NCBI RefSeq assembly: GCF_003334785.1
Contig: NZ_QOWV01000027.1
DNA: 30,887 bases
Strand: one strand, 5' to 3'
Source of the DNA: Escherichia coli
GTDB lineage: Bacteria > Pseudomonadota > Gammaproteobacteria > Enterobacterales > Enterobacteriaceae
Positions 1-30,887 of the stretch are shown piece by piece. A model generated the notes under the pieces. That model saw only the letters and a program-made list of their open reading frames with translations, ran no database searches and had not been told where the DNA came from. Each line of letters begins with the position of its first letter. Position 1 is the stretch's first letter. Position numbers and translations under genes: made by a program.

Positions 1-56
1 TTTCTCTTCAACCGAACCGGCTGTTTGTGTGAAGTGATTCACATCCGCCGTGTCGA

Positions 57-115
57 TGGAGGCGCATTATAGGGAGTTCTCCGCAGGCCGCAATAGAAAA
101 ATTGCAGAAAAATGA
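57..115 (-). promoter_or_regulatory. rRNA-operon P1-type promoter with UP element, firing leftward out of the window (rrnE P1 by synteny with purH)
   Basis: Minus strand: -35 TTGCGG (93..88), 16-nt spacer, -10 TATAAT (71..66), GC-rich discriminator GCGCCTCC, predicted start near 57. A/T-rich block 94..115 (minus-strand TCATTTTTCTGCAATTTTTCTA) sits where an UP element would. The 16-nt spacer, GCGC discriminator and UP element are the hallmark of E. coli rrn P1 promoters. Confidence 0.75.
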
Positions 116-169
116 CTGACTGCTGCATTCCCCAGCAAAAGCCCGCTTTATACCTTTTTACGCACAGAG

Positions 170-178
170 TTATCCACA
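170..178 (+). promoter_or_regulatory. Exact match to the DnaA-box consensus 9-mer TTATCCACA (function at this site unknown)
   Basis: Read directly: gagTTATCCACAatc. It lies in the intergenic control region between the rrn P1 promoter and the purH promoter. Confidence 0.35.
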
Positions 179-264
179 ATCATCAATGTAATTTCTGTAT
201 TTTGCCCACGGTAACCACAGTCAAAATTGTGATCACCATTGAAAGAGAAAAATTCGCGAGCGTT

Positions 265-286
265 GCGCAAACGTTTTCGTTACAAT
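265..286 (+). promoter_or_regulatory. PurR operator (pur box) abutting a -10-like hexamer of the purHD promoter
   Basis: GCGCAAACGTTTTCGT (265..280) closely matches the 16-bp pur-box consensus ACGCAAACGTTTTCNT. TACAAT (281..286) follows immediately. No good -35 was found, so the exact promoter geometry is uncertain. Confidence 0.7.
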
Positions 287-317
287 GCGGGCGAAAAATA
301 AGGATGCCCCGTTAGGG

Positions 318-355
318 GCGTTAGCTGAGTTTTTCGCGAAAAATTCAGCTAACGC
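318..355 (+). repeat. 38-bp near-perfect inverted repeat (hairpin or dyad) in the purH 5' leader
   Basis: GCGTTAGCTGAGTTTTT-CGCG-AAAAATTCAGCTAACGC. 18 of 19 arm pairs are complementary. The exception (G329/T344) is a G-U wobble only in the purH-sense RNA. A smaller hairpin GCCCC-GTTA-GGGGC (306..319) precedes it and shares 318..319. Confidence 0.9.
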
Positions 356-387
356 TCTCTGTAATAGTCAAATCCAGGGGATTTACC

Positions 388-1977
388 ATGCAACAACGTC
401 GTCCAGTCCGCCGCGCTCTGCTCAGTGTTTCTGACAAAGCCGGTATCGTCGAATTCGCCCAGGCACTTTCCGCACGCGGTGTGGAGCTGCTGTCTACAGG
501 GGGCACTGCCCGTCTGTTAGCAGAAAAAGGTCTGCCGGTAACCGAAGTTTCCGATTACACCGGTTTCCCGGAGATGATGGATGGACGCGTGAAGACCCTG
601 CATCCGAAAGTACATGGTGGCATTCTGGGCCGTCGCGGCCAGGACGATGCCATTATGGAAGAACATCAGATCCAGCCTATCGATATGGTGGTTGTTAACC
701 TGTATCCGTTCGCCCAGACCGTGGCCCGTGAAGGTTGCTCGCTGGAAGATGCGGTTGAGAACATCGATATCGGCGGCCCAACGATGGTGCGCTCCGCCGC
801 CAAGAACCATAAAGATGTCGCAATCGTGGTGAAGAGCAGCGACTATGACGCCATTATTAAAGAGATGGATGACAACGAAGGATCGCTGACGCTTGCAACC
901 CGTTTCGACCTCGCCATCAAAGCCTTCGAACACACTGCCGCCTACGACAGCATGATTGCCAACTACTTCGGCAGCATGGTTCCGGCTTACCACGGTGAAA
1001 GCAAAGAAGCCGCCGGTCGCTTCCCACGCACGCTGAACCTGAACTTCATTAAGAAGCTGGATATGCGTTACGGCGAGAACAGCCACCAGCAGGCTGCCTT
1101 CTATATAGAAGAGAATGTGAAAGAAGCCTCCGTTGCTACCGCAACCCAGGTTCAGGGTAAAGCCCTCTCTTATAACAACATCGCCGATACCGATGCGGCG
1201 CTGGAGTGCGTGAAAGAGTTCGCCGAGCCGGCATGTGTGATTGTGAAGCACGCCAACCCTTGCGGCGTGGCTATCGGCAATTCCATTCTTGATGCTTACG
1301 ATCGCGCGTACAAAACCGACCCAACCTCCGCATTCGGCGGCATCATTGCCTTTAACCGCGAGCTGGATGCGGAAACCGCACAGGCCATCATTTCTCGTCA
1401 GTTTGTCGAAGTGATTATTGCGCCGTCCGCCAGCGAAGAAGCCCTGAAAATCACCGCCGCCAAACAGAACGTACGCGTTCTGACCTGCGGTCAGTGGGGC
1501 GAGCGTGTTCCGGGCCTCGATTTCAAACGCGTGAACGGCGGTCTGCTGGTTCAGGATCGTGACCTGGGGATGGTCGGTGCGGAAGAACTGCGCGTGGTGA
1601 CCAAACGTCAGCCGAGCGAACAGGAACTGCGTGATGCGCTGTTCTGCTGGAAGGTGGCGAAGTTTGTGAAATCCAACGCTATCGTCTATGCCAAAAACAA
1701 TATGACTATCGGCATTGGCGCGGGCCAGATGAGCCGCGTGTACTCCGCAAAAATCGCCGGTATTAAAGCGGCCGATGAAGGCCTGGAAGTGAAAGGTTCC
1801 TCGATGGCTTCTGACGCGTTCTTCCCGTTCCGCGACGGTATTGATGCCGCCGCCGCTGCGGGCGTGACCTGCGTAATCCAGCCTGGCGGTTCTATCCGTG
1901 ATGACGAAGTGATTGCCGCCGCCGACGAGCACGGTATTGCGATGCTCTTCACCGACATGCGCCACTTCCGCCATTAA
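388..1977 (+). CDS. purH: Bifunctional AICAR formyltransferase / IMP cyclohydrolase
   Basis: 529-aa ORF recognised as E. coli PurH. It has an N-terminal MGS-like IMP cyclohydrolase region ([16 protein letters not shown]) and a C-terminal AICARFT region. An AGGGGA SD lies upstream of the ATG. Confidence 0.98.
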
Positions 1978-1988
1978 TGGAGCAATAG

Positions 1989-3278
1989 ATGAAAGTATTA
2001 GTGATTGGTAACGGCGGGCGCGAGCACGCGCTGGCCTGGAAAGCGGTCCAGTCGCCGCTGGTTGAGACTGTTTTTGTTGCTCCGGGTAATGCAGGCACTG
2101 CACTGGAACCCGCGCTGCAAAACGTTGCTATTGGCGTGACCGATATCCCGGCGCTGTTGGATTTCGCACAAAACGAAAAGATTGATCTGACCATCGTCGG
2201 CCCGGAAGCGCCGCTGGTGAAAGGCGTGGTCGATACCTTCCGCGCCGCCGGGCTGAAAATCTTCGGCCCAACCGCAGGTGCGGCCCAACTGGAAGGCTCA
2301 AAAGCGTTTACCAAAGATTTCCTGGCCCGCCATAAGATCCCTACGGCGGAATACCAGAACTTCACCGAGGTAGAACCTGCGCTGGCGTATCTGCGTGAGA
2401 AAGGCGCGCCAATCGTCATTAAAGCGGACGGTCTGGCTGCCGGGAAAGGCGTTATCGTGGCGATGACGCTGGAAGAAGCGGAAGCGGCTGTTCACGATAT
2501 GCTGGCGGGCAACGCTTTTGGCGACGCGGGTCATCGCATCGTTATCGAAGAGTTCCTCGATGGCGAAGAAGCGAGCTTTATCGTGATGGTGGACGGCGAG
2601 CATGTGCTGCCGATGGCTACCAGCCAGGATCACAAACGCGTAGGCGATAAAGATACCGGACCAAACACCGGCGGGATGGGCGCTTACTCCCCCGCGCCGG
2701 TAGTAACCGATGACGTTCATCAGCGCACCATGGAACGTATTATCTGGCCAACCGTGAAAGGCATGGCGGCGGAAGGCAACACCTACACCGGTTTTCTCTA
2801 CGCGGGCCTGATGATCGACAAACAGGGCAATCCGAAGGTTATTGAATTTAACTGCCGCTTTGGCGATCCGGAAACCCAGCCGATTATGCTGCGCATGAAG
2901 TCCGATCTGGTTGAGCTCTGCCTGGCGGCCTGTGAAAGCAAACTGGACGAGAAAACGTCCGAGTGGGATGAACGCGCTTCTCTCGGCGTGGTGATGGCTG
3001 CGGGTGGATATCCGGGTGATTACCGCACCGGTGACGTGATCCACGGCCTGCCGCTGGAAGAAGTGGCAGGCGGCAAAGTGTTCCACGCGGGCACAAAACT
3101 GGCGGATGACGAGCAGGTAGTGACCAACGGCGGGCGCGTACTGTGCGTCACCGCGCTGGGTCATACCGTGGCAGAAGCGCAGAAACGCGCCTATGCCTTA
3201 ATGACCGATATCCACTGGGACGACTGCTTCTGCCGGAAAGATATCGGCTGGCGCGCTATCGAACGCGAGCAGAACTAA
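1989..3278 (+). CDS. purD: Phosphoribosylamine-glycine ligase (GAR synthetase)
   Basis: 429-aa ORF starting 11 nt after the purH stop, with a GGAG SD. ATP-grasp GARS sequence (MKVLVIGNGGREHALAWK...). Confidence 0.98.
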   Translation: MKVLVIGNGGREHALAWKAVQSPLVETVFVAPGNAGTALEPALQNVAIGVTDIPALLDFAQNEKIDLTIVGPEAPLVKGVVDTFRAAGLKIFGPTAGAAQLEGSKAFTKDFLARHKIPTAEYQNFTEVEPALAYLREKGAPIVIKADGLAAGKGVIVAMTLEEAEAAVHDMLAGNAFGDAGHRIVIEEFLDGEEASFIVMVDGEHVLPMATSQDHKRVGDKDTGPNTGGMGAYSPAPVVTDDVHQRTMERIIWPTVKGMAAEGNTYTGFLYAGLMIDKQGNPKVIEFNCRFGDPETQPIMLRMKSDLVELCLAACESKLDEKTSEWDERASLGVVMAAGGYPGDYRTGDVIHGLPLEEVAGGKVFHAGTKLADDEQVVTNGGRVLCVTALGHTVAEAQKRAYALMTDIHWDDCFCRKDIGWRAIEREQN

Positions 3279-4600
3279 CGCGACAGTTTTGCCAATAGCG
3301 TTTTGCGCGTGATCCCTAACTGACGGGCGGCTTCGGTTTTGTTGCCGCCCGTTTTCTCCAGCGCCGCCAGAATCACCTCTTTTTCCACTTCCACCAACGG
3401 CTGAATATCCTGACTTTGTCCCAGCGGGATCGGCGTACTGGCAATCGCCAGCGGCAGCTCGCGTTCGGAAATATATTCCCCGGTCAGCAGCACCACTGCC
3501 CGTTCCACCGCGTTTTCCAGCTCACGAATATTTCCCGGCCAGTCGTAATGAATCAACAGATCCATCGCCTGGGGCGTAAAACCTTTTACCGCCTTGCGAT
3601 TACGCTCGGCAAAGCGCTGCAGAAAATGGCCAGCCAGCAGAGGGATATCTTCCCGCCGTTGCCGCAGCGATGGTACTTCAATCGCCACCACATTCAGGCG
3701 ATAGTAGAGATCCTGGCGAAAACGCCCGGCATTCACCTCTGCGGCAAGATCGCGATGGGTCGCCGCAATCAGCCGGACATCAACCGAGATAATCTGGTTG
3801 CTACCGACACGCTGAACTTCGCGCTCCTGAATCGCACGCAGCAGACGCACCTGCATCATCGGCGAGATATCGCCAATTTCATCGAGAAACAGCGTGCCGC
3901 CGTCCGCCTCAACAAAGCGCCCTTCCCGGCGTTTATCGGCTCCAGTAAACGCCCCTTTTTCGTGACCGAACAATTCAGATTCCAGCAAGGATTCGTTGAG
4001 TGCCGCACAGTTGAGCGTTACCAGCGGTTTTTCGCTACGTGCGCTACTGGCGTGAATCGCCCTGGCGACCAGCTCTTTACCGGTGCCGGAATCGCCGTGG
4101 ATCAGTACCGTGGCTTCCGATGGCGCGACGAGGGCGATTTCACTGAGCAGGTGTTGCATCGCCGGGCTTTTACCGACCATACCGAACTGGCTGGCAGTCA
4201 CCGCAGGTGTTTCAGCATCAATACTGTGCGTATGCGCGAGCGCTTTTTCCAGCGTCGCCTGTAGGTTATCGAAATCCAGCGGCTTGATGAGATAATCCAG
4301 CGCCCCAGTTTTCAGTGCCTCTACCGCCGTCTCGACGCTGGAGTACGCAGTCATAATCAGCACCGGAATTGCCGGGTTTAACGCTTTGATCTCTTTCAGC
4401 GTGGCGATGCCGTCCATCTCCGCCATTCGCACATCGCAAAGCACAAGATCAAAAACCTGTTCCCGCACCTGCTCCAACGCCTGTCGCCCGCTGTTCGCCA
4501 GCGCGACGTTATAGCCCCAGCCGCGCAGTAAAGCCTGCAAAATAGTGCAGTGGCTAATGTCATCATCCACCACCAGAATATCGATATTATCGTGCGTCAT
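3275..4600 (-). CDS. zraR: Sigma54-dependent response regulator of the zinc/envelope-stress two-component system
   Basis: 441-aa ORF. Receiver domain ([14 protein letters not shown]), AAA+ sigma54-interaction core (Walker A GDSGTGKE; GAFTGA loop in [15 protein letters not shown]) and a C-terminal Fis-type HTH. The start ATG overlaps the zraS stop (ATGA). Confidence 0.97.
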
Positions 4601-5994
4601 CCTTGTGGGTCCTTACGCGTAATATTGACCGGAAGCCAGAGGGTGAACGTTGAGCCTTTTCCCTCCTGGCTTGCGACCTGAATTGTACCACCGTGTTGTT
4701 CAACAATATTATGCACGACCGCCAGCCCCAATCCGGTGCCTTCGGCTTTAGTGGTGAAGTACGGAGTGAAGATGGCATCAAGCTGATCTGCCGCAATTCC
4801 CTTACCGCTGTCGGTAACGCTGATTTTCACGCCCGCGCCGCTTTCGCTGGCCGTCACGCTAATCACGCCATGCTGACCAATCGCCTGAATAGCATTGAGA
4901 TAGAGATTCAACAGGACCTGAGTCAGCCTGTCCGGGTCGGCCTGAATTTCCGGTAATGTGTCGTTGGCGGTAAAGCGTAACTGGATCTCCCGGCTGTTTG
5001 CATCCTGACTTACCAGCTGTAATGAGTGGTTAATCAGCGTGTTGAGATCCACCGCCTGCAAAGCCAGATGCGTTGGCTTAACCAGTTCCAGCAACTCGCT
5101 TACCACGCGGTTTAAACGGTCGGCCTCTTTCGCCATCACCTGCGCCAGTTGATGCGCTTCTCCCCCTGCAGGCGCGCGCTCGGCAAAGTATTTCGCCAGT
5201 CCTTTAATCGAGGAAAGTGGGTTACGGATTTCGTGGGCAACGCCTGCCGCAAGATGCCCCAGCGCCACCAGCTTCTCTTTGCGCTTCATTTCGTCTTGTA
5301 GAAGCTGGCGCGAGCGCAGATAGCGGCGATACCAGAAGAATGACAATACGCTTGCCAGCAAGACCGTCGCCAGGGCGAAGAGGATAATCAGGGTATTGCG
5401 CTTTTCCCCACTCTGGGTTGCAACCAGATCACTGGCATCAACGGCGATAAAAATAGCCTGTTGTGCATCTACTTGTGGCACAGCTTTGCCGTTACAGCGC
5501 GGCATATTGTGCATTCCATGCCGCCAGGGCGCTGACATTGGCTGGAACAAACGATAGACCTCAAGTGCAGGCGTAGTTTCCGTTTTCCCAAGCAGCCGCC
5601 AGCGGGAGTTTTCCTCTGGCTTTAATTTCTGCATTTCATCCGGCGAATAGAGCGCACGCCCGACCTTATCGGGGTCGCTATGAAGAATAATGATGCCCTG
5701 CGCATCGGTGACTGCGAACCACAACACTCCCGGCTGTCCCGCCATCTCTTCCAGAAGCGCCTGTTGCTGTACATGGTGCATTCGCATCCCCATCCCTACG
5801 CGGCTTCCCGACTCCAGAGCGCGGATAAGCACATTACCTTTTTCCAGTAATGCCTGGCGGTCTGCCTCGCTTGCCCGCCCATAATCACGAATCACAGTTA
5901 CCGCAAACAATCCCACCAGCCCAACAATGACCACGGGGAGGATCGCGCTTAACCATTTAGCTAAGGAGTCTTTAGAACGTTGCATAAAACGCAT
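4597..5994 (-). CDS. zraS: Sensor histidine kinase (zinc/lead responsive)
   Basis: 465-aa ORF. N-terminal TM segment, periplasmic domain, second TM (LIILFALATVLLASVLSFFW), H-box HEIRNPLSSI and HATPase boxes (DSGKGI, GTGLGLA). Confidence 0.97.
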   Translation of the reverse strand: MRFMQRSKDSLAKWLSAILPVVIVGLVGLFAVTVIRDYGRASEADRQALLEKGNVLIRALESGSRVGMGMRMHHVQQQALLEEMAGQPGVLWFAVTDAQGIIILHSDPDKVGRALYSPDEMQKLKPEENSRWRLLGKTETTPALEVYRLFQPMSAPWRHGMHNMPRCNGKAVPQVDAQQAIFIAVDASDLVATQSGEKRNTLIILFALATVLLASVLSFFWYRRYLRSRQLLQDEMKRKEKLVALGHLAAGVAHEIRNPLSSIKGLAKYFAERAPAGGEAHQLAQVMAKEADRLNRVVSELLELVKPTHLALQAVDLNTLINHSLQLVSQDANSREIQLRFTANDTLPEIQADPDRLTQVLLNLYLNAIQAIGQHGVISVTASESGAGVKISVTDSGKGIAADQLDAIFTPYFTTKAEGTGLGLAVVHNIVEQHGGTIQVASQEGKGSTFTLWLPVNITRKDPQG

Positions 5995-6025
5995 CTTCTT
6001 CTTTGCCTGCTCATCCCTTTCTGAC

Positions 6026-6041
6026 AGCAGAAATCATGCCA
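6026..6041 (-). promoter_or_regulatory. Sigma54 (-24/-12) promoter for zraSR
   Basis: Minus-strand TGGCATGATTTCTGCT matches TGGCAC-N5-TTGCA, with GG and GC correctly spaced. It lies ~30 nt upstream of the zraS ATG (5994). Confidence 0.8.
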
Positions 6042-6092
6042 TCTTTTATCAGCGCTTACCCTGCGCTGTAACACAAAGGCTTAAGTTTCAAT

Positions 6093-6138
6093 GAGTAAAA
6101 ATGACTCGCTACCCGCAGCAGGCGAGTCATTTTTACTC
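6093..6138. promoter_or_regulatory. Dyad-symmetric upstream activator sequence, probable ZraR binding sites shared by the divergent promoters
   Basis: Perfect 17-bp inverted repeats GAGTAAAAATGACTCGC (6093..6109) and GCGAGTCATTTTTACTC (6122..6138), separated by 12 bp. They sit midway between the two sigma54 promoters. Confidence 0.8.
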
Positions 6139-6180
6139 GTTTATCATGCCAGATTACCCGTCATATCAGCGTTTCATCGT

Positions 6181-6196
6181 TGGCACGGAAGATGCA
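6181..6196 (+). promoter_or_regulatory. Sigma54 (-24/-12) promoter for zraP
   Basis: TGGCACGGAAGATGCA matches TGGCAC-N5-TTGCA. It lies ~36 nt upstream of the zraP ATG. Confidence 0.85.
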
Positions 6197-6231
6197 ATAC
6201 CCGAAGTAAGACAACCACTGGAGGATTAACC

Positions 6232-6657
6232 ATGAAACGGAACACGAAAATTGCCCTGGTAATGATGGCGCTTTCAGCAATGGCGATGGGATCGACATCT
6301 GCATTTGCTCACGGCGGACACGGTATGTGGCAGCAAAATGCCGCGCCTTTGACCAGCGAACAACAGACAGCGTGGCAGAAAATCCATAATGACTTTTACG
6401 CTCAAAGCAGCGCACTGCAACAGCAACTGGTGACGAAGCGTTATGAATACAATGCCCTGTTAGCCGCGAACCCACCGGATAGCAGCAAAATTAACGCGGT
6501 CGCCAAAGAGATGGAGAATTTGCGTCAGTCGTTAGATGAGTTACGGGTGAAACGAGATATCGCGATGGCTGAAGCGGGTATTCCGCGCGGAGCCGGAATG
6601 GGCATGGGCTACGGCGGCTGCGGTGGTGGCGGTCATATGGGTATGGGCCACTGGTAA
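6232..6657 (+). CDS. zraP: Periplasmic zinc-binding chaperone / signalling repressor (CpxP/Spy family)
   Basis: 141 aa from ATG 6232, with GGAGG SD at 6220..6224. Signal peptide MKRNTKIALVMMALSAMAMGSTSAFA, LTxxQ motif (LTSEQQ) and a Gly/Met/His-rich C-terminus. The 188-aa ORF-track version begins upstream of the gene's own promoter. Confidence 0.95.
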   Translation: MKRNTKIALVMMALSAMAMGSTSAFAHGGHGMWQQNAAPLTSEQQTAWQKIHNDFYAQSSALQQQLVTKRYEYNALLAANPPDSSKINAVAKEMENLRQSLDELRVKRDIAMAEAGIPRGAGMGMGYGGCGGGGHMGMGHW

Positions 6658-6658
6658 A

Positions 6659-7354
6659 TCAGAACGTTTTCTCGTTGGGTTGCCAGCGACAGAAATCAGA
6701 GTTTGCCACTAACAGTAATTGCGAACCTTCGGGCGCTTCCAGCCATGCCACGCTGACATCAACAGAAGAGCGGCTCTGGCGGCGCTCGATATGCGCTATC
6801 GCCTGCGAATCTAAATCAGGTTTAATGGTTTGCCCTTCGCAGGTGGTCACGGTCTGTTCCATCGCATGCCAGCGCCCCTGGCGCAGCACGACTCTCCCCT
6901 GACGTAAGGCATCGCTAATCTGGCGGATCTGATCAGCACGATAACGGTATAAATCGATTTGGTCGTTAGAAAGCTGCTGCTTTTCCCCATCGGATTCACG
7001 TTGCATAAAGCTCAGATCACCGCGATCGTCAAAACGCGCGCGAATATTCACCGGCGGTTTGCTGTAAACATTGATATTGATGAGCGTGAGGTTATCGCCC
7101 TGCCAGCGATACTCTCGCGTCGTGGTATCGCCACTGCGCCACGGGCTAAACACGGCAAGCAGATGCACATTATCGCCGCTGTCTTTTCGCCAGATGCGTA
7201 CCGCGCCCTGGTCTTCAGCAAATCCACTGGCGGTAAAGGGAGGAAGTGAAGAGTTATGACTACAGGCAGTGAGAAGCAGAGCGCCAGCCAGCATCAATGA
7301 TCGACGCCAGAAAGACAAAAGGGGTGAAACCACCCCTTCGTTAAAACTGTTCAC
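6659..7354 (-). CDS. yjaH: Predicted lipoprotein of unknown function (DUF1481 family)
   Basis: ORF with a lipobox (LLLTAC) after a WRRSLMLAGA h-region. Only GTG starts are available (7354 or 7360), and the start choice is uncertain. It begins 7-13 nt after the hupA stop. Confidence 0.85.
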   Translation of the reverse strand: MNSFNEGVVSPLLSFWRRSLMLAGALLLTACSHNSSLPPFTASGFAEDQGAVRIWRKDSGDNVHLLAVFSPWRSGDTTTREYRWQGDNLTLININVYSKPPVNIRARFDDRGDLSFMQRESDGEKQQLSNDQIDLYRYRADQIRQISDALRQGRVVLRQGRWHAMEQTVTTCEGQTIKPDLDSQAIAHIERRQSRSSVDVSVAWLEAPEGSQLLLVANSDFCRWQPNEKTF

Positions 7355-7366
7355 TGCCACGCAATC

Positions 7367-7639
7367 TTACTTAACTGCGTCTTTCAGTGCCTTGCCAGAA
7401 ACAAATGCCGGTACGTTAGCTGCGGCAATTTTGATTTCTTTACCGGTCTGCGGGTTGCGGCCAGTACGCTCAGCGCGGTGGTTCACTTTGAAGGTACCGA
7501 AACCAACCAGTTGTACAGCATCGCCTTCTTTCAGAGACTCAGTAATTGCAGCCAGAGTGGACTCCAGAGCAGCTTTAGCCTGGGTTTTGGACAGTTCTGC
7601 TTTCTCTGCAATTACATCAATCAGTTGAGTCTTGTTCAT
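7367..7639 (-). CDS. hupA: Nucleoid-associated DNA-binding protein HU-alpha
   Basis: 90-aa [31 protein letters not shown]...[12 protein letters not shown], recognised as HU alpha. Confidence 0.98.
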
Positions 7640-7825
7640 AAGTTATCCTTACAATGTGTTTATCGCTTGCTAAGCATCGAGTGCGACGGAAATGCCAGAA
7701 TAGCACTCTCCTGCATACACGCACCGATAGCCACTTTTTTTCGCCCCCCAAATGTAGACCAGACGGGGGGCGAAAGGGAAGACTCCAGGTACGACAAATC
7801 AGGCGTTAAATCACGTTTTCTGGTC

Positions 7826-8416
7826 TTATTGCTGAAAAATTATACCAACATTGCTCTCACCCGCCTCACGCAGGTCTGCCCTAAGGCCTTTTATCAGCTC
7901 GATATCGCGTTCTTCGCACTCAGCTAAAAGTCGGAATATTTCCCACTGAATGTCCCATTCTTGCTCTACAGCTGGGTTTTCTTTAAGCTCTTCATCGCTC
8001 ATTTCGCGACCAGCCTGAGTCATTTCCAGCATCGCAACGGTCGTGATGGAGGTCTTACTCACTTCCACCGCGTGTTCGAGCGTTTCACCACTCAAACGCG
8101 AATGGACCAGTTCACTTAACGCCACGCAGGCATCGATTGCCGGATAAACGCCGTACAGATCGAAATCGTCGGCTGAAGGAATCGCTTCTTCAAATTTCTC
8201 CAGTTGGCTGTCGAAATTTACTTTTGCGTCTTTAACGGTCAGCGTTTCCCAGATGAGATCGAGAATGCGACGGTAAATTTGCCCATCACCAAAACCGGTT
8301 TGCTGGCAGAACATGGCGTAATTGGGGTACATGCGTTCGCATAAGCAAGCCATGAAAGTGACATGCTGCCAGCTTTCCAGGCGCTCCAGACGCAGATGAA
8401 TTGGGTTTTGTAACAT
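7826..8416 (-). CDS. yjaG: DUF416-family protein of unknown function
   Basis: 196-aa ORF recognised as E. coli YjaG. It follows nfi on the same strand after a 42-nt gap. Confidence 0.93.
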   Translation of the reverse strand: MLQNPIHLRLERLESWQHVTFMACLCERMYPNYAMFCQQTGFGDGQIYRRILDLIWETLTVKDAKVNFDSQLEKFEEAIPSADDFDLYGVYPAIDACVALSELVHSRLSGETLEHAVEVSKTSITTVAMLEMTQAGREMSDEELKENPAVEQEWDIQWEIFRLLAECEERDIELIKGLRADLREAGESNVGIIFQQ

Positions 8417-8458
8417 GTTGAGTTCTCAAATACGGAAATTATCCGCAGTTTACCTGAA

Positions 8459-9130
8459 TTAGGGCTGATTTGCTGTATAGCGCACGAACGCCGGACGTTC
8501 CGAGGCCACCGCGTCCGCCCAGCGCGTTGGCTCCGGCAGACGATAGCCTTTCATGCAGCGTTGTACCCACGCCAGCGCGCTGTCCACGCTGACCCGATGG
8601 CCGGTAGCGATAAACAACGGGTTACAGCGCGCTTTGCTGCGCCAGACCCAGGCCAGCTGCTCGCCTTTATCCATCAGTGGGGCCAGCGCGCCCGGTTCGC
8701 TGGAGAGCGGTTCGAATTTACCGCAGAGCCGTTTTTTCGCCACGCCAATGGTCGGCACATCCACCAATAAGCCAAAATGGCTGGCGACGCCAAGACGGCG
8801 AGGATGCGAGATCCCATGACCATCGACAAACACTAAATCCGGCTTTTGCGACAGCATCTCCCACGCTGCCAGCAGCGCAGGATATTCGCGGAAGGAAAGA
8901 AAACCTGGAATGTAAGGCATGGTGGTGGCGATGCGGGCAACTTTATACTCGACCAGCTCAAGCGAGGGATATTTCAGCAGCACCATCGCCGCTCGCGTCA
9001 CTTCTCCGCCCTGCTCAAACCCGACATCGGCTCCGGCGATCAGATCCGGTGGATCTTTATCGAGTCGATCCTCGCGGATCACAGAAGAAGCCAGTTCGAT
9101 TTGTTGAGCGCGTAATGACGCGAGATCCAT
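8459..9130 (-). CDS. nfi: Endonuclease V (deoxyinosine 3' endonuclease)
   Basis: 223 aa from ATG 9130, with AAGGAG SD 5 nt upstream. The ORF-track start (GTG 9136) adds 2 residues. It starts 9 nt after the hemE stop. Confidence 0.95.
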
Positions 9131-9139
9131 AATCACTCC

Positions 9140-10204
9140 TTAGCGGTGATACTGTTCAGACAGTCGATGCACTGCCTCCACGAACACGCCAGCATGTTCT
9201 GGCGGCACATCCTGATGAATGCCGTGACCAAGGTTAAAGACATGACCTTCGCCGTGACCGAAACCTGCAAGTATAGTCGCTACTTCTTCTTCAATGCGGG
9301 CAGGCGGCGCGTACAGCATCGACGGATCCATATTACCCTGCAACGCGACTTTATTGCCCACACGGCGGCGCGCATCGGCGATGTCCGTTGTCCAGTCGAG
9401 GCCCAGCGCATCGCAACCGGTTTCTGCCATGGCTTCCAGCCACTGTCCGCCGCCTTTGGTAAACAGCGTGACCGGTACGCGGCGACCGTCGTTTTCACGC
9501 AGTAAACCATCAACAATTTTATGCATGTAATAGAGCGAGAACTGTTGATAATCGCGCCCGGTAAGCACGCCGCCCCAGGTGTCGAAAATCATCACTGCCT
9601 GAGCACCGGCTTTAATCTGCGCATTCAGATACAAAGTGACGCTTTTCGCCAGTTTATCGAGCAGAGCGTGCAGCGCCTGCGGATCGGCATACATCATTTT
9701 TTTGATCACGGTGAAGGCTTTGCTGCTGCCGCCTTCCACCATGTAGGTCGCCAGCGTCCACGGGCTGCCGGAAAAACCAATCAGCGGCACTTCGCCTTTC
9801 AGTTCGCGACGAATGGTACGCACCGCGTTCATCACGTAACCCAGTTCATCTTCCGGGTCCGGAATTGGCAGTTTATCGACGTCAGCTTTGCAGGTGACTG
9901 GCGAGGTAAAACGCGGACCTTCTCCGGCTTCAAAATAGAGCCCTAACCCCATCGCGTCCGGCACGGTGAGGATATCGGAAAAGAGGATCGCCGCATCCAG
10001 CGGGTAGCGACGCAGCGGTTGCAAAGTCACTTCGCACGCCAGCTCGGCGTTTTTGCACAGCGACATAAAATCGCCTGCCTGGGCGCGCGTGGCTTTATAT
10101 TCCGGTAGATAGCGACCCGCCTGGCGCATCATCCATACTGGAGTGACATCAACGGGCTGGCGCAGCAGCGCCCGCAGATAACGATCGTTTTTAAGTTCGG
10201 TCAT
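9140..10204 (-). CDS. hemE: Uroporphyrinogen decarboxylase
   Basis: 354-aa ORF with the URO-D signature region [15 protein letters not shown]. Confidence 0.98.
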
Positions 10205-10243
10205 TTTGGCTGTTCCTTAGTGCGTCAGGCGGTCAGTGTATCA

Positions 10244-11017
10244 TCACTCATACTCTGCCCGACACATCGCCACCGTATCTTCTATCAGACGGCGCGCTAC
10301 GGTGCCGGGCGGCGGGAGTAACGGCAAATCGTCATAGCGATACCAGTTCGCCTCGAGCAATTCTTTCGGGTCGATCACGATGTCGCCGCTGTCATATTCC
10401 GCCATAAACGCGGTCATTAAAGACTGAGGAAACGGCCACGGCTGAGAAGTCACGTAACGCAAGTTTTTAACTTTAATTCCGCTCTCTTCCATCACTTCCC
10501 GCGCGACTGCCTGCTCGAGGGTTTCGCCCACTTCGACGAATCCGGCAAGTACTGTATGGACACCGTTACGATGGCGGGTATGCTGGGCGAGGAGGATCGA
10601 ATCATCGCGACGGATGGCAACAATAATGCAGGGGGCGATTTGCGGGTAGTAACGCTCACGGCAATGGCTGCACAGCATCGCCCATTCGGTTTTGCTCGGA
10701 TACATTTCATGCCCGCAGTAACCACAGTATTTATGCGATCGGTAAAACTCCGCCAGTTGTACGCCTCGTCCGGCCAGTTGAAACAGCCCAACATCGAGAT
10801 CAATGACCTGACGTACCGACCCCATATCGTGACGCCGCTGCTGTTGTACTAACCAAACAGGTTCCCCCTGCCATTCGCCGATTTGTAGTGCGCGCTGACC
10901 CACAAGATCGAAATTTGCCGCTTCGCCATATGGCAATTCTCCCTTCGGCAACCATAATTTTTGTTCATGGCTGACGACCCACCAGCCGTGATCTAATTTT
11001 TCAATTATACGATCCAT
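10244..11017 (-). CDS. nudC: NADH pyrophosphatase / NAD-cap decapping Nudix hydrolase
   Basis: 257-aa ORF. Zn-ribbon cysteines (CGYCG...CSHC) and Nudix box [23 protein letters not shown]. Confidence 0.97.
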
Positions 11018-11111
11018 AGCTCTTGCACTACCTTTGCATCACTGGCATGTTTAACATGGTTTTTACATTTCTCACTGAGCAGTTTTTGAATACAAACTTG
11101 CGGAGTCAATC

Positions 11112-11588
11112 ATGCTTAACCAGCTCGATAACCTGACGGAGCGCGTCAGAGGAAGTAACAAACTGGTTGATCGCTGGCTACATGTACGTAAGCATCTGCT
11201 CGTGGCTTACTACAATCTGGTTGGCATTAAGCCTGGCAAAGAATCGTACATGAGGCTAAACGAAAAAGCCCTTGATGATTTTTGTCAGAGCCTGGTCGAT
11301 TACTTGTCTGCCGGACATTTCAGTATTTATGAGCGCATTCTTCATAAGCTGGAAGGCAACGGGCAACTCGCGCGCGCCGCGAAGATTTGGCCGCAACTCG
11401 AAGCCAATACTCAACAGATTATGGATTACTACGATTCCAGTCTGGAAACCGCCATCGATCATGATAATTACCTTGAGTTTCAACAGGTTTTATCTGACAT
11501 CGGCGAGGCGCTGGAAGCGCGCTTTGTGCTGGAAGATAAGCTGATTCTGCTGGTGCTTGACGCCGCCCGCGTCAAACATCCTGCTTGA
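11112..11588 (+). CDS. rsd: Regulator of sigma D (anti-sigma70 factor)
   Basis: 158-aa ORF recognised as E. coli Rsd. It is divergent from nudC across a 94-bp spacer. Confidence 0.96.
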   Translation: MLNQLDNLTERVRGSNKLVDRWLHVRKHLLVAYYNLVGIKPGKESYMRLNEKALDDFCQSLVDYLSAGHFSIYERILHKLEGNGQLARAAKIWPQLEANTQQIMDYYDSSLETAIDHDNYLEFQQVLSDIGEALEARFVLEDKLILLVLDAARVKHPA

Positions 11589-11613
11589 GTTCTGCGCTGT
11601 TAACGCGTAATTT
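11585..11613 (+). promoter_or_regulatory. Candidate sigma70 promoter for the thiC operon
   Basis: TTGAGT (11585..11590), 17-nt spacer, TAATTT (11608..11613). The -35 overlaps the rsd stop codon. Predicted start is ~11620, just upstream of the riboswitch. Confidence 0.45.
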
Positions 11614-11644
11614 ACATTCAATGCCCCATTTGCGGGGCTAATTT

Positions 11645-11729
11645 CTTGTCGGAGTGCCTTAACTGGCTGAGACCGTTTATTCGGGATCCGCGGAACCTGA
11701 TCAGGCTAATACCTGCGAAGGGAACAAGA
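11645..11729 (+). promoter_or_regulatory. TPP (THI-box) riboswitch aptamer in the thiC leader
   Basis: Conserved CTGAGA (11667..11672) and ACCTGATCAGGCTAATACCTGCGAAGGGAAC (11696..11726). P1 helix CTTGT (11645..11649) pairs with ACAAG (11725..11729). The expression platform extends to the thiC SD/ATG at 11821. Confidence 0.92.
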
Positions 11730-11817
11730 GTTAATCTGCTATCGCATCGCCCCTGCGGCGATCGTCTCTTGCTTCATCCGTCGTCTGACAAGCCACGTCC
11801 TTAACTTTTTGGAATGA

Positions 11818-13715
<1,898 letters not shown>

Positions 13716-13716
<1 letters not shown>

Positions 13717-14351
13717 TGTATCAGCCTGATTTTCCTCCTGTACCTTTTCGTTCAGGACTGTACCCGGTGGTGGACAGCGTACAGTGGATCGAACGTCTGT
13801 TGGATGCAGGCGTACGTACTCTCCAGCTACGCATCAAAGATCGGCGCGATGAAGAGGTGGAAGCCGATGTCGTGGCGGCAATTGCGCTGGGCCGCCGCTA
13901 TAACGCGCGATTGTTTATCAACGATTACTGGCGGCTGGCGATCAAGCATCAGGCGTATGGCGTCCATTTGGGGCAGGAAGATTTGCAAGCCACCGATCTC
14001 AATGCCATCCGCGCGGCAGGCCTGCGGCTGGGCGTTTCGACACATGACGATATGGAAATCGACGTCGCGCTGGCAGCACGCCCCTCTTATATCGCGCTGG
14101 GACATGTGTTCCCGACGCAAACCAAACAGATGCCTTCTGCACCGCAGGGGCTGGAACAGCTGGCACGGCATGTTGAGCGACTGGCGGATTATCCCACCGT
14201 GGCGATTGGCGGTATCAGTCTGGCACGCGCGCCTGCGGTGATAGCAACGGGTGTCGGCAGTATCGCCGTCGTCAGCGCCATTACTCAAGCCGCAGACTGG
14301 CGTTTGGCAACGGCACAGTTGCTGGAAATTGCAGGAGTTGGCGATGAATGA
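13716..14351 (+). CDS. thiE: Thiamine-phosphate synthase
   Basis: 211 aa from ATG 13716, which overlaps the thiC TGA (GTGATG). A GTG at 13713 is an alternative start (ORF track). Confidence 0.95.
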
Positions 14352-15099
14352 CCGTGACTTTATGCGTTATAGCCGCCAAATCCTGCTCGACGATATCGCT
14401 CTGGACGGGCAGCAAAAACTGCTCGACAGCCAGGTGCTGATTATCGGTCTGGGCGGGCTGGGTACACCTGCTGCGCTGTACCTGGCGGGCGCTGGCGTCG
14501 GGACGCTGGTACTGGCAGATGACGACGATGTGCATTTAAGCAATCTGCAACGACAAATCCTCTTTACCACTGAAGATATCGATCGCCCGAAATCGCAGGT
14601 CAGCCAACAGCGACTGACACAGTTGAATCCCGACATTCAACTGACAGCATTACAACAACGGTTAACGGGTGAGGCGTTAAAAGATGCGGTTGCACGGGCC
14701 GATGTGGTGCTCGACTGTACCGACAATATGGCGACTCGCCAGGAGATTAATGCCGCCTGCGTGGCACTCAACACGCCGCTTATCACCGCCAGCGCGGTCG
14801 GATTTGGCGGTCAGTTGATGGTACTGACGCCGCCCTGGGAGCAGGGGTGTTACCGCTGCCTGTGGCCAGATAACCAGGAGCCAGAACGCAACTGCCGCAC
14901 GGCGGGCGTGGTTGGCCCGGTGGTCGGGGTTATGGGCACTTTGCAGGCACTGGAAGCCATTAAGTTATTAAGCGGTATAGAGACACCTGCGGGAGAACTC
15001 CGACTGTTCGACGGTAAATCGAGCCAGTGGCGCAGCCTGGCGTTGCGCCGCGCCAGTGGTTGCCCGGTATGCGGAGGAAGCAATGCAGATCCTGTTTAA
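14344..15099 (+). CDS. thiF: ThiS adenylyltransferase (E1-like)
   Basis: 251 aa from ATG 14344 (ATGAATGA overlap with the thiE stop). Nucleotide-binding GLGGLG and CxxC pairs (CYRC, CPVC). Confidence 0.95.
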
Positions 15100-15283
15100 C
15101 GATCAAGCGATGCAGTGCGCCGCCGGGCAAACTGTTCACGAACTACTGGAGCAACTCGACCAACGACAAGCGGGCGCGGCTCTGGCGATTAATCAGCAAA
15201 TCGTCCCGCGTGAGCAGTGGGCGCAACATATCGTGCAGGATGGCGACCAGATCCTGCTTTTTCAGGTTATTGCAGGGGGTTGA
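15083..15283 (+). CDS. thiS: Sulfur-carrier protein ThiS (ubiquitin-like, C-terminal GG)
   Basis: 66 aa [11 protein letters not shown]...LLFQVIAGG. The start lies 17 nt inside the 3' end of thiF. Confidence 0.93.
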
Positions 15284-15284
15284 A

Positions 15285-16055
15285 ATGTTACGTATTGCGG
15301 ACAAAACGTTTGATTCACATCTGTTTACCGGCACAGGGAAATTCGCTTCTTCACAACTGATGGTGGAGGCGATCCGCGCTTCCGGCAGCCAGCTGGTGAC
15401 ACTGGCGATGAAACGTGTCGACTTGCGCCAGCACAACGACGCTATCCTCGAACCGCTTATCGCGGCGGGTGTGACCCTGCTGCCAAATACATCCGGGGCG
15501 AAAACAGCGGAAGAAGCCATTTTCGCCGCCCATCTGGCTCGTGAAGCGTTAGGCACAAACTGGTTAAAATTAGAGATTCACCCTGACGCCCGCTGGCTGT
15601 TGCCCGATCCCATCGAAACCCTGAAAGCCGCCGAAACGCTGGTACAACAGGGATTTGTCGTGCTGCCTTACTGCGGGGCCGATCCGGTATTGTGTAAACG
15701 TCTGGAAGAAGTCGGCTGTGCAGCGGTGATGCCGCTCGGCGCGCCGATTGGCTCGAATCAGGGACTGGAAACCCGCGCCATGCTGGAGATTATTATCCAG
15801 CAGGCCACAGTGCCGGTGGTTGTCGATGCTGGCATCGGCGTTCCCAGCCATGCCGCGCAGGCGCTGGAAATGGGGGCCGACGCGGTGTTAGTGAATACGG
15901 CGATTGCCGTCGCGGACGATCCCGTCAACATGGCGAAGGCATTTCGTCTGGCGGTAGAAGCAGGCCTACTGGCACGTCAGTCCGGACCGAGCAGCCGCAG
16001 TTATTTTGCTCATGCCACCAGCCCGCTGACCGGATTTCTGGAGGCATCGGCATGA
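15285..16055 (+). CDS. thiG: Thiazole synthase
   Basis: 256 aa from ATG 15285, one nt after the thiS stop. [20 protein letters not shown]... is recognised as ThiG. The ORF-track 342-aa version is an upstream in-frame extension. Confidence 0.95.
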
Positions 16056-17185
16056 AAACCTTCAGCGATCGCTGGCGACAACTGGACTGGGACGACATCC
16101 GCCTGCGTATCAACGGCAAAACGGCTGCTGACGTAGAGCGGGCGCTAAATGCCTCGCAACTCACCCGCGACGACATGATGGCGCTGTTATCGCCTGCCGC
16201 CAGTGGCTATCTGGAACAACTGGCCCAACGGGCGCAGCGTCTGACCCGTCAGCGATTTGGCAACACAGTTAGTTTCTACGTCCCGCTTTATCTTTCCAAT
16301 CTTTGCGCTAACGACTGCACGTACTGTGGATTTTCCATGAGTAATCGCATCAAGCGCAAAACGCTGGATGAAGCGGATATTGCCAGGGAAAGTGCCGCTA
16401 TACGGGAGATGGGCTTTGAACATCTGCTGTTAGTCACTGGTGAACATCAGGCGAAAGTGGGGATGGATTACTTTCGTCGTCATCTCCCTGCCCTTCGTGA
16501 ACAGTTCTCTTCACTACAGATGGAAGTGCAACCGCTGGCGGAGACGGAATACGCCGAGTTAAAGCAACTTGGTCTGGATGGCGTGATGGTTTATCAGGAG
16601 ACATATCACGAGGCGACTTATGCCCGCCATCATCTGAAAGGCAAAAAACAGGACTTCTTCTGGCGGCTGGAAACGCCGGATCGGCTGGGGCGTGCGGGGA
16701 TTGATAAGATAGGCCTCGGCGCGCTAATTGGCCTTTCCGACAACTGGCGCGTTGACAGCTATATGGTTGCCGAACATTTGCTATGGCTGCAACAGCATTA
16801 CTGGCAAAGCCGTTACTCTGTCTCCTTTCCGCGCCTGCGCCCGTGTACTGGCGGCATTGAGCCTGCGTCGATTATGGATGAACGCCAGTTAGTGCAAACC
16901 ATCTGCGCCTTCCGACTGCTTGCACCGGAGATTGAACTGTCACTCTCCACGCGGGAATCACCGTGGTTTCGCGATCGCGTTATTCCGCTGGCGATCAATA
17001 ACGTCAGCGCCTTCTCGAAAACGCAGCCAGGTGGCTATGCCGATAATCACCCCGAGTTGGAACAGTTCTCACCGCACGACGATCGCAGACCGGAAGCGGT
17101 TGCTGCCGCGTTAACCGCTCAGGGTTTGCAGCCGGTATGGAAAGACTGGGACAGCTATCTGGGACGCGCCTCGCAAAGACTATGA
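16052..17185 (+). CDS. thiH: 2-iminoacetate synthase (tyrosine lyase), radical SAM
   Basis: 377-aa ORF with the radical-SAM motif [12 protein letters not shown] overlap with the thiG stop. Confidence 0.97.
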
Positions 17186-17297
17186 GACGGAATGTAAGAA
17201 CGTAAATTTATTCCGAGCCGCTACGGAAGATGAAAAACGCAAGGTTGTTGAAAGCGTTGTGTTTTTTTATGGTAGTGCCGTCAGCAGGAATGTTGTC

Positions 17298-17338
17298 CAG
17301 GGCGAAAAGCTTCTTCCTCGTTTCGCCCTGCCTTTCTT
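17298..17338 (+). terminator. Candidate terminator hairpin downstream of thiH
   Basis: 10-bp stem CAGGGCGAAA (17298..17307) / TTTCGCCCTG (17321..17330), followed by the T-rich CCTTTCTT. The 13-nt loop and imperfect U-tract make this tentative. A weaker AACGC/GCGTT hairpin followed by T7 lies at 17236..17268. Confidence 0.4.
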
Positions 17339-17429
17339 AAAAATTCCGTAATGCAAAGTCTGAAGCCATCGCCTGTTGAGCAATGAAAGAGATCTGATTG
17401 TAAGAGAGTAAATACTCAACTATGATAGA

Positions 17430-17601
17430 GACGAAAATAAGAACACATGTTCTCATCTTCCAGGATGCAGCAGACTGAAGAAATTCAGACATCCCGCAAC
17501 CTGCGATTATCGCAAGGTCAAGGCAAAGTCCGGTAATGGCGTTCTGAATACCAGAGATAATTCTCTGGCGAAACCCACCTTAAGGTGGGTTTTGTTATTT
17601 T
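17430..17601 (+). ncRNA. sroH: sroH small RNA region (ends approximate)
   Basis: Promoter-like TTGTAA (17398..17403), 17-nt spacer, TATGAT (17421..17426). Internal hairpins include CCAGAGA-TAAT-TCTCTGG (17551..17568). Terminal intrinsic terminator at 17574..17601. An sRNA named sroH has been reported in the thiH-yjaZ spacer of K-12, on the thiH strand. Confidence 0.5.
17571..17601 (+). terminator. Intrinsic terminator (sroH / thi-operon distal), overlapping the yjaZ stop codon
   Basis: AAA-CCCACC-TTAA-GGTGGG followed by TTTTGTTATTTT. Confidence 0.7.
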
Positions 17602-18134
17602 GAGGGCTGAGGAAGCTGCTTATTTCTCAATAAGTTGTAGGCAATGGTGAAAAATTTCACTGATTTACCTTTCTGTTTTTCAGAAATGGGATAAGCGCTA
17701 GTTACATGCAAACGGAGTTTTTTCTTTTCCCTGAAAGCCCTGAACGCAACAAAGTAAAATGCCTTATCTCCTCCGTCTAAGTCCACCTCAATCACGGCAT
17801 AGCTACCATACCCGGCATGAATAACGTTGCTTTCTGGCAGCGCCAAAATAGTTCTTTTTAAGTGTGTGCGCGCTAAGTTATAACGGTGCTGGCAGAAGGG
17901 ACGGGATTCTTTAGGCGCGTGGTACATTAACGATTGTTTTTCTTCGTTCGTCTGATGTTCATAATCTTTTGTGAAGCAGTGAAGAGAGTAGGTAACCCAA
18001 AAGCGATACTCTAAAGGCTCTTTGCCCTCATGATGCTGAACGTAGACAGCCTGATGAGCATCAAGAAATGATAAATCACGAATATCACCATCCGGATGTC
18101 CAAAAGGTCGCCACTTTTCCACTTCCTGTTTCAT
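17595..18134 (-). CDS. yjaZ: Poorly characterised protein YjaZ (historically heat-shock protein HtrC)
   Basis: 179-aa ORF recognised as E. coli YjaZ/HtrC. I see no catalytic motif by eye. The gene and its flanks are visibly AT-rich. Confidence 0.9.
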   Translation of the reverse strand: MKQEVEKWRPFGHPDGDIRDLSFLDAHQAVYVQHHEGKEPLEYRFWVTYSLHCFTKDYEHQTNEEKQSLMYHAPKESRPFCQHRYNLARTHLKRTILALPESNVIHAGYGSYAVIEVDLDGGDKAFYFVAFRAFREKKKLRLHVTSAYPISEKQKGKSVKFFTIAYNLLRNKQLPQPSK

Positions 18135-18298
18135 TCTCGTTCCTTAAGAAAGTTACACAGGAATAGTATCGAATCCTTGCCGAGTTTGACTCAATTAGTT
18201 CAGTCAGTTTCAGGATATTAGTCATCTCTACATTGATTATGAGTATTCAGAAATTCCTTAAATATTCTGACAAATGCTCTTTCCCTAAACTCCCCCCA

Positions 18299-18325
18299 TA
18301 AAAAAACCCGCCGAAGCGGGTTTTT
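18299..18325 (-). terminator. rpoC (rplKAJL-rpoBC) intrinsic terminator
   Basis: Minus strand AAAAACCCGC-TTCG-GCGGGTTTTTTTAT, 22 nt after the rpoC stop. A and T tracts on both sides suggest bidirectional potential. Confidence 0.88.
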
Positions 18326-18346
18326 ACGTTATTTGCGGATTAACGA

Positions 18347-21300
18347 TTACTCGTTATCAGAACCGCCCAGACCTGCGTTCAGCAGTTCTGCCAGGCTGGC
18401 AGATGCGTCTTCTGCAGTCACCTGCGGTGCAGCCGGAGCTTCACCCGCAGCACGGCGACGCATACGATCCTGGTGGTACGCGTAACCGGTACCTGCCGGG
18501 ATCAGACGACCCACGATAACGTTCTCTTTCAGGCCGCGCAGTTCGTCGCGTTTGCCCGCAACGGCTGCTTCGGTCAGCACGCGAGTGGTCTCCTGGAACG
18601 ATGCCGCGGAGATGAAGGACTCGGTTGCCAGAGACGCTTTGGTGATACCCAGCAGATCGCGGGAGTAAGTTGCACCCACTTTGCCGTTCGCTTCCAGTTC
18701 GCGGTTTGCGATCTTGACGCGAGAGTATTCAACCTGTTCGCCTTCCAGGAAGTCGGAGCTACCCGCGTTAACGATGGTAGCTTTACGCAGCATCTGACGA
18801 ACGATAACTTCGATGTGTTTATCGTTAATCTTAACGCCCTGCAGACGGTATACGTCCTGTACTTCGTTAACGATGTAACGAGTAACAGCATGAACACCAC
18901 GCAGACGCAGAATGTCGTGCGGCGCTTCCGGACCGTCGGAAATTACGTCACCACGTTCTACACGTTCACCTTCGAACACGTTGAGCTGACGCCATTTCGG
19001 AATCATCTCTTCGTACGGATCGCTACCGTCTACCGGGGTGATAACCAGACGACGTTTACCTTTGGTTTCTTTACCGAAGGAAACGATACCGCTGATTTCA
19101 GCCAGGATTGCCGGCTCTTTCGGACGACGTGCTTCGAACAGGTCCGCAACGCGCGGCAGACCACCGGTGATGTCCTTGGTACCGCCGGATTCCTGCGGAA
19201 TACGCGCCAGGGTGTCACCAGAGCTGATCTGTACGCCATCTTCCAGCTGAACAATCGCTTTACCCGGCAGGAAGTACTGCGCTGGCATATCGGTACCTGG
19301 GATCAGAACGTCGTTACCCTGAGCATCAACGATTTTCAGTGCCGGACGCAGATCTTTACCACCTGCGGTACGTTCTGCGGAATCCAGAACCACCAGCGAA
19401 GACAGACCGGTCAGTTCGTCGGTCTGACGCGTAATGGTCTGGCCGTCGATCATGTCAGTAAAGCGTACAAAACCGCTTACTTCGGTGATAACCGGCATGG
19501 TGTGCGGGTCCCAGTTTGCAACGGTTTCGCCGCCAGCAACCTGTTCGCCATCGCCTTTCGCCAGTACCGCACCGTAAGGTACTTTGTAGCTTTCTTTAGT
19601 ACGACCGAATTCGTCGATCAGTTTCAGTTCAGTATTACGGGAAGTGATAACCAGTTTACCGCTGGAGTTCACAACCGACTTCACGTTGCTGAGCTTGATG
19701 CTACCTTTGTTTTTCACTTGGATGCTGGATTCAGCAGCCGCACGAGATGCCGCACCACCGATGTGGAACGTACGCATGGTCAGCTGTGTACCCGGTTCAC
19801 CGATGGACTGTGCCGCGATAACACCGATTGCTTCACCCTTGTTGATGATGTGGCCACGCGCCAGGTCACGACCGTAGCAGTGCGCACATACACCAAAGTC
19901 GGTGTCACAAGATACAACAGAACGTACTTTAACCGCGTCGACAGAGTTCTCTTCCAGCAGGTCACACCACTGTTCGTGCAGCAGCGTGTTGCGCGGAACG
20001 AGGATATCAGCAGTACCCGGCTTCAGAACGTCTTCAGCAGTTACACGACCCAGTACGCGATCGCGCAGCGGCTCTTTAACGTCACCACCCTCGATAACCG
20101 GAGTCATCATGATACCTTCATGGGTACCACAATCGTCTTCGGTAACCACCAGGTCCTGCGCCACGTCAACCAGACGACGAGTCAGGTAACCGGAGTTCGC
20201 AGTTTTCAGTGCGGTATCCGCCAGACCTTTACGAGCACCGTGGGTGGAGATGAAGTACTGGAGTACGTTCAGACCTTCACGGAAGTTCGCGGTGATTGGC
20301 GTTTCGATGATGGAGCCATCCGGCTTCGCCATCAGACCACGCATACCAGCAAGCTGACGAATCTGTGCCGCAGAACCACGCGCACCGGAGTCGGCCATCA
20401 TGTAGATGCTGTTGAAGGAAACCTGCTTCTCTTCCTGACCGTCACGGTTAATCACGGTTTCAGTTTGCAGGTTATCCATCATCGCTTTGGATACACGATC
20501 GTTCGCCGCAGCCCAGATATCGATAACTTTGTTGTAGCGTTCGCCCGCAGTTACCAGACCAGACTGGAACTGCTCCTGAATTTCAGCAACTTCTGCTTCT
20601 GCCTCGGAGATGATTTCGTGTTTCTTCTCCGGGATGACCATGTCATCGATACCAACAGATGCACCAGAACGCGCTGCATAGGCGAAGCCGGTGTACATGA
20701 TCTGGTCCGCAAAAATAACGGTCGGTTTCAGACCGAGAATGCGGTAGCAGGTGTTCAGCATTTTGGAGATTGCTTTTTTACCCAGCGCCTGGTTGACGAT
20801 GGAGTAAGGCAGACCTTTCGGTACAATCATCCACAGAATGGCACGGCCAACAGTCGTGTCTTTCAGGCTGGTTTTCGCTACTAATTCACCGTTAGCATCT
20901 TTTTCATACTCGGTGATACGCACTTTAACGCGCGCATGCAGAGAAGCCAGACCAGAGCGATACAGACGTTCTGCTTCTTTCGGGCCAGTCAGCACCATGC
21001 CTTCGCCTTTGGCGTTAACACAGTCACGGGTCATGTAGTACAGACCCAGTACAACGTCCTGAGACGGAACGATGATTGGTTCGCCGTTCGCCGGGGACAG
21101 GATGTTGTTGGTAGACATCATCAGCGCACGCGCTTCCAGCTGGGCTTCCAGCGTCAGCGGTACGTGAACAGCCATCTGGTCACCATCGAAGTCGGCGTTA
21201 TATGCCGCACAAACCAGCGGGTGCAGCTGGATAGCTTTACCTTCGATCAGTACCGGTTCAAATGCCTGGATACCCAGACGGTGCAGAGTCGGTGCACGGT

Positions 21301-22570
21301 TCAGCAGTACCGGGTGTTCGCGGATAACTTCGTCCAGGATATCCCAAACGACAGCTTCTTCGCGCTCAACCATTTTCTTCGCAGCTTTAATGGTGGTAGC
21401 AAGACCACGCAGTTCCAGCTTGCCGTAGATGAACGGTTTGAACAGCTCCAGTGCCATTTTCTTCGGCAGACCGCACTGATGCAGACGCAGGTATGGACCT
21501 ACGGTGATTACAGAACGACCGGAGTAGTCAACACGCTTACCGAGCAGGTTCTGACGGAAACGACCCTGTTTACCTTTGATCATGTCGGCCAAAGATTTCA
21601 GAGGACGCTTGTTAGAACCGGTGATCGCACGACCGCGACGACCGTTATCCAGCAGGGCGTCTACCGCTTCCTGCAGCATACGTTTTTCGTTACGTACGAT
21701 GATGTCCGGCGCAGCCAGATCCAGCAGACGTTTCAGACGGTTGTTACGGTTAATGACGCGACGATACAGATCGTTCAGGTCAGAAGTCGCGAAACGACCA
21801 CCATCCAGCGGAACCAGCGGACGCAGATCTGGCGGCAGTACCGGCAGAACGGTCAGGATCATCCACTCTGGTTTGTTACCAGACTGAACGAACGCTTCCA
21901 GCAGTTTGATACGCTTGGTCAGCTTTTTACGCTTGGTTTCGGAGTTGGTTTCGTTCAGCTCTTCACGCAGCTGTTCGCACTCTTGCTCCAGATCCATGCT
22001 CTTCAGCAGAGCCTGGATTGCTTCCGCCCCCATCTTCGCGTCGAATTCGTCACCGAACTCTTCCAGCGCGTCCAGATACTGCTCTTCAGTCAGGATCTGC
22101 TGACGTTCCAGGTTGGTCATACCGCCTTCGATAACCACATAGGATTCAAAGTACAGTACGCGTTCGATATCGCGCAGCGGCATATCGAGCAGCAGACCGA
22201 TACGGGACGGCAGCGATTTCAGGAACCAGATGTGCGCAGTCGGGGAAGCCAGTTCGATGTGGCCCATACGCTCACGGCGTACTTTAGTCTGGGTCACTTC
22301 AACGCCGCACTTCTCACAGATGACGCCACGGTGTTTCAGGCGCTTGTACTTACCGCACAGGCACTCGTAATCTTTTACCGGCCCAAAGATACGGGCGCAG
22401 AAAAGGCCGTCACGTTCTGGTTTGAACGTACGGTAGTTGATGGTTTCCGGCTTTTTAACTTCACCGAAAGACCATGAACGGATCATGTCTGGCGAAGCCA
22501 GAGCAATTTTGATCGCATCAAACTCTTCGGTTTTAGTCTGCGCTTTCAGAAACTTTAATAAATCTTTCAC
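18347..22570 (-). CDS. rpoC: RNA polymerase beta' subunit
   Basis: 1407-aa ORF with a GTG start. Catalytic NADFDGD motif present ([15 protein letters not shown]), along with N-terminal zinc-binding cysteines. Confidence 0.99.
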
Positions 22571-22646
22571 GGATTTGCTCCCGTCGGAGTTAGCACAATC
22601 CGCTGCCGGGTTTTAACCCGACAGCAGTGACCTGTTTGAGCGAGAA

Positions 22647-25600
22647 TTACTCGTCTTCCAGTTCGATGTTGATACCCAGCGAACGAATCTCTTTCAACAA
22701 TACGTTGAAGGATTCTGGCATGCCCGGCTCCATCTGATGGTTGCCGTCCACGATGTTTTTATACATCTTGGTACGACCGTTCACGTCATCAGACTTAACG
22801 GTGAGCATTTCCTGCAGGGTGTATGCTGCGCCGTATGCTTCCAGCGCCCACACTTCCATCTCCCCGAAACGCTGACCACCGAACTGTGCCTTACCACCCA
22901 GCGGCTGCTGAGTAACCAGGCTGTAAGAACCGGTGGAACGCGCGTGCATCTTGTCGTCGACCAGGTGGTTCAGTTTCAGCATGTACATGTAACCAACGGT
23001 TACCGGACGCTCGAACTGTTCACCAGTGCGACCATCGTACAGGCGGATCTGACCGGAAGTCGGCAGGTCGCCAAGTTTCAGCAGCTCTTTAATTTCTGCT
23101 TCTTTCGCACCGTCGAACACCGGCGTTGCGATTGGCATACCTTTGCGCAGGTTTTCAGCCAGACGCATAACTTCTTCATCGCTGAAGGTACTCAGGTCAA
23201 CTTTCTGACGAACGTCAGCGCCCAGATCGTACGCACGCTGGATGAATTCGCGCAGTTTCGCGACTTCTTGCTGCTGTTTCAGCATGGCGTTGATCTTGTC
23301 GCCGATACCTTTCGCAGCCATACCCAGGTGGGTTTCGAGGATCTGACCGATGTTCATACGAGACGGTACGCCCAGCGGGTTCAGTACGATGTCTACCGGC
23401 GTACCGTTTTCATCGTAAGGCATATCTTCGATCGGGTTGATCTTAGAAATTACACCCTTGTTACCGTGACGACCTGCCATCTTGTCACCAGGCTGGATAC
23501 GGCGTTTAACCGCCAGATATACCTTAACAATCTTCAGCACGCCCGGTGCCAGATCGTCGCCCTGGGTGATTTTGCGGCGTTTCGCTTCGAGTTTCTTCTC
23601 GAACTCGTGTTTCAGTTCGTCATACTGCTCAGCCAGCTGTTCCAGCTGATTTTGTTTCTCTTCGTCTGTCAGGCCCAGCTCCAGCCAGCGATCGCGCGGC
23701 AGTTTGTCGAGCTTCTCAGCTTCAACGCCACCGGCTACCAGCACAGCACGGATACGGCTGAACAGACCCGCTTCGAGGATCTGCAGTTCTTCAGACAGGT
23801 CTTTCTTCGCCTGTTTGAGCTGCATTTCTTCGATTTCCAGCGCACGTTTGTCTTTTTCTACGCCATCGCGAGTAAAGACCTGAACGTCGATAACCGTACC
23901 GGATACACCGTTTGGTACGCGCAGAGAAGAGTCTTTAACGTCAGAGGCTTTCTCACCGAAGATCGCACGCAGCAGTTTTTCTTCTGGGGTCAGCTGAGTT
24001 TCACCTTTCGGCGTTACCTTACCAACCAGAATGTCGCCACCGGTCACTTCCGCACCAATGTAAACGATACCGGATTCATCCAGTTTGGAGAGCGCAGCTT
24101 CACCCACGTTCGGGATGTCAGCGGTGATCTCTTCCGGACCCAGCTTGGTGTCACGGGACACACACGCCAGTTCCTGAATGTGGATGGTGGTGAAACGGTC
24201 TTCCTGAACAACACGCTCGGATACGAGGATGGAGTCTTCGAAGTTGTAACCATTCCACGGCATGAACGCTACGCGCATGTTCTGACCAAGCGCCAGTTCA
24301 CCGAGGTCGGTGGACGGACCGTCTGCCAGCACGTCGCCACGTTCAACCGGTTCACCCAGAGACACACACGGCATCTGGTTGATACAGGTGTTCTGGTTAG
24401 AACGGGTGTATTTGGTCAGGTTGTAGATGTCGATACCTGCTTCACCCGGATACATCTCGTCTTCGTTAACTTTGATAACGATACGGGAAGCATCCACGTA
24501 CTGAACGACACCACCACGTTTAGCTACCGCAGTTACACCGGAGTCAACGGCAACAGCACGTTCCATACCAGTACCAACCAGCGGCTTATCAGCGCGCAGA
24601 GTCGGAACGGCCTGACGTTGCATGTTCGCACCCATCAATGCACGGTTGGCGTCATCGTGTTCCAGGAACGGGATCAGGGACGCACCGACGGATACCACCT
24701 GCTGGGTGGATACGTCCATGTAGTCAACCTGGTCGCGGCTGAACAAGCTGGATTCGCCTTTGCTACGGCAAGTTACCAGGTCTTCTACGAAGTGGCCTTC
24801 TTCATCCAAGTTGGAGTTCGCCTGGGCGATAACGTAGTTGCCTTCTTCGATAGCAGACAGGTAGTGAATTTCGTCAGTTACAACACCGTCGGTCACTTTA
24901 CGATACGGAGTCTCAAGGAAGCCGTATTCGTTAGTCTGTGCGTACACGGACAGAGAGTTGATCAGACCGATGTTCGGACCTTCAGGGGTTTCGATTGGAC
25001 ATACGCGACCGTAGTGAGTCGGGTGTACGTCTCGAACTTCGAAGCCTGCACGTTCACGGGTCAGACCGCCTGGGCCGAGTGCGGAGATACGACGTTTGTG
25101 CGTAATCTCAGACAGCGGGTTGTTCTGGTCCATAAACTGAGACAGCTGGCTGGAACCGAAGAACTCTTTCACTGCTGCGGAAATCGGCTTGGCGTTGATC
25201 ATATCCTGTGGCATCAGGGTATCCAGATCGCCCAGAGACAGACGCTCTTTCACCGCACGCTCTACACGTACCAGGCCAACGCGGAACTGGTTTTCCGCCA
25301 TTTCGCCAACGGAACGGATACGACGGTTGCCGAGGTGGTCGATATCATCGACTTCGCCTTTACCGTTACGGATATCGATGAGCTTTTTCATAACATCAAT
25401 GATGTCGTCTTTGCTCAGGATACCGGAACCTTCGATTTCTTCGCGCAGCAGAGAACGGTTGAACTTCATACGACCAACCGCAGACAAGTCATAACGGTCT
25501 TCGGAGAAGAACAGGTTCTCGAACAGGCTTTCAGCTGCTTCACGAGTCGGCGGCTCGCCAGGGCGCATCATGCGGTAGATTTCTACCAGTGCGCTCAGAC

Positions 25601-26675
25601 GGTCGTTAGTTGGGTCGACACGTAAGGTTTCAGAGATATATGGGCCGTGATCCAGATCGTTGGTGAACAGCGTTTCGATACGCTTGTGACCAGACTGGCT
25701 CAGCTTAGCCAGCAGATCCAGGCTCAGCTCCATGTTCGCTGCGCAGATCAGCTCGCCGGTAGACTCATCAATATAGTCTTTAGCAACCACTTTACCTGCG
25801 ATGTACTCAACCGGGACTTCGATCAGTTTGACGTCGTCTTTTTCCAGCTGGCGAATGTGGCGCGCAGTGATACGGCGGCCTTTTTCTACGTACACTTTAC
25901 CGTTAGCTTCGATGTCAAAAGATGCGGTTTCACCACGCAGGCGTTCCGGCACCAGTTCCATCTGCAGCTTGTTATCACGGATTTCAAAGATAACTTTTTC
26001 AAAGAACAGGTCGAGGATCTGCTCTGTGGTGTAGTTCAGGGCGCGCAGAATGATGGTCGCAGGCAGTTTACGGCGACGGTCGATACGTACGAACAGGTTG
26101 TCCTTCGGATCGAATTCGAAGTCCAGCCAGGAACCACGGTAAGGGATGATACGCGCGTTATACAGCACTTTACCCGAAGAGTGGGTTTTACCTTTGTCGG
26201 AGTCAAAGAAGACGCCCGGACTACGGTGCAGCTGGGAAACGATAACACGCTCAGTACCGTTGATAACAAAGGTACCGTTGTCTGTCATGAGCGGAATTTC
26301 GCCCATGTAGACTTCTTGTTCTTTAATGTCTTTTACGGTGCCTTCCGGCGCTTCGCGCTCATAGATCACCAGACGCAGTTTAACGCGCAGCGGTGCGGAA
26401 TAGGTCACGCCACGGATTTGACATTCCTGGACGTCAAACACCGGTTCGCCAAGGCGGTAGCTGACGTATTGCAGCTCGGAATTACCGCTGTAGCTCTGAA
26501 TCGGGAATACGGAACGGAAAGCAGCTTCCAGACCATACTGCCCTTCAGGATCTTGCTCGATAAATTTCTGAAACGAGTCAAGCTGGATAGAAAGGAGATA
26601 AGGTACATCCAGAACTTGTGGACGTTTACCAAAATCCTTACGAATACGTTTTTTCTCGGTATAGGAGTAAACCAT
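22647..26675 (-). CDS. rpoB: RNA polymerase beta subunit
   Basis: 1342 aa from ATG 26675 ([16 protein letters not shown]), with GAGG SD upstream. Wild-type rifampicin cluster I ([32 protein letters not shown]). The ORF-track start at 26708 adds 11 spurious residues. Confidence 0.99.
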
Positions 26676-26921
26676 AGGGTTCCTCAGCTCGCTGACAAGT
26701 CGACCCATCTGTCCATTGAGCGGACAGTTTGTGCAACACTATTTTGTTGACCGGAAAATGGAACACTTTCCGCAATGCCTGTTGCTATCACGCTTAAACC
26801 ATTTCATTGCGATTTACACAGAACGGACGTCCTGTCGCAGTATATTAAGTCGTCGATAGAAACAAGCATTGAAAGGCACAGCAGTAGTCAAACAGTGTGA
26901 AACGCTACTGGCGCCTTACAG

Positions 26922-26955
26922 CGCAAAAAGGCTGGTGACTAAAAAGTCACCAGCC
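26922..26955 (-). terminator. rplL-rpoB intergenic attenuator (partial intrinsic terminator)
   Basis: Minus strand GGCTGGTGACT-TTT-AGTCACCAGCC followed by TTTTTGCGC. It is preceded by two further hairpins (CAACC/GGTTG and CAGCCTGA/TCAGGCTG) at 26956..26992. Confidence 0.82.
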
Positions 26956-26994
26956 ATCAGCCTGATTTCTCAGGCTGCAACCGGAAGGGTTGGC

Positions 26995-27360
<366 letters not shown>

Positions 27361-27426
27361 TTAAATTGTTCCTGAATATCAGAATAAGTTTATACGTAAG
27401 CGAATGCGTTAAAAAGATAACTGCGA

Positions 27427-27924
27427 TTAAGCAGCTTCTTTCGCATCGCGTACAGCAGCCAGAGTACGAACCAGTTTGCCAGCCGAAGCTTCTTTCATGG
27501 TTGCCATCAGGCGTGCAATTGCTTCTTCGTAGGTCGGCAGAGTTGCCAGGCGGTCGATCTGAGACGCCGGGATCAGCTCACCTTCAAAGGCAGCGGCTTT
27601 GACCTCAAATTTTGCATTCGCTTTCGCGAACTCTTTGAACAGACGAGCAGCAGCGCCCGGGTGTTCCATAGAGTATGCAATCAGGGTCGGACCAACAAAC
27701 GCGTCTTTCAGGCACTCGAACGGAGTACCTTCAACAGCACGGCGCAGCAGGGTGTTACGAACAACACGCATGTATACGCCAGCTTCGCGACCTGCTTTAC
27801 GCAGTTCAGTCATTTTATCTACAGTTACGCCACGGGAATCCGCAACTACTGCAGACAGCGCGCCTTTGGCTACTTCGCTGACTTCAGCAACAATCGCTTG
27901 TTTGTCTTGAAGATTTAAAGCCAT
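27427..27924 (-). CDS. rplJ: 50S ribosomal protein L10
   Basis: 165-aa [53 protein letters not shown]... Confidence 0.99.
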
Positions 27925-28278
27925 TAGCTTTGCTCCTGGATGTTTGCCAGAGAAAATCTCTGGAACTCACTTCACTCCTCCAAACGGAGAGAGCGTCTTA
28001 ATTACGGTGAGCAGAAACAAGCCAGAATATAAAAGAATAATCTTAGCGTTCTGTCACCGTCTACGCAGGGGATTAAGTTTCTTGCGAAACTCCTGCGGTC
28101 TTCGACGGAGGCCTGGATAGGCCAGGCTCCAACGAACAAATCTTTTCTATCCGTCGCTATTCAGCTTGTGACGGCGTTGGCTTCCTTCATTCGCACCAGT
28201 CACATAGTTAGCTATGCTCCTGGCGACTCACTCAGTTGCCGCCTTGCCACAACCCGAATATCTCGGATATACGTCTGC
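27925..28278 (-). promoter_or_regulatory. Long structured rplJ 5' leader (L10-(L7/L12)4 autoregulatory target)
   Basis: ~350-nt untranslated stretch between the PL10-like promoter and the rplJ ATG. It has several strong hairpins, e.g. GGAGCCTGGCC-TATCC-AGGCCTCC (minus strand, ~28107..28130). Translational feedback by L10-L12 on this leader is established for E. coli. Confidence 0.7.
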
Positions 28279-28285
28279 ATTAAGC

Positions 28286-28314
28286 ATTATACGTGGGGGT
28301 AAGATTGTAGACAA
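28286..28314 (-). promoter_or_regulatory. PL10 promoter (rplJL-rpoBC)
   Basis: Minus strand TTGTCT (28314..28309), 17-nt spacer, TATAAT (28291..28286). It lies immediately downstream of the rplA stop. Confidence 0.72.
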
Positions 28315-28336
28315 AATCACCGCCCACGTAAAGGCA

Positions 28337-29565
<1,229 letters not shown>

Positions 29566-29571
29566 CGCGAA

Positions 29572-29600
29572 ATTGTATTCCAATCTCACGCCTTGTGCAA
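29572..29600 (-). promoter_or_regulatory. PL11 promoter (rplKA)
   Basis: Minus strand TTGCAC (29600..29595), 17-nt spacer, TACAAT (29577..29572). Confidence 0.72.
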
Positions 29601-29631
29601 CGATTAAATCGCCGCTTTTTTGATCGCTGGG

Positions 29632-30177
29632 TTAGGCTTTTTCAACCTGGCTGAAGTCCAGCTCTACCGGGGTCGCACGACCGAAGATAGAAACAGACAC
29701 TTTCAGACGAGATTTCTCGTAATCCACTTCTTCAACAACACCGTTGAAGTCAGCGAACGGACCATCATTAACACGGACCATTTCACCCGGTTCAAACAGC
29801 GTTTTCGGACGCGGCTTATCACCAACCTGCTGCAGGCGGTTCATAATCGCATCGACTTCTTTATCGCTGATTGGCGCAGGACGATCGGAAGTACCGCCGA
29901 TGAAGCCCATCACACGCGGTACGCTGCGCACCAGGTGCCAGCTCGCGTCGTTCATCACCATCTGAACGAGGACGTAGCCAGGGAAGAATTTACGTTCGCT
30001 TTTGCGACGCTGACCGCCACGGATTTCAACCACTTCTTCGGTTGGTACCATGACTTCACCAAACAAATCTTCCATGTTGTGTAATTTGATATGCTCACGC
30101 AGCGACGTTGCTACGCGGCCTTCAAAACCGGAAAACGCCTGAACGACGTACCAGCGCTTTTTAGGAGCTTCAGACAT
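29632..30177 (-). CDS. nusG: Transcription termination/antitermination factor NusG
   Basis: 181-aa [36 protein letters not shown]... with NGN and KOW domains. The start is 1 nt after the secE stop. Confidence 0.99.
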
Positions 30178-30178
30178 C

Positions 30179-30562
30179 TCAGAACCTCAGGCCAGTGATA
30201 AAGGATACCAGGCGAACCAGAATACCATCCAGTCCCCACAGGATCAGTGACATTACTGCGGTAACCGCAGCCACAATCAGCGTGGTGTGCAATGTTTCCT
30301 GGCGAGTCGGCCAAATGACCTTACGGACTTCGGTACGCGCTTCACGGGCAAAAGCAACGGTAGCTTTACCTTTTGTCGTTAACAGCGCGACACCACCCGC
30401 TGCAGCAATCAGAATTACTACGGCCAGCGCACGCAGCGGCAGCATAATGTCGCGATAAAGATAGTTGCCGACAATCGCCACCAGGAGCAATGCCACCACA
30501 ACGACCCACTTCATCGCTTCCAGGCCGCGCCCGCTTCCTTGAGCTTCGGTATTCGCACTCAT
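30179..30562 (-). CDS. secE: Preprotein translocase subunit SecE
   Basis: 127-aa ORF with three hydrophobic segments, [36 protein letters not shown]... Confidence 0.98.
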
Positions 30563-30734
30563 AAACCAACCTGTCAGAAGTTTTCTACAAACATTTTCAC
30601 CCCGCGATCGCGAGGCAAACCAAATCGAAACGCGTATTAGCTTTTCGGATTATACGCCCTCAACAGAGCCTGTCTCAGCAATGATTATGACAAAGAAAAT
30701 CACTGATGAGCCAGGTTCTGGTACGAAAGCGTGC

Positions 30735-30761
30735 AAAAAGGGCATCAAATGATGCCCTTTT
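30735..30761 (-). terminator. tufB intrinsic terminator
   Basis: Minus strand AAAAGGGCATC-ATTT-GATGCCCTTTTT, ~30 nt after the tufB stop. Confidence 0.88.
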
Positions 30762-30791
30762 AGTGCGCATTGCGTCAAATGTTATCGGCAA

Positions 30792-30887
<96 letters not shown>

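Follow-up and report, generated by a model that had tools for sequence, protein, structure and literature searches.

The interval between thiH and yjaZ in Escherichia coli raises a simple question: to which of its neighbors, if either, does the small RNA sroH within it belong? We examined it in a window of 30,887 nucleotides (the whole stretch of DNA analyzed, from contig NZ_QOWV01000027.1). With the stop codon of thiH ending at 17185 and that of yjaZ at 17595-17597, the spacer measures 409 bp. The initial annotation had treated these 409 bp as one structured thiH-yjaZ spacer; its length and structuredness hold, and the idea of a single unit does not, since only 17186-17348 belongs with thiH. 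Judged by sequence alignment, the interval is two separate parts, a core spacer (17186-17348) and a cassette that starts at 17349, with the following features.

17186-17348, plus strand: thiH-proximal core spacer (thiH 3' UTR/terminator region), outside the sroH-yjaZ cassette
~17232-17268, plus strand: A-tract/hairpin/U7 element in the core spacer
17236-17240 / 17254-17258, plus strand: arms of the AACGC/GCGTT hairpin, followed by T7 at 17262-17268
17298-17330, plus strand: hairpin with a 10-bp stem (arms 17298-17307 / 17321-17330), the perfect inverted repeat I16, followed by CCTTTCTT
17341-17351, plus strand: left copy, AAATTCCGTAA, of an imperfect 11-bp direct repeat (repeat search family D8) at the cassette boundary
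17349-18294: sroH-yjaZ cassette, 946 bp, comprising the sroH promoter, sroH, yjaZ and the yjaZ upstream region, delimited by alignment with the empty alleles L002 and L003
17398-17426, plus strand: sigma-70-type promoter of sroH, TTGTAA-17-TATGAT, with the -10 box ending 7 nt before 17433
17433-17601, plus strand: sroH small RNA, bounded by Rfam at 17433-17593 and continued to 17601 by a U-rich tail; window position 17433 is MG1655 4,190,487
17595-18134, minus strand: yjaZ, 179 aa (Pfam PF27200 'YjaZ', NCBIfam NF007263)
18135-18294, minus strand: yjaZ upstream (promoter/5' UTR) region, inside the indel
18251-18261: right copy, AAATTCCTTAA, of the imperfect 11-bp direct repeat, 910 bp from the left copy

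The core spacer is found in all E. coli and keeps 96-99% identity in genomes without sroH and yjaZ. Its two hairpins, AACGC/GCGTT with T7 and the 10-bp stem, are both where the initial annotation had placed them, and the thiH-proximal 164 nt as a whole fold with z = -3.7; in the minimum free energy fold, the U-run after the AACGC/GCGTT hairpin pairs with the upstream A-run. Neither these hairpins nor the sroH terminator was called by the sequence scan under its own criteria. A 36-aa ORF at 17230-17340 was rejected, being without a match in family searches.

The cassette lies between the thiH and rpoC terminators and behaves as a block. Pairwise alignment with alleles L002 and L003 shows that empty-site E. 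coli carry 25 bp, GAAGAATTTGCCCTCTGAATAACAC, in its place, and it is absent from ~31% of 5,426 complete E. coli genomes, in which thiH and the proximal 163 bp stay. sroH was found in 3,740 and yjaZ in 3,738 of the 5,426, and empty-site strains miss both together; the losses fall in phylogroups B2 and D, according to a published survey. E. albertii and a divergent Escherichia clade also carry the cassette at this position. The boundary repeat is present in one copy only, AAATTCCGTGAA, in the empty allele, and a short two-copy repeat of this kind could have arisen by chance. Within the cassette, the RNA is the more constant partner: at least 99% identity is seen in 3,734 of 3,742 E. coli records for sroH versus 2,943 of 3,738 for yjaZ, and the divergent Escherichia clade has 2 changes in the 161-nt sroH versus ~7% substitutions in yjaZ. 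Apparently "diverged" YjaZ matches in Shigella and E. coli (L008, L009) proved to be indel-ridden assemblies. On the yjaZ side, genomic SELEX lists a binding peak of a minor-sigma holoenzyme between rpoC and yjaZ (PMC5493296). Separately, sequences resembling sroH motifs upstream of yjaZ (18243-18252, 18187-18212) are within chance expectation.

sroH, reportedly found in the 2003 RNomics screen of Vogel et al., was located here with Rfam RF00372, which matches 17433-17593 on the plus strand over model positions 1-161 of 161 with 201.1 bits, the gathering score being 80; our own covariance model gives 174 bits. This full-length match has coordinates identical to the MG1655 annotation, b4691, so that the initial annotation was right to place sroH in this interval. 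A non-conserved 5' leader (17433-17461) precedes a conserved structured core (17462-17594). The promoter-like TTGTAA-17-TATGAT that had been noted is present at the correct distance from the sroH 5' end, and its consensus match is not significant by itself (3 found versus 1.7 expected); equivalent -35/-10 pairs stand upstream of most sroH homologues. Comparison thus shows an RNA that appears to keep its own sigma-70-type promoter and its own intrinsic terminator in every context, both of which are expected of an independent small RNA gene, and the full-length species has been named the SroH primary transcript (PMC5389530).

These observations bear on the possibility that sroH arises from the 3' UTR of the thiCEFSGH mRNA by processing or read-through, or else is a small-protein gene, which we consider hardly credible. 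The RNA does lie downstream of thiH on the same strand, but it shares no terminator with the thi operon and does not follow its parent gene: two terminator-like hairpins intervene between thiH and sroH, sroH has its own promoter, and ~31% of E. coli keep thiH without it. The initial annotation had called the relation to the thi operon unresolved. Comparison answers it, because the RNA occurs with its own promoter in dozens of unrelated contexts without thi genes, which argues for an independent transcript rather than a processed thi 3' UTR. As for a small protein, ORFs of 23 and 29 codons start at 17466 and 17447, respectively, but neither is conserved, and many homologues interrupt them or shift their frame. 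Five lineages have a stop only 5 codons into the ATGCAGCAG ORF, the only one to recur, and its register against the conserved TAA differs between lineages, leaving no conserved ORF among the sroH homologues. Ribosome coverage on sroH is low in EHEC (PMC5331693). The comparative data already contradict this reading in both its forms: sroH is non-coding and, judged from its distribution, is an independent primary transcript, with YjaZ as its presumptive partner and without relation to the thiamine operon or thiamine biosynthesis.

Several minor candidates were also rejected. A 51-aa minus-strand ORF with a hydrophobic stretch (17337-17492) crosses the boundary at 17349, overlies the non-conserved leader and promoter, and has no family match. 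Rfam matches near ~18300 (rsmX, Trp/Leu leader, istR) and at the sroH 3' end (rnk_pseudo, Hammerhead_II) are below gathering scores; the rsmX and rnk_pseudo alignments rest on a terminator hairpin, and the Trp/Leu leader, istR and Hammerhead_II matches presumably do so too.

The RNA itself is strongly structured, with z = -5.6 for the fold of the whole of sroH, and the following elements of its secondary structure emerge from comparison of homologues.

17463-17467 / 17490-17494, plus strand: P1, GGAUG/CAUCC, which encloses the invariant GCAGCAGAC loop and P2
17475-17478 / 17485-17488, plus strand: P2, 4 of 4 pairs compensatory
17495-17498 with 17537 and 17539-17541, plus strand: Px, which closes a three-way junction spanning 17495-17541, 4 of 4 pairs compensatory
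17500-17518, plus strand: P3, a hairpin of variable length in the three-way junction
17522-17524 / 17528-17530, plus strand: P4, GGC/GUC, followed by invariant CCGGUAA
from 17542, plus strand: invariant single-stranded linker UUCUGAAUA, 5' of P5, nearly invariant in 28 sequences
17551-17557 / 17562-17568, plus strand: P5, CCAGAGA/UCUCUGG, 7 of 7 pairs compensatory
17569-17579 / 17584-17594, plus strand: P6, the sroH intrinsic terminator, 5 of 11 pairs compensatory, inverted repeat I12, UUUUGUUAUUUU tail to 17601

Across 28 distinct RNAs, compensatory changes support 25 of 38 pairs of this six-helix fold, a level reached by none of 500 shuffles, and 96.8% of cells are paired against 29-47% in slid controls. 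P1 reads GAAUG/CAUUC in L099 and L091 and CGGUG/CACCG in L126; the change in L099 was counted, and that in L091 was left out of the compensatory count, as an insert column in the alignment hides it. Px came from the covariation scan and was absent from the model used for aligning, so its discovery is independent of that model. The strand is fixed by the G-U pair 17570/17593, kept in 28/28 sequences. A long-range helix proposed by RNAalifold, AGGAUGC/GCGUUCU (columns 31-37 with 170-177), was rejected in favor of P1 and Px, because none of its pairs is compensatory and several are broken. Every motif listed in the initial annotation was located in the sequence, one of them displaced by a single nucleotide: CTGAA-GAAA-TTCAG, assigned to 17474-17487, lies at 17475-17488. 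That hairpin, CCAGAGA-TAAT-TCTCTGG (17551-17568, as described) and the terminator are all upheld by compensatory changes in the 28 homologues. The inverted repeat AGAACA-CA-TGTTCT is likewise present at 17440-17453 and is without comparative support, since it falls in the 5' leader, which is not conserved beyond the Escherichia chromosomal copies. The overlap of the terminator with the yjaZ stop was also correct, the stem of I12 spanning 17571-17592 and its tail reaching 17601, so that the yjaZ stop codon, on the minus strand, sits in the tail. The six-helix fold, together with the blocks GCAGCAGAC, CCGGUAA and UUCUGAAUA, is shown by this comparison to be under strong purifying selection, from enterobacteria to cyanobacteria. 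The structure modeled in Rfam RF00372 is that of the terminator hairpin only, compared with the six covarying helices seen here.

Evidence that yjaZ is the partner of this RNA comes from outside E. coli. Of the YjaZ (PF27200) homologues checked that have at least ~47% identity, nearly all adjoin an sroH-family RNA detected with the Rfam model or our own covariance model. The linked pair occurs in E. albertii, on ColE1-type mini-plasmids, P1-like phage-plasmids and a Vibrio plasmid-like contig, in unrelated neighborhoods of cyanobacterial chromosomes, and at ~25 distinct metagenome and IMG/VR loci. The 2,462-bp ColE1 plasmids, of the pB1022 type, carry no cargo gene with a named function other than the yjaZ homologue, and on pKSE-C11_4, this homologue is the sole annotated gene. 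Among PLSDB plasmids, 107 carry the RNA. The 577 plasmid tblastn matches to YjaZ were not accepted as carriers, because most are remote paralogues of 29-35% identity without a significant RNA match, such as those on Klebsiella and Pseudomonas plasmids; close carriers number ~100. The P1-like copy is a moron among tail genes, beside a HigBA pair, and the Serratia plasmid copy stands beside a methyltransferase and an antirestriction gene, neighborhoods typical of selfish or defense cargo. Taken with the cassette in E. coli, this distribution shows joint gain, loss and transfer of sroH and yjaZ. The initial annotation had not considered yjaZ, the gene beyond sroH as seen from thiH, as a partner. 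No report of the sroH-yjaZ linkage, the six-helix fold or the wide distribution was found in the literature searched.

The arrangement of the two genes is informative about how they might be coupled. Usually, the RNA is convergent with yjaZ and abuts its stop codon; at 25 loci, the distance between the RNA 3' end and the yjaZ stop runs from a 4-nt overlap to ~33 nt. L014, a frameshifted locus with a truncated protein match, has a gap of 114 nt, and the single exception in which RNA and gene are apart is an IS insertion. In the window, moreover, the shared hairpin has no U-tract on the yjaZ strand, which could let transcripts of yjaZ continue antisense into sroH. It might be argued from this layout that sroH regulates yjaZ in cis and in a type I-like manner, as an antisense RNA or by transcription interference, through the shared bidirectional terminator or through 3'-end pairing. 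We regard this as quite unlikely: the overlap with the coding sequence is the stop codon only, orphan RNAs occur, and a covarying six-helix fold with invariant loops would be unnecessary for pairing. In two remote lineages, L121 and L126, the RNA is upstream of the gene on the same strand, which makes antisense action impossible there and the coupling independent of convergent overlap. Nor does sroH form a conserved duplex with the 5' region of yjaZ; in a crude RNAduplex comparison of long sequences, z-scores for pairing of sroH with the yjaZ 5' UTR and start scatter around ~0, with no common site.

The orphan RNAs raise the converse question of whether the protein is needed at all. Full-length RNAs without any yjaZ are found at L109, L110 and L117, namely a 341-kb viral contig and two P2-like prophage fragments (L110 and L117, next to portal and Ogr-like genes), from which it follows that the RNA is able to exist alone. 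With its strong association with plasmids and phages, this could mean that the RNA serves mobile elements autonomously, as an anti-defense decoy, an aid to replication or packaging, or an integrase target, YjaZ being a frequent accessory. Such autonomy is very unlikely, as yjaZ is missing at only 3 of ~40 distinct loci and chromosomal pairs are kept outside recognizable mobile elements in cyanobacteria and Escherichia. An orphan RNA beside a P2-like portal gene fits a phage-borne antitoxin mimic.

Previous work on sroH has pursued base pairing in trans. kbl mRNA is an in vitro target in EMSA (PMC6172242), and the RNA is induced in stationary phase and is among listed CRP-regulated small RNAs (bioRxiv 10.64898/2025.12.22.696124). 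A deletion strain is viable, and PMC5389530 and PMC13572404 cite only an envelope-stress phenotype for it. The annotators' remark that sroH is functionally uncharacterized still applies in the literature searched. On these data, and given its Rho-independent terminator with a U-tail, sroH could be an ordinary trans-acting small RNA that regulates host mRNAs (kbl, for instance, or envelope functions), its linkage to yjaZ reflecting co-transfer of neighbors, and the kbl result counts against a ribonucleoprotein, since it fits ordinary pairing in trans. Signs of an Hfq-dependent trans-acting RNA are limited to the U-tail of the terminator and this one published EMSA. Even so, we think this unlikely. 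The loops are near-invariant in cyanobacteria, Vibrio, Thiothrix, Serratia and tiny plasmids, that is, in hosts without common target mRNAs, and such conservation across phyla argues against host-specific seeds; the part that does vary is the 5' leader, not a seed. Linkage to YjaZ also persists at 47% protein identity and in tandem order, which hitchhiking does not explain.

Our preferred reading, to which we would give a probability of roughly 55%, is that sroH is an independently transcribed, structured non-coding RNA of ~130-160 nt that constitutes, with YjaZ as its protein counterpart, a mobile module of two genes. The protein offers some clues to what such a module may do. An AlphaFold2 model of YjaZ is confident (pLDDT 88.7), and its best structural neighbors, all weak matches, are RelE/ParE-type (BECR-fold) toxins and CdiA-CT toxin domains. 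Most RelE/ParE-type toxins (RelE, HigB, YoeB, BrnT, YafQ) are RNases, and the invariant His, Arg, Lys, Ser and Tyr residues of YjaZ would fit a nuclease. YjaZ has no annotated membrane or signal feature. It had no match in PADLOC, PHROGs or the local Pfam copy, in tblastn of a phage GenBank collection, or in a profile search of PDB sequences. No ORF inside the cassette offers a protein antitoxin as partner. In one remote YjaZ relative, the RNA is absent and a small wHTH gene stands 3 nt upstream, which would be a partner swap of the sort typical in toxin-antitoxin families.

Comparison with known systems places the pair closest to, yet distinct from, several of them. As in type III toxin-antitoxin systems (ToxIN, CptIN, TenpIN), the pair joins, in close linkage, a gene for a non-coding RNA and one for a protein of ~170-190 aa and is carried on plasmids, phages and chromosomes, and the phage-borne orphan copies recall pseudo-ToxI escape loci. 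Unlike in those systems, the RNA in the window is downstream and convergent rather than upstream, the toxI-toxN order of RNA, terminator and protein gene on one strand being seen in L121 and L126 only; sroH has no tandem repeat array (Tandem Repeats Finder found no tandem repeats in 17150-18400, and the repeat search found no tandem families); and YjaZ does not belong to the ToxN/AbiQ, CptN or TenpN endoribonuclease families. The weak resemblance of the YjaZ model to RelE/ParE (BECR-fold) and CdiA-CT toxins is not matched by a type II layout, as yjaZ has no adjacent protein antitoxin gene and the wHTH gene occurs only at the remote homologue. Type I systems with convergent, 3'-overlapping RNAs are known in Bacillus (txpA/RatA, bsrG/SR4), and the layout here is similar, with RNA and protein gene pointing toward each other at a common terminator. 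However, type I toxins are small hydrophobic peptides while YjaZ has 179 aa, and the sroH-yjaZ overlap is the stop codon only, with a linkage that survives tandem arrangement. Relative to the Rfam entry for sroH, the distribution seen here reaches far beyond Escherichia and includes an obligate-looking protein partner.

With these likenesses in mind, we infer that the RNA would bind YjaZ in a ribonucleoprotein and restrain or regulate it. If YjaZ is a RelE/ParE-type nuclease, the pair might constitute a type III-like addiction or phage-defense module (RNA antitoxin, protein toxin) in which a single structured RNA takes the place of the repeat array, and the stationary-phase induction and envelope-stress phenotype would then be read-outs of the module rather than of a classical trans-acting regulon. 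An RNA-protein module of this general kind, be it toxin-antitoxin or defense, would be the likely mechanism. The viability of the sroH deletion speaks against a potent, constitutively expressed toxin, although chromosomal modules are often weakly expressed. More tentatively, and with a good deal of doubt, sroH-yjaZ may be the first of an unrecognized, widespread class of RNA-protein toxin-antitoxin or anti-phage systems in which a single structured RNA of ~130 nt directly neutralizes a RelE/ParE-like nuclease and phage orphan RNAs act in counter-defense.

sroH has remained an orphan in the best-studied bacterial genome, and searches for targets in trans have given little. Linking it to yjaZ turns two entries of unknown function into one testable hypothesis, of RNA-protein binding, toxicity and neutralization, and plasmid stabilization or phage defense, for which the cassette-free E. 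coli (~31% of genomes, Nissle among them) are a natural set of clean hosts. The covariation-supported secondary structure is a resource where Rfam has the terminator alone, and the intergenic region should, as a caution, not be read as regulatory sequence of the thi operon. A non-repetitive RNA antitoxin that neutralizes a RelE/ParE-like protein, should sroH prove to be one, would add to the architectures known for toxin-antitoxin and defense systems.

The interval between thiH and yjaZ (17186-17601) was described in the initial annotation as a highly structured spacer matching the location of the small RNA sroH. Each of the motifs listed there was found in the sequence, with the CTGAA/TTCAG hairpin lying 1 nt away from its reported position, at 17475-17488, and the observation is confirmed. 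The interval does hold sroH: the Rfam model (RF00372) matches over its full length with 201 bits, its gathering score being 80, and the MG1655 annotation has sroH (b4691) at the equivalent position, on the same strand as thiH. The RNA has its own promoter-like signal, TTGTAA-17-TATGAT, ending 7 nt before 17433. The interpretation is only partly supported, since what lies here is sroH and a promoter of its own, not a thi-related structured spacer: only the thiH-proximal part is common to all strains, and sroH goes with yjaZ.

Features of the thiH-rpoC region
ends at 17185, plus strand: thiH (gene call)
17232-17268 and 17298-17330: thiH-proximal hairpins, in the part common to all strains
17337-17492, minus strand: 51-aa ORF containing a hydrophobic stretch, antisense to the promoter and 5' part of sroH
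17341-17351 and 18251-18261: imperfect 11-bp direct repeat AAATTCC(G/T)TAA (repeat search)
17433-17593, plus strand: sroH
17595-18134, minus strand: yjaZ (gene call)
18302-18325: rpoC intrinsic terminator
18347-22570, minus strand: rpoC (gene call)

The DNA is E. coli K-12-like and runs in reverse to the reference genome. Over a 3.5-kb comparison (15420-18920), it differs from MG1655 only at 15990 and 17904, the latter a synonymous change at Ser77 of yjaZ (TCC against TCT). The best E. coli genome matches listed, all at 99.8% and with K-12 DH1 among them, are one base off the window over yjaZ, presumably at 17904.

Of 5,426 complete E. coli genomes compared with the 416 bp of this interval, five gave no match and only 3,730 matched over the whole stretch; in the remaining matching genomes only the first ~160 nt aligned. 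Because both thiH-proximal hairpins fall within this all-strain part, they are assigned to the 3' end of thiH rather than to sroH. Separate searches of the same genomes found yjaZ in 3,738 and sroH in 3,740. Strains with an empty site, such as a Nissle derivative and EC43, have ~241 bp from the thiH stop to the rpoC stop and lack both sroH and yjaZ. Pairwise alignment with these strains sets the boundaries of the cassette at 17348/17349 and 18294/18295, with 25 unrelated bases standing in place of a 946-bp block that comprises sroH with its promoter and yjaZ with its upstream region. The cassette occupies this site in E. albertii, too, and in a divergent Escherichia clade. This fits a published proposal that phylogroups B2 and D, strains of which were reported to be without sroH, lost it secondarily (PMC3318445).

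Two side observations concern this junction. In E. coli strain 504838, IS1 is inserted in the empty thiH-rpoC site (L004 3137-3834). The rpoC terminator explains a sub-threshold Rfam match aligned there (rsmX), and presumably also those to the Trp/Leu leader and istR; its T-run/A-run pairs on paper with 17261-17272 (I4).

Evidence of linkage extends well outside Escherichia. A YjaZ profile search returned 741 clusters at 50% identity. Close homologues, defined by at least about 47% identity, occur on 2,462-bp ColE1-type plasmids as the only functionally named cargo gene; of these plasmids, pKSE-C11_4 has it as the sole annotated gene, and in pB1022 it is divided into two ORFs next to two small hypothetical genes. 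In P1-like phage-plasmids, the gene is an insert among tail genes in opposite orientation, and further copies lie on mobilisable plasmids, a Vibrio plasmid-like contig, many metagenome and IMG/VR contigs, and cyanobacterial chromosomes, there between unrelated housekeeping genes. At every close-YjaZ locus with enough flanking DNA, Rfam or our own covariance model detected an sroH-family RNA (54-176 bits). The geometry is near constant, with the RNA convergent to yjaZ and its 3' tail abutting or overlapping the yjaZ stop codon. At the sole locus where the two are 1.3 kb apart, a 418-aa IS-type transposase gene, by our reading IS256/Mutator-like, interrupts the yjaZ homologue at its 3' end (L086/L087 3016-4272).

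Two remote lineages, one on a V. parahaemolyticus plasmid and the other on a metagenome contig, have the RNA upstream of a yjaZ-like gene on the same strand (L121 2278-2437 (+) and L126 77-237 (+)); the association is therefore independent of convergent overlap. Among 577 PLSDB plasmids matched by tblastn, about 100 carry the close pair, and the majority carry only remote YjaZ paralogues (29-35%), at which no significant RNA match was found. On Klebsiella plasmid pKPC-LK30, a weak match (L120 3542-3715 (-), 9 bits, E about 0.2) directly follows the stop of a remote (29%) paralogue and has a terminator and a block resembling CAUCCCGC; it may be a highly diverged RNA partner. A 3.2-kb Vibrio MAG contig with yjaZ-sroH (L010), which looks like a small plasmid, also bears a PAGEV RNA (Rfam RF03037, 125 bits, 108-324 (-)) and encodes two HTH proteins. 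Two GTDB species representatives recorded as Shigella flexneri and E. coli (CP182557.1 and CP178306.1) were rejected as diverged YjaZ, their 57-67% identity being a sequencing artefact with single-base indels throughout.

sroH is a genuine non-coding RNA with a conserved structure. Folding of the E. coli sequence is far more stable than that of shuffles (z = -5.6), and two models were tested on 28 distinct homologues. A long-range helix proposed by RNAalifold had zero compensatory changes and was discarded; a covariation scan yielded instead a local helix P1 (GGAUG/CAUCC) and a new helix Px, 17495-17498 with 17537 and 17539-17541, that closes a three-way junction. Six helix elements (P1/P2, Px, P3, P4, P5) and the terminator P6 are supported. 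In the revised model, 96.8% of cells are paired and 25 of 38 pairs show both-side changes, values attained by 0 of 500 shuffles, with slid controls 29-47% paired. The four compensatory pairs of Px are independent evidence, as Px was not in the aligning model. P1 varies to GAAUG/CAUUC in L099 and L091 and to CGGUG/CACCG in L126, and the strand of the RNA, convergent to yjaZ, is fixed by invariant G-U pairs. Single-stranded blocks with almost no variation (GCAGCAGAC, CCGGUAA, and UUCUGAAUA) separate the helices, length varies in P3 and the P5 loop, and the 5' leader, including the AGAACA/TGTTCT palindrome, is without conservation. Most homologues have promoter-like -35/-10 pairs upstream, of two classes, one stopping 6-8 nt and the other 27-39 nt short of the conserved core. 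Among E. coli records, 3,734 of 3,742 have a nearly invariant sroH, at 99% identity or more, and only 2,943 of 3,738 reach that level for yjaZ.

The only recurrent ORF in sroH homologues is interrupted or shifted in frame in many lineages, and ribosome profiling gave low coverage on sroH (PMC5331693). The 51-aa antisense ORF is probably no gene, since it spans the cassette boundary over non-conserved sequence and has no family match.

YjaZ itself had no match in our Pfam copy, PADLOC, or PHROGs, and is labeled PF27200 'YjaZ' in a large protein database. Invariant residues in a 32-sequence alignment include W8, D20, Y43, Y49, H52, R84, G108, R141, H143, and S146. Solved structures include no sequence-level relative. 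An AlphaFold2 model is confident (pLDDT 88.7, pTM 0.85), and its best Foldseek matches, to HigB2, are non-significant (E 0.075), so that this modeled resemblance serves as a lead and does not classify the protein. At a remote member of the YjaZ family where no RNA is detected (L124 605-1608, L125 1177-2180), a 153-aa gene with a weak DnaD_N/wHTH match lies 3 nt upstream; it may be a protein partner in the RNA's place.

The RNA also occurs alone. Three full-length orphans (117-128 bits), with no YjaZ homologue nearby, lie in viral contigs:

L110 6537-6702, minus strand: orphan RNA
L117 2927-3089, minus strand: orphan RNA
L109 1728-1880, minus strand: orphan RNA

Two adjoin P2-like prophage portal and terminase genes, an Ogr/Delta zinc-finger gene, and an Rpn (YhgA-like) gene; the third, on a viral contig of 341 kb, is flanked by a DUF1848 gene and a gene lacking annotation. 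These RNAs could be antitoxin mimics. On the yjaZ strand, the invariant sroH motif TTCTGAATAC recurs exactly in the yjaZ upstream region (18243-18252), where 26 nt (18187-18212) also share 73% identity with the P1/P2 region of sroH, and the divergent Escherichia clade (L007) keeps a similar TTTCTGGATACC. At this length, a 10-mer match does not exceed chance; YjaZ autoregulation via an RNA mimic is conceivable.

The pair is genetically coupled; the RNA has its own signals for transcription, keeps its fold across homologues, and has no coding potential. We infer that sroH would act through YjaZ, most simply by binding, and that the two would form a selfish or defensive RNA-protein module, with YjaZ toxicity, nuclease activity, and sroH binding as its putative parts. 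Such a module would resemble type III toxin-antitoxin systems, differing in having one structured RNA and no repeat array. Support comes from typical module-cargo contexts (mini-plasmid cargo, a phage-plasmid moron beside HigBA, and methyltransferase and antirestriction neighbors), the three viral orphans, and the wHTH gene at the remote relative. It comes also from the tandem RNA-terminator-gene order of L121 and L126, which is the classic type III order, whereas that of E. coli is convergent, the reverse. Arguing against it are the weak fold signal of the YjaZ model, a viable sroH deletion strain cited in PMC5389530 and PMC13572404, and kbl mRNA, reported as an in vitro partner of sroH (PMC6172242). 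The pair is not a member of ToxIN, CptIN, or TenpIN, because repeat searches of the cassette region, including 17150-18400, found no tandem repeats and YjaZ falls outside the known type III toxin families.

The sRNA itself is already catalogued, as a polyadenylated primary transcript (PMC5389530) and PNPase substrate (PMC13572404) that is more abundant in stationary phase and listed among CRP-regulated sRNAs (bioRxiv 10.64898/2025.12.22.696124), with no biofilm phenotype (PMC4606813); htrC/yjaZ is listed as ColE1 plasmid cargo (PMC5864857). The sroH-yjaZ connection, the structure, and the spread on mobile elements were not found in the literature searched, which covers few subscription journals, and an earlier report is possible. 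The chief outcome is that sroH is re-assigned: with yjaZ it makes up one conserved mobile RNA-protein module. Re-assigned to the yjaZ module, a long-standing orphan sRNA becomes a directly testable system.
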